DNA of 63,678 nt, filler included, from Acidimicrobiia bacterium (GCA_041619515.1; 3 parts of 3 records of this genome joined end to end with filler, not necessarily neighbours in it), one strand, 5' to 3'. Numbered from the whole stretch's first letter, positions 1 through 63,678 are shown. Numbers and translations are program-made. The notes: generated by a model not told the origin, from the letters alone.

Positions 1-2519
1 CGCCGTCGACGCGTCGGAGCGCTCTTCCTTGGGGTGGCGGAGCGCGGTCACCACCGCCGACTCGGGCGAGTAGGAATCGTGCTGACGGACGAACGTGGCG
101 AGGGCTCGGCCGGGACCGACTTCGAGAAAGCTCCAGTTGCCTCGTTCGAGGAGCTGCGAGACGTTGTCGGCGAACCGGATCGGGCTGCGGATCTGGCGGG
201 CCCAGAACCCCGGGTCGGTGGCCTGCTCCGGAGTCATCCACGTCCCGGTGACGTTCGAGAGGATCGGAAGGCTCGGCGCGGCCGGGGCGGCGGCTGCGAC
301 CTCACCGGCAAAGGTGTCGAGGATCGGCTCCATCATCTGTGAGTGGAACGCGTGGGAGGTGTGGAGCAGCTGGCTGTCGATGCCGCGCTCGGTCAGCGAC
401 CGCTGAAACGCCTCGACCGCGTCCTGTTCACCCGACACCACGGTGAGCCGCGAGCTGTTGGCCGCTGCCAGCTCGACGCTGCCGTCGAGGAGCGGCTCGA
501 CCACGGTCGGCGATGCCTGGACTGCCGCCATGGAACCGGATGGCAGGCTCTGCATGAGCCGGCCGCGCCGGGCTACGAGGCGTAGTGCGTCCTCGAACGT
601 GAAGATCCCGGCCAGGGCGGCTGCCACGTACTCGCCGATGCTGTGTCCCACCACCGCCGCCGGACGAATACCCCAGGAAACGAACAGCTGGGCGAGTGAC
701 CACTCAACGGCAAACAGCGCCGGTTGGGTGTAGGCGGTTTGCCGGAGGAGCTCGGCGGCAGCTTCTTCGCCTCCAGGCTGCGGGAAGAGCAACTGGCGGA
801 TATCCGTGTCGATGAGCGGCTCGAGCACGGCGGCGCACCGATCGAGCTCTTCCCTGAAGCGCGACTCGGACTCGTAGAGCCCCCGCGTCATGCCCGGATA
901 TTGGGCTCCTTGCCCCGAGAACATGAAGACGACGTCGGTGCGGCCGGTGACGGGTTGGTCGCCCTGCGAGGCAAGCCGGAGCGCCTCGCCTGCCGGGCGT
1001 TCACCTCCGGCGACCGCCGCCAGCCGGTGCTCGTAGTCGTGCCGTCCGACCTGCAGGGTATAGGCGACGTCCGCCAGGCTCAGGTCGGGGTGCCGATCGA
1101 GGTGGGTGGCCAGGTTGTCGGCCATCTCGGAGAGGGCTTGCGGTGTGCGGGCCGAAAGGGTCAGCAGCTGAAGTCCGGGGGCGGCATCCCCCGCAATGGG
1201 CGCCGGGGCCTCCTCGAGCACGGCGTGGGCGTTGGTCCCGCCGATCCCGAACGAGCTCACCCCGGCCCGGCGGGGCCCCGCCGACTCCCACTGCTTCAGC
1301 TCCGTGTTGACGAAGAATGGGCTGTTTTCGAAGTCGATGTTCGGATTGGGGCGCTCGTAGTTGAGACTGGGCGGTAGCTCCTTGTGCTCCAGCGCCAGCA
1401 CCGTCTTGATGAGCCCGGTGATCCCTGCGGCTGCGTCGGTGTGACCGACGTTGGTCTTGACCGAGCCGATCGCGCAGTACCCGGACCGGTCCGAGGTGGC
1501 CGCGAAGGCTCTCGTGAGCGCGGCGATCTCGACGGGGTCGCCCAGGGCGGTCCCGGTTCCGTGGGTCTCGACGTAGCTGATGTCGTCTCCGCCGACCCCC
1601 GCCAGGGCGTGGGCGAGGGCGATGACGCGAGCCTGTCCATCTTCGCTTGGGGCGGTGTAGCTGATCTTCCCCGACCCGTCGTTGTTGACGGCGGTGGCTT
1701 TGATGACGGCGTGGATCGTGTCGCCGTCGGCGATGGCCTCCGACAGGCGCTTGAGGACCACCACTCCGCATCCCTGGCCCAGAGTGGTTCCCGCCGCATC
1801 GGCATCGAACGCTCGACAGTGCCCATCGGGTGACAGGATCATGCCCTCCTGGTAGAAGTAGCCCACTCCCTGCCTGAGGTTGACCGACACCCCTCCCGCC
1901 AGGGCCATGGTGCACTCATGGCTCAGCAAGCTCTGGCAGGCAAGATGAACGGCAACCAGCGAGGTCGAACAGGCGGTTTGAACGTTGAACGCCGGCCCGG
2001 TGAGGTTGAGCCGATGGGATATGCGGGTGGCGAGGAAGTCCTTGTCCGTCCCGATGAGGCGGTCGAAGGCGCCGGCCGGGTCGGTGGGGTCGGCAACCCC
2101 GAGCAGGGTCGCGTAATCGTTCGGATTGGAGCCGGCGAACACGCCGATCGGCTCGTCGTAGGAGAACGGCTCGTATCCGGCGTGCTCGAGGGCGGCATAG
2201 CTCGTTTCCAGGAGAATCCGCGCCTGGGGGTCGATGACCTCGGCCTGGCGCGGCGTGTATCCGAACAGGCCGGCGTCGAACCGATCCATGTCGGGCAGGT
2301 CCGTGCCCATCCTCACGAAGTTGGGGTGCCGGTAGATGTGCTCGGGAATCTGGATCTCGGCCAGCTCGTCCTCCGAGAAGCTGCGGATGGACTCCCGGCC
2401 CGAACGAAGGTTCTCCCAGAACCGCTCGAGATCGGGTGCCTCGGGGAACCGTCCCGCCAGGCCGATCACTGCGATCTGCTCGAACTCCTCGATCGGCTCG
2501 ACCGGATCAAACCGGGCGG

Positions 2520-2523
<4 letters not shown>
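1..2523 (-). CDS. Type I polyketide synthase module (KS-AT...), 3' end runs out of the window
   Basis: Absent from the ORF track because there is no stop in the window. Manual translation from GTG at 2523 (overlapping the NRPS stop) gives IAVIGLAGRFP, the KS triad VQTACSTS / ETHGTGT / KTNVGH, and AT motifs GHSIGEY and SHAFHS (malonyl type). Confidence 0.93.
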
Positions 2524-5768
<3,245 letters not shown>

Positions 5769-5885
5769 TCCACGCGCGGAGGGCGAGGTACCCGATCATC
5801 GTAATTGCATAACCGTCCTGGGTGGTCGGGAAGGGGGACGGGCACGGCTCTCTTCGGCGTGGCGCTGGGCGGCTACCCTCCTCCC

Positions 5886-6341
5886 ATGGGCGTCTATCAG
5901 GCCTTTGCCCGCTGGGCCGGCGACAAGACCTGGTTTCGGCCGGTCGCCACCGGGCTCGTGCCGAAGCTGGACGCGGCATTGCTGCAATCCGGTGGCCGCT
6001 ATATCAGCCCCTTTCCGACCCTCTTGCTGACCACCGTCGGTCACCGCTCGGGCCGCCCCCACCGCGCCCCCCTCTACTACCTGCAGGACGACGGATATGT
6101 GGTGATCGCCTCGAACTACGGTCGCCGGGAGCCGGATTGGTCTCGCAATCTCGCAGTCGACCCGTTCTGTACCATCACGGTGCGGCGCATGTCCCTGGCA
6201 GCCAGGGCGCTGCTGGTTCCCGACGACCTGCGGCCCGGCTACATCGAGCGGTTCGCCGGCTTCTACCCCTCGTATCGAGACTACGTGGCCCGGGCGGGCC
6301 GGGAAATCCCGGTGTGGAACCTGACCCCGATCACGGCGTGA
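5886..6341 (+). CDS. Deazaflavin (F420)-dependent nitroreductase family (Ddn-like)
   Basis: LLLTTVGHRSGRPHRAPL, VVIASNYG, PDWSRNL, Y..Y..R...REIPV. Start set at ATG 5886 with TACCCT 6 nt upstream. Confidence 0.88.
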   Translation: MGVYQAFARWAGDKTWFRPVATGLVPKLDAALLQSGGRYISPFPTLLLTTVGHRSGRPHRAPLYYLQDDGYVVIASNYGRREPDWSRNLAVDPFCTITVRRMSLAARALLVPDDLRPGYIERFAGFYPSYRDYVARAGREIPVWNLTPITA

Positions 6342-6342
6342 G

Positions 6343-6729
6343 TCAGACCGCCTCAGCCGATTCGGACTCGCTGCGGACCGGGCGCACCGGCACCGGCGCC
6401 CGTTCCATCTCTACGCGAAACTGACGCCGGGCCCGGATCCCGGTCACGAAGAGCACTGCGGCGGCCACGAACCCGGCGGTGGCTGCCAGTACCAGCCACA
6501 CGGTGGTCGTGGTCGAATAGTCCGCTGCCGACAGGCCGAACAAGGCGACGGTGCCGATCACGAGTGAAACGGCGGCCGCCACGAGGTGAATCCGCGGTGG
6601 CGGTGGCGGCGTGTACGGAACGACGAGCAGCGCTCGTTGTTCTCGGTCCAGCATCGATGTCCCCTCGTGATCCGTCTTCTCCCGCAGACTGCCAAGGCGG
6701 CTGAGCTGCGCCAAGCCAATCGGTTTCAT
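6343..6729 (-). CDS. Hypothetical two-TM membrane protein
   Basis: 128-aa ORF with two hydrophobic segments; fills the gap between convergent genes. Confidence 0.6.
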   Translation of the reverse strand: MKPIGLAQLSRLGSLREKTDHEGTSMLDREQRALLVVPYTPPPPPRIHLVAAAVSLVIGTVALFGLSAADYSTTTTVWLVLAATAGFVAAAVLFVTGIRARRQFRVEMERAPVPVRPVRSESESAEAV

Positions 6730-6806
6730 TTCTTTCGCGACCCGAACGGGCTCCTGCAGGATGGGCTGCGGAGCAGCCGCTCGAGCCCATGCCCTACCAT
6801 CGCGTC

Positions 6807-7802
6807 ATGAAAGTGACGGTCGTCGGAGCGGGAAGCTGGGGTACCACGGTCGCCGCCGTCGCCAGCCACTCCGCCGAGGTCCTCCTCTGGGCGCGCCGCC
6901 CCGAGCTTGCCCGGTCCATCAATGCCAACGGCCAGAACGACGACTACCTCCCCGGGTTGCCGCTTCCCCGCAACCTGTCGGCGACCTCCGAGCTGACGGA
7001 GGCGCTCGCCGGGGCCGACGTTGTCGTCATGGGAGTCCCCTCGCACGGCTTCCGGGACATCCTCGAGCTGGCGGCGCCCGCCATCAGCCCCCGGGTGCCC
7101 ATCATCAGTCTCACGAAGGGCCTGGAGGCCGGTTCCAACATGCGCATGACGCAGGTCATCGCCGATGTGCTCCCCGAACACGCCCCCGATGGGATCGGCG
7201 TGCTCACCGGCCCCAACCTGGCGCGCGAGGTGCTGGAAGGCCAGCCGGCCGCGTCCGTCGTCAGCGTCCCGGATGCCGGGATCGCGGCCGAGCTGCAGTC
7301 GGTGTTCATGACCCCTTCACTCCGGGTGTACTCGAACACCGACGTGGTCGGATGTGAGATGGCCGGCTCGCTCAAGAACGTGATGGCGCTTGCCGCCGGC
7401 ATGGCCCATGGGATGGGGTACGGGGACAATTCGATGGCAACGCTGATCACGAGAGCACTGGCCGAGCTGAGCCGGCTGGGGCAGGCGATGGGGGGAGTCC
7501 CCGCCACTTTCGCCGGGCTGGCGGGTATGGGCGACCTGATCGCCACCTGCATCAGCCCGCTGTCGCGCAACCACCGGGTGGGCGTGGCTCTGGGGCGCGG
7601 CCAGAAGCTCGAGGACATCATTGCCGAGATGAACATGGTGGCCGAAGGCGTCAAGACGACTCCGGTGGTGGTGGACCTGGCGGCTCAGCACCACGTCGAC
7701 ATGCCGATCGCCACCCAGGTTCTCCTCGTGCTGGAGGGCCAGCCCGTCGGCCAGATGCTGACCGAACTGATGGGGAGGCCACCCAAGGCGGAAACCGCCT
7801 GA
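6807..7802 (+). CDS. gpsA: NAD(P)H-dependent glycerol-3-phosphate dehydrogenase
   Basis: GAGSWGT, SLTKGLE, GPNLA, LKNV, GLAGMGDLIATC...SRN, AEGVKT. Confidence 0.96.
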   Translation: MKVTVVGAGSWGTTVAAVASHSAEVLLWARRPELARSINANGQNDDYLPGLPLPRNLSATSELTEALAGADVVVMGVPSHGFRDILELAAPAISPRVPIISLTKGLEAGSNMRMTQVIADVLPEHAPDGIGVLTGPNLAREVLEGQPAASVVSVPDAGIAAELQSVFMTPSLRVYSNTDVVGCEMAGSLKNVMALAAGMAHGMGYGDNSMATLITRALAELSRLGQAMGGVPATFAGLAGMGDLIATCISPLSRNHRVGVALGRGQKLEDIIAEMNMVAEGVKTTPVVVDLAAQHHVDMPIATQVLLVLEGQPVGQMLTELMGRPPKAETA

Positions 7803-7817
7803 ACGAGGGGCGTCGCC

Positions 7818-9053
7818 CTACACGATCTCCGGCTCTGGAAGAGGGATGACGAACTTGCCGCCCCGACGGCGGTACTCGGCCAGCTGCTCGAGGACCTCAT
7901 CGCGATAGTTCCACGCCAGCAGGAAGACGTAGTCGGGGGCGTCCTCGAGCAGGCGCTCGGGTGGGTGGATCTGGAGATGGCTGCCCGACGTGTAGCGCCC
8001 GTGCTTGACCGGGTTGATGTCGACGGCGTATTCCACCAGGCTGGCGTCCAGGTCCAGATAGCTGAGCATGGTGGTGGCCATGCCGCCTGCCGCTCCATAG
8101 GCCACGATCCGCTCGCCCTCTCCCCGCAAATCCTCCAGGATGCTGCGCAGGCGGGTACGGATGTCATCGGCCTGGGCGGCAAAATCGCGGTAGTAGTCCA
8201 TGGCGTCCATGCCCTTGTCATGCTCTTGCGCCAGCAGGTCCCGCACCGAACTGTCGACCGCGTCGGCGCGTTCGATGAACACCCGCAGCGAACCGCCCAG
8301 CATCGGCCAACGCTCGACCCGATTCGCATGCAGGCCGTATCTCCGGAACAGGCGGTCGACCGCCGTGAGAGAGAAGTAGGAGAGGTTCTGGTGAAACACC
8401 GTGTCGAACTCGCACCGGTCGATGAGATCTCCCACGTACGGGAACTCCAGAACCGCCACCCCGTCGGGTTTCATTAGCGTGTCGACGCCTTCGGCGAATC
8501 CGTCCAGGTCGGGCACCAGGTTCAGCACGTTGTTGGCGAGGAGCACATCGGCCCGCCGCCCCTCTTTGGCGAGGCGCTGCGCCAGCTCCAGGTCGAAGAA
8601 CTCCACCAGGGTGGGCACACCCGCCTCGATGGCGGCCCGGGCGGGGCCTCCGGCCGGGTCGACCCCGAGCACCTGTATGCCCGAGTCGGCGAACACCTTG
8701 AGCATGTACCCGTCGTTGCTGGCGGCTTCGATGACCAGGTGCTCGGGCCCGAGGTTGCGGTCCTCGATGAGCTGCTTGGCGCTGGTGGTGAAGTGGTCGA
8801 GCAAGCCTTGCAGCACCGATGAGTAGTAGGGATAGTCCTCGCCGTATACGACCTCGGGGGGCACCGTCTCGAGCAGCTGGACGAGGGTGCAGTTGGGGCA
8901 GACCGCCAGCCGCAGCGGGAAGGTCGGCTCGTCCCGGTGGAGCTCGTCCTCGCCGAGCAGCACCTCGGCGAGTGGGATGCGTCCGTAGTCCAGGATGAGC
9001 TCCATCCCCGCTCGAGCACAGGCGCGGCATCGGATCGATTCAGTGGCCGTCAA
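7818..9053 (-). CDS. NDP-hexose C-methyltransferase family (Zn-binding N-terminus)
   Basis: CRAC...[46 protein letters not shown]. Confidence 0.9.
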
Positions 9054-9709
9054 CGCACCACGCCCTTTCGCGAGTAGAAGGCTTCGGCGTACCGGGTGGG
9101 GGACGCCGATTCGATGCCTCGCAACCTGGCGAGAGCCAAGAAGGCATCCCTGGTGAACCAGTGCTTGTCCCGCTGGCTGGCGAAGGCATCGTGGGTGATC
9201 TGAAACTTGGTCTCACAGTGGGTTTCGGACAGGTGCACGAAGAAGTTGGGCCGGCCCAGGTCCCCGTCGTACTTGGGGATCTCGTATTCGAGGACGAAGT
9301 GGTCGCGGAAGGTGTTCCACGTCAGCTCCCCCACCAGACGATGATCCTGGTGCAGGTCGTCGCGGTAGTGGGTGAAGATGAGATCGGGCTCCAACGCCTT
9401 GAGCTGTTCGAAGCGTTGCTTGATTGCTGCCCCCTCGTACGGGAAGAAGCCGTCGGTGTGCTCGCCGATCTCGACTGCGTGGTCCTCCGCACCGGCGAGG
9501 AACTTCCCGGCGCTGGCACGCGCCTCATCGGCGCGGATCTGTGAGGCCGAGAACACCACCCACTGCACCGACACCTGGCCCGGCTGCTCCAGCAGCTTGA
9601 GGATGGTGCCACCGCAGCCGATCTCGATGTCGTCGCTGTGGGCGCCGAGGCAGAGGACTCGAAGCGGCCGCCCCGGCGGACGGGGGATGTTGAGTCCGAG
9701 GTTTGCCAC
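9050..9709 (-). CDS. PIG-L/LmbE family deacetylase
   Basis: [13 protein letters not shown] and DLHQDH metal-binding motifs. Confidence 0.92.
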
Positions 9710-9712
9710 CGT

Positions 9713-10525
9713 TCAGCTCGCCGCCGGGTTGCGGGCGGACGAGTCCTTGTGCTCGACGTTCCACACCTGCCACGGGGCGTCGCCGGCGGCGTCCATCTCC
9801 TCCAGCTCCTGTTTGTCTTTCAGAGTGTCCATGCCCTTCCAGAACCCCGAATAGCGGTGTCCGTAGATCTGTCGTTCCGCAATCAGGCGCTCGAACGGCT
9901 CCTCCACCAGCTCCTCGCCCTCGCCGATGTAGTCGAAGATCTCCTGGCGGAAGACGAAGTAGCCGCCATTGATCCACAGGCCGGCCCGGGTGATGTGTTC
10001 GACGCCGGTTATCGAGTCGTCCTGATCGTCCACCGACACGATGTGGAAGCTGTGGGTCGGCTGGGTGCAGAGTGCGCCGGCGATCTTGCCGGTGGCGCGG
10101 AACCGGTCGATGTAGTCGTTGAGGTCGGCATCGGTCAGCCCGTCGGCATAGTTTGCCAGAAACATGTCCTCGCCTTCGAGGTGCGGCTGCACCGCCTTGA
10201 GCCGTTGGCCGATATTGGCGTGGATGCCCGTGTCGACGAAAGTGATGCGCCAATCTTCGATGTCACTGCTGAGCAGGTCGACGGACTTGCCTCCGTGGGA
10301 GAGCACGAAATCGTTCGACATGGTCTCGTCGTAGTTGAGGAAGTAGCTCTTGATGGCGTCGGCCTTGTAACCCAGGCAGAGGATGAAGTCTCGATGGCCG
10401 AAATGGGCGTAATACCGCATCACATGCCACAGAACCGGCCGGTAGCCGATGGTGACGAGGGGTTTCGATTCGGAATGGTCACGAATCCGCAGCCCCTGGC
10501 CACCACAGAACAGGACGACTTTCAT
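9713..10525 (-). CDS. rfbF: Glucose-1-phosphate cytidylyltransferase-like nucleotidyltransferase
   Basis: LFCGGQGLR, KPLV.IG, FILCLGYK, VDTG, NYADG, WINGGYF, FWKGMDTLKD. Confidence 0.88.
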   Translation of the reverse strand: MKVVLFCGGQGLRIRDHSESKPLVTIGYRPVLWHVMRYYAHFGHRDFILCLGYKADAIKSYFLNYDETMSNDFVLSHGGKSVDLLSSDIEDWRITFVDTGIHANIGQRLKAVQPHLEGEDMFLANYADGLTDADLNDYIDRFRATGKIAGALCTQPTHSFHIVSVDDQDDSITGVEHITRAGLWINGGYFVFRQEIFDYIGEGEELVEEPFERLIAERQIYGHRYSGFWKGMDTLKDKQELEEMDAAGDAPWQVWNVEHKDSSARNPAAS

Positions 10526-10608
10526 GACATGCTCCGTGGGTCTCGAACCTGTACCGGCCGCGGCGGTGAGGCGGCCTCACACGTCATCCTAAACCCATCC
10601 CTCCCATC

Positions 10609-11886
10609 TCACGACACCATCAGTTCCGGGATCGGCACCACGAATCGGCCGCCCCACTCGCGAATGTAGGAACACTGGTCGATGATCTCGTCCTTGAGAT
10701 TCCACGGGAGGATGAGGAGATAGTCGGGCCGGGTCTGCTCGATGCGATCGGGTGGGAAGATGGGGATGTGGGTTCCGGGCAGGAACCGCCCGTGCTTGTA
10801 GGGGTTGCGATCCACGGTGTAGTCCAGGAAGTCGGTGCGGATGCCGCAGTAGTTGAGGAGGGTGTTTCCCTTGCCGGGGGCGCCGTATCCGGCAATGCTC
10901 TTGCCGTCCGCCTTGGCGTCGATCAGGAACTCGAGCAGTCGGTTCTTCGTGGCCTGCACTTGTGGTTCGAATGAGGCGTAGTGCTCGAGGCTGCGTATCC
11001 CGAGGGATATTTCGCGGTCGTGCATCTCGAGGGCCCGTTCACCCACCGGATGGCTTGGGTCGTCGGCATGGGCGGCGTAGATCCGGAGCGAGCCTCCGTG
11101 GGTTGGGAGCTCCTCGACGTCGAACAGCCGCAGGCCGTGGGCGGCGAAGATCTCCTCGGCGGTCGTGAACGAGAAGTACGAGAAATGTTCGTGATAGATG
11201 GTGTCGAACTGGTTTTGGTCCATCAGCTGTAGGAGGTGGGGGAACTCGATCGTCACGACCCCCGCCGGCGCAAGCATGGTGTGCAGGCCGCTCACGAAGC
11301 TGTTGAGGTCGGGAACCTGGGCAAGCACGTTGTTGCCGATGATCAGGTCGGCAGGCCCGCGCTCGGCTGCCAGCTCCCGGGCTGTTGCTGCGCCGAAGAA
11401 CAGCACCTCGGTTTCCACCCCCCGTTCCCGAGCCGCCTCAGCGACGTTGGCGGCCGGCTCGATCCCCAGGACGGGGATGCCCTTGGGCAGGAAATACTGG
11501 AGCAAGTAGCCGTCGTTGCTCGCCACCTCCACGACCCTGCTCTGCTCGCTCAATCCGAGCCGCTCGGTGATCATGTCGACATACGACTCGGCGTGCCGGA
11601 GCCAGGAGTCCGAGAACGACGAGAAGTAGGCGTACTCGGTGAAGATCTCCTGCGGGTCCACGTACTCCTCCAACTGGACCAGGAAGCAGTTGTGGCACAC
11701 GCGCACGTGCAGCGGGAAGAAGGCCTCCATCTGGTTGAGCTCTCCCGGCGCCAGGAAGCTCTCGCACAGGGGCGACATGCCGAGATCGACGAAGGTGTGC
11801 TCGAGCGGGGTTGCACAGAAGAGGCACGGCGGCCCGCCCGAGGGCGCCCGGCCCGCCTGCTGATCGTTGGGAATGATTTCGGACAT
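10609..11886 (-). CDS. NDP-hexose C-methyltransferase family
   Basis: CLFC...CHNCFLVQL, EVASNDGYLL, FDTIYHEHFSYFS, HGGSLR, YGAPGKGNTLLNY; the most canonical of the three paralogues. Confidence 0.93.
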   Translation of the reverse strand: MSEIIPNDQQAGRAPSGGPPCLFCATPLEHTFVDLGMSPLCESFLAPGELNQMEAFFPLHVRVCHNCFLVQLEEYVDPQEIFTEYAYFSSFSDSWLRHAESYVDMITERLGLSEQSRVVEVASNDGYLLQYFLPKGIPVLGIEPAANVAEAARERGVETEVLFFGAATARELAAERGPADLIIGNNVLAQVPDLNSFVSGLHTMLAPAGVVTIEFPHLLQLMDQNQFDTIYHEHFSYFSFTTAEEIFAAHGLRLFDVEELPTHGGSLRIYAAHADDPSHPVGERALEMHDREISLGIRSLEHYASFEPQVQATKNRLLEFLIDAKADGKSIAGYGAPGKGNTLLNYCGIRTDFLDYTVDRNPYKHGRFLPGTHIPIFPPDRIEQTRPDYLLILPWNLKDEIIDQCSYIREWGGRFVVPIPELMVS

Positions 11887-11896
11887 GGCGGGGTGC

Positions 11897-13105
11897 CTAG
11901 GCGACGGCCAGCTCGGCGCTCACCCCCATCTCCTCCAGTGCGGCCGCGATCTCGTCGCGGTACATCCCGTTGGTGAGGATCACGAGATCGGGCGGGTGGT
12001 CGATGAGGAATTCGGGGGCCACGATCTGCTGCCCGCCGCCGGCGAGGTAGAGGCCGTGTTTGCGGGGATTGAGGTCCACGATGTGGTCGATGGGCGGCCG
12101 GGCGTCGAGCAGGTTGCAGAAGGTGACTGCTCGAGCCCCCGCTCCCCACAGCACGGCCGAGCGGTTCGATCGGGCAATGTGATTCAATCGCTCCTGCCAC
12201 TCGCCGAGCTTCACCGGCCAGCGGTCGGTGAAGCTCGAGATCTCGGCTGCGACTCGATCGGCATCACCGGGAGGGTCGATCGCCGGGCGCCCCGGAAGGT
12301 GCGGCTTGGCTTCGATCCCGAGGAACGTGTCTCCGAAGTACGAGCGGAGCGCCAGCACGTCGAATCCACTCTCGGTGAACGCCCGGTGCAACGATCCGGG
12401 CCCGAAGTTCGAGCAATGCTCGTAGACGATGTCCCACACCGCCATCGTGCGCAGGGCGAAAGAGAAGTCGGGAACCTCGAAGAACAGGGCCGTCTCGGTG
12501 CGCCCGCCCAGCGTGCGCCGGATGGTGTCGAGGAACTCCATCGGCTTGGGGAAGTGCTCCAGCGCCTGCCGACAGCAAATGAGATCGACCGGTTCCCCCG
12601 CCTGCTCGATCCCGTATTCGTCTCGCACGAATCGCAATGCCGAGGACGGGGATGTCTCCGGAGCGCTCGGATCGAAGCCGAGCCCGCGGTTGCCGCCCTC
12701 CTCGACCAACAGCGCCAAGAAGTCTCCGTTGCCGCACCCGATCTCCACGATGTCCTTGTCGTTCAGCTCGTAGGTGGCGATGAGGTGCCCGGCCAGCTCT
12801 TTGGCGTATTCCTGGAACAAGGGCGAGAAGTGCAGCGAGTTCTCGTAGCTCCCTTCGTAGGCCATGAGCTCGGGATCGAAGGCAATGTTGGTGATGAAGC
12901 CGCAATCGTTGCAGGCGGCCAAATCGATGTCCCCTCGCGGGCAGGAGCGGGCCGCTGCCTCTGTCGGCCACTGCAGGCCGACGTGGACCGGCACGTCGCG
13001 TGCCCGGAACAGCGGTGTCAGCGACGGTGCGGAGCACACCGGGCATGGCCCGGAGGCAGCCGTCGCGGCAGGACTATCGGGGAGCGGGTCGGCGGGAGTC
13101 GGCAT
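11897..13105 (-). CDS. NDP-hexose C-methyltransferase family (divergent)
   Basis: CPVC...CNDCG, EIGCGNG, YEHCSNF, WGAGAR, VDLNPRKHG. Start placed at ATG 13105 (TACAAT upstream); start is uncertain. Confidence 0.85.
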   Translation of the reverse strand: MPTPADPLPDSPAATAASGPCPVCSAPSLTPLFRARDVPVHVGLQWPTEAAARSCPRGDIDLAACNDCGFITNIAFDPELMAYEGSYENSLHFSPLFQEYAKELAGHLIATYELNDKDIVEIGCGNGDFLALLVEEGGNRGLGFDPSAPETSPSSALRFVRDEYGIEQAGEPVDLICCRQALEHFPKPMEFLDTIRRTLGGRTETALFFEVPDFSFALRTMAVWDIVYEHCSNFGPGSLHRAFTESGFDVLALRSYFGDTFLGIEAKPHLPGRPAIDPPGDADRVAAEISSFTDRWPVKLGEWQERLNHIARSNRSAVLWGAGARAVTFCNLLDARPPIDHIVDLNPRKHGLYLAGGGQQIVAPEFLIDHPPDLVILTNGMYRDEIAAALEEMGVSAELAVA

Positions 13106-13247
13106 GCTGTCCGGCGATTGTATACGGCCGTGCCCGGATGAAGCGGATGGGTTCGCCCGCCCCTCGTTGGGCTCCGCCACCGAGAGCCGGCGGAGCGGTC
13201 CCGGCGTCGATATATGATCCTCATCTCGACAACAGGGAGTTTGCCAC

Positions 13248-13676
13248 GTGCGATTGACCAATCAGACGCAGCGCATTACCGCGCTGCGGAAGGTGCCGGT
13301 GCTGGCCGGCTTGAGCCGGGCCCGGCTCGGTGAGCTGGCCCGCCGGGCGGAGGAGGTCGAAGTGCCGGCCGGCGGCTACCTGACGCGTCAGGGTGCGCTG
13401 GGGACCGAGGTGTATGTGATCCTGGACGGCAGGTTCGTCGTGCGGCGCCACACCCGCACCGTCGCCACCCGCCAGAAGGGTGATGTGTTCGGCGAGATGT
13501 CGCTTCTCGACGGCATGCCTCGCACGGCGAATGTCGTCGCCGAGAAGGATTCCAAGGTTCTCGTCGTCCACAAGAAGGATTTCGAACAGCTCCTCGAGGT
13601 CCCGCGGGTGGCCAAGCGCGTAATGCAAAGTCTGGCGACTCGACTCCGTGAGGCCGACGACAAGATTCTCGGCTAG
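13248..13676 (+). CDS. Stand-alone cyclic nucleotide-binding domain protein
   Basis: GDVFGEMSLLDGMPRTANV phosphate-binding cassette; no HTH domain. Confidence 0.9.
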   Translation: MRLTNQTQRITALRKVPVLAGLSRARLGELARRAEEVEVPAGGYLTRQGALGTEVYVILDGRFVVRRHTRTVATRQKGDVFGEMSLLDGMPRTANVVAEKDSKVLVVHKKDFEQLLEVPRVAKRVMQSLATRLREADDKILG

Positions 13677-13710
13677 CCCCCTCCGCTTCCGGCCCCAACC
13701 CTGGTGAGGC

Positions 13711-14481
13711 CTATCCGCCGTCGAGCCCGCCGGGAGTCACCGACTGCTTGACCTCGGCCAGTGCGCTGATGAGCTCGCCGCTCGCCCACAGCAAGATGAT
13801 GAACATCACGAGCAGCACCACCACGGTGAGCACCCAGCGGATCCGGTAGCGCATCAGCTGGCGCGGGTCCTCTATATAGGTGAGCGGCAGCGTCGTAACT
13901 TCACGCTCGGGGGCCGATGCAGCCGGCCGGGGTGGGCGGCGGGCGGGAGCCGGTTTTGAGACGGCTGGCTCCGGTGCCGGTGCCGGGGCCGACGGCGCCA
14001 CGAACGCGGGCACGCTGTCGGGCGAATCGACCGCCTCGGGCTCGCTCTCTTCGATCAGCTCGACCAGCTCGCTGTCCATGGAGCCCGGGACCGGCAACTC
14101 ATCGTCGGCCGGGGCCGCCACCACATCCCGGGTCCCGCTCTCGAGCCCGGTGGCCAGCGGTGCAGTCGGAGGCCCGGGCGCCGCGCCGGCGCCGGCCGGG
14201 TCGGATTGGTCCGCGGCGATGGCGGCATCTGGCATGAGGTTGACGGCCACCTCTTCGGCCGGGCCGAGGGTGACTCCGGCCATGTTGGCCAGCCGGTCGG
14301 GAGCGACCTCGAGAAGATCGGCCAGGGCGGCAACCTGCTCGGCGGTCGGCGTCGAGTCGCCGCTCGACCAGTTCGAGACCGTGATGGGAGACACGCCCAT
14401 GCTGTTCGCCACGTCGCCGAGGGTGAGGTCGAGCTCCCGCCGCCTCGTTGTTATGAATTCTGGGAACGAGCTTTCCGCCAT
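13711..14481 (-). CDS. XRE-family HTH protein with low-complexity linker and C-terminal TM helix
   Basis: RRRELDLTLGDVANSMGVSPITVSNWSSG HTH; Pro/Ala/acidic linker; WVLTVVVLLVMFIILLW TM. Confidence 0.8.
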   Translation of the reverse strand: MAESSFPEFITTRRRELDLTLGDVANSMGVSPITVSNWSSGDSTPTAEQVAALADLLEVAPDRLANMAGVTLGPAEEVAVNLMPDAAIAADQSDPAGAGAAPGPPTAPLATGLESGTRDVVAAPADDELPVPGSMDSELVELIEESEPEAVDSPDSVPAFVAPSAPAPAPEPAVSKPAPARRPPRPAASAPEREVTTLPLTYIEDPRQLMRYRIRWVLTVVVLLVMFIILLWASGELISALAEVKQSVTPGGLDGG

Positions 14482-14512
14482 AGATACCTTGCCGTGGGCG
14501 GTCAGAATAGGC

Positions 14513-15739
14513 TCACCCGCCGGATAGGCCACGACTCTCGGGATACCGAAACATCTCGAGCTCGACGCTGGAACCGGCGGGCACGTCCGAGATCCCGGCA
14601 GGAATCACCGCAAGCCCGTCGGCCGAGGCCAGCGCCGACAATACGTTGGAATCCTGCCCGCCGCTGGGTTGGGCGTGAGGGGTGTCACCATTCCAGGCGA
14701 TGGCGACTCGCACGAACACCGTCTTCTCCGGGTTGGTGTGAACGTCCTCGTCGAGGATCCCCCGCAGCCGGGGGCGAAACAGGGCCAGGGAGCCCATCAT
14801 CTGCAGGAGGGCAGGGCGCACGAACTGCTCGAATGCCACGAACACCGATACCGGGTTTCCGGGCAGGCCGAAGAACGGGGTTCCCTCGATCATCCCGAAG
14901 GCAAACGGCTTGCCCGGCTGCATGGCCACCTGCCAGAACTCGACTCCACCCAGCTGCGTGAGCACGGCCTTGACCAGGTCGTATTCCCCCATCGAGACGC
15001 CACCCGAAGTGACGACGGCGTCGGCCTCGTCGGCGCCACGCCCGATCGCCGCCCGCAGCTGCTGCTCGTCGTCGCCGACGATGCCCAGATCCAGCACGAC
15101 GGCGCCGAGCTCGGTGAGGGCGGCGGCCAGCACCAGGCCGTTGGTTCCCCGGATCTGCCCCGGCCGAAGTTGTTGTGTCTGGTACGGGACCACCTCGTCG
15201 CCCGTTGACAGCACCGCCACCACCGGCCGGCGGTACACAAGTGGGCGGGCGGCACCGACCGAGGCGAGCACGCCCAGATGATTCGCCCCCAGCCGGATGC
15301 CGGCCGGGGCGACGGTCGTGCCGGCTGCGATGTCACCCCCTGCTCGCCGCACCGACGTGCCGGCCGGGGCTCCGGTCAAGATGGTGACGATCCCGTCGCC
15401 GGGTTTTGTGTCCTCCACCCGGACGACGGCATCAGCGCCGGGCGGGAGGGGGGCACCGGTCATGATCTTGATGGCCTCGCCGGCAGCTACCGAGCGGGTC
15501 GGAACGCTGCCGGCGGGAACGTCCTCTACCACCGAGAGGTCGGCCGGGGTCGACGCGACGTCGCGCGCCCGGACGGCATATCCGTCCATTGCCGAGTTGT
15601 CGAAGGGTGGGATGTCGTGGCCGGCGGCAATGTCCTCGACCAGCACCAGTCCCAGGCAATCGGCCAGCGGTGTCGGGACCGCGGGCAGTGCCGGCACCGT
15701 CTCGAGCACCTGGCGCTGGGCGTCGGGCAGGGGTCGCAT
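14513..15739 (-). CDS. moeA: Molybdopterin molybdenumtransferase
   Basis: PPFDNSAMDGYAV, IMTGAPLPPGADAVV, STGDE, SGGVSMG, PGKP, GLPGNP. Confidence 0.96.
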   Translation of the reverse strand: MRPLPDAQRQVLETVPALPAVPTPLADCLGLVLVEDIAAGHDIPPFDNSAMDGYAVRARDVASTPADLSVVEDVPAGSVPTRSVAAGEAIKIMTGAPLPPGADAVVRVEDTKPGDGIVTILTGAPAGTSVRRAGGDIAAGTTVAPAGIRLGANHLGVLASVGAARPLVYRRPVVAVLSTGDEVVPYQTQQLRPGQIRGTNGLVLAAALTELGAVVLDLGIVGDDEQQLRAAIGRGADEADAVVTSGGVSMGEYDLVKAVLTQLGGVEFWQVAMQPGKPFAFGMIEGTPFFGLPGNPVSVFVAFEQFVRPALLQMMGSLALFRPRLRGILDEDVHTNPEKTVFVRVAIAWNGDTPHAQPSGGQDSNVLSALASADGLAVIPAGISDVPAGSSVELEMFRYPESRGLSGG

Positions 15740-15791
15740 GGGGCCAGCCTACGGGCCCCTTTGGTGTTCGGGTACCCTTCGTCCCTCACCG

Positions 15792-15883
15792 GGAGGCGTC
15801 TGAGTGCCTGGTGGGCTCCCCGGTCTTCAAAACCGGTGAAGGGGCGAAAGCTCCTTGGCGGGTTCGATTCCCGTCCGCCTCCG
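15792..15883 (+). tRNA. selC: tRNA-Sec (anticodon UCA)
   Basis: Acceptor stem GGAGGCG/CGCCTCC plus discriminator G. Anticodon arm CCGGT-CTTCAAA-ACCGG (TCA at 15827-15829). Long variable arm AAGGGGC-GAAA-GCTCCTT. T-arm GCGGG-TTCGATT-CCCGT. CCA not encoded. Confidence 0.95.
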
Positions 15884-15983
15884 CTGCGCTGGCTCATTAC
15901 TGCATAGCGTGCTATTCTTGACTACCGTCGGTGCTGCTAAGACGAGGGGTGCGCGCCCGGGGCCGACGAGCGGAGACTTCCCC

Positions 15984-17408
15984 ATGCTGAGAACATTCGT
16001 TCGATGGACTGCCACGGTGATCTCAATGGCAGTGCTCGTGCTGCTCGCCGGTGCCTTCACCATGGGCGCCGGCTCACCGGGCACGGGCATCCTGTCCACC
16101 GAAGCGGGCCCCGGCATCGGCGGCGTCGCCATCCCCGAACGCCGGACCCTGAGCGTGCCGGGAGGCATCGTGTCGGAGCCGGTGGGGAACGAGGACGCAG
16201 CCGCAGCCGATGCCATCGTGACCGACCCCGTGGCGCCTTCCTCCCAGACCCCGACCACCACGACCACCACGACCACCACCGCTACCACGCCCAGGTCGAC
16301 GGTTCCAACGTCCCAGTCGACGACCACATCGACTCAGCCTGCAACCACCAGCACCTCGCTCGGCACGCCGCCCCCGGTGACGACGACGACAACGACGACA
16401 ACGACGACGACCACGCCCACCACGCCCCCGACCACGACTACCACCACCACGACCACCACCACGACCGTGCCGGTGAGCACCGGGTCGGGGATGTACCTGT
16501 GGGACTCGGCGTGGCAGATAGCCGCCAAGGCAAACGATGCCGGAATGCAGCAGTACGTCGATCGGCTGGCGGCAGCCAGTGGCAGCAGCGGAGCCAACTT
16601 CAGAGGGTTCTGGTTCTCGGTGGTGAACCAGAACCAGGACATCAACACGCCAAACGGGTTCGGTCACAGTTTCGGGAGCTATACGTCTCCGAACCCCGAC
16701 TACCTCAACGATGTCGAGACCCTCATCGCCAAGGCCGCCGGGCGCGGCCTGCGAGTCGGCGTCCTCGTGGCCTGGGACGGCTCCAATCAGTTCTCTGTCG
16801 AGACGGGCAAGCTCAACATCGATAACGCCTACCAATATGGAAACACCATTGCCTTGCAATGGACGCGTCCCGACTTCGGGGCGCGCTGGGCCATCTCGTC
16901 GTGGATCATGGGAGGGGACACCACCCAGGACAATGGGGGCGAGCATGGCGCCGTCTGGGCCGAGGTCGTCCGGGGCATTCAGGATGCCGAAGCCGCCAAC
17001 GGTTTCGGGGGAGCGACCATTCTGCTTCATACCGGCCCCGGACAGCAGCTCCACTACCTCGGCGCCCCGTGGCTGGACGCTCACGCCCCGCAAACCGGCC
17101 ATTGCGCCGATAGGACCACCGCCGTCAACTGGCTCAACGAGCTCAACAACACGGGCGCCCGCGTGTGGGGCAACGGGGAGATGCGGTACGAGGGAATCAC
17201 CTGGAGCTGCAACGGCATGGTGCCCATCTCGCCCGATCAGGTCCTCGCCGACACCATCGCCATGGGCAACCTCGGCTACATGGACAACTTCGTGTACGGC
17301 TACGACGCCCGCTGGAACTCGACCTGGCCGGGCTCGCACGGCCTCGACGCCCCGTCCCCCGGCTTGCAGAAGATCCTCGACGAGCCCGGTCTCATCCGCC
17401 CGAGGTAG
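15984..17408 (+). CDS. Secreted/anchored protein with Thr-rich stalk and DUF4038 (GH140 apiosidase-like) catalytic domain
   Basis: N-terminal hydrophobic helix, poly-Thr linker, then WIMGGD, WLDAHAPQTGH, GEMRYEG and FVYG, resembling DUF4038 motifs. Family assignment is from memory. Confidence 0.65.
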   Translation: MLRTFVRWTATVISMAVLVLLAGAFTMGAGSPGTGILSTEAGPGIGGVAIPERRTLSVPGGIVSEPVGNEDAAAADAIVTDPVAPSSQTPTTTTTTTTTATTPRSTVPTSQSTTTSTQPATTSTSLGTPPPVTTTTTTTTTTTTPTTPPTTTTTTTTTTTTVPVSTGSGMYLWDSAWQIAAKANDAGMQQYVDRLAAASGSSGANFRGFWFSVVNQNQDINTPNGFGHSFGSYTSPNPDYLNDVETLIAKAAGRGLRVGVLVAWDGSNQFSVETGKLNIDNAYQYGNTIALQWTRPDFGARWAISSWIMGGDTTQDNGGEHGAVWAEVVRGIQDAEAANGFGGATILLHTGPGQQLHYLGAPWLDAHAPQTGHCADRTTAVNWLNELNNTGARVWGNGEMRYEGITWSCNGMVPISPDQVLADTIAMGNLGYMDNFVYGYDARWNSTWPGSHGLDAPSPGLQKILDEPGLIRPR

Positions 17409-17481
17409 CCCTCCCAGCACTCCGCAGGCCCGCGCCGGCGCCTCACCCGGGAGCACGCTGGGGCCGCCCTAGGCTCTCCCC

Positions 17482-18171
17482 GTGAGCTGGGACGAGTCGT
17501 TCGCCGCCCATTATGAAGCGTGGGCGGCGCACATGACCGAGGACGTGCCTTTTTACGTCGGGCTTGCGGCCGAGGCTGAGGGGCCGCTGGTGGAGCTGGC
17601 GATCGGCTCCGGCCGTGTGGCGATCCCCGTCGCCCGTGCCACCGGCCGCACCGTGATTGGGATCGATTCCTCGCCCGCCATGCTTGCCAAGGCACGGGCG
17701 GCAGCCGAAGCTGCCGGCGTCGCGCTCGACCTGCGGGAGGGCGACATCCGCGACCTCGACCTGGCCGAGCCCGCCGGCCTCATCTACTGCCCGTTCCGAT
17801 CGCTCCTCCACCTCCCGACCTGGGCCGACCGGCGGCGCACCTTCGAGCGCGTTGCTGCCTCGCTGCGTCCCGACGGGAGGTTCGCATGGAATGCGTTCGC
17901 CTTCGACCATCGGCTTGCGAGCCGCTCGGACGGGCACCCTCAGGTCGAGCCCGTCCCCCATACGGTCCACTACGACGTGGCCGACAACCGCATCGACCTC
18001 GTGCTCGACGGGGGCGGCACCAGCTCGCTGTGGTGGGCGACCAAGAACGAATGGCTCGGCTTGCTCGACGTCGCCGGTCTGGAGCTCGAAGCCCTCTATG
18101 GGACATTCGACCGCCGGCCCCTCACCGCAGACAGCGGAGAGTACGTCTTCGTGGCCCGCCTCGGGTCGTAG
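17482..18171 (+). CDS. Class I SAM-dependent methyltransferase
   Basis: VELAIGSGRV, GIDSSPAML, EGDIRD. Confidence 0.9.
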   Translation: MSWDESFAAHYEAWAAHMTEDVPFYVGLAAEAEGPLVELAIGSGRVAIPVARATGRTVIGIDSSPAMLAKARAAAEAAGVALDLREGDIRDLDLAEPAGLIYCPFRSLLHLPTWADRRRTFERVAASLRPDGRFAWNAFAFDHRLASRSDGHPQVEPVPHTVHYDVADNRIDLVLDGGGTSSLWWATKNEWLGLLDVAGLELEALYGTFDRRPLTADSGEYVFVARLGS

Positions 18172-18310
18172 GAACACGCAGCGACGGGCTCCGCCACCGG
18201 GTGGAAGGTCGCTCCCGGATCGCAGAGTGCGAAAACGCACAAGTGATTTCGCGAGCAACACCCCCACAAGTAATCTGTTGGCGACCTCGACTATGGGGAG
18301 CCCACCAACG

Positions 18311-19381
18311 GTGAGAGCCGCCGTATCAACCAGAGAGAAGCCGCGTCGCCTCGCCGGTGGCTCGCTCGTCGCCATGGCGGTCGTCCTGTCGGCCTGTGGA
18401 AGCGGCGACACCCCGCAAAACACGCTCGCTCCCGCCAGCGAACGGGCTCGCAACATCGACGGGCTCTTCACGTTCACCTTGATCCTCGCTGCCGTCGTGT
18501 TCGTGCTCGTGCAGGGCGCGATCATCTACACAGTCGTCAAATTCCGGCTCAAGAAGGGTGAGGAGCCCAAGCCGGTCAAACAGATCCACGGCAACACCCG
18601 GCTTGAGATCGCATGGACCATCGCCCCGGCCCTCATCCTGGCCGGCCTGGCGGTCCCCACCGTTCAGACGATCTTCGAGAACGCCGAGTCACCGGTCGAT
18701 GCCATCGAAATCACCGTGATGGGCCACCAGTGGTGGTGGGAGTACGAGTACACGGATTTGGGCGTTGTCACCGCAAACGAGATGCACATCCCGGTGGGGC
18801 GGGACGTGTTCCTCACACTCGAGACCGACACCACAGACGTCATCCATAGTTTCTGGGTGCCCCGGCTCTCCGGAAAGCGAGACGTCGTGCCCGGTCACGT
18901 CAACACGATCACGATCAGTGCCGACGAGCCCGGTGAATACCTTGGGCAGTGTGCCGAGTTCTGCGGCCTGTCCCACGCCAACATGCGGCTTCGTGTCTAC
19001 GCACACGAGCCCGCCGACTTCGATGCCTGGGTGGCGAGCCAGCTGGCCGCAGCTGCCATCCCGCCCGATACCGACGAGAGCCTGCGCTCCACCGGTTGGG
19101 AGCTGTTCATCAGCAAGGGCTGCGCCGCCTGTCATGCCGTCAACGGCACCGAAGCCGCAGGGGGCGGCCTCAATCCCGGGCCGAACCTCACTCACTTCGC
19201 TCAGCGCAACACGTTCGCCGGTGCCCTGTTCGAGCGCAACGACGAGAACCTGCGGTCCTGGCTGGCCAATCCCTCGGCGATGAAGCCGATGCAGCCCGAC
19301 CTCAACCGCGGCATGCCAAACCTGGGCCTGAACGACGAAGAGATCACCGCCCTGGTGGCCTTCCTGCAAGGACTGACCTGA
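18311..19381 (+). CDS. ctaC: Cytochrome c oxidase subunit II with fused cytochrome c domain
   Basis: Lipobox VLSAC, LEIAWT, GHQWWWEYEY, DVIHSFW, CuA motif CAEFCGLSHANM, C-terminal CAACH...MP. Start is 18311 (GTG) or 18374 (ATG). Confidence 0.94.
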   Translation: MRAAVSTREKPRRLAGGSLVAMAVVLSACGSGDTPQNTLAPASERARNIDGLFTFTLILAAVVFVLVQGAIIYTVVKFRLKKGEEPKPVKQIHGNTRLEIAWTIAPALILAGLAVPTVQTIFENAESPVDAIEITVMGHQWWWEYEYTDLGVVTANEMHIPVGRDVFLTLETDTTDVIHSFWVPRLSGKRDVVPGHVNTITISADEPGEYLGQCAEFCGLSHANMRLRVYAHEPADFDAWVASQLAAAAIPPDTDESLRSTGWELFISKGCAACHAVNGTEAAGGGLNPGPNLTHFAQRNTFAGALFERNDENLRSWLANPSAMKPMQPDLNRGMPNLGLNDEEITALVAFLQGLT

Positions 19382-19393
19382 TGAAGGAGAAGT

Positions 19394-21360
19394 ATGGCAA
19401 CGGTTGTTGAGGCTCCTCCGATCTCGCCCCCGGGGGCTCAGCCGAAGGGCGGTATCTGGGCCTGGTTGACATCGGTCGACCACAAGAAGATTGGCATCAT
19501 GTACGGCGTTGCGGCCATGGCGTTCTTCATCCTGGGCGGCATCGAGGCCCTCGTCATTCGGCTGCAGCTGGCGGTTCCCGAGGGCAGCGTCGTCGCCGAG
19601 GATGCCTACAACCAGCTGTTCACCATGCACGGGACGACGATGGTGTTCCTGTTCGTAATGCCGATCTCAGCCGCTTTTGGCAACTACTTCATGCCCATCA
19701 TGATCGGGGCGCGGGACGTGGCCTTCCCCCGCCTGAACGCGCTCAGCTTCTGGATCTTCCTGGCAGGGGGCATCTTCATCTCGAGCTCGTTCTTTCTCGG
19801 CGGTTTCCCGGACGGCGCCTGGGTCGGTTACTCGCCGCTCGCCACCCAGGCCGAGGTCATCCGGATGGATTTCTGGGCTCTGGGGCTCCTCATACTCGGG
19901 GTGGCGTCACTGTTGGGCGCAGTCAATTTCATCACGACGATCTTCACGATGCGTGCGCCCGGCATGACCCTGTTCCGAATGCCGGTATTCGTGTGGATGC
20001 AGATGGTGGTGGCATTCTTGCTGGCGTTCTCGCTGCCGCTGGTGACGGTGGGGCTGTTCCAGGTCATCCTCGACCGCAATTTCGGGACGCTTTTCTACGA
20101 CGCCGCCACCGGAGGGGATCCCGTGTTGTGGCAGCACCTGTTCTGGCTGTTCGGTCATCCGGAGGTGTACATCCTCATCCTGCCTGCCATGGGAATCGTG
20201 TCCGAGGTGCTCCCCACGTTCAGCCGCAAACCGCTGTTCGGGTATCAATTCGTGGTGTTCGCCGGAGCCGCCATTGGTTTCCTCGGCTTCGGCGTGTGGG
20301 CTCACCACATGTTCACCGCCGGCCTGGGACCCGTTGCCGAGACTGCCTTCGGCCTCATGACCATGACGATTGCCGTGCCGACCGGCATCAAGATCTTCAA
20401 CTGGCTGGGCACCATGTGGGGTGGCAGCGTCAGCTTCACGACACCGATGCTGTTCGCAGTCGGGTTCGTTGCCATGTTCACGATCGGCGGGCTGTCCGGC
20501 GTGACCCATTCGATCGTCCCGGCCGACACCCAGCAGCACGACAGCTATTACGTGGTGGCCCACTTCCACTACGTGCTGTTCGGGGGGGCGGTGTTCGGCA
20601 TCTTCTCCGGCGTCTATTACTGGTTCGGGAAGGTGTTCGGACGGCTGTTGGACGAGCCGCTCGGCAAGCTGCATTTCTGGTTGATGTTCATCGGTTTCAA
20701 CCTGACCTTCGCGCCGATGCACATCCTCGGCCTCAACGGCATGCCGCGCCGGATCGCCACCTATGGCGACGGGCTGGGCTGGAATCTCTGGAACCTCGTC
20801 GCCACCGTCGGATCGTTCATCATTGCCCTGAGCATCCTCGTGTTTCTCGTCAATGCAGTACGCAGCTACCGCAAGGGGGAGCCGGCCGGGGCGGACCCGT
20901 GGGACGGGCGCACACTCGAATGGTCGACGACCTCGCCGCCCGCCGACTACAACTTCGCGGAAGTCCCGATCGTGGATGCGATCGACGACTTCTGGTACAA
21001 GAAGTACGGCGAGGACGACAACCATCTGCCGGTGCGCCTCGACACCGATCCCCGCGATCTCTCAGCCCGGGAGCCGGACGTCGAGCACCATGTGCACCTT
21101 CCGTCGCCTTCGTACTATCCGATCCTGCTGGCAGTCGGGATCGTGACGCTCGCCTACGGGTTCCTGTGGCTTCCGATCGGGTATCTGGCGATGGCAGCCG
21201 GGCTCGGCATCATGCTGTGGGCCATTTTCGGCTGGGCGCTGGAGGACATCGACCATCCGATGGGCGACGGCAACGGCCACGGTGACGGCGGTGATGACGG
21301 CGGCGGACGGGATGCAGCGGCCGAGCTGGTGGGGTCCGGCGCCGAAGGGACGAGCGAATA

Positions 21361-21361
<1 letters not shown>
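19394..21361 (+). CDS. ctaD: Cytochrome c oxidase subunit I (A1 type)
   Basis: DHKKIG, TMHG, FGHPEVY, WAHHMF, VAHFHYV, GMPRR. Confidence 0.97.
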
Positions 21362-21945
<584 letters not shown>

Positions 21946-21947
21946 TC

Positions 21948-22015
21948 ATGGCCACCGAAACGCCAGCCCCGGAGTCGACGGTCGAAGAGGAGAGCTCTCA
22001 CGACGATCACTTCCA
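21948..22015 (+). CDS. Probable cytochrome c oxidase subunit IV, N-terminal fragment cut by the contig end
   Basis: ATG 3 nt after the ctaE stop; MATETPAPESTVEEESSHDDHF. Call rests on operon position only. Confidence 0.5.
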
Positions 22016-22115
22016 NNNNNNNNNNNNNNNNNNNNNNNNNNNNNNNNNNNNNNNNNNNNTTAATTAATTAANNNNNNNNNNNNNNNNNNNNNNNNNNNNN
22101 NNNNNNNNNNNNNNN
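22016..22115. other. Artificial contig spacer (Ns plus TTAATTAATTAA at 22060-22071)
   Basis: 100-nt block with a linker that has stops in all six frames; identical to the block at 43925-44024. Confidence 0.98.
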
Positions 22116-22314
22116 GGACGAGGCGGTCGAGGCGGCTGACACGGCCCTCCGGCTCGATCAGGCCGGGGGCTTCGCCGAGCTGCCGGTCGCCGTTTCCCGG
22201 GTAGCCGACTTCGGCCGGGCGGGCGAAGAGGTCCCGGCGGCGGCCTGGGCATCGCTCAAGACGGCGGTGGGGCCCGGCCCGCTGTCGGTGCGCGTCGAGC
22301 GACTCGCATCCTGA
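22116..22314 (+). CDS. C-terminal fragment of a hypothetical protein
   Basis: Open frame DEAVEAADTALRLD...VERLAS* whose TGA overlaps the next ATG. Confidence 0.55.
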
Positions 22315-23192
22315 TGGGCGACTACCACCTTCACCTCCATCGCCACGGCCCTGCCCACGAGCTCGACCCGCCGCCCGGCGAGTATCCGGCCGGCCACATC
22401 GAGGCCTACGTTGAGGCCGCCGCCGCGCGTGGGGTCCACGAGCTCGGGTTCACCGAGCACCTGTACCGGTGCACCGACGCCGCCGAGGTGCTGGGCGAGT
22501 TCTGGAATCGTGAACCATCAGCGTGGCTGGCCGAGCACACCGAGCAGTTCCTGGCCGAGGACCGCACCCTCAATCTCGAGCGCTACGTCGAGACCGTGGT
22601 AGCGGCCAAGGACCGGGGGCTGCCCGTATTGCTCGGCCTGGAGGTGGACTTCTTCCCCGAGACCATCGACGCAGTCACCGAGTTCCTCGCTCCCTATCCG
22701 TGGGACTTCCTCATCGGGTCGGTCCACTGGATCATCGGCTGGTCGGTCGACCACGAGGGCGCCACCGCCGCCTTCGAGCAACGAGGTGTCGAACGGGCCT
22801 ACGAGGAGTACTTTGCCATCGAGGCCCAGCTGGCCGCCTCCGGAGCGGTGGATGCGCTGGCCCATGTCGACGTCGTCAAGAAGCACGGCCATCGTCCCCA
22901 CCGCCGGCCCACCCACCTCTACGCCGAGGTCGTCGCCGCAGCCGCCGACTCCGGCACAGCCGTCGAGGTGTCGAGCGCCGGACTGCGGGCACCCGTGGCC
23001 GAGATCTATCCGGCTCCGCCCTTCCTCGAGATGTTCAATCAGGCCGGCGTGCCCATCACCCTCGCCAGCGACGGTCACAGCCCTCACCAGGCCGGCTGGG
23101 GACGGGATGAGGTGGTGGCGGCGGCCCGGGCGGCCGGGTACTCGCACCGTCTCCAATACCGCAATCGCACCGCCACCCAGGTCCCGCTCTAG
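22314..23192 (+). CDS. PHP-family histidinol-phosphatase (HisJ/HisK-like)
   Basis: DYHLH, GFTEH, GLEVD, IGSVH, LAHVD, ASDGH. Confidence 0.88.
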   Translation: MGDYHLHLHRHGPAHELDPPPGEYPAGHIEAYVEAAAARGVHELGFTEHLYRCTDAAEVLGEFWNREPSAWLAEHTEQFLAEDRTLNLERYVETVVAAKDRGLPVLLGLEVDFFPETIDAVTEFLAPYPWDFLIGSVHWIIGWSVDHEGATAAFEQRGVERAYEEYFAIEAQLAASGAVDALAHVDVVKKHGHRPHRRPTHLYAEVVAAAADSGTAVEVSSAGLRAPVAEIYPAPPFLEMFNQAGVPITLASDGHSPHQAGWGRDEVVAAARAAGYSHRLQYRNRTATQVPL

Positions 23193-23213
23193 CCGGACGC
23201 CCCGCCCGGCCGC

Positions 23214-23408
23214 CTACAGCTCGAGGCCCGTTGTCACGGTCGTACGGGCGGGCTGGGACCGGCGATCGAGCAGATAGGGGCCCAGGGTGATGGCGAGCAT
23301 CGCCAGGACCACCAGCACGGTCACGAGCGCCGAGACGACCCGGAAGCTCCGGCGCTGGGACATCGGAACGAACTCTTCGTCGTGGCCGTTGGGCTCCGGC
23401 CACGTCAT
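23214..23408 (-). CDS. Small single-TM protein (64 aa)
   Basis: ATGA overlap with the upstream stop; MTWPEPNGHDEEF...VVSALVTVLVVLAMLAITL. Confidence 0.6.
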   Translation of the reverse strand: MTWPEPNGHDEEFVPMSQRRSFRVVSALVTVLVVLAMLAITLGPYLLDRRSQPARTTVTTGLEL

Positions 23409-24820
23409 TGGAGGGGACCCTCCAGCGCCGCCGACGCTGCCCAGTAGCCGCTCATGCCGTGGACGCCACCCCCCGGAGGAGTAGACGCCGAGCCGAGGAA
23501 GATCCGGTCCGTCACCCGGTGCGGATGAGAGGAGAGGGTGGGTCGCAGCAAGAGCCGGGTGCCGGCATGGGATCCGCCGCCGACGTCGCCGCCCACGAGG
23601 TTGGGGTTCATCTCCTCGAAGGCCGACGGAGGTGTTGTGCTGCGGGCGAGGATCCGATCGCGGAAACCTGGGGCAAACCGCTCGATCTGACGCTCGATTC
23701 GATCGCTCATGTCGAAGTCCGACCCGTTCGGTACGTGACAGTATGCCCACACGGTCTGGTGGCCACCCGGCGCTCTGGTCGGGTCCGCACTGCCGGGCTG
23801 GGCAAGGAGGACAAAGGGCCGCTCGGGATGTGAGCCCTCCGCCACCAGCCGTTCGGCCTCCGCCACCTCTTGCATCGTTCCGCCCAGGTGCACCGTGCCG
23901 GCGTCGGCCAGGCCGGGTGCCGACCATGGAATGGGCCCGTCGAGCGCCAGATCGATCTTGAATGCGCCGGGCCCGTACGGCCAGCGTTCGAACCGGCGGC
24001 GGGTCCGGCCGGAAAGGCGTGACGCGGCGATGCGGGCCAGGGCGGACGGGCCCGTCGTGAAGATGGCGGCTCGATGTTCCGGAAGATCCGTCCACTTCTG
24101 GATCCGATGGGAGAGGCGGATCTCGCCCCCGAGGCTTTCGAGATAGGACGCCAGGGCTCGGGTGATCGACGACGCGCCTCCCTGGGGAAACTGCCAGCCA
24201 CTGGTGTGGGTGAGGGCGAGAAACAGCAGGCCGAACGAGCTGGTGAACGGCCGTTCGAGCGGCAGCACGGCGTGGGCGGCGCATCCTGCGAACAGGGCCG
24301 GGTAGAGGTCTTGCCGGGCGTTGCGAGTGAACCAGGTTGCGGGCTGGAGGCCGCGCAGGCCAAAGCGGGCAAGGGTGATCGGATGGTCCGGAATCCGCAA
24401 CAGCGGCCCCAGGACGGCGCTTTCGAGCCGGCCCCAATCCTGCACGAGTCCCTGCGCCAGAGCCCGGTAACGGTCCCCGTCGGAGCCGAGACCATCGGCG
24501 GTCCGGTCGATGTCCCGGTAGGCGATGGCGGCGCGGCCGCCGTCGAGCGGGTGGCCGAACTCAGCCGAGGGCGCCACCCAGGTGAGGCCGTGCTCTGCCA
24601 GCGGCCAGTCTCTCCAGGCTGGGGATGCCACCCCCAGCGGCATGACGGCCGCCCCGAGATCGTGGATGAATCCCGGCAGCGTCAGCTCGGCGGATCGGCA
24701 CGCCCCTCCCACCTCGTCAGCCTGGTCGACAACCACCACCGATCGGCCCGCGCGAGCCAACACGATGCCAGCCGTCAGCCCGTTCGGGCCGGCTCCGATC
24801 ACCACCGCGTCGGTTGTCAT
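23405..24820 (-). CDS. FAD-dependent oxidoreductase, phytoene dehydrogenase-like family
   Basis: VIGAGPNGL, GGACRS..LTLPGFIHD, STPPGGGVHGMSG. Confidence 0.9.
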   Translation of the reverse strand: MTTDAVVIGAGPNGLTAGIVLARAGRSVVVVDQADEVGGACRSAELTLPGFIHDLGAAVMPLGVASPAWRDWPLAEHGLTWVAPSAEFGHPLDGGRAAIAYRDIDRTADGLGSDGDRYRALAQGLVQDWGRLESAVLGPLLRIPDHPITLARFGLRGLQPATWFTRNARQDLYPALFAGCAAHAVLPLERPFTSSFGLLFLALTHTSGWQFPQGGASSITRALASYLESLGGEIRLSHRIQKWTDLPEHRAAIFTTGPSALARIAASRLSGRTRRRFERWPYGPGAFKIDLALDGPIPWSAPGLADAGTVHLGGTMQEVAEAERLVAEGSHPERPFVLLAQPGSADPTRAPGGHQTVWAYCHVPNGSDFDMSDRIERQIERFAPGFRDRILARSTTPPSAFEEMNPNLVGGDVGGGSHAGTRLLLRPTLSSHPHRVTDRIFLGSASTPPGGGVHGMSGYWAASAALEGPLQ

Positions 24821-25539
24821 GTCACCTCGGTTCGGTAGACCTGGTAGACGGAGGCGATCCCCGCCGCCGCGAGGATATGCCAGAGGCCGTGCAGTTGAAA
24901 CACAGCCTGGGGGGAGCAGAGCCCGCTACCGGACCGGCTCACCCCCCAGGCGAAGGCACCCACACCGATCACCACCAGGCCGCCGACCCACCAGCGGCGG
25001 GTGGCGGCGTCCGAAACGAGGTAGGAGCCGGCTGCCGCCGCCACGACCAGCACAGCGAGGAGCGGACGAGCGGTGGCCGGCATGGTTAGTTCGATTGCCA
25101 CCGCCGCGGCCGCAGCCCCGGCCCACCAGGCCAGCAGCCGGACAAGATCCCAATTCCGCCGCTGCGCTGCCGCCCCGACGATGAAGGTCACGAGCATGAC
25201 CTTGATGGCGAGGGAGTCGGTGGTTCGCGCCCAATCGGTGGCGGCAGCATGGGCCAGGAAGCTTCCCACCCCGACGAAGGCGACCGCCAGCCCCATGAGC
25301 CATCGCGGGGCCAGAACGGTCACGCGCCGATCGACCGCGATCCAGATGCCGATGGGAACGAAGGCCAGGCTCGTCACAGCCGTAGTCGGTTGACGCAGGA
25401 ATCCGGATCGAAACGCTTCGCAGTCCGGGAACTGGGGGGTGAGGGCCGAGGTTGGCCATCCCTCTGTGCCCGGGCCGAGGCCGAAAGCCGTCGTGACGAG
25501 TGTGACGGCGACCGCGGCGGCGGGCAACAACAATGCCAT
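24817..25539 (-). CDS. CREST-superfamily (alkaline ceramidase-like) membrane hydrolase
   Basis: DCE...QP N-terminal motif, SFLAH, conserved D, HGLWH; about 7 TM segments. Confidence 0.72.
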   Translation of the reverse strand: MALLLPAAAVAVTLVTTAFGLGPGTEGWPTSALTPQFPDCEAFRSGFLRQPTTAVTSLAFVPIGIWIAVDRRVTVLAPRWLMGLAVAFVGVGSFLAHAAATDWARTTDSLAIKVMLVTFIVGAAAQRRNWDLVRLLAWWAGAAAAAVAIELTMPATARPLLAVLVVAAAAGSYLVSDAATRRWWVGGLVVIGVGAFAWGVSRSGSGLCSPQAVFQLHGLWHILAAAGIASVYQVYRTEVT

Positions 25540-25557
25540 CGCCGGAGCGTAGGCGGC

Positions 25558-25743
25558 TCAGGCGCCGAATCGCTCCTCAAACCGGTTCAGCGCCTGCCGC
25601 AGTTCCTGCGAAACGCTGGGGAGCCCCTGGACGACCGGGGGAGCGACCTCGTCACCATGGCGGGGAAGGATCCGCCTGGCGGCGGCGACCCCGGCGGCTG
25701 ATGCGACTCCGAGCAAACTCAGGAACTTCAAGGTTCGTTTCAT
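25558..25743 (-). CDS. Small hypothetical protein (61 aa)
   Basis: GGGGAG SD before ATG; N-terminal hydrophobic stretch. Confidence 0.55.
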   Translation of the reverse strand: MKRTLKFLSLLGVASAAGVAAARRILPRHGDEVAPPVVQGLPSVSQELRQALNRFEERFGA

Positions 25744-25801
25744 ACTCCCCGTATCGGCAGGTTCGCTCCCCGGCTTCAGTCCCGGTCCCTAGCCTGCGTG
25801 G

Positions 25802-27007
25802 GTGGAGCCGGCACCATTCATCACCTCCCAGAGGCGCAGGCTCGCCATCGGTAGCCTGCTGATGTGGGTCATGGTGGCGGCGACTGCCGCCACGGTGACG
25901 ATCCCGGTCATCGCTTCCTTCCTCATCGACGACTTCGGCATCAGCCGAACCCAGCTGGGCGGCCTGGGCCTGGTGGGGGGTGTGGTGTCGGCGGTGGTAT
26001 CGCCGTCGGCCGGCCGGTTGACCGACCGCATCGGTGGCCGCAACGCGGCCCTCGTCGTCCTGGGAGGCGCCGCGGCAGCGGCCTTGCTGTTTGCGGTCGC
26101 ACCCGTCTTCGGAGCGATGTTTGCCGGGGCACTGGTGGCCGCCATCACCGGAGCTGCCGGCAATCCGAGCACCAACAAGCTCATTGCTGCCATGGTGGAG
26201 CCGGGCAGGCGAGGGGGCATCACCGGGCTCAAGCAGACCGGGCCGCAGGTGGGGAGCTTGGCGGCCGGCTTGCTGGCCCCGTGGGGAGCAACCGTGTTCG
26301 GCTGGCGGCCCACCGTTCTGGCAATGGGGGTGCTCCTGGCCCTGCCGATTCCCTTCTTCGTGCGCACCATCCCCCCCGACCGATCCCGCATCCTCGATGC
26401 GCCCAGTCCGACCGACCCGCTGCCGGCGGCCATCTGGTGGGTCGCAGCCTATGGCTTGCTACTCGGCTTCGGTGGATCGGCCACCTTCCTGCTGCCGCTG
26501 TTCGTCGAGGAAAGCCTCGGGCAGTCTGCCCGCGTCGCCGGGACCGCGGCGGCGCTTCTCGGCGGGGTGGCCATCGTCGGCAGGCTGCAATGGGCACGCC
26601 TCGTCGAGCAGAAGGCAAGCCCGGCTCCCACGCTGGCGTTCCTTGCCGTCTCATCCGTAGTGGCGATGAGCCTGATGCTCGTGTCGATCCGCTCGGGCAT
26701 CACCTGGATGTGGCTGGGGGCGATCGTCCTCGGGTTGTCGGCCAGCTCGTGGACTTCGGTCGGCGCCATCGCTGTGATTGCGATCGCCGGGCCGGCGGCC
26801 GCCGGCCGGGCCTCGGGCATCGTGTGGTTCGGGTTCCTCGCCGGGCTCGGCCTCGGCCCACCCCTGTATGGCTTCACCGTCGACCGGACGGGCTCCTATG
26901 CCCCGATGTGGTGGATCGCTCTCGGGTCGTTCACGCTGGCGGCGGTGCTGGCGCTTGCCTGGATGCGAGCCAATCGCCGGCTTCAGTCGGCCGAGATGTC
27001 TGCATAG
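25802..27007 (+). CDS. MFS transporter
   Basis: About 12 TM segments; motif A GRLTDRIGGR. Confidence 0.92.
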   Translation: MEPAPFITSQRRRLAIGSLLMWVMVAATAATVTIPVIASFLIDDFGISRTQLGGLGLVGGVVSAVVSPSAGRLTDRIGGRNAALVVLGGAAAAALLFAVAPVFGAMFAGALVAAITGAAGNPSTNKLIAAMVEPGRRGGITGLKQTGPQVGSLAAGLLAPWGATVFGWRPTVLAMGVLLALPIPFFVRTIPPDRSRILDAPSPTDPLPAAIWWVAAYGLLLGFGGSATFLLPLFVEESLGQSARVAGTAAALLGGVAIVGRLQWARLVEQKASPAPTLAFLAVSSVVAMSLMLVSIRSGITWMWLGAIVLGLSASSWTSVGAIAVIAIAGPAAAGRASGIVWFGFLAGLGLGPPLYGFTVDRTGSYAPMWWIALGSFTLAAVLALAWMRANRRLQSAEMSA

Positions 27008-27825
27008 GCGTCCGGCCGCCGATCGCGATAGAACGCCCAATGCCTCCGCACCTCTTCGATGAGCCCCATGTCGAGATCGCGTACCAGGACCTCGTCCTCG
27101 GTGTCGGAGGCCGGGTCCCCGATGAGCTGGCCCCGGGGACTGGCGAAGTATGAGGAGCCGTAATAGTCGGTGTCGGTCAAGCCCTCGGCCCCGACCCGGT
27201 TGATCGCCCCGACGAAATACTCGTTGGCGACGGCGGCTGCCGGCTGCTCGAGCTGCCACAGATAGCGAGAATGCCCGCGGGTCGTTGCCGAGGGGTTGAA
27301 GACGATCTTGGCTCCCTTCAGCCCGAGCACTCGCCACCCCTCGGGGAAGTGGCGGTCGTAGCAGATGTAGACGCCGATACGCCCCACCGCCGTGTCGAAG
27401 ACCGGGTAGCCGAGGTTGCCGGGGCGGAAGTAGAACTTCTCCCAGAAGCCCTCCACCTGCGGGATGTGGGTCTTGCGGTAGATGCCGAGGAACGAGCCGT
27501 CGGCGTCGATGACGGCCGACGTGTTGAAGAAGGTGCCTTCGTCGACCCGTTCATAGATGGGAACGACCAGCACCATCTCGGTTTCCTTTGCCAGGGCGAC
27601 CATTCGCTGGATGGTCGGCCCCCCCGGAATCTCTTCGGCCTCGTCGTAGTAGCGGGGGTCCTGGACATTACAGAAGTAGGAGCTGCTGAAGATCTCCTGG
27701 AAGCACAGGACCTGTGCTCCGTCGGCGGCGGCCTGCCGGGCATAGCCGACGTTCTTTTCGATCATCGACTCCTTGTCGCCGGTCCACTCGGCTTGGACGA
27801 GGGCAGCACGTACCGTGCGACTCAA
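26983..27825 (-). CDS. Nitrilase-family hydrolase, beta-ureidopropionase-like
   Basis: CFQE, YRKTHIP, FWEKFYFRPG, YICYDRHFPE. TTG start behind AAGGAGG. Confidence 0.88.
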   Translation of the reverse strand: MSRTVRAALVQAEWTGDKESMIEKNVGYARQAAADGAQVLCFQEIFSSSYFCNVQDPRYYDEAEEIPGGPTIQRMVALAKETEMVLVVPIYERVDEGTFFNTSAVIDADGSFLGIYRKTHIPQVEGFWEKFYFRPGNLGYPVFDTAVGRIGVYICYDRHFPEGWRVLGLKGAKIVFNPSATTRGHSRYLWQLEQPAAAVANEYFVGAINRVGAEGLTDTDYYGSSYFASPRGQLIGDPASDTEDEVLVRDLDMGLIEEVRRHWAFYRDRRPDAYADISAD

Positions 27826-27954
27826 CTTCGACCTCCTTGGGGCGGTGGGCGGATCATACGGGCGCGCCTCGGCCCCGTCCACTGTTGGCCGGCGGGATTG
27901 GAATCGGCCCCTGATGATCGGCGACTACGCTGCGCCGCGGGAGGACGACTTCTT

Positions 27955-28911
27955 GTGCCCAGGTATCTCACAGTTGCCGCTGCCCAGATGGGGCCGATTC
28001 AGCGGGCCGATGCCCGCCCCGAGGTAGTCGAACGGCTCATCGGGTTGCTGCGGGACGCTGCCGCCCAGAACGCCGAGTTCGTGGCCTTTCCCGAGCTGGC
28101 CCTCACCACCTTTTTCCCACGCTGGGTGATGCCGATCGAGGAAGCCGACGAGTTCTATGAGACGGAGATGCCCAATGCCCACACCCAGCCCCTGTGGGAT
28201 GAGGCACGGCGCCTGGAAGTGGGTTTTGCGCTGGGGTATGCGCTCAAGACCGGGGACGGCCATCGCTACAACGTCTATCACATGGTCGACAAGGCCGGCA
28301 GCACCGTCGGTGTCTACCGGAAAGTGCACATACCCGGTCATCAGGAGTTCGAGCCGTGGCGGTTGTTTCAGCATGCTGAGCGCCGCTACTTCGAACCGGG
28401 CGACGATTTCCCGGTCTGGAACGCCTTCGGGGCAACGGTCGGCATGGCCATCTGCAACGACCGCCGCTGGTCCGAGACATACCGGGTCATGGGCTTGCAG
28501 GGAGTCGAGCTCATCGTCATCGGCTACAACACGCCGCTCCACTACGCGCCCGATCCCACCCAGACCCCGCTGCAGTCTTTCCACAACCACCTCGTGATGC
28601 AGGCCGGGGCCTACCAGAATGGGACCTACGTGATCGGAGTCGCAAAAGGGGGGATCGAGGAAGGGGTGGAGTCGCTCGCCCAGTCCGCCATCATCGCCCC
28701 GTCCGGACAGATGATCCGGCAGGCGGTGACCACCGGTGACGAGGTGATCGTCGCTCGCATCGACCTGGAACAAACCAAGTTCTACAAGGGGACCCTGTTC
28801 GACTTCGAGCGCTACCGGGTCCCCGCCGCCTATCGCAAGATCGCTGAAGCCGGTGTCGAAGCCGAGATCCAGACGCTCGACCTGGCCGAGACCGCGCTCG
28901 AGCAGGCCTAG
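27955..28911 (+). CDS. N-carbamoyl-D-amino-acid amidohydrolase
   Basis: FPELALTTFFPRW, YRKVHIPGH, ICNDRRW.E.YRVMGLQGVE, GYNTP, QAGAYQNG. Confidence 0.9.
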   Translation: MPRYLTVAAAQMGPIQRADARPEVVERLIGLLRDAAAQNAEFVAFPELALTTFFPRWVMPIEEADEFYETEMPNAHTQPLWDEARRLEVGFALGYALKTGDGHRYNVYHMVDKAGSTVGVYRKVHIPGHQEFEPWRLFQHAERRYFEPGDDFPVWNAFGATVGMAICNDRRWSETYRVMGLQGVELIVIGYNTPLHYAPDPTQTPLQSFHNHLVMQAGAYQNGTYVIGVAKGGIEEGVESLAQSAIIAPSGQMIRQAVTTGDEVIVARIDLEQTKFYKGTLFDFERYRVPAAYRKIAEAGVEAEIQTLDLAETALEQA

Positions 28912-30452
28912 CTCGACACCTTCTCGGAGATGGTCTTCTCCGCCAGGTACTGGCGCAGGTAGTACGGCCCGCCGGCCTTGACCGTTGTCCCCGACAGGCG
29001 CAGTCCGCCGAAAGGCTGCAGGCCGACGAAGGCACCGGTGATCTTGCGGTTCAGGTACAGGTTCCCCACCTCGAACTCGCGCTTGGCCCGGTCGAGCCGC
29101 TGGCGGTCGGCGGAGATCACGCCTCCGGTCAGCCCGAACATGGTGCCGTTGGCGATGTCGAGCGCCTGGTCGAAGTCGCGTGCCCGGATGACCGAGACCA
29201 CCGGCCCGAAGATCTCCTCCTGGGCGAGCTGCGAGTCGGGCTCGACGTCGACGAAGACGGTCGGGGTCACATAGTGCCCGGAATCCGGCCCGGCCTCCCC
29301 GCCCGAGAGCAGGCGGGCCGTCTGCTTGCCGATGTCGATGTAGTGGAGGCTCTTGGCTTTGGCCCGCTCGTTGATCAGGGCGCTGAGATCAGGGTTCTCG
29401 TCGGCCGGGCCCACGGCCAGCTCGGCCGTCAGCGCCGAGAATCGGTCTACGAGCTCGTCGTGGATCTCGTCGACGGCGATGAGCCTGCTCATGGCCGAGC
29501 ACTTCTGACCGCTGAATCCATAGCCGCTCGCCACCGCAACCCGGGCGGCGTAGTCGAGGTCGGCGGTCTCGTCGACGATGAGGGCGTCCTTGCCCCCCAT
29601 CTCCAGACCCACCTTCTTTATCCACAGCTGGCCGGGATGTACTGCGGCGGCCCGCTGGTTGATCCGGATGCCCGTGTTGAGGGATCCGGTGAAGTTGATG
29701 AAGCGGGTGCGGGCGTGGTCGACCAGATAGTCGCCGATATCGGCATCGGCGCCCGTCACCAGGTTGAAGACGCCGGCGGGAAAGCCGGCCTCTTCCGCGC
29801 ATTCGATGAACTTGTGAGCGATGATGGGCGTATCGGGGGAGGGTTTGAGCACGAGCGTGTTCCCGACCACGGCCGGACCAATTGCCATCCCCGTGAAGAT
29901 GGCCAGCGGGAAGTTCCAGGGAGCAATCACCGCCCCCGCCCCGAGCGGGACCAGAACCGCAGTGTTGTTCTCACCCGGGCTGGGGTAGGTCTCGTGCTCT
30001 CCGTCCAGGGCCGGCGCCTGCGCGGCGTAGTACTCGCAGAAGTCGATTGCTTCGGCGACGTCGGCGTCGGCTTCCGGATAATTCTTGGCCGCCTCGAAGG
30101 TCATCCAGGCGGCCAGCTCGAACCGGCGGGAGCGCATGACGTCGGCGAGGCGGCGAACGAGGGCGATGCGATCATCCATCGGCCGCCCGGCCCACGGGCC
30201 GAACGCCTGCCAGGCGGCGGCGAGCGCCTCATCGATCTGTTGCGGTCGGCCCCGGGCCGAGCGGCCCACGAGCTCGCTGGTGCGGGCCGGGTTGTGGGAT
30301 TCGATCCAGTCGCCGGTGTCGACCTGTTTCCCTCCGATGACCATCGGATAGTCGGCACCGAGCATTCCCTTCACCTCGACCAGCGCCGACCGGTACGCGT
30401 CGACGTTGGCGGGAACGGTGAAATCGGTCAGGGTCTCGTTGGTGAACGCCAC
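28908..30452 (-). CDS. pruA: L-glutamate gamma-semialdehyde (P5C) dehydrogenase, RocA/PruA type
   Basis: [55 protein letters not shown] start behind AAGGAGG. Confidence 0.92.
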
Positions 30453-30488
30453 GGTTGCCTCCTTGGCTGGGAGGCTAACGTCCTGAGC

Positions 30489-31001
30489 GTGATCCACGGC
30501 GACCACCCCTTTCAGACCCCGCCGGCGGACCGGGATCCGGTCCGGCAGTTCCGCGGCCGCCTCGTGGCCCCGGTGACCCTGGTCACGGCGGGCGGGCCGG
30601 GGAGCGAGGCGGCGCTCACCGTTTCCTCCCTGGTGGTGGCCGAGGGCGACCCTGCTTCGGTGGTGATGCTGATCGGCCCGGCCACCGACCTGGCGGAGCG
30701 CATCGAGCTCACCGAGCGATTCATCGTCCACATACTCGACTCCTCGCATCGGGAAGATGCGGACGCATTCGCCGGCATCCGGCCGCGTCCGGGAGGCCCG
30801 TTCCACGGAGTCGCATTCGAGCACACAGACTGGGGGCCGGCAGTGGCTGGAGCTGCCAACCGCCTCTATTGCCGGCTGGCGTCGGTGACCGGCCTGCCGT
30901 TCCACAATCTGGTTCAGGGCACGATCGAGCAAGTGGAGGTCGGCGAACTCCACGACCCGGCGGTCTACTTCCGTGGGGAGCATCGAAAGCTGGCGCCCTG
31001 A
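30489..31001 (+). CDS. Flavin reductase family protein
   Basis: RQFRGRL..PVTLVTAG, LTVSS, H.LV.G, P.VYFRG. Confidence 0.82.
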   Translation: MIHGDHPFQTPPADRDPVRQFRGRLVAPVTLVTAGGPGSEAALTVSSLVVAEGDPASVVMLIGPATDLAERIELTERFIVHILDSSHREDADAFAGIRPRPGGPFHGVAFEHTDWGPAVAGAANRLYCRLASVTGLPFHNLVQGTIEQVEVGELHDPAVYFRGEHRKLAP

Positions 31002-31011
31002 GCCTCGGAGG

Positions 31012-32190
31012 CTAGGTCACCTTCCGCAGCGGGTCCGCCAGGTTGCCCCGCCTGGCAACCTGGACCTCACCCAACCCGAGCCATTCGGCCATGAGTCGCA
31101 ACTCGGCGGCCATCTCGGCTGCCACCCGTCCCGGATCCCGGCCCGCCTCCGAGAACGCACCAAGCGCACGCAGCACTCCCGCTTTCCGGTCGGCTTTCAC
31201 GTCGACCCGGGCCACCAGGTCACCGTCGAGCAGGAACGGGTAGACGTAGTACCCGAACCGACGTTTCGGCTTCGGAACGTAGATCTCGATCCGATACCGA
31301 AACCCGAACAGCCGGGCCGCCCGGTCCCGTTTCCACACCACCGGGTCGAACGGCGAGAGCAAGGCCCGGCCGCGGACGCGGCGGGGAAGGGTGGCGGCCG
31401 GGTGCAGGTAGGCGGTCTGATTCCATCCTTCTACCCGCACCTCTTCGAGCTCGCCGGCGGACACCAACTCGTCGAGCCACGGGCGGGCCTGAGGGACCGT
31501 GATGCGGTAGTAGTCGGCGATGTCCGAGGCGGTCCCGACGCCGTGGGCGCGGGCACCCCGCAGCACCATCTCTCGCTGCGCGTCCGGGCGCGGCATGGGG
31601 TTGTCCAGCAGCGACGGGTGGAAGACTCGTTCCGGAAGGTCGTAGATGGACACGAAGGTGGGGGTCCGGCCGCGGATGGTGAGGCGGCCAGACGCGTACA
31701 GCCAGTCGAGAGCGACTTTGCCGCGGCCGTGACCCCACCAGGGCCCGGTTCTGCTGCCCGAGTCCGACAGCTGCGAAACCGTGAGAGGACCCCGCTCGGC
31801 CACTTCCTCATAGACCTGCTCGAAGTACTCGGGATGGTCGCGCAGCACCTGCTGCGTCCGCGGGCCGGGACGGGCCTCCTGCATGCGGTGGCCGAACATC
31901 GGCAGGTCGGAGGCCGGCAGCACCGACGCTTCGTGGCCGAGATACTCGAACATCTCCGGGCCGTTGATCCAGCGGTCGAGTGCGTGGCGATCGTACAAAC
32001 CCAGCCGGGAGAACATCGGCATGTAGTGGGCGCGCACCGCCACATTGACCGAATCGAGCTGCAACAGGTGGATGCTGCCGACAACCCTCCGAAAATGCCG
32101 CACGTCGATGCGGCCTGCCGGCCGCGGCCGGGCGAAGCCCTGGGCGGCGAGCGCGAGGCGACGAGCCTGGGAGAGGGTCAGAGATCGCAT
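31012..32190 (-). CDS. YcaQ/AlkZ (HTH_42) DNA crosslink-repair glycosylase
   Basis: LQLDSVN...RAHY...FSRLG (QxD), LLSPFDP, FRYRIEIYVP..KR.FGYY. Confidence 0.9.
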   Translation of the reverse strand: MRSLTLSQARRLALAAQGFARPRPAGRIDVRHFRRVVGSIHLLQLDSVNVAVRAHYMPMFSRLGLYDRHALDRWINGPEMFEYLGHEASVLPASDLPMFGHRMQEARPGPRTQQVLRDHPEYFEQVYEEVAERGPLTVSQLSDSGSRTGPWWGHGRGKVALDWLYASGRLTIRGRTPTFVSIYDLPERVFHPSLLDNPMPRPDAQREMVLRGARAHGVGTASDIADYYRITVPQARPWLDELVSAGELEEVRVEGWNQTAYLHPAATLPRRVRGRALLSPFDPVVWKRDRAARLFGFRYRIEIYVPKPKRRFGYYVYPFLLDGDLVARVDVKADRKAGVLRALGAFSEAGRDPGRVAAEMAAELRLMAEWLGLGEVQVARRGNLADPLRKVT

Positions 32191-32212
32191 TGGCCGCAGC
32201 TACGCTACCCGG

Positions 32213-33526
32213 ATGACCAGCGACACCCGGCGGGTGTGGCTCACGACCCTCGGTTGCGCCAAGAACCAGGTCGACTCGGACAAGCTCTCCGCCGTTCTCG
32301 AACAATCCGGCTATGTGGCGGCCACCTCGCTCGACGAGGCCGACGTCGTGATGGTCAACACCTGTGCGTTCATCGAAGAGGCGCGCCGCGAGTCGGTCGA
32401 CACGATCATCGACATGGAGACCGCCAAGCGCGACGACGCCAGCCTGGTCGTGCTCGGCTGCATGGCACAGCGATTCGGGATGCAGGTGACAGAGGCCTTT
32501 CCGCAGGCCGACGCCGTGCTCGGCCTCGACCGGTACGGGGAGCTGGTCGGCACGCTGGATCGTCTCACCGGCTGGCAGCCGGTCCGTTTGACCCACAGCC
32601 CGATGGACATCCTCTACACCATCCGCCGTCCCACCCTGACCACGCCCTACGCCTACGTGAAGGTGGCGGAAGGCTGCGACAAGCCGTGCACCTTCTGTGC
32701 CATCCCGCTCATCCGTGGCAAGCAGCGATCCCGGCCACCCGTCAACATCCGGGAGGAGATCGCCGAGTTGGCGGCCGCCGGTGCCCGCGAGGTTGTGCTG
32801 GTGGCTCAGGACCTCGCCGCATACGGCCGGGACATCGGCGCCCCGGGCGGCATCGAGGACCTGCTGCGATTCCTCTCGGACGTGGACGGCATCGAGTGGA
32901 TCCGCCTGCTCTATCTGTACCCGCGGGAGATCCGACCGGGCCTGATTTCGGAGATCGCCTCCAATCCCAAGCTCGTCCCCTACTTCGATCTCAGCCTGCA
33001 GCACGCCAGCGGACGGCTGCTGCGGGCAATGAAGCGCCCGGGAGACGGCGAGCGACACCTGGCGCTCATCGACGACATACGGGCGGCCGCCCCCGAGGCT
33101 GCCGCCCGCTCCAGCTTCATCGTCGGGTTCCCGGGCGAAACCGAGGGCGATGTCGACGAGCTGGCCGCCTTCTTGGCCGAGGCCAGGCTCGACTGGGCCG
33201 GGTTCTTCCCCTATTCGCCGGAGGAGGGGACGGAGGCGGCCGACCTGCCGGGCCGGGTGGATCCCGAAACGGTGATGGAGCGGCTCCGACACCTCATGTC
33301 CTTCCAGGAGGAGATCACCGCCGAGGCCAACGCTGCCACCGTCGGCCGCACCATGCGAGTCCTCGTCGACGGCCTGGAGGACGGACGGCCCTACGGCCGG
33401 TCGTATCGGGAGGCGCCGGAGATCGATGGGGTCATCGAGTTCGACACCGGCAAGCCGGGTGACTTCGTCAACGTCGAGATCGAAGCCTCCTACGGCAGCG
33501 AGTTGGCGGGTACCGTCGTTGATTGA
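32213..33526 (+). CDS. rimO: Ribosomal protein S12 methylthiotransferase
   Basis: LGCAKNQVDS, NTCAFIEEA, EGCDKPCTFCAIP, YLYP, APEIDG TRAM domain. Confidence 0.95.
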   Translation: MTSDTRRVWLTTLGCAKNQVDSDKLSAVLEQSGYVAATSLDEADVVMVNTCAFIEEARRESVDTIIDMETAKRDDASLVVLGCMAQRFGMQVTEAFPQADAVLGLDRYGELVGTLDRLTGWQPVRLTHSPMDILYTIRRPTLTTPYAYVKVAEGCDKPCTFCAIPLIRGKQRSRPPVNIREEIAELAAAGAREVVLVAQDLAAYGRDIGAPGGIEDLLRFLSDVDGIEWIRLLYLYPREIRPGLISEIASNPKLVPYFDLSLQHASGRLLRAMKRPGDGERHLALIDDIRAAAPEAAARSSFIVGFPGETEGDVDELAAFLAEARLDWAGFFPYSPEEGTEAADLPGRVDPETVMERLRHLMSFQEEITAEANAATVGRTMRVLVDGLEDGRPYGRSYREAPEIDGVIEFDTGKPGDFVNVEIEASYGSELAGTVVD

Positions 33527-34274
33527 TCGGCTCGGGCAGCGGCTGGCGCACTGGTGGGGAACGATGCGCTCGCACCGGCTGGTTCTCGTGCCAAAGCCGC
33601 CCGGGCCCCACATCCGAGCGGAGGTGATCGGGACCAGCGACCCCGCCCCCACCGACTACCACGTGTGGTACTACGGCTCCGGAGTGTGGAAGTCGACCTC
33701 GTGGCTCGAGGTGCGGACGCTCAAGTCGGTCAGCGACATGTGGAACTATCAGGAGATCCTGACCGCGCTCAGGCCGCGCCTGGTCATCGAGTTCGGCACC
33801 GCCTACGGAGGCTCGGCCCTCTTCTTCGCTGCGGTGCTCGAGGGCCTCGGCCTCGACTACCGGGTGCTGACCGTCGACACGCTGCGCAGTCGCATCGACC
33901 GCCGGGTGCTCGATCATCCCGGCATCGAGGTCCTGACCGCTTCCTCGACCGATCCCCTCACCGCCGCCCGCATCGCGGCGGCCCGCAGGGAGTTGCCCGG
34001 CCCGGTGTTCGCCATCCTCGATTCGGATCATTCCGCAGATCATGTGCGCGCAGAGCTCGAGCTGATCACCCCGTTGCTCGAGCCCGGCGACTATCTGGTT
34101 GTCGAGGACTCCAATCTCAACGGCCATCCCGTCCTGCCCGGTTACGGGCCGGGACCGTTCGAAGCCGTCGCCGCCTACCGGGCCGCCCATCCCGACGCCT
34201 ACCGTGGCGACCCCGAGCGCGAGGCCAAGTTCGGTTTCACGTTCTCGCCCGGCGGGTTCCTGATACGACAGTGA
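33519..34274 (+). CDS. CmcI-family O-methyltransferase (rhamnosyl O-methyltransferase-like)
   Basis: KSVSDMWNYQEIL, IEFGTAYGGSA, ILDSDHS, YLVVEDSN. Start is 33519 or 33564. Confidence 0.88.
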   Translation: MIDRLGQRLAHWWGTMRSHRLVLVPKPPGPHIRAEVIGTSDPAPTDYHVWYYGSGVWKSTSWLEVRTLKSVSDMWNYQEILTALRPRLVIEFGTAYGGSALFFAAVLEGLGLDYRVLTVDTLRSRIDRRVLDHPGIEVLTASSTDPLTAARIAAARRELPGPVFAILDSDHSADHVRAELELITPLLEPGDYLVVEDSNLNGHPVLPGYGPGPFEAVAAYRAAHPDAYRGDPEREAKFGFTFSPGGFLIRQ

Positions 34275-34281
34275 GCGACTT

Positions 34282-35517
34282 GTGAACGTCGAAGTGATCG
34301 CCGTCGGCACCGAGCTCCTGCTCGGCCAGATCATCAACACCAACCTGGCCACGATCGGTGAGGCACTTGCCGAGGCCGGCCTCAACACCTACCGGCAGGT
34401 GGTGGTGGGTGACAATCTCGAGCGCTTGTCGCAGGCGATCCGCCAGGCACTCGATGAGTCCGACGCCGTGATCCTGACCGGGGGCATCGGTCCCACTCCG
34501 GATGACATCACCCGCGAGGGGATTTGTGTGGCGACCGGGCTCGCCATGGATTACAGCTCCGAGTGGGCCGCCCATTTGGAAGCCTGGTGGGCGGGACGCG
34601 GGAGGGAGATGCCTCCCAACAACTACCAACAGGCCGAGCATCCGGAGGGGGCGGTGCTCATACCCAATCCGAAGGGGACCGCGCCCGGGCTGGACCTCGA
34701 CGTCGGCGGAAAGCGGATCTTCGCCATGCCCGGCGTCCCTGCCGAGATGAGACCGATGCTTTCCGGCCACGTCATACCGGCGCTGATCGAGCTCGAAGGC
34801 GGGCCCACCGTCCTGCGCAGCCGGGTGCTTCGGTCCTACGGGCTGGGTGAGTCGAAGGTCGCCGACCTTCTCTCCGACATCTACGACGGGCTCACCAACC
34901 CGACGATGGCGTTTCTGGCGTCGGCCGCTGAGATCAAGGTCCGTCTCACTGCCAAGGCGGCGACGGTTGAGGAGGCAGAGGCCCTCATCGCCCCGGTTGA
35001 GGAGGCCGTGCGGGAGCGCCTCGGGACCGTGTTCGGGGCCGACGACGACACGGTGGAGCAGATCATCTTCGATGCTCTCCAACAGCGTGGCTGGACTCTC
35101 GGCACCGCCGAATCGGCGACGGGTGGAATGATCGTCGCTCGCCTCACCGCGGTGCCCGGCGCCTCGAACTACGTACAGGGAAGCGTTGTGTCCTATGCCA
35201 CCGATGTGAAGGAGCGAGTGCTGGGAGTCCCAGCCGACACGCTGGCCGGGGGAGTTGTCAGCGAGGAAACGGCGCTGGCGATGGCGGCAGGTGCCCGTGA
35301 CGTCCTCGACGCCGACGTCGTGGTTGCCGTCACCGGCTCGGCCGGCCCGGACCCGCAGGAACGCGAGGTCGGGACGATGATCATCGCGGTGGTCACGCCC
35401 GAGGACGGCAGGGCTCGCACCGTGCGAATGCCGGGGGACCGGGAGCGGATCCGGACCTACACGACAACGGCGGCCCTCCACCTGGTCCGCCTGGCGGTGA
35501 CGGGGGAGTGGTGGTGA
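34282..35517 (+). CDS. cinA: Competence/damage-inducible protein CinA (NMN deamidase fusion)
   Basis: VGTELLLGQI.NTN, GGIGPTPDDITR, GTAPG, AESATGG, TGSAGP. Confidence 0.94.
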   Translation: MNVEVIAVGTELLLGQIINTNLATIGEALAEAGLNTYRQVVVGDNLERLSQAIRQALDESDAVILTGGIGPTPDDITREGICVATGLAMDYSSEWAAHLEAWWAGRGREMPPNNYQQAEHPEGAVLIPNPKGTAPGLDLDVGGKRIFAMPGVPAEMRPMLSGHVIPALIELEGGPTVLRSRVLRSYGLGESKVADLLSDIYDGLTNPTMAFLASAAEIKVRLTAKAATVEEAEALIAPVEEAVRERLGTVFGADDDTVEQIIFDALQQRGWTLGTAESATGGMIVARLTAVPGASNYVQGSVVSYATDVKERVLGVPADTLAGGVVSEETALAMAAGARDVLDADVVVAVTGSAGPDPQEREVGTMIIAVVTPEDGRARTVRMPGDRERIRTYTTTAALHLVRLAVTGEWW

Positions 35518-35518
35518 G

Positions 35519-36082
35519 GTGAACTGGTTCCACAATCGCTACTGCGCGTCGGAGCGATGGAAGTCTGTCATGGTCGACGAGATCCTGCCGTGGGTCCTGG
35601 ACCCCGGCGAGCTGGCTGCGCCGGTTCTCGAGATCGGGCCCGGTCCCGGGATCGTGACCGAAGCTCTCCTCCGGTATGGGGTTGAGCGTCTCACCACCAT
35701 CGAGATCGAGGAAGGAGCCGCCGATAGGCTGCGGGACCGCTTCGGGGGAGCAGTCGATGTCACGACCGGTGACGCCACCAGGATGTCGCTGCCCGACGCG
35801 ACGTTTTCGACAGTCGTCTGCTGCACGATGCTGCACCATGTGCCGACCGCGGCCGGCCAGGATGCGGTGCTGCGGGAGGCGTTTCGGGTCCTGCGGCCGG
35901 GCGGGGTCCTGCTGGGAAGTGACAGCCGCCCCAGCCCCCGGCTGCGGCTCTACCACCTCAACGACGTCTTCAACCCGGTCGACCCGTTTTCGCTTGAAGA
36001 CCGCCTCGCCCGGGCGGGTTTCGACTCCGCCTCCGTCGACGCCACCAAGGGGCGCTTCCGGTTCCGAGCCGTCAAGGCCTGA
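35519..36082 (+). CDS. Class I SAM-dependent methyltransferase
   Basis: VLEIGPGPG, GDAT, MLHHV, RVLRPGG. Confidence 0.9.
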   Translation: MNWFHNRYCASERWKSVMVDEILPWVLDPGELAAPVLEIGPGPGIVTEALLRYGVERLTTIEIEEGAADRLRDRFGGAVDVTTGDATRMSLPDATFSTVVCCTMLHHVPTAAGQDAVLREAFRVLRPGGVLLGSDSRPSPRLRLYHLNDVFNPVDPFSLEDRLARAGFDSASVDATKGRFRFRAVKA

Positions 36083-36085
36083 GTC

Positions 36086-36895
36086 TCAGTATTTCTCCGG
36101 CACGAACGTCTGGTCCGACAGGGGCGGACGGACATAGGCTCCGCTGTCCTCCCGGGGCGGGAGCTCCAAAGGCGGGCGGGTGACGTTCTCGTAGGGAATC
36201 ATGCTGAGCAGGTGGCTGATGGTGTTCAGCCGGGCCCGGCGCTTGTCGTCGGCATCGACGACGTACCACGGGGCCTGCTTGATGTCGGTGTGAGCGAACA
36301 TCTCGTCCTTGGCTTTGGAGTATTCGAGCCAGCGCCGCCGTGACTCCAGATCCATGTCGCTCAGCTTCCAGCGCTTCTTCGGATCGTGGATGCGACCCTG
36401 GAAGCGCCGCTCCTGCTCCTCGTCGCTGACCGAGAACCAGTACTTGAGGAGTGTGATTCCAGAACGCACCAGCATGCGCTCGAACTCCGGACAGGTGCGC
36501 ATGAACTCCTGATATTCCTCATCGGTGCAGAACCCCATCACCCGTTCAACGCCCGCCCGGTTGTACCAGCTCCTATCGAACAGAACCATCTCGCCGGCGG
36601 CCGGTAGATGCGGCACGTACCTCTGGAAATACCACTGGGTCTTCTCCTTCTCGGTCGGGGTGCCGAGCGCGACCGTACGCACCACCCGGGGGTTGAGGCG
36701 CTCGCTGATCCGCTTGATGACCCCACCCTTGCCGGCCGCATCCCGGCCTTCGAAGATGACCACCACCTTGAGGCCCTCGTGTTTGATCCATGCCTGCAGC
36801 TTGGCGAGCTCGATTTGGAGCTGGGCCAGCTCTTCCTCGTAGAACTTCGCCTTCAGCTTTCCTTTGCTGTTGAGATGGCGCTCTTCGACCGTCAT
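36086..36895 (-). CDS. ppk2: Polyphosphate kinase 2
   Basis: FEGRDAAGKGG, WYFQRY, FDRSWYNRAGVE, WKLS.MD. Confidence 0.97.
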   Translation of the reverse strand: MTVEERHLNSKGKLKAKFYEEELAQLQIELAKLQAWIKHEGLKVVVIFEGRDAAGKGGVIKRISERLNPRVVRTVALGTPTEKEKTQWYFQRYVPHLPAAGEMVLFDRSWYNRAGVERVMGFCTDEEYQEFMRTCPEFERMLVRSGITLLKYWFSVSDEEQERRFQGRIHDPKKRWKLSDMDLESRRRWLEYSKAKDEMFAHTDIKQAPWYVVDADDKRRARLNTISHLLSMIPYENVTRPPLELPPREDSGAYVRPPLSDQTFVPEKY

Positions 36896-36980
36896 GTCCT
36901 CAACCTAATGCAACGGGAACTGCCGCGCCGCGCCCCTCGCCGGGAGCGGAGGCGGACGCCGGCCGTGCGAGACTTGGGCC

Positions 36981-37544
36981 ATGGTCGACGAAGCCGCCCG
37001 CCGCCTCTTCATCGCAGTCGACCTCACCGACGATGTGCGTCATGGTCTCGCCGCCCATCTGAGGGCTGCTCTCGGCCACGCGCCGGTGCCGGGGCGCCCG
37101 GTCGTGCCTGCCAACTGGCACATCACGCTCCGGTTCCTGGGCAATTCGACCGAGTGGCAGTGCGAGACTGTGCTGGCGGGCCTGACTGAGACCGAGCTCG
37201 GCCGCCCGTTCACGCTGTCGTTCTCGGGGTTGGGAGCGTTTCCACGGCCGGCGCGAGCGACGGTATTGTGGCTCGGCGTAGCCGAAGGCTCCTCGGCGCT
37301 CACCGGATTGGCATCTGTCATCGAGGATGTGGTCGGCTCCGCCGGCTTCGTGCCCGAGGACCGGCCGTTCCATCCCCACCTCACACTCAGCCGCCTGCGC
37401 CCCCCACAGGATGTGGGGAGGGTCATCAATTCCGTGGCGCCATTCCCGCTCCGCCAGCAGGTGAATGGCATAACCATCTTCCGCAGCCACCTCGGGGGCG
37501 GTCCCGCCCGCTATGAACCGATCGAGGTGGTTCCGCTCGGGTGA
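36981..37544 (+). CDS. thpR: RNA 2',3'-cyclic phosphodiesterase (2H family)
   Basis: RLFIAV, HITLRFLG, FHPHLTLSR. Confidence 0.92.
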   Translation: MVDEAARRLFIAVDLTDDVRHGLAAHLRAALGHAPVPGRPVVPANWHITLRFLGNSTEWQCETVLAGLTETELGRPFTLSFSGLGAFPRPARATVLWLGVAEGSSALTGLASVIEDVVGSAGFVPEDRPFHPHLTLSRLRPPQDVGRVINSVAPFPLRQQVNGITIFRSHLGGGPARYEPIEVVPLG

Positions 37545-37581
37545 GTCTCCCGAGCCGGGTGCGTGCGCCTAGCCTGCGGCC

Positions 37582-38448
37582 ATGAGCGAACACAGGCGGA
37601 CCGGGCTCAGGCTGCCTGCGGGGCTGCCGGCGCGGCGGATCGGGGCCGCTGCCATGGCGTTGTTGGCGATGGGCCTGGTCGGGCTCGGAGCCCGAAAGCT
37701 GCCCGGCAGCGGCTCGACCCGCGACCCGATCGTGATCAACTTCGATCTCCAGCAGGCGCTGACCAACTTCTTCTTGACGGTGGGAGGCATCGTTGCCGCC
37801 GTCGTCGTCATCGTGATCTTCCTGCCCGGTCAGGAGCCGCTGGACCTCCCGAGGCGCTCGCTGGCCAAATACGTGCTGGGCCCGCTCGGCATCCTGCTGT
37901 TCGTCGCTCTCCTCATGCTGTGGCCGCGTTCGGACCCCGAGCCGCCCCAGCAACAGCCGAGGCCCGACACCGTGGCCGACGTTCCCCCGCCGGCGCCCAG
38001 CGGTGACGTCTCGAGGTGGGGCTTCTTCGCACTGCTGGGGACGATGGGCCTGGTGCTGGTCGTCATCGGACGCCGCGCCCGGTCCGAGCCGCCAGCGGCC
38101 CCGGCCCGGGAGCAGATGGTCGAAACCGAGGGCGACATCCTGGCCTTTCTCGACGTTCCCGATGACATCGTCGGAGGCGACGAGCCGCGGGCGGCCGTCA
38201 TCAGTGCCTACGCCGACATGGTCCGGGCGTTCACCACCCAACACCTGGGCCCGTTCCTTTCCGAAACCCCGCGTGAGTTCGCCGACCGGGCCCGGCGTCG
38301 CCTGGACGTGGCTGCAGCAGCGATCCTGCGCCTCACCGAGCTGTTCGAGCTGGCCCGGTTCAGCCACCACTCGATCTCTGTTTCCGACGCCGACGAATCC
38401 CGCCGGGCCATTGCGGTGGTGCAGCGCGAGCTGGAGGCGGTCCCATGA
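37582..38448 (+). CDS. DUF4129-domain membrane protein
   Basis: N-terminal TMs; C-terminal AVISAY..M...SETPREF...LTELFELARFS.H. Confidence 0.8.
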   Translation: MSEHRRTGLRLPAGLPARRIGAAAMALLAMGLVGLGARKLPGSGSTRDPIVINFDLQQALTNFFLTVGGIVAAVVVIVIFLPGQEPLDLPRRSLAKYVLGPLGILLFVALLMLWPRSDPEPPQQQPRPDTVADVPPPAPSGDVSRWGFFALLGTMGLVLVVIGRRARSEPPAAPAREQMVETEGDILAFLDVPDDIVGGDEPRAAVISAYADMVRAFTTQHLGPFLSETPREFADRARRRLDVAAAAILRLTELFELARFSHHSISVSDADESRRAIAVVQRELEAVP

Positions 38449-38942
38449 GGCGCGTGGCCGCTATTGCCGCCGTCTCGTCGGTGCTGGTGCTCGGGTCCTC
38501 ATTCGCTCTTCCCCGGCCCGGGGCGGTGCTCGTGCTCGAGATCTTCCTGGCGGTCGTTGCCATCCTGGCGCTGCGTTCGCTGCTTCCCACCCTCGGCGAT
38601 CCTCGTCCCCCGCAACCTCGCCGCTGGTGGCGCCGGGGGCGGGATCAGGCGACGACTCCCCGCTGGCTGATGCGGTATCAAGGCCTCGTCTCGGCGGCGA
38701 CCCGGGACACCGTTTCGGCCGACGAGCGGCTCTTTCGACAGCTGCGCCAGCTGGCCGGGGAGCGCCTCGAACACCTGCACGACGTCGACCTGGAGGCCGA
38801 TCCCGCTACAGCCCGGGACCTGCTGGGCGAAGCGGGATGGAACGTTCTGCGGCCCGACTGGGCGGAGGGACGCGGAGCCTGGGATCCGGGGGCGACCCTC
38901 GAGGAGATCGACGCGGCGGTAACCGCCATCGAGGGGCTTTAG
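38445..38942 (+). CDS. Hypothetical membrane protein of the MoxR operon
   Basis: ATGA coupling; two N-terminal TMs. Confidence 0.75.
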   Translation: MRRVAAIAAVSSVLVLGSSFALPRPGAVLVLEIFLAVVAILALRSLLPTLGDPRPPQPRRWWRRGRDQATTPRWLMRYQGLVSAATRDTVSADERLFRQLRQLAGERLEHLHDVDLEADPATARDLLGEAGWNVLRPDWAEGRGAWDPGATLEEIDAAVTAIEGL

Positions 38943-38951
38943 GCTCGTCGC

Positions 38952-39923
38952 ATGGAAGCCTCCGGAGTCGGTCTCGTCGCCACAGATGCCGGCAGGATCC
39001 TCGACGAGTTGGAGCGGGTCATCGTCGGCAAGCGGGAGGTGCTGGAGCTGCTGCTTCTCACCCTGCTGGCCGATGGGCACCTTCTCATCGAGGATTACCC
39101 CGGCCTGGGCAAGACGCTCATGGCCCGGGCCTTTGCCCAGGTGACGGCGCTGAAATTCTCCAGAGTCCAGTTCACACCCGACCTCATGCCGATGGACATC
39201 ACCGGCTCTACGGTGCTGGATCCAAAAGAGGAGCTCGTGTTCCGCGCCGGGCCCGTGTTCACCAACCTCATGCTCGCCGACGAGATCAACCGGGCGCCGG
39301 CCAAGACCCAGGCCGCCCTCCTCGAGGCGATGGAGGAGCGCCAGGTCACCACCGACGGTCAAACCCGCCCGCTGCCCACCCCGTTTCTCGTCATTGCCAC
39401 CCAGAACCCCATCGAATACGAAGGAACGTATCCGCTGCCGGAAGCCCAGCTGGACCGCTTTCTTGCCCGCATCCGAGTGGGCTACCCGGAAGGCGATGAC
39501 GAATGGCAGGTGATCTCGCGGCGGCTGCAGCGGCGCACCGACCAGGTGAAGCTCGACGTCGTGGTGGATGTCGATCGGTTGCGCACCATGCAGGCCACCG
39601 TCGAGGACGTGCATGTGTCTCCCGCAGTCGGCCACTACATCGTCGAGATAGCCCGCGCCACCCGACGGCACGGATCCGTCTACGTGGGAGCCAGTCCGCG
39701 CGGCTCGTTGGCGATGATGAAGCTGGCCCGGGCGCACGCAATGATGCAGGCCAGGGACTTCGTCATCCCCGACGACGTCAAGCACGTGGCGATTCCCGCC
39801 CTCGGGCATCGGCTGGTGCTGCGACCCGAGCTGTGGGTCCAGGAGATTCGGGCCGACGACATCATCACCGAGTGCATCGACGGGGTCCGGGTGCCGGCTG
39901 CCCCGACTTCTTCGAGCCGGTGA
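38952..39923 (+). CDS. moxR: MoxR-family AAA+ ATPase
   Basis: EDYPGLGKT, QFTPDLMP.D, ADEINRA, ATQNPIEYEGTYPLPEAQLDRF. Confidence 0.95.
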   Translation: MEASGVGLVATDAGRILDELERVIVGKREVLELLLLTLLADGHLLIEDYPGLGKTLMARAFAQVTALKFSRVQFTPDLMPMDITGSTVLDPKEELVFRAGPVFTNLMLADEINRAPAKTQAALLEAMEERQVTTDGQTRPLPTPFLVIATQNPIEYEGTYPLPEAQLDRFLARIRVGYPEGDDEWQVISRRLQRRTDQVKLDVVVDVDRLRTMQATVEDVHVSPAVGHYIVEIARATRRHGSVYVGASPRGSLAMMKLARAHAMMQARDFVIPDDVKHVAIPALGHRLVLRPELWVQEIRADDIITECIDGVRVPAAPTSSSR

Positions 39924-41221
39924 GCCGGACCACTGCCCGGTTCGGCGGCTATGCGCTGCTCAGCGTGGTCGGCCTCCTGGGAGGGGTTGCCCTCGGCAGG
40001 CCGGAACTGGTCGCGGTTGCGGCCCCGGCCGTCCTCATTCTCGGATTCGGACTGCTGGGAGCACAGACCCCTGCGCCGCAGGTCTCCATCTCGGCCGACC
40101 GCCGGCGGGCACTGGAAGGAGAGCTCGTCGACGTCGAAATCGTCATAACGGCCGAGCGGGCGATTCCTCGCTTGCACCTGTCGATTGCGCTCCCCGCCGG
40201 GTTGACGATCGACGAGGAGGAGGCACCGACAGCAGTACGAGCCGGCGGACGGGAGATCGAGCTGCTGACCCCACTGGTGGACGGCGAAGTGGCCGTCCGT
40301 CTTCCGGTCCGCTGTCAGCGCTGGGGCGCCTACCGACGGGTCGGCATCGAGCTGACCGCATCCGATTTCTTCGGACTGTTCCGCTACGCCGCCGCACTCT
40401 CAGGGGTCGTGTCGCTGAAAGTGTTTCCCGCCGAGAATTTGCTGGCACGACTCCTGGCCCCGGTGGAAACCCAGCTCGGCCTCGGGGAGCTGCTGTCGCG
40501 GCGGCGGGGGGATGGGCTCGAGTTCGCCGAGCTGCGATCCTATGCGCCCGGCGACGATCGGCGCCGCATCAACTGGCGAGCCAGCGCCCGCGGCCGGGGG
40601 GTGTGGGTCAACGAGCACCACCCCGACCGGAACGGGGACGTGGTCCTGCTCATCGACAGCTCACGAGCCAGCCGTGCAACCGACGAGGAGGTGCTCGACC
40701 TGGCGGTGAGCGCAGCCGCCTCACTGGCCTCCGGGCACCTGGGACGCCGCGACCGGGTTGGGCTCATAGTGCTCGGCGGCCGCCTCGTGTGGATTCGTCC
40801 TCGCATGGCCTCGGCTCAGCGCTACCAGATCCTCGACGTTCTCACCGACAGCCGCCGGTTTCGCCGCCCGGAAACAGCCGGCGCCATCCGGGTGCCGTAC
40901 CGGGCCCTGCCTCCCCAATCCCTCGTCGTCGGGGTGAGCCCGATGCTCGACCAGGCCGTTGTTGCCGCATTCGGGGACCTGCGCGGGCGCGGATTCGACA
41001 TGGCCATCGTCGAGATCGCCTCCGAGGAGCTGACGCCGGTTCCCATCTCCGAGGAGGGAAGGCTGGCGAGGCGCATCTGGTTGCTGGAGCGAGACCGGGT
41101 CCGCAGACGGTTCGCCAGGAGCGGTGTCGCCTTCGCCCGTTGGAATCCCGAGGATCCGTTCGACTATGCGCTCGGGGAGGTGGCATCGCTACGCCGAAGC
41201 ATGATGCGCTCCCGAGGATGA
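39920..41221 (+). CDS. DUF58-domain protein
   Basis: GLEFAELRSYAPGDDRRRINWRASAR; GTGA overlap with moxR. Confidence 0.9.
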   Translation: MSRTTARFGGYALLSVVGLLGGVALGRPELVAVAAPAVLILGFGLLGAQTPAPQVSISADRRRALEGELVDVEIVITAERAIPRLHLSIALPAGLTIDEEEAPTAVRAGGREIELLTPLVDGEVAVRLPVRCQRWGAYRRVGIELTASDFFGLFRYAAALSGVVSLKVFPAENLLARLLAPVETQLGLGELLSRRRGDGLEFAELRSYAPGDDRRRINWRASARGRGVWVNEHHPDRNGDVVLLIDSSRASRATDEEVLDLAVSAAASLASGHLGRRDRVGLIVLGGRLVWIRPRMASAQRYQILDVLTDSRRFRRPETAGAIRVPYRALPPQSLVVGVSPMLDQAVVAAFGDLRGRGFDMAIVEIASEELTPVPISEEGRLARRIWLLERDRVRRRFARSGVAFARWNPEDPFDYALGEVASLRRSMMRSRG

Positions 41222-41703
41222 GCCAGGCAGCGGCGGGGCTGCTGCTTGCCGCTGCCGTGGTCGCCTACCCCGTGCTGGGCCCCACCTCGCTGCGGGGCCT
41301 CTACGTGTTCATCGGGGTCATCGGAGTGGCCGCGCTCATGGTGGCCGTGCTGGCGTCGGTGCCCGGCCTGGTGGGCCTGGGATTGCTCATCCTGTTCTCG
41401 GAGTTCGCAGCTTCGCTCGTCGCACGCGACCAGCTCGACTGGGGGGCGCCGCTCTATGGCGCCGCCCTGCTCCTGCTCGGCGAGCTCGCCCATGGGCTGG
41501 CAGCGCGCAACCTGCCCGGCCCGGTCGGGGCCGAGCCGGTCCGCACGCTTGTGGTTGCGGCGCTGGCGACGGCGTCGGGGTACGTCGTGCTGGCACTCGT
41601 AGCCCTCCCGGTGCCCCACGGCGAGTTGCTGCTGGCGGTGGGCGCCGGTGTGGCCGCGGCGCTGGTGCTGGGCCTGGCAGGTCTGACCCGGGCGCGCAGG
41701 TAG
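41218..41703 (+). CDS. Hypothetical integral membrane protein
   Basis: ATGA overlap; almost entirely hydrophobic. Confidence 0.72.
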   Translation: MSQAAAGLLLAAAVVAYPVLGPTSLRGLYVFIGVIGVAALMVAVLASVPGLVGLGLLILFSEFAASLVARDQLDWGAPLYGAALLLLGELAHGLAARNLPGPVGAEPVRTLVVAALATASGYVVLALVALPVPHGELLLAVGAGVAAALVLGLAGLTRARR

Positions 41704-41722
41704 GGCGCGCCCGGGGTGCGGC

Positions 41723-42103
41723 CTACGCCGGCTGGAAGAGGCCCAGGATGTTGCCCTCGCTGTCCGTGAACCAGGCCGCCTTCTGACCCTCGGGCAGGGC
41801 GGCAATGCCGTCGACCGTCTTGAGCTCGTCGAAGTCGTATTCCTGGAACTCGACGCCGTTCTTCCTGAGCCCGGCGACGACTGCCTCGATGTCGTCAACC
41901 TCCCAGGCGGCGGCGGTTGCCTGGTTGGTCCCGGCAAACGCCGACGGGTAGAGCAGGAATCGTGAGCTGCCGGTCTGGTAGAAGGCACCGCCTTCTCCCA
42001 TTTCTTCGGTCGGCTTGAGCCCGAGTTTGTCGCGGTAGAAGTCCTTGGCGCGCTGGAAGTCCGACGCCGGCAGCGATGCTTCCAGCGAGTACTTGTCGAG
42101 CAT
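41723..42103 (-). CDS. VOC (glyoxalase) family protein
   Basis: RAKDFYRDKLGL, VDDIE, AWFTDSEGN. Confidence 0.9.
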   Translation of the reverse strand: MLDKYSLEASLPASDFQRAKDFYRDKLGLKPTEEMGEGGAFYQTGSSRFLLYPSAFAGTNQATAAAWEVDDIEAVVAGLRKNGVEFQEYDFDELKTVDGIAALPEGQKAAWFTDSEGNILGLFQPA

Positions 42104-42197
42104 GGTGAGCCCCCTTCTTTCGTAGCCACCGTTGCGCCAACGCTACACCTCGACGCCTCCCGGTGTGGCCGGCTTTCGGCCGGGCATGGAGCCGGGT

Positions 42198-43196
42198 CTA
42201 ATCGACTCCATGGGGGCGGAACAGCTCGTCATGGAGGCGGAGGGCGTAGCGGTCGGTCATGCCCGCGACGTAGTCGATGACCTGGGTGAGGTCGCTTGCC
42301 GCCGGATGGCGATACGTGTCCGGGATTTGCTCGGGGTCGTCGAGGAAGAAATCCACCAGCTCATGGATGACGGTGAAGACCCGCCGCTTGTGCGCCTCGG
42401 TCTCGGGCCGCAGGTAGACGCGATCGAACATGAAGTCGCGTAGCTCGTGCATGATCTCCAGGCAGGCGGGCTCCATCGCCACGTTCCCGGTGGCGATGGA
42501 TTCCTCGATGACCGCCTCGATCATCGCGGCTATCCACGCGCTCCCGGGCTCGCCGAATCGGGCGGTTGCCGACGACGGGAGCTGCTCCTCGGCGATGATC
42601 CCCGCCCGCAGAGCGTCGAGCACGTCGTGGGTGAGATAGGCGATCCGATCGGCGAACCGGCATACGTTTCCCTCCGGAGTAGCCGGGGGAGGATCGATCT
42701 TCCACGAGTGGGCTCTGATCCCGTCGAGCACCTCCCAGGTGAGGTTGAGTGGCTCCAGCACGCGAAAAATGCGCAAACCCTGCTGGGAGTGGAGCCACTC
42801 CCACTCCACGTAGTCGGTGAGGGCATCCTCGCCGGTGTGTCCGAACGGCGCATGACCGACGTCATGACCGAGGCAGATGGCCTCCGTGAGCGGTTCGCTG
42901 AGGCTCAGGAAGTTGGCGATCGAGCGGCCGATCTGTGTGACCTGGAGCGTGTGGGTGAGCCGGGTGACGAAATGGTCGTCCTCCGGGTCGATGAACACCT
43001 GGGTCTTGTGCTTGAGGCGTCGGAAGGCCTTGGAATGGAGGATGCGGTCCCGGTCACGTTCGAACGCCGTTCGATACGGGTCGGGCTGCTCTTCCACTTC
43101 CCGGCCCCTCGAGCGGGTCGACAGCGTGGCCGCCGGCGCCAGCAGCGCTCTCTCCAACCGCTCGGCTTCCTCACGTGTCCGCCGCTTGAATTCCAT
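42198..43196 (-). CDS. HD-domain dNTP triphosphohydrolase (short dGTPase-like)
   Basis: FERDRDRILHSKAFRRLKHKTQVF, TRLTH, GHDVGHAPFGH.GE, ADRIAY, DYVAGMTD. Confidence 0.92.
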   Translation of the reverse strand: MEFKRRTREEAERLERALLAPAATLSTRSRGREVEEQPDPYRTAFERDRDRILHSKAFRRLKHKTQVFIDPEDDHFVTRLTHTLQVTQIGRSIANFLSLSEPLTEAICLGHDVGHAPFGHTGEDALTDYVEWEWLHSQQGLRIFRVLEPLNLTWEVLDGIRAHSWKIDPPPATPEGNVCRFADRIAYLTHDVLDALRAGIIAEEQLPSSATARFGEPGSAWIAAMIEAVIEESIATGNVAMEPACLEIMHELRDFMFDRVYLRPETEAHKRRVFTVIHELVDFFLDDPEQIPDTYRHPAASDLTQVIDYVAGMTDRYALRLHDELFRPHGVD

Positions 43197-43246
43197 CAGC
43201 GCGGTTCCCGGGCCTGGAGAGCGATCGGTTGCTGGAGGGCTCTCAC

Positions 43247-43924
43247 CTAGACGATCCGCTCGCGGATGCGGGCGGAGAGGAAGTCGAGGCTGGATACCAC
43301 GATGGCGATCGCCAGCATCTGCACCGAGGCGGCCCGGTAGTTCAACAGGGTCACGTTCTGTTGAAGGATGAGGCCGACTCCGCCACCGCCGGCAAACCCG
43401 ATGATGGTGGACATGCGCACGTTGATGTCCCACCGGTACAGGGTGAAGGAGATGTAGGGCGGAACCACCTGGGGCAGCACCGCATACACGATCGTTTGGA
43501 GACGGGTGGCGCCGGTGGCGGACACCGCCTCCAGCGGCCCTTCGCTGATCGATTCGACCTGCTCGGAATACAGCTTGGCCAGCGCCACGGTGGTGTGGAG
43601 GCCGAGGGCGAGCGCCCCGGCGAACGGTCCGATCCCGACCCATATCACGAACACGATCACCATGACGAGCGGCTCCATGGAGCGCAGGGCGTTGAAGAAG
43701 GTCCGTGCCACGTAGTAGGTGGTGAGCCCGATGCGCTGGTTGTCCCTCACCCGGTTGCGCCAGGCCGCCCAGAGGGCGATGACCCCCGCCACCCCGGCCG
43801 GGATCCAGAGAGTCTTGGTGGGGTCGTTCAGCTGATAGAGCCATTCGATCAGCCAGCCGATCCCGGCCCCGATGAGGGCGCCGGATGCGGCGGCCAGCGG
43901 GTAACGCAGCGTCGCCTTGACGGA
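43247..43924 (-). CDS. phnE: Phosphonate/phosphite ABC transporter permease, 5'-truncated
   Basis: GPFAGALAL.LHT...LAKLYSE..E, YRWDINVR.STIIG..G.GG.G. Confidence 0.88.
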   Translation of the reverse strand, partial: SVKATLRYPLAAASGALIGAGIGWLIEWLYQLNDPTKTLWIPAGVAGVIALWAAWRNRVRDNQRIGLTTYYVARTFFNALRSMEPLVMVIVFVIWVGIGPFAGALALGLHTTVALAKLYSEQVESISEGPLEAVSATGATRLQTIVYAVLPQVVPPYISFTLYRWDINVRMSTIIGFAGGGGVGLILQQNVTLLNYRAASVQMLAIAIVVSSLDFLSARIRERIV

Positions 43925-44024
43925 NNNNNNNNNNNNNNNNNNNNNNNNNNNNNNNNNNNNNNNNNNNNTTAATTAATTAANNNNNNNNNNNNNNNNNNNN
44001 NNNNNNNNNNNNNNNNNNNNNNNN
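43925..44024. other. Artificial contig spacer (Ns plus TTAATTAATTAA at 43969-43980)
   Basis: Same layout as 22016-22115. Confidence 0.98.
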
Positions 44025-44100
44025 CTCCCCCTCCGGGGGAGGAGAGTGGTGGTGGTTCTCTCCCCCCGGAGGGGGGAGTCCGGCGTAGCCGGGAGGGGGG
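44025..44100. repeat. REP-like GC-rich palindromic elements in inverted orientation
   Basis: CTCCCCC-TCC-GGGGGAG (44025-44041), CTCCCCCC-GGA-GGGGGGAG (44060-44078), then CCGGC-GTA-GCCGG; sits at the contig end, downstream of the IDH pair. Confidence 0.65.
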
Positions 44101-44197
44101 CAGCCCTTCGGGCTGCTTGGCAGTTGCTGCGCAACTGCAGGCATGGGTTACGGCCGCCCTGCGGGCAACTGCAGGCGTGGGCTCTGGGGACGGGAGA

Positions 44198-45202
44198 TCA
44201 GAGCTGGGCGATGATGGCGTCTGTCATCTCGGAGGTGGTGGCGGTTCCGCCGAGGTCGGCGGTGACGGTTTCGCCGGCGACGGTGACCGCCTCGATGGCG
44301 GCTGCGATGCGCTCGGCGGCGGGGCGCTCGTCGATGAAGTGGAGCAGGTCGACGACCGGGGTCAGCAGCGGAAGGGGATTGGCAACGCCCTTGCCGACGA
44401 GATCGGCGGCATCGCCATGAACGGCCTCGTAGATGCGGACGTCGTCACCAATGTCGATCCCGAGGCTCGACGAGATGCCTCCCGTGAGCCCGTTGCACAG
44501 GCTGGAGAGGACATCGCCGTACAGGTTGCCCATCAACAGCACGTCGAATTGATAGGGGTCCAGCACCAGCTGCATGCAGGCGGCATCGACGATCACGGTG
44601 CGAAGCGGGATCTGCGGATAATCGGCGGCGACTTCCCGAACCGTGTCCAGGAACAGGCCGTCGGACTTCTTCATGATGTTGGCCTTGTGGATGAAGCTGA
44701 GGTGTTTGCGATCCAGGTGGAGCATCGTCTCGAAGGCAAACCGGGCGATGCGCTCGGAAGCCTCCCGGGTCACCACCTTGATCGATTCGATCACGCCGGG
44801 CACGATCTCGTGCTCGATCCCCTTGTAGATGTCCTCGCTGTTCTCGCGGATGATGATGAGGTCGAGGTCGGGGAAGCGCCACGACACTCCGGGGAGGCTG
44901 CGAATCGAACGCACCCCGGCGAACAGCTCCAGCCGGCGTCGGAGTAGCACGTTGAGGTTGTTGGAGACGTCGGTGGGGCCACCGGGGGGCGTGAGCAGCC
45001 GTGTCTTGAGGGCGAGGCCCACCGCCCGGGCTGCCGAGGCGGCCTCTTCGAGCTGGGCGACCGCACCGGGGTAGTCCGGGGCGTTGACGTCGATCCGGTT
45101 CCAGCGGATCGTGACGCCGGCGGCCTCGATCACCCGGAGCACCTCGGGCGTGATCTCTTGATTGATGCCGCCTCCGACGATGAGAGCGATCTCGCGGCTC
45201 AC
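44198..45202 (-). CDS. Isocitrate/isopropylmalate dehydrogenase family protein, degenerate copy B
   Basis: RENSEDIY, HKANIM, NLYGDVLSS, EAVHGDAAD. Confidence 0.88.
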   Translation of the reverse strand: MSREIALIVGGGINQEITPEVLRVIEAAGVTIRWNRIDVNAPDYPGAVAQLEEAASAARAVGLALKTRLLTPPGGPTDVSNNLNVLLRRRLELFAGVRSIRSLPGVSWRFPDLDLIIIRENSEDIYKGIEHEIVPGVIESIKVVTREASERIARFAFETMLHLDRKHLSFIHKANIMKKSDGLFLDTVREVAADYPQIPLRTVIVDAACMQLVLDPYQFDVLLMGNLYGDVLSSLCNGLTGGISSSLGIDIGDDVRIYEAVHGDAADLVGKGVANPLPLLTPVVDLLHFIDERPAAERIAAAIEAVTVAGETVTADLGGTATTSEMTDAIIAQL

Positions 45203-46203
45203 AGCGCCTCCAGCAGCGCAACGGTGAGCTCTTCGGTGGTCGCCGAACCCCCGAGATCGCCGGTGAGGACGGAGCCGTCGGCGAGGACCCGCTCCACGGC
45301 GGCTCGCAGCCGTTTGGCCGCGTCTCGCTCACCGATGTGGAGCAACATGAGCTCGGCGGACAGGATGAGCGCCAGCGGGTTGGCGATTCCGCGTCCGGCG
45401 ATGTCGGGTGCGGTGCCATGCACTGCCTCGAACAGCGCGAACTGCTTCCCGATGTTGGCGCCCGGCACCATGCCGAGCCCGCCGACCAGGCCTGCGCACA
45501 TGTCGCTCACCACGTCGCCGTCCAGGTTGCCGAGGACGATGGTCTCGAACTGGTGGGGGTCGAGCGCCAGCTCCATCACCAGGTTGTCGAGCCCGATGTA
45601 CTCGACCTCGGTGAACGGATAGTCCTCGGCGACGCTGCGGGCGGTGTCCAGAAACAGCCCGTCGGACAGTGGCATGATCGACTTCTTGTGCGAAACGGTC
45701 ACCTTGCGGCGCCCGTTGGCCCTGGCGTATTCGAATGCGTAGCGAATGATGCGTTCGGAGGCTTTGCGGGTGACGATCTTGAGGGCCTCGACCACACCCG
45801 GCACCGCCTCGTGCTCACGACCCGAATAGAGGCCCTCGGTGTTCTCGCGCACCACGACCACGTCTACGTTCTCATACCGCGACCTGGTGTGGCCCGGCAG
45901 CGACTTGACGGGTCGCAGCGAGACGTAGAGGTCGAGCGCCTGGCGGATCGACACGTTGACCGACCGCCAGCCACCGCCGATCGGTGTCTGCAGCGGCCCC
46001 TTGATACCCACCCGATTGTGGCGGATCGATTGGATGGTCGCAGCCGGCAGCGGGCTGTGCCCGGCGTCGACGGCAGCGCTTCCGGCGAGCTGCTCGTCCC
46101 ATTCGATTGCGCCGCCGGTCACGGCGTCGACGACCCGCACCATGGCGCCGGAGACCTCGGGCCCGATGCCGTCGCCGGGGATGAGCGTTACCTTCACGGC
46201 CAC
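45199..46203 (-). CDS. NAD-dependent isocitrate dehydrogenase family protein, copy A
   Basis: PGDGIGPE, KGPLQTP, SVNVSIR, RENTEGLY, GDVVSD, EAVHGTAPDIAG. Confidence 0.9.
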   Translation of the reverse strand: MAVKVTLIPGDGIGPEVSGAMVRVVDAVTGGAIEWDEQLAGSAAVDAGHSPLPAATIQSIRHNRVGIKGPLQTPIGGGWRSVNVSIRQALDLYVSLRPVKSLPGHTRSRYENVDVVVVRENTEGLYSGREHEAVPGVVEALKIVTRKASERIIRYAFEYARANGRRKVTVSHKKSIMPLSDGLFLDTARSVAEDYPFTEVEYIGLDNLVMELALDPHQFETIVLGNLDGDVVSDMCAGLVGGLGMVPGANIGKQFALFEAVHGTAPDIAGRGIANPLALILSAELMLLHIGERDAAKRLRAAVERVLADGSVLTGDLGGSATTEELTVALLEAL

Positions 46204-46242
46204 GATTATGGCGGGAGCGCCGGCAGTCCGCGGCTTTCGGCC

Positions 46243-46854
46243 CTACCGGCCGTGCACGCTCTGCCGGCGGAATCGGGTGGCGCGGGTCACCGCCCCCTGC
46301 AGCTCGTTGCTGCGAACCTTGCGGGGCACCTGGCCGTCGGCCCGCTCCAGAGCTTCCTGGTTCAAAGAACGGGCTGCCAGCCTGGTGAGGGTCTTGACCC
46401 GCTCGATGTCCTTGCGGTCGACCGCGTCGTTGAGCGCGATCGTCAGGCCCGCCGTGCGAACCCGCTCGCTGCGCACCCACAGCTCGGCGACCCGGTGTGC
46501 GTCGAGATCCTCCGCCGAGGCAGACCGATGGAAAGCGGAGAAATCCTCATCCCGCAGGGGGAGGAAGCCTCGCAGCCACAGGTCTGCCGTCCGGCGCCCG
46601 GCGGCGATGGCGGGCGTCACGTCCACGTCCTGGCCATCCGGAGGCAACAGCAGGTGAAGGGGAGACACACCCAGCACGGCCGCCATCGCCAGGGCATCGT
46701 TCAGCAATACCGTTGCCGGCGTGTCGGGCGTGTAGTCGGACGCTTCGAGCAGCTTGAGCAAGTCGTCGTGCTCCAGGCCCCGCGCTTCGAGCAGGGCGTT
46801 GAGGTTGGCGTTGAACACATCCTCCATGCTGAGCGGCTCCCGGTCTTGTCCCAT
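46243..46854 (-). CDS. Hypothetical protein with degenerate XRE-like N-terminus
   Basis: FNANLNALLEARGL...LAMAAVLGVSPLHLLLP; follows bcp by 2 nt. Confidence 0.65.
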   Translation of the reverse strand: MGQDREPLSMEDVFNANLNALLEARGLEHDDLLKLLEASDYTPDTPATVLLNDALAMAAVLGVSPLHLLLPPDGQDVDVTPAIAAGRRTADLWLRGFLPLRDEDFSAFHRSASAEDLDAHRVAELWVRSERVRTAGLTIALNDAVDRKDIERVKTLTRLAARSLNQEALERADGQVPRKVRSNELQGAVTRATRFRRQSVHGR

Positions 46855-46856
46855 GG

Positions 46857-47318
46857 CTACCCCAGCACGTCCGATTCCACCCGGGCCGCATGTCCCTTGG
46901 CCCGAACGTTGTACCAGGCATGGCTGATCCGGCCGTCCTCGTCAACGGTGAACGTCGATCGGATGATTCCCTCGTACTCCTTGCCGTAGTTGGTCTTGGT
47001 GCCCCAGGCTCCGAACGCCTCGGCCATGGAATGGTCGACGTCCGACAACAGGGGGAAGGGGAGGTTGTGCTCGCGGCGAAACTTCTCCAGCCTTTCGACC
47101 GGGTCGGGACTGACACCCAGGATCTCGTATCCGGCCTTCGTGAAGGCCTGGTAGTTGTCACGGAAGTCACACGATTCGGTCGTGCACCCGGGGGTGAACG
47201 CCTTGGGGTAGAAGTAGATGACGGCCTTCTTGCCGGTGAGGTCGGACTCGGAGACCAACGTGCCGGTGTGGTCGGGGCGGGTGAAGGAGGGCATGGGATC
47301 GCCTGGCGTTAACTGCAT
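46857..47318 (-). CDS. bcp: Thioredoxin-dependent peroxiredoxin BCP
   Basis: YFYPKAFTPGCTTESCDFRD, GVSPD, FPLLSD, IIRSTF. Confidence 0.95.
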   Translation of the reverse strand: MQLTPGDPMPSFTRPDHTGTLVSESDLTGKKAVIYFYPKAFTPGCTTESCDFRDNYQAFTKAGYEILGVSPDPVERLEKFRREHNLPFPLLSDVDHSMAEAFGAWGTKTNYGKEYEGIIRSTFTVDEDGRISHAWYNVRAKGHAARVESDVLG

Positions 47319-47399
47319 GGTGGCAGAGGATAGATGGGTTTTCGCGCCCTTCGCCAATGAGACTGCCACCGGCCGGGGGTCGAGTAGCGTCAAGCGCCC

Positions 47400-48569
47400 A
47401 TGCGACGCTCGATCTGCACCATCGTGGCGGCACTGATCGTCGGAGCGTGCTCGCCCGGCGCCTCCGGCGAGCCGGACCCGACCCCGGCGACCCCGGCCAC
47501 CACCCGGACTACCACCACCACCCCGCCACCCGCCACCACCACGTCCTCCACCACGACGACCACGTCGTCGACCACGACCACTACCACGCTTCCGCCCGGC
47601 TCGGCTTCCGAAGACGCCCGGGCGGTCGTGCTCGCCGGGTTGCCGGGAACGACCCTCGACACCGCCACCGAGGCGTTCCTGGCGGGAGGGGGACGGGCCG
47701 TCATCCTCTTCGCCAAGAACCTGCAGAGCACGTCGCAGGTGCGCGACCTGACCTCGGCGATGGCATGTGCGGCCGGAGCCCCGATCCTGGTGGCCGTCGA
47801 CCAGGAGCCGGGGCGGGTAGACCGTCTTGCCAAGATCGGGATACCGTCACCTGCCGTCGACGCCGAGCGCGACGCATTCATTGCGGAGACCCAGCAGATG
47901 GGCAAGGCGATGTTCAGCCTCGGCATCAACTTCAACTTGGCCCCGGTGCTCGACGTCGCCCGGGGACCCAACCCCGTCCTCGTCGGGCGCAACTTCGGGC
48001 CCGACCCGGCAGTGGTGGCGCGGCGGGGGGCAGACTTCCAGCTCACCTTGCGCTCGCACGGCATCGTCACCGCCGCCAAGCACTTCCCGGGCCACGGCCT
48101 GTCAACCGTTGACCCCCATCTCCAGGTGACCCCGATCGACGCCGGGCTGGAGACCTTGCAGGCAGTCGATTTCCCACCCTTCCAGACGGCGATCGACTAC
48201 GGGGTCGGCGCCATCATGGTGGGCCACCCGATCTATGAAGCGCTCGATCCCGACAACCCCGCCAGCCTGTCGCCTGCGGTCCTCGACCTGCTTCGCACCG
48301 GCTTCGGGTTCGACGGCGTGGCGGTCACAGACGCCTTCTCCATGGCGGGCGTCCGGGCCGGTCGGACGCTCGGCCAGATCACCGTCGAAGCGCTCATCGC
48401 CGGCGAGGACCTCCTCATCGTCGACAGCCCGCCGGAAGTCGAGCAGGCGGTCGCCGCCATCGAAGCGGCCCTCGCCGACGGCACCCTGCCGCGGGACCGT
48501 CTGGCGCAGGCGGCGGGGAGGGTTCGTCGCCTGGCCGCCTCGGCGGCGCCGGTGGAGTGTCTCTCCTGA
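47400..48569 (+). CDS. Lipoprotein GH3 beta-N-acetylhexosaminidase (NagZ-like) with Thr-rich stalk
   Basis: Lipobox IVGAC; AVDQEPGRV, LAPVLD, KHFPGHG....DPH, VTDAFSM. Confidence 0.88.
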   Translation: MRRSICTIVAALIVGACSPGASGEPDPTPATPATTRTTTTTPPPATTTSSTTTTTSSTTTTTTLPPGSASEDARAVVLAGLPGTTLDTATEAFLAGGGRAVILFAKNLQSTSQVRDLTSAMACAAGAPILVAVDQEPGRVDRLAKIGIPSPAVDAERDAFIAETQQMGKAMFSLGINFNLAPVLDVARGPNPVLVGRNFGPDPAVVARRGADFQLTLRSHGIVTAAKHFPGHGLSTVDPHLQVTPIDAGLETLQAVDFPPFQTAIDYGVGAIMVGHPIYEALDPDNPASLSPAVLDLLRTGFGFDGVAVTDAFSMAGVRAGRTLGQITVEALIAGEDLLIVDSPPEVEQAVAAIEAALADGTLPRDRLAQAAGRVRRLAASAAPVECLS

Positions 48570-48578
48570 CAGAACCGG

Positions 48579-49190
48579 TTACAACCGTTCGCCCGCCCGG
48601 ACTTCGACGGCGAGATGGTTCTCCGGGGGAGCGAGCGGGCACGACCAGCGGTCATCGTGCACGCAGCTCGGGTGGTAGGCGTAGTTGAAATCGAGGACGA
48701 TGCGGTCGTCTTCGGACCCGAGGTCGGCGCCCTTGGCCGTGTCGAGCAGGTAGCGACCACCGCCGTAGGTCTCGGTTCCCGAGGTTCCGTCTCGAAACGG
48801 GAGGAACACACCGCCCCCGTAGCCCGACAGCCAGAAGAGGCTCAGCTGCACCCCGGCGCCTGCCGCATCGAATCGCACCGTGCCGAACCTGCGAAAGGAG
48901 GTTGCGCCGTCGCGGCTGTGCCCGATGTCCAGACCGTCGTCGGCTACCGCCTCGACGGTCACCTCGAACCGCCACGCCGGATCGTAGGGGAAGTAGGGGA
49001 GCCCGCCGAACGAATCGCCGGCCCCGGGGGGCAGAGGAGTCTGCGGGTGCGTTGCGAACAGCTCATCCCGGTCCGTACGCCACCGGCTCCAGGTACCCGC
49101 CCCGCCGCCGCCCGCCCGCACCGCCGCGTACATCTCCGACACGATCCGGCGGTACTCGAGCAGGTCGAGCGTGTGCTGCGGGTCGCCCAT
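48579..49190 (-). CDS. DUF1684-domain protein
   Basis: FLPFRDGTSG.ETYGGGRYL, LDFNYAYHPSC......CPLAP.EN. Confidence 0.9.
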   Translation of the reverse strand: MGDPQHTLDLLEYRRIVSEMYAAVRAGGGGAGTWSRWRTDRDELFATHPQTPLPPGAGDSFGGLPYFPYDPAWRFEVTVEAVADDGLDIGHSRDGATSFRRFGTVRFDAAGAGVQLSLFWLSGYGGGVFLPFRDGTSGTETYGGGRYLLDTAKGADLGSEDDRIVLDFNYAYHPSCVHDDRWSCPLAPPENHLAVEVRAGERL

Positions 49191-49247
49191 GCGGGTGAAT
49201 ATAGGCGATACCGGGCCCGCCCAGCATCGACAGCCGGTCCTGCGGGC

Positions 49248-49303
49248 GGGAAGTTCGGCCGTGGTCTAGGGACAAATGTCCCACGCGGGTGACCTTCCGG
49301 CCC
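49248..49303. promoter_or_regulatory. Three tandem DosR/DevR-like boxes at 21-bp period
   Basis: Perfect GGGAC-AAAT-GTCCC (49269-49282) flanked by weaker GGGAA-GTTC-GGCCG (49248) and TGACC-TTCC-GGCCC (49290). Confidence 0.5.
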
Positions 49304-49457
49304 GCAGCTCCGAGATGCCATACCGGGGGCTCTATCAGGCCGAGATCGACCGAGCTACCTGCAGGGAGCAACGGTCTAGGACGCTCTCACCACCACCCGG
49401 ACGGCCCGGTCGTCGTGCCGGGAAACGAACCTCGCCTGTACGTGGTCGCCGTGGGGG

Positions 49458-50351
49458 TCACCCCCACAGCCAGGCTGCTCCTCGCACCCCGCTCGAATCC
49501 CCGTGGAGGGCGGGGACGAGGGCAGTGTCGACACGATCTGAGAAGACATACTCGCCCCATCGGGCCGGCACCTCGCGGTAGAGCTCGTCGATGTGGGACA
49601 TGCCGCCTGCCAGCACGATCACGTGTGGGTCGAGGACGTTGATGACGGATGCCAGGCCCCGTGCCAGGCGGTCGGCGTACCGCCCCAGGGTGGCCGCCGC
49701 CCCGGCCTCGCCCGTTCTCGCCGCCTGGACGATTTCCGGCGGGGGCATCTTCGACGCCGTCATCCGCTCATGGTCGGCGGCCATCCCCGGCCCGGACAGG
49801 AACGTCTCGATGCAGCCTCGCCTGCCGCAATAGCAGTCCGGCCCGGGACTCTCGTCGCCACTCGGCCAGGGAAGCGGGTTGTGGCCCCATTCGCCGCCGA
49901 TTGCGTTCGGCCCGGTCACGATGTTGCGTGCGACCGTGATCCCCCCGCCGACACCGGTCCCGAGAATCACCGCGAACACCGTCTCGTATCGTGCGCCGGC
50001 ACCATCGGTCGCCTCCGATAGGGCCAGACAGTCGGCGTCGTTGGCAATACGGACCCGGCGTCCGAGGGCCCGGGAGAGGTCCTCATCGAGCGGCTGCCCG
50101 TTGAGGGCCGTCAGGTTGGCGTTCTTGATGAGGCCGGTGGCGGGGGAGAGGGCGCCCGGGGTACCGGCACCGACGGTCGCCCCGGTCTCGAGCTCCCGCT
50201 CGACCTCGTCCACCAGCTCGACGACGGTTGCCACCACCTCTTCGTAGCTGCCCCGGCGAGTGGGAACTCTGCGACGGAGCAGCTCCCGGCCGTCGGCGTC
50301 GAGGGCGATGGCCTCGGTCTTGGTTCCTCCCAGGTCAATTCCAATTCGCAC
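49458..50351 (-). CDS. ROK-family sugar kinase (fructokinase Mak-like)
   Basis: GIDLGGTK, ANDADC.ALSE, GTGVGGG, GEWGH, CYCG..GCIE, GDSSGVRGAA. Confidence 0.92.
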   Translation of the reverse strand: MRIGIDLGGTKTEAIALDADGRELLRRRVPTRRGSYEEVVATVVELVDEVERELETGATVGAGTPGALSPATGLIKNANLTALNGQPLDEDLSRALGRRVRIANDADCLALSEATDGAGARYETVFAVILGTGVGGGITVARNIVTGPNAIGGEWGHNPLPWPSGDESPGPDCYCGRRGCIETFLSGPGMAADHERMTASKMPPPEIVQAARTGEAGAAATLGRYADRLARGLASVINVLDPHVIVLAGGMSHIDELYREVPARWGEYVFSDRVDTALVPALHGDSSGVRGAAWLWG

Positions 50352-50436
50352 GGTGCCAGGGTATTCACGGTGGCCGGGGGCCGGGATCAATGCTGCCGGC
50401 TTGCGACCGTGGCCGGCCTCGTCTTGCATTGACCCT

Positions 50437-51567
50437 ATGGGCCCCCTCCACGATGTCACGGTCATTGAGCTGGGAGGCCTGGGGCCGGTCCCATTCGCCG
50501 GCATGGTCCTGTCCGACCTGGGGGCCACGGTCGTGCGGGTCGATCGTGTCGAGGCCGTCGTCGGCGGTACGCGGGCCACCGAGCCGCTGCTGCGCGGCCG
50601 GCGCAGCGTTGCCATCGATCTCAAACAGCCGGAGGGCGCATCGCTCATCCTGCAGATGCTGGCCGGGGCCGATGCCATCATCGAGGGCTACCGGCCCGGA
50701 GTTGCCGAGCGGCTCGGGCTCGGCCCCGAGGAGTGCCTGGCCGCCAACCCGGCGCTCGTTTACGGTCGCATGACGGGGTGGGGACAGGATGGCCCGCTGG
50801 CGCACGCTGCCGGCCACGACATCAACTTCATCTCCCTGGCCGGCGTTCTCGGCATGATCGGCCCTGCCGGCGAGGCGCCGGCTGTGCCTTTGAATCTCGT
50901 CGGCGATTTCGGGGGCGGAGGAATGCTGCTGGCGCTGGGGGTCGTGAGCGCCCTCCTCGATGCACGGTCGGTCGGCCGCGGGCAGGTCGTCGACGCCGCC
51001 ATGGTCGACGGCGCCGCCCTCCTGTCGACGATGATCCACGGCTTCCGGGCACAGGGGCTGTGGACCGACCACCGGGGAGTGAACATCCTCGACGGGGGGG
51101 CGCCCTTCTACGGGGTGTATCGAACTGCCGATGGCGGTTACCTATCGATCGGTGCCATCGAACCCCAGTTCTTCGAAGAGCTGGTCCGGCGCATCGGGCT
51201 GGACGGAGAGATCCCGGATCAGTACGACAGGGCGGGCTGGGAGCAGCTGCGGTCGCGGTTGGAAGCGGTGTTCGCAGAGCGCACCCTCGCCGAGTGGCAA
51301 GATCTCCTGGAGGGCACCGACGTCTGCTTCGCCCCGGTCCTGTCGGTCGACCAAGCCGCCACTCACCCTCACAACGCTCATCGATCGACGTTCATCGAGG
51401 TGGCAGGCGTCCGCCAACCGGCCCCCGCCCCTCGTTTCAGCCGTACCCCGGCCGGGCCGCCCGACCCTCCGGTGGCCGCCGGTGCCCATACCGACGAGCT
51501 TCTTTTCGGCCTCGGCATTGCACCCGAGGAGGTCGCCGCCCTCCGACGCCGGGGCGTGGTCGGCTAG
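50437..51567 (+). CDS. CaiB/BaiF family, alpha-methylacyl-CoA racemase-like
   Basis: GPVPFAGM.L.DLGA, EGYRPGV.ERLG.GP, GHDIN, NLVGDFGGG. Confidence 0.92.
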   Translation: MGPLHDVTVIELGGLGPVPFAGMVLSDLGATVVRVDRVEAVVGGTRATEPLLRGRRSVAIDLKQPEGASLILQMLAGADAIIEGYRPGVAERLGLGPEECLAANPALVYGRMTGWGQDGPLAHAAGHDINFISLAGVLGMIGPAGEAPAVPLNLVGDFGGGGMLLALGVVSALLDARSVGRGQVVDAAMVDGAALLSTMIHGFRAQGLWTDHRGVNILDGGAPFYGVYRTADGGYLSIGAIEPQFFEELVRRIGLDGEIPDQYDRAGWEQLRSRLEAVFAERTLAEWQDLLEGTDVCFAPVLSVDQAATHPHNAHRSTFIEVAGVRQPAPAPRFSRTPAGPPDPPVAAGAHTDELLFGLGIAPEEVAALRRRGVVG

Positions 51568-51687
51568 GGCGCAGAGCCGGGATGGCCCACCAGGCCGGCA
51601 GCCGACGGATGCGCCGGCCGGGGAGGGCCGGCTGGACGACGAGGCGCGCCCGGACGGGCGCCATCGGGGTGGTGCTGGCACGTACGC

Positions 51688-52422
51688 CTAGCGGACAACC
51701 GCCCGGCCCCGAACCACGAGTGCAGGGGTGGCGGTGAGGGTGCCGGACAGATCGAACACGCCCGGCTCGAGATCGAAATCCTGATCGCGCAATGGGAATC
51801 GGAGCGTCTCGCCCGGTTCGAGGGAGAGCTCACGGGCCGCCTGGTCGAAGGTGCGGCCCGCACCCCAGCGGTACACGATGACGCCGGCCTCGGGCTCGGC
51901 GAGAGTGAGGTCGGCTGATTGGCCATCGGCGAACTTCAGTACCGCCGCCAGCGGTGAGCTGTTGGTGACGAGCGCCACGAACTCGCCGGATCCGGCCTGC
52001 ATTTCGACGGGAAGCAGCATTCGGAAGGTGAGGCCGGTGTCCGGGTCTTTCGTGTTGAGCTCGATAGCTTCGACGGAGAGCGTCCCGCCTGCCAGCTGCC
52101 CGCGTGCCCGAACTTGCTCGGCCCAGAAGATGTTCTGGCTGAAGTCGATGCCGGCGATCCCCGTCACGTCGACGTCGGTCAGTTCAACCGCCGGTTCGCC
52201 GCACTGGGGAGGAAACGATTCGAGCACGGCCTCGCACAGGCGGAAGATGTCGTTGTCCGGCCTGGCCCACAAGAATCCCTGCACGGCAACGGTGCCATCT
52301 CGTCCCTCGGCCTCGACCGGAGTCAGAAGCGGCGATCCCCCAACCCCCCCTTGCCGGTCACCGCCTCCACAAGCCGACAGCGCGAGCAGCAACGCAACCA
52401 CCGGGATGCGGACGCTCCTCAC
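51688..52422 (-). CDS. Lipoprotein with C-terminal BsuPI-like domain
   Basis: Lipobox LSAC; L.F..GQ..D...VYRW..GR.F.QA....L.PGE pattern. Confidence 0.7.
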   Translation of the reverse strand: MRSVRIPVVALLLALSACGGGDRQGGVGGSPLLTPVEAEGRDGTVAVQGFLWARPDNDIFRLCEAVLESFPPQCGEPAVELTDVDVTGIAGIDFSQNIFWAEQVRARGQLAGGTLSVEAIELNTKDPDTGLTFRMLLPVEMQAGSGEFVALVTNSSPLAAVLKFADGQSADLTLAEPEAGVIVYRWGAGRTFDQAARELSLEPGETLRFPLRDQDFDLEPGVFDLSGTLTATPALVVRGRAVVR

Positions 52423-53447
52423 GACTCGACCGTGAGCTTTCGGGCCCGCAACTGTCCGCAGGCAGCGTCGATGTCCTGTCCACGGGTGTCGCGCAGCGTG
52501 ACGTTGGCTCCCGCCCGTCTCAGCCGATCGATGAAGGCGGCGACGGCCGCCCGGGACGGCGGCTGGTCGGCGGTGAGAGGGGTGGGGTTGAGGGCAATGA
52601 CGTTGATGTGGGCTCGGAGCCGCCGGGCAATCACGGCCAGCTTGTCTGCCTGCTCCGACGTGTCGTTGGTGCCGGCGATCAGGGTCCATTCGATCGACGC
52701 TCGCCTTCCCGTCCGCCCGACGAAGAACTCGGTGGCGGCGATCACCTCACCCAGCGGGTATCGCTTGTTGAGGGGCACCAGCCGGCTCCGAAGGTCATCG
52801 TCGGCTGCGTGGAGGCTGACGGCCAGGTTCACCCGCCAGGGCTCTTCCGCCAGCCGGCGTATTGCCGGCGCCACCCCCACCGTCGAAACCGTGATCGCAC
52901 GTGCGGAAATGCCCATGACTCCGGTGAAGCGGTCGATGGCGGTGCGAAGCTGGGTGTAGTTCGCCAGCGGCTCGCCCATGCCCATGAACACGATGTTGGT
53001 GATTCGGGCCGGTGATGACCCGAGGCCGGTGGCGCGCAGATAGGCAGAGGCGTACGCCACCTGGGCGACGATCTCGCCTGCCTGGAGCTGACGCTCGAAA
53101 CCGAACTGCCCGGTGGCGCAGAACGTGCACGCCATGGCGCAACCCGCCTGGCTGGAGATGCACAAGGTTGTGCGGCGTGAATATCCCATGAGCACAGCCT
53201 CGATGCTGGCTCCATCAGTTGCCCGCATGAGCCATTTGACGGTGCGGCCCGAGTCGGCAACCTGCTCCGTCTCGACGGTGAACGGCCAGAGCTCGAGCCC
53301 GTCACGCAACTCGGCGGGCAGGTTCGACATGGCGCCGGTATCCATGACCGGTGTTTCGTAGAGCCATTTGCGCAGCTGGTCCGCACGGTAGCGAGGCTGT
53401 TCGGGCCACAGCGAGTCGAGCTCGTCGGGGGCGGTCAGGTAGAGCAT
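52419..53447 (-). CDS. rlmN: 23S rRNA A2503 C2-methyltransferase
   Basis: CISSQAGCAMACTFCATG, VFMGMGEP, SLHA, IDAACGQL. Confidence 0.95.
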   Translation of the reverse strand: MLYLTAPDELDSLWPEQPRYRADQLRKWLYETPVMDTGAMSNLPAELRDGLELWPFTVETEQVADSGRTVKWLMRATDGASIEAVLMGYSRRTTLCISSQAGCAMACTFCATGQFGFERQLQAGEIVAQVAYASAYLRATGLGSSPARITNIVFMGMGEPLANYTQLRTAIDRFTGVMGISARAITVSTVGVAPAIRRLAEEPWRVNLAVSLHAADDDLRSRLVPLNKRYPLGEVIAATEFFVGRTGRRASIEWTLIAGTNDTSEQADKLAVIARRLRAHINVIALNPTPLTADQPPSRAAVAAFIDRLRRAGANVTLRDTRGQDIDAACGQLRARKLTVES

Positions 53448-53502
53448 TGCCCCATCGTACGGCGGGAGCCGGCCCCGCGGTCGGGCCGGCGCATGTGCCG
53501 GG

Positions 53503-53874
53503 TCAGGCCTGGTTTCGCTCCCGGGCCTGGTCGATCCATTCCTCGACCGCCGCCCGCGGATCGAACTGTGCGGCCAAATCGGCCGGATCGGCCGCGGCGA
53601 GGGCCGAGATGGTCGTGATCCCGAGTGCGCTGAGCTGCTCGGCGTACTTCGGCCCGATGCCCTTGATCGCGGTGAGGTCGTCGCCACCGGGCTCGGGGTC
53701 GGGAACGGCGGTCAAGCCGCCGGTTTGGGCCGGTTCGGGCACCGCTTGCAGGTTCGGCCGCCCCGCCCACTCTCCGGCGGGGTGCGATGGCTGGGGCTCC
53801 GTCTGCTGCCTGGCGTACCAGACGGCGCCGGCGACGGCGCCCGCCGCCGTGAGGAGGCCGAGTATCCGCTTCAT
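53503..53874 (-). CDS. Membrane-anchored helix-hairpin-helix protein
   Basis: N-terminal TM; DDLTAIKGIGPKYAEQL...GI, WIDQAR. Confidence 0.8.
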   Translation of the reverse strand: MKRILGLLTAAGAVAGAVWYARQQTEPQPSHPAGEWAGRPNLQAVPEPAQTGGLTAVPDPEPGGDDLTAIKGIGPKYAEQLSALGITTISALAAADPADLAAQFDPRAAVEEWIDQARERNQA

Positions 53875-53896
53875 GGCCCAGACGATAGCGGGAGCG

Positions 53897-54796
53897 CTAC
53901 GGCGCAGTCGTCGTGCTCGTGGTGCCCGGCGCAGTCGTTGTTGTCGTCGTCGGGGCCGCAGTTGTGGATGTGGTGGTCGGCACCGTGGTGGGCGACGTCG
54001 AGGTCGTGGTCGTTTCGGGGGGCAGCGTCGTGGTGGTGGTCGTAGTGGTGGGGGGCGGAACGACCGATCCGTTGGCCCAGCACGATGCCGATGCATTCCA
54101 GTGCTTCCAGCCCCCGTTGGAGTAAACCAGCCAGGCCGCAACTGCCGCATTGGGCTCCGGATCGTAGATGTGGGACCCACCCACGCCGGCGTTGGCGGAG
54201 CGATCGGCCCAGTAGCGGGGTATGTGCTGGAAGAGCCCGGCGGCGCCGCTGGATGGATTGGTGGCGTTGGGGTCGTAGCGGCTCTCGCACCAGGCCACCA
54301 GCACGGCCTTGTCGACATCCTGGGGGCGGAAGTAGGCGGCGACCAGGGCGTACACCGCGTCCGGCGGCATCGGGGCGTAGGTGCGGGGCGGGGGAGCTGC
54401 GACGGTGGTGGTCGTGGCCTCGGTGGTGGTGGTCGTGGGAGCCACGGTGGTGGTGGGGAGCGGGACGGTTGTCGTGGTCGTCGCCGGAGCCTGGGTGGTA
54501 GTCGTCGTCTCTGGCGCAGCCAGGCTCAGCATGTCCTGCGAGAACCCGAATGCTGCCTGCCGGCCGGAGGCGGCGCCGATGATGGGCGGGAGCGTCGGGG
54601 CCGTTTCCCCACCCCGGGAGGCCTCCATCGGTGCGGGTGCACCGATTTCGGTCAGCTCCTTCCCGGGGGAGAACGCGGCGAAGGCCGCCATTGCCAGCAG
54701 CGCGATGACCACCCACGTGGCGAACGCCAACAACCGTGTGAACCTCACGCCCGCAAAACTCCGTCTCGAAAACAAAGAGCCACGCTGCGCCAGCAT
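53897..54796 (-). CDS. Secreted lytic transglycosylase (SLT/Rpf-like) flanked by Thr-rich tracts
   Basis: VAWCESRYDPNA.N..SGAAGLFQ, DPEPN...A.WL, GWKHW. Confidence 0.82.
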   Translation of the reverse strand: MLAQRGSLFSRRSFAGVRFTRLLAFATWVVIALLAMAAFAAFSPGKELTEIGAPAPMEASRGGETAPTLPPIIGAASGRQAAFGFSQDMLSLAAPETTTTTQAPATTTTTVPLPTTTVAPTTTTTEATTTTVAAPPPRTYAPMPPDAVYALVAAYFRPQDVDKAVLVAWCESRYDPNATNPSSGAAGLFQHIPRYWADRSANAGVGGSHIYDPEPNAAVAAWLVYSNGGWKHWNASASCWANGSVVPPPTTTTTTTTLPPETTTTSTSPTTVPTTTSTTAAPTTTTTTAPGTTSTTTAP

Positions 54797-54991
54797 GCGT
54801 GGATCGTATGCAGGCTAGGCCCGATCCCGGCGGCACACCACATCGCGAAAAGCAGATCAAGGGAGCGCGCCCCCGGCGTGCCGCCCTTCCCCGCAGGCCG
54901 GCGGATCGAATGGGCCCCGGCCCCGCCGAACACCGGCCGGCAGCCGCCGGCACCCGCGCCCCGCCAACCCCCTGGTACGCTCCCGGGGCTC

Positions 54992-56026
54992 ATGAAAGTC
55001 GACCAATACCTGCCGGCGGGCTCGGTGTCGGACGGGCCCCGCTACGCCATGTGGGCTGAATCGCTTGGGTTCGACGGATTGTTCACCGCCGAAACGGGGC
55101 ACGACCCGTTCCTCCCGATCGCGGCGGCGGCCGGCCACACGGAGTCCATCGACTTCGGGACGGCCATTGCGGTGGCGTTCGCCCGTACACCGATGACGGT
55201 TGCCTACACCGCCTGGGACCTCGCCGAAGCCACCGGCGGGCGATTCCTGCTGGGCCTGGGAACCCAGATCAGGCCTCACATCGTGCGGCGATTCAACATG
55301 CCGTGGTCCAGCCCCGGTCCCCGCATGCGGGAGTACATCGCCGCCCTCCGGGCCATCTGGAGCAGCTGGCAGACCGGTGGGCCCCTCTCTTTCGCAGGGG
55401 ATTTCTACGAATTCAGCCTCATGACCCCGTTCTTCTCCCCCCAGCCGATGGCCCACAGCCAGATTCCCGTCTATATCGCCGGCGTGGGCGAGTACATGTG
55501 CCGGGTGGCGGGAGAGGTGGCCGACGGTTTCCACGTCCATCCATTCCACACGCTGCGCTATCTCGACGAGATCGTGCTCCCCAATATGGAAGCCGGGGCG
55601 GCAAGCCGCGGGCGCCCGCTCGGCGAAGTCGACCTTGTGAGCAGCGCCATGGTCATCACCGGCCGCACCGAGCAAGAGCTGGCTGCCACCCGGGCGGCCA
55701 CCAAGCTGCAGATCGCCTTCTACGCCTCCACCCCCGCGTATCGCGGCATCCTCGATCTACACGAGTGGGACTTCGGCCCCGAGCTCACTGCCATGAGCAA
55801 GCGAGGAGAGTGGATGGCGATGGGCGACCTGATCCCCGACGAGGTGGTGGATGAGGTGGCGGTGACGGCTCCGCTGGCGACGCTCGGCGAAGCGGTCCGA
55901 GCCAAATACGACGGCTTGGTAGACCGGGTGGGGTTCTACTTCAGTGAGGTTCAGCTCGGTGGGCCGCCGCTGCTCAACGTCAGCGACGAGGAGTGGGCGA
56001 GGCTGGTGGCGGGGGTGCACGGGTGA
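54992..56026 (+). CDS. F420-dependent LLM-class oxidoreductase (TIGR03617-like)
   Basis: AETGHDPFL, IAVAFARTP, LGLGTQIRPHI, LMTPFF, HPFHT, FYASTPAY. Confidence 0.9.
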   Translation: MKVDQYLPAGSVSDGPRYAMWAESLGFDGLFTAETGHDPFLPIAAAAGHTESIDFGTAIAVAFARTPMTVAYTAWDLAEATGGRFLLGLGTQIRPHIVRRFNMPWSSPGPRMREYIAALRAIWSSWQTGGPLSFAGDFYEFSLMTPFFSPQPMAHSQIPVYIAGVGEYMCRVAGEVADGFHVHPFHTLRYLDEIVLPNMEAGAASRGRPLGEVDLVSSAMVITGRTEQELAATRAATKLQIAFYASTPAYRGILDLHEWDFGPELTAMSKRGEWMAMGDLIPDEVVDEVAVTAPLATLGEAVRAKYDGLVDRVGFYFSEVQLGGPPLLNVSDEEWARLVAGVHG

Positions 56027-56655
56027 CGCGAGTTCTCATCGTCCGCCACGGCGAGGCCGAAGGCAACCGGGAGCACCGGTTCATCGGACAATCCGACGTG
56101 CCCCTGACGGACACCGGACGCGCCCAGGTGGCCCTCCTCACCGAGCGGCTCGCCTCCGTCGCCATCACCACGGTGGTGGCCTCGGATCTGCGTCGGGCTG
56201 CCGAGACGGTTGCGCCGACCGCCGATCTCCTCGGGCTGGAAGTTCACCACGACAAGCGACTCCGCGAGATCGCCAACGGGGAGTGGGCCGACCTGGTTGC
56301 CGCCGAAGTCGCCGAGCGCTACCCCGAGCTGTGGGCACGGTACCGCAACGGCGAGGACGTCCAGCGGCCCGGTGGCGAATGCTGGACGGACGTGCAGGAG
56401 CGGGCGGTCGAAGCCATCGACGAGATCGTCACCGGCCTCGGCCCGGACGCAACCGTCCTGGTCGGCACCCATGCCGGACCGGCCCTGGGGATTCTGCGCT
56501 GGGCGGTGGGGCTCCCGCTGCGAGGCAACGTGTGGGCGGGCCCCTTCGGTCAACTGCACAACACGTCCATCAGCACCATCTCCCTTCCCGGCCCTCGCCT
56601 CCACACCGTCAACGACACGGGGCATCTGGGGACGCCGGAGGGCCTGTTCGTGTAA
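56023..56655 (+). CDS. Histidine phosphatase family protein
   Basis: VRHGE, SDLRRA.ET, LREI..GEW, THAG, NTSIS. Confidence 0.92.
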   Translation: MTRVLIVRHGEAEGNREHRFIGQSDVPLTDTGRAQVALLTERLASVAITTVVASDLRRAAETVAPTADLLGLEVHHDKRLREIANGEWADLVAAEVAERYPELWARYRNGEDVQRPGGECWTDVQERAVEAIDEIVTGLGPDATVLVGTHAGPALGILRWAVGLPLRGNVWAGPFGQLHNTSISTISLPGPRLHTVNDTGHLGTPEGLFV

Positions 56656-56710
56656 GACGTGCCCCGGCGCGAACCGGCGCCGGGCAGCAGGGAGCCGTAA
56701 CGGAGGACGG

Positions 56711-57331
56711 CTAGCGCATCAGCGCCGGGATGCGGCGGTTGAGCGCATCGAGCACGGCTCGCACTACCGCTTCGGCTTCGTCGCCTCTGACGAGAGCGCT
56801 CCCGACCGCCACCTGCTCTTCGACGCCCTTCATGCTCACCACCTGGGCTACCACGACCGGCCGGACCCCGACAGAGGTAGTGGCCACGGCCTCCAGCGCC
56901 AGCGGAGGGCCACCCCCGAGCACCTCTTCGAGTGCCCGGAGCGTTGCTTCGCCGATGATGCGCATTCGGGCCGAGGCAGCAGCGGGGCCGCTGGCCGAGC
57001 CGCCGAACTGCTCGCCGTTCCACGTCAGGGTCACGGTGACGGTGGTGCTCGGTCCTTCCGGATACTCCTTGATGGAGGTGATGACGGGTCGATCTGCCTC
57101 GCCCCGTCGCTTCTCCTCGCCGAGCTGGACCACCGAGACCGCCCGGCGGTCGATGCCGACCCCGAATCGGGCCATGGCCAGCGACTGGACGTCACGCACC
57201 ACCTGCTTGGCCGGCTTGGCGGGTGAGGCGAGCACGTGGACCTCGCTGATCCGGTCTCGATCGTGAACGATCCGCACCGCATCGACGGCGGGCAGCCGGC
57301 ACAGGGTCTCTTCGAGCTCTCGGAAGTCCAC
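56711..57331 (-). CDS. Conserved hypothetical cytoplasmic protein, divergent from the HD-GYP operon
   Basis: EVHVLA...KQVVRDVQS..A.FG..ID...SVVQL; C-terminal AVVRAVLDALNRR. GTG start with TACGCT upstream. Confidence 0.8.
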   Translation of the reverse strand: MDFRELEETLCRLPAVDAVRIVHDRDRISEVHVLASPAKPAKQVVRDVQSLAMARFGVGIDRRAVSVVQLGEEKRRGEADRPVITSIKEYPEGPSTTVTVTLTWNGEQFGGSASGPAAASARMRIIGEATLRALEEVLGGGPPLALEAVATTSVGVRPVVVAQVVSMKGVEEQVAVGSALVRGDEAEAVVRAVLDALNRRIPALMR

Positions 57332-57366
57332 GGCTACGTAGCGTAGCGGTGGCCCCACCTGGAATG

Positions 57367-57395
57367 TTGTCAACACGCGAAATCGGAACTAACTT
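57367..57395 (+). promoter_or_regulatory. Sigma70-type promoter TTGTCA-N17-TAACTT
   Basis: -35 at 57367-57372, exact 17-nt spacer, -10 at 57390-57395. The -35 lies inside the palindrome TGTTG-T-CAACA. Confidence 0.65.
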
Positions 57396-57401
57396 GATGG
57401 T

Positions 57402-57531
57402 GCTCCTTGTGAGCCTTCTGACTCCACCCTTGCGTTGAGGGTGGGGATCGGCGGCGGAGGACGGGCGCCTCTGTAATACGAAGGTTTCCTCGACTGTGGT
57501 CGAGGGAGGTGAAGGTGCCCGGGAGACGCCC
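57402..57531 (+). ncRNA. Candidate structured 5' leader or sRNA
   Basis: Stems 57422-57430/57438-57446, 57486-57494/57499-57507, and an enclosing 57463-57471/57523-57531, starting at the predicted TSS. Confidence 0.4.
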
Positions 57532-57611
57532 TATCAACCCAAGCGGAGCGCATCCTGCACGCGGCAAATTAGAGCTGCGCGCAAGGAATCAAACGATTGG
57601 GGAGATTTACT

Positions 57612-57701
57612 CTGAAAAACAAGGCCGTAAAGGCCATGATTGCCATTGGTGCACTGGCTACCGCCATCCTGGCGGGGGCCGCCAGTTTCTCAGTTGGCTG
57701 A
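57612..57701 (+). CDS. Small hydrophobic peptide, putative signalling-peptide precursor
   Basis: Manual translation: (M)KNKAVKAMIAIGALATAILAGAASFSVG*. CTG start 7 nt after GGGGAG; in-frame alternatives are TTG 57597 and ATG 57636. Too short for the ORF track. Confidence 0.65.
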   Translation: MKNKAVKAMIAIGALATAILAGAASFSVG

Positions 57702-57747
57702 CACGAGTAAGAAGCACGCAGCGTCCCCGGGCCACCCTCACCTGGTC

Positions 57748-59073
57748 ATGAACATCACGAATCGTTCCCGTGTCATCGTGGCCGGTCTCTACGGGCTGGC
57801 CGCCGGCCTGCTCCTGGCTCTGCTCGCTACCCGGACGGAGTTCCCGTTCCGGTGGGAGTGGCTCTTCTTCGGGGTGGCGTTTGGAGTCTTCCAGAGCCTG
57901 GCTGTGGAAGTGAACGATCGGTTGCGGGCCAGCCCTACGGTGATGATCGTGATGACGGCTGCCGTGGTGTTCGGGCGCGACAGCTCGGCGATCGGAGCGG
58001 CCACGATCGTGCTCTTCGGAGCGATCACTCCGATCGATCTGAAGGAACGGCGCTGGTTCCAGCCCGTTGTCAATGCCGGCCAGTTCGTGCTGTCGGCCGC
58101 CGTCGCCGGAGCCGTCATCGCGCTTGCGCTTCCGAGCGGGGAGCTCACCACTGCCGATATCGGGCGGGTGGCTGCCGGTTCGGCGATCGGCGCCGTCTTG
58201 TACGGAGCCACCAACCTCAGCCTCGTGACCCTCGCCGTCCGGGCCGTGTTTCGCAACCGCAACCTCAGGCCGTGGGCTCGCATGCGTTCCCTCGTTCCCT
58301 CGATGGCACTGATGGGAATGCTCGGGGGGCTCCTCGGCGCTACCTACCTGCTGGTCGGGCTGGTGACCCTGCCGCTGCTGTTCACGGTGTTCCTGGTCGG
58401 ACATCTGGCCATGCGTGCGGTGGCGCAGCTGCGGATGGCGCACGAGTCCACCCTGGCCGGCTTCATCAAGGCACTGGAGGGCAAGGACCTCTATACCAGG
58501 GGGCACACCGAGCGAGTCGCCTACTTCAGCCAGATCACCGCCGAGGAGATGGGTTTCCGGGGAGACGCCCTCGACCGGGTTCGGATCGCAGCCCTCATCC
58601 ACGACATCGGCAAGCTGGCGGTGCCTCGCACGCTCATCAGGAAGAAGGGACCGTTGAGCGAGGACGAATACGCCCTCATGCAGCGGCACGCCCATCTGGT
58701 AGAGGACATCCTTCACGAAGTCGAGTTCCTGGCGCCGATGGTCGAGATCGCCTCCGGCCACCACAGCCGGTTCGACGGCGGAGGGTACGGCGGTTCAGGT
58801 CATCGGAGGGGGGAGCCGCCGGCTCTCGAGAGCAGGATCCTGGCGGTCGCGGATGCGTTCGATGCCATGACCAGCACCCGGTCCTATCGCCTCGCTCTCA
58901 CCCAGGAGTATGCGATCGCCGAGCTCCGGCGCAGCGCCGGGAGCCAGTTCGACCCGGACTGTGTGGAAGCGTTCGTCCGGGCCCTGACGGCGACGGGTGA
59001 ACGGTACGGCTCGCCAACTCTGGAGGACGAGTCGGAGGCTCGCCGGCGGGCGGAGGGGGTACATGTTGCCTGA
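57748..59073 (+). CDS. Membrane-bound HD-GYP domain protein (c-di-GMP phosphodiesterase-like)
   Basis: 6-7 N-terminal TMs; KDLYTRGHTERV, IHDIGK, HHSRFDGGGYG, RILAVADAFDAMTS.RSYR, GSQFDP. Confidence 0.92.
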   Translation: MNITNRSRVIVAGLYGLAAGLLLALLATRTEFPFRWEWLFFGVAFGVFQSLAVEVNDRLRASPTVMIVMTAAVVFGRDSSAIGAATIVLFGAITPIDLKERRWFQPVVNAGQFVLSAAVAGAVIALALPSGELTTADIGRVAAGSAIGAVLYGATNLSLVTLAVRAVFRNRNLRPWARMRSLVPSMALMGMLGGLLGATYLLVGLVTLPLLFTVFLVGHLAMRAVAQLRMAHESTLAGFIKALEGKDLYTRGHTERVAYFSQITAEEMGFRGDALDRVRIAALIHDIGKLAVPRTLIRKKGPLSEDEYALMQRHAHLVEDILHEVEFLAPMVEIASGHHSRFDGGGYGGSGHRRGEPPALESRILAVADAFDAMTSTRSYRLALTQEYAIAELRRSAGSQFDPDCVEAFVRALTATGERYGSPTLEDESEARRRAEGVHVA

Positions 59074-60262
59074 ACGGGTGCTGCGACTCGGCGAGGGGTT
59101 GTTGTGGCTGCTGGGGCTGACCGCAGGGTTCGTTCTCGCAGCCGCCTCCAGCCGAACTGCCACCGAGCTGGCTGCCTGGGTGGCCGTGGTGGCAATCGCC
59201 GACCTCATCCGGGTCCCGAGCCCCAGCGGCGGCCGCATTTCCCTGGTGGGGGGCGCCGGGCTGGTGGGGGTGGTGCTCATCGAGGATGTGGCGACGCTGG
59301 CGGCAGTGTTCATCCTCGGGCTGGTGACCGCTCATCTTCTGGCCATCCGCAGGCCGGGCGACGATGAGGGAAGCGCACTGGCGCGCACGATTGCCGGGCT
59401 GGGAGTGCTGATTCTCGTCGAGCTCATGGACGAATGGCTCGAGGGGCGCTTCGACTTCGACATCCAGTGGGAACAGCTCGTGGTCATTCTCATCGCCGGC
59501 CTTGCCTGGTTCATCGCCGATGCCGCCGTCCGCATGATCGGCGCCTTCGGTGTCGGGCGGGCTTCGATCCGGTACGTGTGGCTGCTCACCCTCGAGGATT
59601 GGCCGGTCATGGTGAGCCTGTTCGCCTCGGCCGGCCTCTTTGCGCTGTCGCAGCCGGTGATCGGGTGGTGGGCCGTTCCGCTTGCAGCGGTGCCGTATGC
59701 CATCAGCCACGTGTCGTTCACGCTGCTGGCAGGGACCCGCCGTACCTACGGCCAGATGATCCGGGCGCTCTCTCGGCTGCCCGAGGTGGCCGGCCTTTCC
59801 CCCGATGGGCATGCGGCGGCGACGGCCATGCTGGCAGGGACGATGGGTCGGGGATTGGGGATGCATCCCGACGATGTCGTGCGGCTGGAATATGCCGCCC
59901 TCTTGCACGACATCGGTCGCATCACGGTGGAGGATGCCACCGAGGAGCCGGACTCGTCCGACCTGGCCCGCTGGGGAGCCGAGATCATTCGCCAATCGCC
60001 CTATCTCGCCTCCGTCGCCGACCACGTCGAGCAGCACGACTCCGCCTACCGGCGCCCGGGCGAGGGAGACGACGCCTCTGTCGGGCTGGAAGCCCGCATC
60101 ATCAAGGTCGCCGGCACCTACGACCGTGCCCGGCGGGTTCACGAGATGGAACCGATCGAGGCACTCGAGGTCCTGCACCGGCGCACCGCATACGATTTCG
60201 ATCCCGCGGTGGTGGCCCGCTTGCGGGCGGTGCTGCGCCGCAGCGGCCGGCTGAGCCTGTGA
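59063..60262 (+). CDS. Membrane-bound degenerate HD-GYP domain protein
   Basis: N-terminal TMs; GH and LHDIGR retained, but HHExxDGxGYP is replaced by QHDSAYRRPG and ADxFD by AGTYD. Confidence 0.88.
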   Translation: MLPERVLRLGEGLLWLLGLTAGFVLAAASSRTATELAAWVAVVAIADLIRVPSPSGGRISLVGGAGLVGVVLIEDVATLAAVFILGLVTAHLLAIRRPGDDEGSALARTIAGLGVLILVELMDEWLEGRFDFDIQWEQLVVILIAGLAWFIADAAVRMIGAFGVGRASIRYVWLLTLEDWPVMVSLFASAGLFALSQPVIGWWAVPLAAVPYAISHVSFTLLAGTRRTYGQMIRALSRLPEVAGLSPDGHAAATAMLAGTMGRGLGMHPDDVVRLEYAALLHDIGRITVEDATEEPDSSDLARWGAEIIRQSPYLASVADHVEQHDSAYRRPGEGDDASVGLEARIIKVAGTYDRARRVHEMEPIEALEVLHRRTAYDFDPAVVARLRAVLRRSGRLSL

Positions 60263-60302
60263 GGCCCGCCCGGCCGCAACTCGTGGGCCGGTCGCAGCCC
60301 GC

Positions 60303-60908
60303 CTAGACGGTGCTCGAGTCGCGTCGGCTGGCCGTTCCCCCTCCGGTTTCGTTCAACCCGTGCTTGAACCAGCGGACCGGACGGCGCATCTGATCCTCGA
60401 CGAACACGCCCAGGCCGATGGCGAGGAACACGTCGCCGAGTGAAACAACATTGCGGATCACCCGCACCGGTATCACGTCGCCGAGAAACGCCAATTGGGT
60501 GTTCTCGTCGAGCAGCACGTGCTTGGAGAGGGCGTCGAAGTCGACGGAGGTGATGTCACGGCCGAGGCCGAGGCTGGCGGCTTCCGGCAGGACGGGCATC
60601 CCACCGTTCACCGCGATGACGGTGAAGTTCATGAATACCCCGAGACCGACCAGCCACATCCCGGCCTCGTGGCGGTTGAGCCAGGCAATGGTGATCAGCG
60701 GTATGAACGACAGGATGACGAGCGTGACGGCCGCATCGTGCGACCAGGTGCGATCCGAGGGGAGGCGATCGGCCGCAACCTGCATGCCGAACCCGAGGAC
60801 CAGCAACGGCCAGGCGCGCAGTTTCATCTCCGAGAGGTTGAGCAGGCGCCCGCCACGCACCAGCGCCATCGCGATGGAAATCAGGAGAACAATTGCCAGC
60901 CACGCCAT
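60303..60908 (-). CDS. DUF5317-family membrane protein
   Basis: RGGRL.NL, G...NF.VIAVNGGMPV, KH, L.FLGDVI, SLGDV.LAIG. Confidence 0.82.
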   Translation of the reverse strand: MAWLAIVLLISIAMALVRGGRLLNLSEMKLRAWPLLVLGFGMQVAADRLPSDRTWSHDAAVTLVILSFIPLITIAWLNRHEAGMWLVGLGVFMNFTVIAVNGGMPVLPEAASLGLGRDITSVDFDALSKHVLLDENTQLAFLGDVIPVRVIRNVVSLGDVFLAIGLGVFVEDQMRRPVRWFKHGLNETGGGTASRRDSSTV

Positions 60909-60963
60909 GATCGAAACCGTACCAGACCCCGGGAGACATCCGAGACGGCGGTAGATTGCCCGC

Positions 60964-61575
60964 ATGGGTTTCTTCGATCGGCAGTCACAGGAGCTGACCA
61001 AGCGGGGTTTGGACCCGTCGCGACTCCCACCCGGGCAGTATTTCACGGACCGATTCCCGGTCCTTCATGCCGGGATCGTGCCCGACATCGACCCGGCCGA
61101 CTGGGTTTTCACCGTCGACGGTCTGGTCGGCCGGGAGCTGCGCTGGACCCTCGACGAGTTCAAGGCCCTCCCGGCCGTCGAGCTGACGGCCGACATCCAC
61201 TGTGTCACCAAGTGGAGCAAGTTCGACACCCGATGGCGGGGGGTTGCTACCACCGAGGTGGCACGTCTCGTCGAGCCGATGCCTGCGGCCACCCACGTGC
61301 TGGTCACAGCCGAGCACGGCTTCACGGCCAACTTGCCGCTGGAGGATTTCCTCCGGCCCGACAATCTGTTTGCGTACGAGTACGACGGCGAGGAGCTGGA
61401 GCTCGACCACGGCTGGCCGGTACGCCTGGTCGTTCCCCACCTCTACTTCTGGAAGTCGGTCAAGTGGGCGAGGGGCTTCACGCTGCTCGATCACGACGAA
61501 CCCGGGTTCTGGGAGCGCAACGGCTACCACATGTACGGCGACCCCTTCCAGGAGCAGCGGTACTGGGGGGATTGA
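60964..61575 (+). CDS. Sulfite oxidase-like molybdopterin oxidoreductase
   Basis: RLPPGQ, DIHCVTKWS, HGWPVRLVVP.LYFWKS.KW, GFWE.NGYH. Confidence 0.92.
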   Translation: MGFFDRQSQELTKRGLDPSRLPPGQYFTDRFPVLHAGIVPDIDPADWVFTVDGLVGRELRWTLDEFKALPAVELTADIHCVTKWSKFDTRWRGVATTEVARLVEPMPAATHVLVTAEHGFTANLPLEDFLRPDNLFAYEYDGEELELDHGWPVRLVVPHLYFWKSVKWARGFTLLDHDEPGFWERNGYHMYGDPFQEQRYWGD

Positions 61576-61581
61576 CGGCGG

Positions 61582-63405
61582 CTAGAGCCTCGCTCGCCAA
61601 CCCGGTACCGACAGGAGGCCGCTGCCGGTGGCGGCCCCGAGCTCGGCGGCCGGCTCGGCCAGGGCAGCGGTAGCGGAGAGGATCTCGCCTGCCAAGACCT
61701 TCTCGTCGTCGCGGCCGTCGCGGCTGAGGAGGGCCGCCAACGGGCTCCTCGGTTTCGGCGTGACCGATAGGCGATAGGGCTTGGCCGGATCCAGGCCGGC
61801 TTCCTGGCGAGCCAGGTCGACGGCGGTGCGGATCCCGCCCAGGGCGTCGACCAGCCCGAGCTCCAAACCGTCCGATCCCGCCCACACCCGGCCGCGGGCG
61901 ACGGCTTCGGCCTCGGCGAACGTCTTGCCTCGTCCCTCGGCCACCTTGGTGACGAAGTCCTCGTAGATGGCGTCCAGCAGGGCCTGAAACCGCTGGTTCT
62001 CGGAATCGGTGAACTCGAAGTCGGTGCCCATGAATCGGGCGTTTTCGCCTCTGGCGACATCGTCGAACGTGATGCCCGCCCGCGCCCACGCCTCGCGCGT
62101 GACGAGCTTGCCGGCGACCACGCCGATGGATCCGGTGAGGGTCCCGGGCTGGGCGACGATTCGGCTGCATCCGGCCGCCACGAAGTACCCGCCCGAAGCG
62201 GCCAGGTTCCCCATGGTGGCTACGACCGGCTTGCCGGCTTCGACGGCGCGGCGCGTCTCCCGCCAGATGGAGTCCGACGCCACCGCGGAGCCGCCCGGGC
62301 TGTCAATGCGAAACACGATCGCCTTGACCCGCTTGCTGTCGATGGCCGCCCGGAAGGCTTTCGCCATGTCGTCGGAGCCCATCGAGGGCTGACGCGTAAG
62401 GGGATCGAATCGGGAGGCTCCCTGGACGACGGCTCCCGTCCCGTAGATCAGGGCGATCGTAGGCCCCCGCCGGTGGGGACGGCGGGCCCGCTTCAGGTAG
62501 GTGGCGGCGTCGAGAGTGCGGGCACCGGCGCCCCAGCTGGACCGGATCCGCTCGTACACCTGATCCCGGTACAGGAGATCGTCGACCAGCCCCGCCTCTT
62601 TGGCCTCGGTTGCCAGCAGCGGTGCCCGGTCGATGAGGCTGCGGACGATGGCGGGGCTGAGGTTTCGCCCGGCGGCGATCCCGTCGATGAGCTGCTCGAA
62701 CTGGGCGGTCAGGTATTTGCCGGTTGCCTCCCGGTCGGGCTCGACCATGTGGTCCTCGGTGAGGAGGTACTTGGCGGCTTTGTATTCGTGCCGATGATCG
62801 AATTGGGGCGTGATGCCCAGCTTGTCGAAGAGCCCTCGCAGGTAGAACTTGCGGGCCACCAGGCCGGTCATGCCCATCTCACCGCCCGGCTGGAGGAACA
62901 GCTGATCACAGGACGAGCCGATGAGGACGGTTTCCAGCGAGCCGGATTTCACTTCACCGAACGTTTCGGCAAACGCGATCGCCGGTTTGCCGGCGGCGCT
63001 GAAGCCGGCAACGGCCGCGGCGATCTCCTGGGCGCGGGCGATGCCGGGGGAGTCTCCACCGATCCTCGCCACCAAACCGACTATCCGCTTGTCGGTCGAA
63101 GCCCGTTCCAGGCCTTCGACGATGTCCAGCAGGGGATACGCCTTGGCGGCTTCGGCCCGGGCGAGGGGCGAGGTTGGAACCTGCTCGACGATTCCGCGAT
63201 TGAAGTCGATCTCGAGGAGGGTGCGCCGCGGCACCCAGCTGCGGGTGAGCCGGACCCCCAACCAGGCCGCTCCCAGGGCGCTCGCCAGCCCGATGGCGGC
63301 CCACCCGTTGGATGCCACGCCGGCGGCCAACGCCGCCAGCGCCACCACCCCGGCAAGAGCGAGCAAGCCGGCCAGCGGCGGCAGTATCGAGCGCAACAGC
63401 TTCAT
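61582..63405 (-). CDS. sppA: Signal peptide peptidase SppA (67-kDa type)
   Basis: EYKAA (Lys), RIDSPGGS, NLAASGGY (Ser), TGSIGV, GRVWAG, GLVD.LGG. Confidence 0.93.
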   Translation of the reverse strand: MKLLRSILPPLAGLLALAGVVALAALAAGVASNGWAAIGLASALGAAWLGVRLTRSWVPRRTLLEIDFNRGIVEQVPTSPLARAEAAKAYPLLDIVEGLERASTDKRIVGLVARIGGDSPGIARAQEIAAAVAGFSAAGKPAIAFAETFGEVKSGSLETVLIGSSCDQLFLQPGGEMGMTGLVARKFYLRGLFDKLGITPQFDHRHEYKAAKYLLTEDHMVEPDREATGKYLTAQFEQLIDGIAAGRNLSPAIVRSLIDRAPLLATEAKEAGLVDDLLYRDQVYERIRSSWGAGARTLDAATYLKRARRPHRRGPTIALIYGTGAVVQGASRFDPLTRQPSMGSDDMAKAFRAAIDSKRVKAIVFRIDSPGGSAVASDSIWRETRRAVEAGKPVVATMGNLAASGGYFVAAGCSRIVAQPGTLTGSIGVVAGKLVTREAWARAGITFDDVARGENARFMGTDFEFTDSENQRFQALLDAIYEDFVTKVAEGRGKTFAEAEAVARGRVWAGSDGLELGLVDALGGIRTAVDLARQEAGLDPAKPYRLSVTPKPRSPLAALLSRDGRDDEKVLAGEILSATAALAEPAAELGAATGSGLLSVPGWRARL

Positions 63406-63528
63406 GTGCTGAGGCTAGGGGGTTCTTCCCGTGGACGTTATCGACAGCCGACCCGGTGACGGCTCCCTGGTCGGTTGGACGCCTCGAACGCCAAGATCGA
63501 TCAACCAGAGATCAGGGAGACGCTGCCG

Positions 63529-63678
63529 CTACATGAGGTTGCCGCGGACGGCGCCGGCGGGGAAGGCCGGGTTGTGGACGTTGACGTAGAAGGCGCCCGG
63601 CGAGGCGGCCAGGGCAGCCGCTTGTTGGGCGGTGATTGTCAACTCACCCGAGGCGACCAGGCCACCCATTCCGTCGTC
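63529..63678 (-). CDS. CHRD-domain protein, C-terminal fragment
   Basis: Manual translation ...PGAFYVNVHNPAFPAGAVRGNLM* matches the CHRD YxNxH...P.GxxRG motif. Confidence 0.8.
   Translation of the reverse strand, partial: DDGMGGLVASGELTITAQQAAALAASPGAFYVNVHNPAFPAGAVRGNLM

Follow-up and report, generated by a model that had tools for sequence, protein, structure and literature searches.

The window analysed here, a stretch of 63,678 nucleotides from an Acidimicrobiia bacterium (GCA_041619515.1), is made up of three contigs with N linkers between them. A pair of isocitrate dehydrogenase (IDH)-like genes lies on the minus strand, wholly within one of these contigs. The upstream gene encodes subunit A (45199..46203, the putative catalytic, IDH3-like subunit), and the downstream gene encodes subunit B (44198..45202, its IDH3-like putative partner). 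Both are intact ORFs of 334 codons without an internal stop, encoding two 37-kDa proteins; they lie where the preliminary description had placed them, and every motif quoted there was found. The TGA stop of A and the GTG start of B overlap in the tetranucleotide GTGA (45199..45202, minus strand), as described before and read again from the sequence. This overlap, also present at 7/7 loci of genus g1, would couple the translation of the two genes; other lineages have other A-B junctions. A conserved CATAAT (46205..46210, minus strand), probably a -10 box, was seen in 8/9 aligned loci and is missing from the genus-g2 locus. Because it lies 7 nt ahead of the second GTG of A, and the first GTG is not conserved, the true start of A is probably the second GTG at 46197, which suggests a leaderless start.

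Directly upstream of A, on the same strand, is an ORF of 203 aa (46246-46854, minus strand) with no NCBIfam or Pfam match; related loci have a similar-sized ORF at this place, preceded by a bcp-type peroxiredoxin gene. On the other side, B ends about 170 nt from the end of its contig. This short region holds two 17-nt direct repeats, 34 nt apart (44131-44181), and a GC-rich inverted repeat with 19-bp arms (44027..44075), which is terminator-like or a repeat element; the direct repeats and the hairpin may together form a repeat element at which the assembly broke off. The two joins in the window (22016-22115 and 43925-44024) are N runs around a short AT linker, and ORFs running into them are join artefacts.

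A and B are paralogues with 42% identity. Their best profile matches are the IDH3-like models TIGR00175 and PRK08997, with 380 and 390 bits for A and 323 and 290 bits for B, all under the curated cut-offs (TIGR00175 432.4; PRK08997 510). The best PDB matches are 6LKY (349 bits for A, with 6LTF/6M3S next), which we take to be a Methylococcus capsulatus-type NAD-IDH, as we do 6LTF/6M3S, and human IDH3 alpha; a look-up in the ESM Atlas gave PF00180 clusters only. Profiles, PDB matches and tree placement group both proteins with subfamily III, at scores that do not reach the curated cut-offs. This subfamily is described, in the portions of these papers that deal with it, as mitochondrial hetero-oligomers plus bacterial homo-oligomers (PMC4360740, PMC8333347, PMC7480870, PMC9548406), and the bacterial enzyme as homo-tetrameric (PMC4360740). 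The preliminary description had called characterised bacterial IDHs generally homo-oligomers or monomers, and full-text literature searches, at the level of titles and the starts of abstracts, with subscription journals and bioRxiv supplements outside their coverage, found no bacterial heteromeric IDH. Subunit A resembles the homotetrameric subfamily III enzymes in length, NAD-type Asp267 and isocitrate motif, and its best structure match is the one of that group named above. The pair differs from them in that they are made by one gene, each subunit having cis and trans residues in one polypeptide; A is without N175, and B is without S82, D234 and T264. Homoisocitrate and isopropylmalate dehydrogenases (3ASJ, 1WPW; LeuB) are likewise PF00180 proteins forming shared-site dimers, but they score lower, and the S-x-N isocitrate motif, which A retains, is absent from them. 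The host genome (95.65% complete) also encodes an E. coli-type IDH with an NADP-type HGTAPKY motif and a separate LeuB-like gene.

The preliminary description assigned S113/N115/R119/R129/R153/Y160/D307/D311 to one subunit (cis) and K230/N232/D283 to the partner (trans), in what is presumably the E. coli numbering. Residue numbers used here are those of subunit A, nearly equal to those of human IDH3 alpha. According to section 9 of PMC9731866, human alpha supplies T74, S82, N84, R88, R98, R119, Y126, D230, D234, G264, T265, D268 and N276, its Asp268 sets NAD use, and K184, N186 and D217 of a partner complete the active site, such that alpha alone cannot catalyse. As a test of site completeness we used the 16 isocitrate, metal and NAD residues of the human IDH3 pseudo-Michaelis complex, as far as that paper describes it (PMC9731866). 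In the window, A has an intact cis set (T73, S81, N83, R87, R97, R119, Y126, D230, D234, G263, T264, D267 and N275) and keeps the catalytic trans residues K173 and D206, and its trans surface is altered (N175 to S, K178 to P and I204 to G). B has an intact trans set (K173, N175, K178, I204 and D206). In its own site it retains N84, R88, R98, R119, Y126 and D230 and is without S82 (N), D234 (S), T264, the GDGIGPE loop and the HG[TS]APD pocket (HGDAAD), with R68 where lone homologues have P. The window pair builds a complete 16-residue site from A-cis plus B-trans only.

This pattern recurs far beyond the window. Loci were classed by gene order, not by motif. This gave 96 A-B pairs, reduced to 82 when B was collapsed at 90% identity, and 80 lone homologues flanked on each side by 1.3 kb or more, reduced by collapsing to 67. 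Not included were 76 entries that were partial or at a contig edge, 3 B-type loci standing alone, and L001, L012-L034, L111, L144, L146-L148, L239 and L268. Among the 82 non-redundant pairs, a complete site is built by A-cis/B-trans in 79, by B-cis/A-trans in 0, by B-B in 0 and by A-A in 4, a comparison in which the features of B are partly built in, since the searches used B-type queries, and those of A are not. As far as residues can indicate, the claim that only an A/B heterodimer would build a full canonical site is thereby borne out. Lone homologues have the complete site in 59/67 (the 8 misses are not itemised by residue). N175 is kept in 67/67 lone proteins, 82/82 B and only 4/82 A (5/96 before collapsing), where S, D, A, T and others replace it. 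S81 is kept in 67/67 lone, 82/82 A and 22/82 B proteins, and T/S264 in 65/67, 81/82 and 5/82, respectively. Two further positions, noticed post hoc, are I204 (lone 67/67, A 0/82, B 82/82) and K178 (lone 67/67, A 22/82, B 82/82). Of 123 positions that lone genes conserve, an unbiased scan picked out 8 that A has lost and B retains, 7 of them at 175-178 and 204-213 on the small-domain face, and 26 with the opposite pattern, mostly in the large-domain loops 11-16, 69-81, 243-249 and 256-278. As an in-phylum control, N175, I204 and S81 are canonical in 40/40 lone Myxococcota homologues, and no gene without N175 was found among the 80 + 40 lone loci. Two proteins, P0093 and P0320, look like A/B chimeras and were not counted as evidence. 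The reciprocal decay proposed earlier recurs in 82 pairs from four phyla, which exceeds what chance or drift would give, but it is selective: A keeps K173 and D206, and B keeps much of its cis site.

On these residues, A and B very probably form an obligate heteromeric NAD-isocitrate dehydrogenase with one catalytic site. We infer physical binding as well as the use of NAD and isocitrate; the assembly would be an AB dimer, probably arranged as (AB)2. Its catalytic site would combine the large domain of A, holding isocitrate, metal and NAD, with the small domain of B, supplying K173, N175 and D206. A structure prediction, suggested earlier as a check, gave the A+B complex model a score of 0.92, the best of 3 controls reaching 0.00; the mark applied to such models is reached by 116/157 solved pairs and 2/215 mismatched pairs. 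At least 96% of the contacts are shared between runs, the partner pLDDT is at least 91, and the modelled interface involves 173-180 and 205-214 of each chain. This result speaks for compatibility and likeness only, because like complexes have been solved and the model covered A-B, not A-A or B-B. Linkage of the two proteins is also seen in sequence comparisons. A-A and B-B distances correlate (Spearman 0.69, among kin that are not independent), and a search for longer proteins found both domains in 2/50 matches, P0430 and P0429. The first is an in-frame A-linker-B fusion of 712 aa (P0430/P0480), possibly from one lineage, since the second full-length record is 99.6% identical to P0430; the second, P0429, was discounted as a single record whose linker resembles a translated repeat. 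B is under purifying selection: against eight family members, its dN/dS is 0.10-0.23 (8/8 comparisons) and that of A 0.06-0.17, with dS near saturation.

Within the Acidimicrobiia family of the window, 12 of 14 genomes carry adjacent genes in the order A then B (two of them cut by contig ends); of the other two, one has neither gene and the other has only part of B, where its contig ends. Other families of the order gave no close match in 27 genomes (including the unpublished G028), and among 251 genomes sampled from the class the pair is confined to the 2 that belong to the family. Beyond the class, the pair occurs in 10/301 Acidobacteriota genomes, a set centred on the carrier G042 and including the unpublished G069. 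Among 201 Myxococcota genomes (the phylum of G346) there are at least 39 tandem pairs among the matches listed, and all 39 that were fetched hold two IDH genes, with B frameshifted in one (L239). A further large group lies on metagenome contigs labelled Gemmataceae or Planctomycetales by their sources, where B loci of the Gemmataceae type with at least 1.3 kb upstream have an adjacent A in 29/33 cases and none in 4/33. As for neighbours, no pathway gene conserved beside the pair across phyla was found among the 71 flanking ORFs scanned. A gene for a TPP-dependent enzyme lies directly upstream at L036:376-1947, L037:363-1913, L042:300-1859 and L112:3620-4006; it is limited to these 4 Thermoanaerobaculia-type loci and is not seen in other lineages. 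Immediately upstream of the pair in L109, the opposite strand carries a T4 gp19-like tail-tube gene (L109:2087-2515).

A parallel with yeast and human IDH3 had been drawn, and a phylogeny against IDH3 subunits was named as one way of checking it. In a tree of 50 rows (LG+C20+F+G4, active-site columns removed; some eukaryotic rows named, the remainder assigned by motif and tree), a single clade (100/98), which excludes A and B, unites the catalytic and regulatory subunits of eukaryotes. A forms a clade of its own (94/97), and B with related degenerate proteins forms another (83/85, or 90/92 once one early row is taken out). Grouping B with the eukaryotic regulatory subunits was rejected by the tree and by an AU test (p-AU 0.0049, active-site columns removed), and so was their shared ancestry; the likeness to IDH3 is thus convergence. 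The parallel accordingly stands for the split of roles in residues and falls for descent. A fast tree of 245 rows puts A (84/84) in one clade (97) and B (83/84) in another (96), with weak backbone support; B of pair L230 falls outside the B clade. That A and B are sisters from one tandem duplication is unsupported, the two being placed among different lone homologues, weakly, in the 245-row tree. The closest relatives of the window family's A and B are Thermoanaerobaculia pairs (100/99 for both), which, with the absence of the pair from the rest of the class, suggests joint transfer of A and B. By these trees, A and B are one old bacterial pair, independent of mitochondria.

The same searches met other IDH-like proteins. 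P0433, P0434, P0450, P0475 and P0477 have IDH3-like domains fused to other enzyme domains in precomputed Pfam assignments: PF01916, presumably deoxyhypusine synthase; PF00330/PF00694 (a 21-member cluster), presumably aconitase; and PF00056/PF02866, presumably malate/lactate dehydrogenase. A separate IDH-like subfamily with NQYGD and an altered substrate loop is represented by L146:1816-2859 (minus-strand count), P0184, P0187, P0191, P0192 and P0202.

The pair is not the cell's only IDH: 62/65 carriers have another one (38 E. coli-type, 22 monomeric and 2 type II), and two of the three carriers without it are 72-79% complete. Thus the pair would be dispensable for the TCA step. A second IDH is not special to carriers either, as 49/62 genomes with a lone canonical homologue also hold another IDH (type II not being part of that search). 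Since carriers and lone-homologue genomes are alike in this respect, the pair appears to be an NAD-type companion of the second IDH that replaces a homomeric one. Judging from the motifs of A, its substrate would be isocitrate, and the companion role is consistent with a regulatory need.

Such regulation could act at the second site, formed by the large domain of B and the small domain of A. In the heterodimer, K173 and D206 of A face this site only, and both are kept in 82/82 A. From the other side, among B proteins that average 49% identity, R87, R119 and Y126 are kept in 82/82, R97 and D230 in 80/82, and D234 in 65/82. The gamma-carboxylate/NAD set is lacking (T73, S81, T264 and D267 of B; N175 of A). 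Passages of PMC5241874 describe Asn78 of human gamma as binding citrate and Mg, and its citrate site as using Ser91 together with Asn175 of alpha. The position of Asn78, mapped through motif alignment, is position 70 of B, which is R/K in 55/82 B and in 80/81 of the window's own B subgroup. The window pair does not match the human citrate/ADP (or AMP) site (gamma T81, S91, N93, R97, R128 and Y135; alpha K173 and N175): its B keeps T, N, R, R and Y and has N in place of S91, and its A keeps K173 and is without N175. Because the equivalents of S91 and alpha N175 are lost, the ligand or its pose must differ from that in the human gamma site. The relay triad K142/D181/Y228, described in part of the human IDH3 work (PMC5241874), shows no variation in the B subgroup of the window (81/81), while the window's A carries a change in it (Y228D). 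This change was considered and rejected as inactivating, as the host's own E. coli-type IDH has N at this position, which among the A subunits of different lineages is Y, F or D. In the same B subgroup, D234 is lost in 80/81 and R97 in 20/81; the pocket is thus partly dispensable.

The kept residues suggest that the second site is an effector pocket for a carboxylic acid, and we put the heteromer with one catalytic site and an effector role for the other at somewhat better than an even chance. This mirror site would have no productive NAD binding or canonical gamma-carboxylate recognition and would keep a basic carboxylate/metal pocket, most likely binding an effector such as isocitrate, citrate or a related carboxylic acid. 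Its binding would be relayed by the clasp and helix alpha-7 and in this way tune the catalytic site.

The strongest alternative, although it is unlikely, is an obligate heteromer in which B is structural only, like human IDH3 beta, and the second site is vestigial after reciprocal loss without regulatory gain. It accords with the high variability of the large-domain loops of B (10-16, 68-81 and 264-269), with human beta, whose pseudo-allosteric site cannot bind activators in the wild type according to the relevant part of PMC9731866, and with genus g2. In the B subunits of that genus (L010, L011 and L012), R97 and D230 are gone and S81 remains, which is the eukaryotic regulatory pattern and unlike the window's genus. 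On the other hand, the residues of B and A that are invariant in 82/82 remain so while their flanks drift, and R97/D230 are kept in nearly all B although they can be lost without loss of the fold, as in 9/9 eukaryotic regulatory subunits.

We regard it as improbable that A is an active homo-oligomer into which B exchanges as a facultative modulator, whether activator or inhibitor. The A homodimer could have residual activity, because with K173 and D206 kept in 82/82 it retains the full catalytic triad; the cis residues are kept in 81-82/82, a few A keep N175, and some B genes do not adjoin A. However, the trans surface that all lone proteins keep at N175, K178 and I204 (67/67) is lost in A, none of the 80 + 40 lone loci surveyed is without N175, and a fixed 1:1 stoichiometry is suggested by the overlap of the A and B genes and the existence of a fusion.

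Two further alternatives have only a slight probability each. First, the heteromer may have two chemistries, with NAD-independent beta-decarboxylation of oxalosuccinate or oxaloacetate at the second site; IDH can decarboxylate oxalosuccinate without coenzyme. Retention of K173 and D206 in A and of Y126 and D230 in B (80-82/82), together with D234 in most B, would fit such a reaction, and eukaryotic regulatory subunits, by contrast, have lost D230 and D234 in 9/9 each. Yet the window's own B has S for D234, its subgroup is almost uniformly without that residue, and genus g2 is without D230 too. Second, at a comparably low level, B may act independently on a different substrate or with a different cofactor, or the pair may oxidise something other than isocitrate. 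The presence of another IDH in nearly all carriers, scores under the curated IDH cut-offs for both proteins and the TPP enzyme upstream at the 4 loci mentioned would agree with this. But the nucleotide pocket of B is variable and not remodelled to a new constant form, an independent B leaves the matched trans-surface loss of A unexplained, and A has the isocitrate-type T73/S81/N83 in 82/82. Moreover, no conserved pathway gene stands beside the pair, and genomes with lone homologues likewise have another IDH. Decay of B into a pseudogene after a recent duplication, a possibility raised at the outset, or an artefact of assembly is practically negligible as an explanation: B evolves faster than A and 1/39 Myxococcota B genes is frameshifted, but dozens of genomes from four phyla carry an intact B, its dN/dS is far below 1 and its trans surface invariant, and it forms its own old clade.

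The preferred reading, a heteromer with one catalytic site, invites comparison with eukaryotic IDH3. Both systems belong to the same fold family, with paralogues about 42% identical. In IDH3, one catalytic and one degenerate subunit share an active site, the partner supplying Lys, Asn and Asp, and A and B would do likewise. Drift of the trans surface in the catalytic subunit (I204 and K178) is common to both; I204 is kept in 8/9 eukaryotic regulatory and 0/4 eukaryotic catalytic subunits. They differ in the residues retained: bacterial B keeps R97/D230 and loses S81, whereas eukaryotic regulatory subunits do the reverse (R97, D230 and D234 each lost in 9/9), and bacterial A loses the N175 that human alpha uses in the citrate site. 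In addition, the bacterial pair is of separate origin and is encoded as a two-gene operon or a fusion. By its residues, A/B would work like eukaryotic IDH3, and it is not a member by descent.

Tentatively, and with slightly less than even confidence, we propose that the pair is an old mobile two-gene module encoding an allosteric heteromeric NAD-IDH independent of mitochondria. Its effector pocket would differ from the eukaryotic one, with Arg/Lys in place of the citrate-Mg Asn and with R97 and D230 kept. Living lineages would represent transition stages, from near-canonical B subunits to B converged on the eukaryotic losses, and the second site might perform NAD-independent chemistry in some of them.

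The catalytic-plus-regulatory NAD-IDH is treated, in the relevant parts of PMC7480870, PMC8333347, PMC4360740 and PMC9548406, as something that eukaryotes devised out of a bacterial homomer. If our reading is true, many of the Myxococcota, Acidobacteriota, Planctomycetota and Acidimicrobiia proteins annotated as isocitrate or isopropylmalate dehydrogenases probably do not work as enzymes by themselves. A second, independent bacterial origin would also be a natural replicate, with the same split, the same trans-surface drift and a graded series of partners. Such a replicate would allow one to ask whether heteromers of this kind arise for regulation or from neutral mutual dependence.
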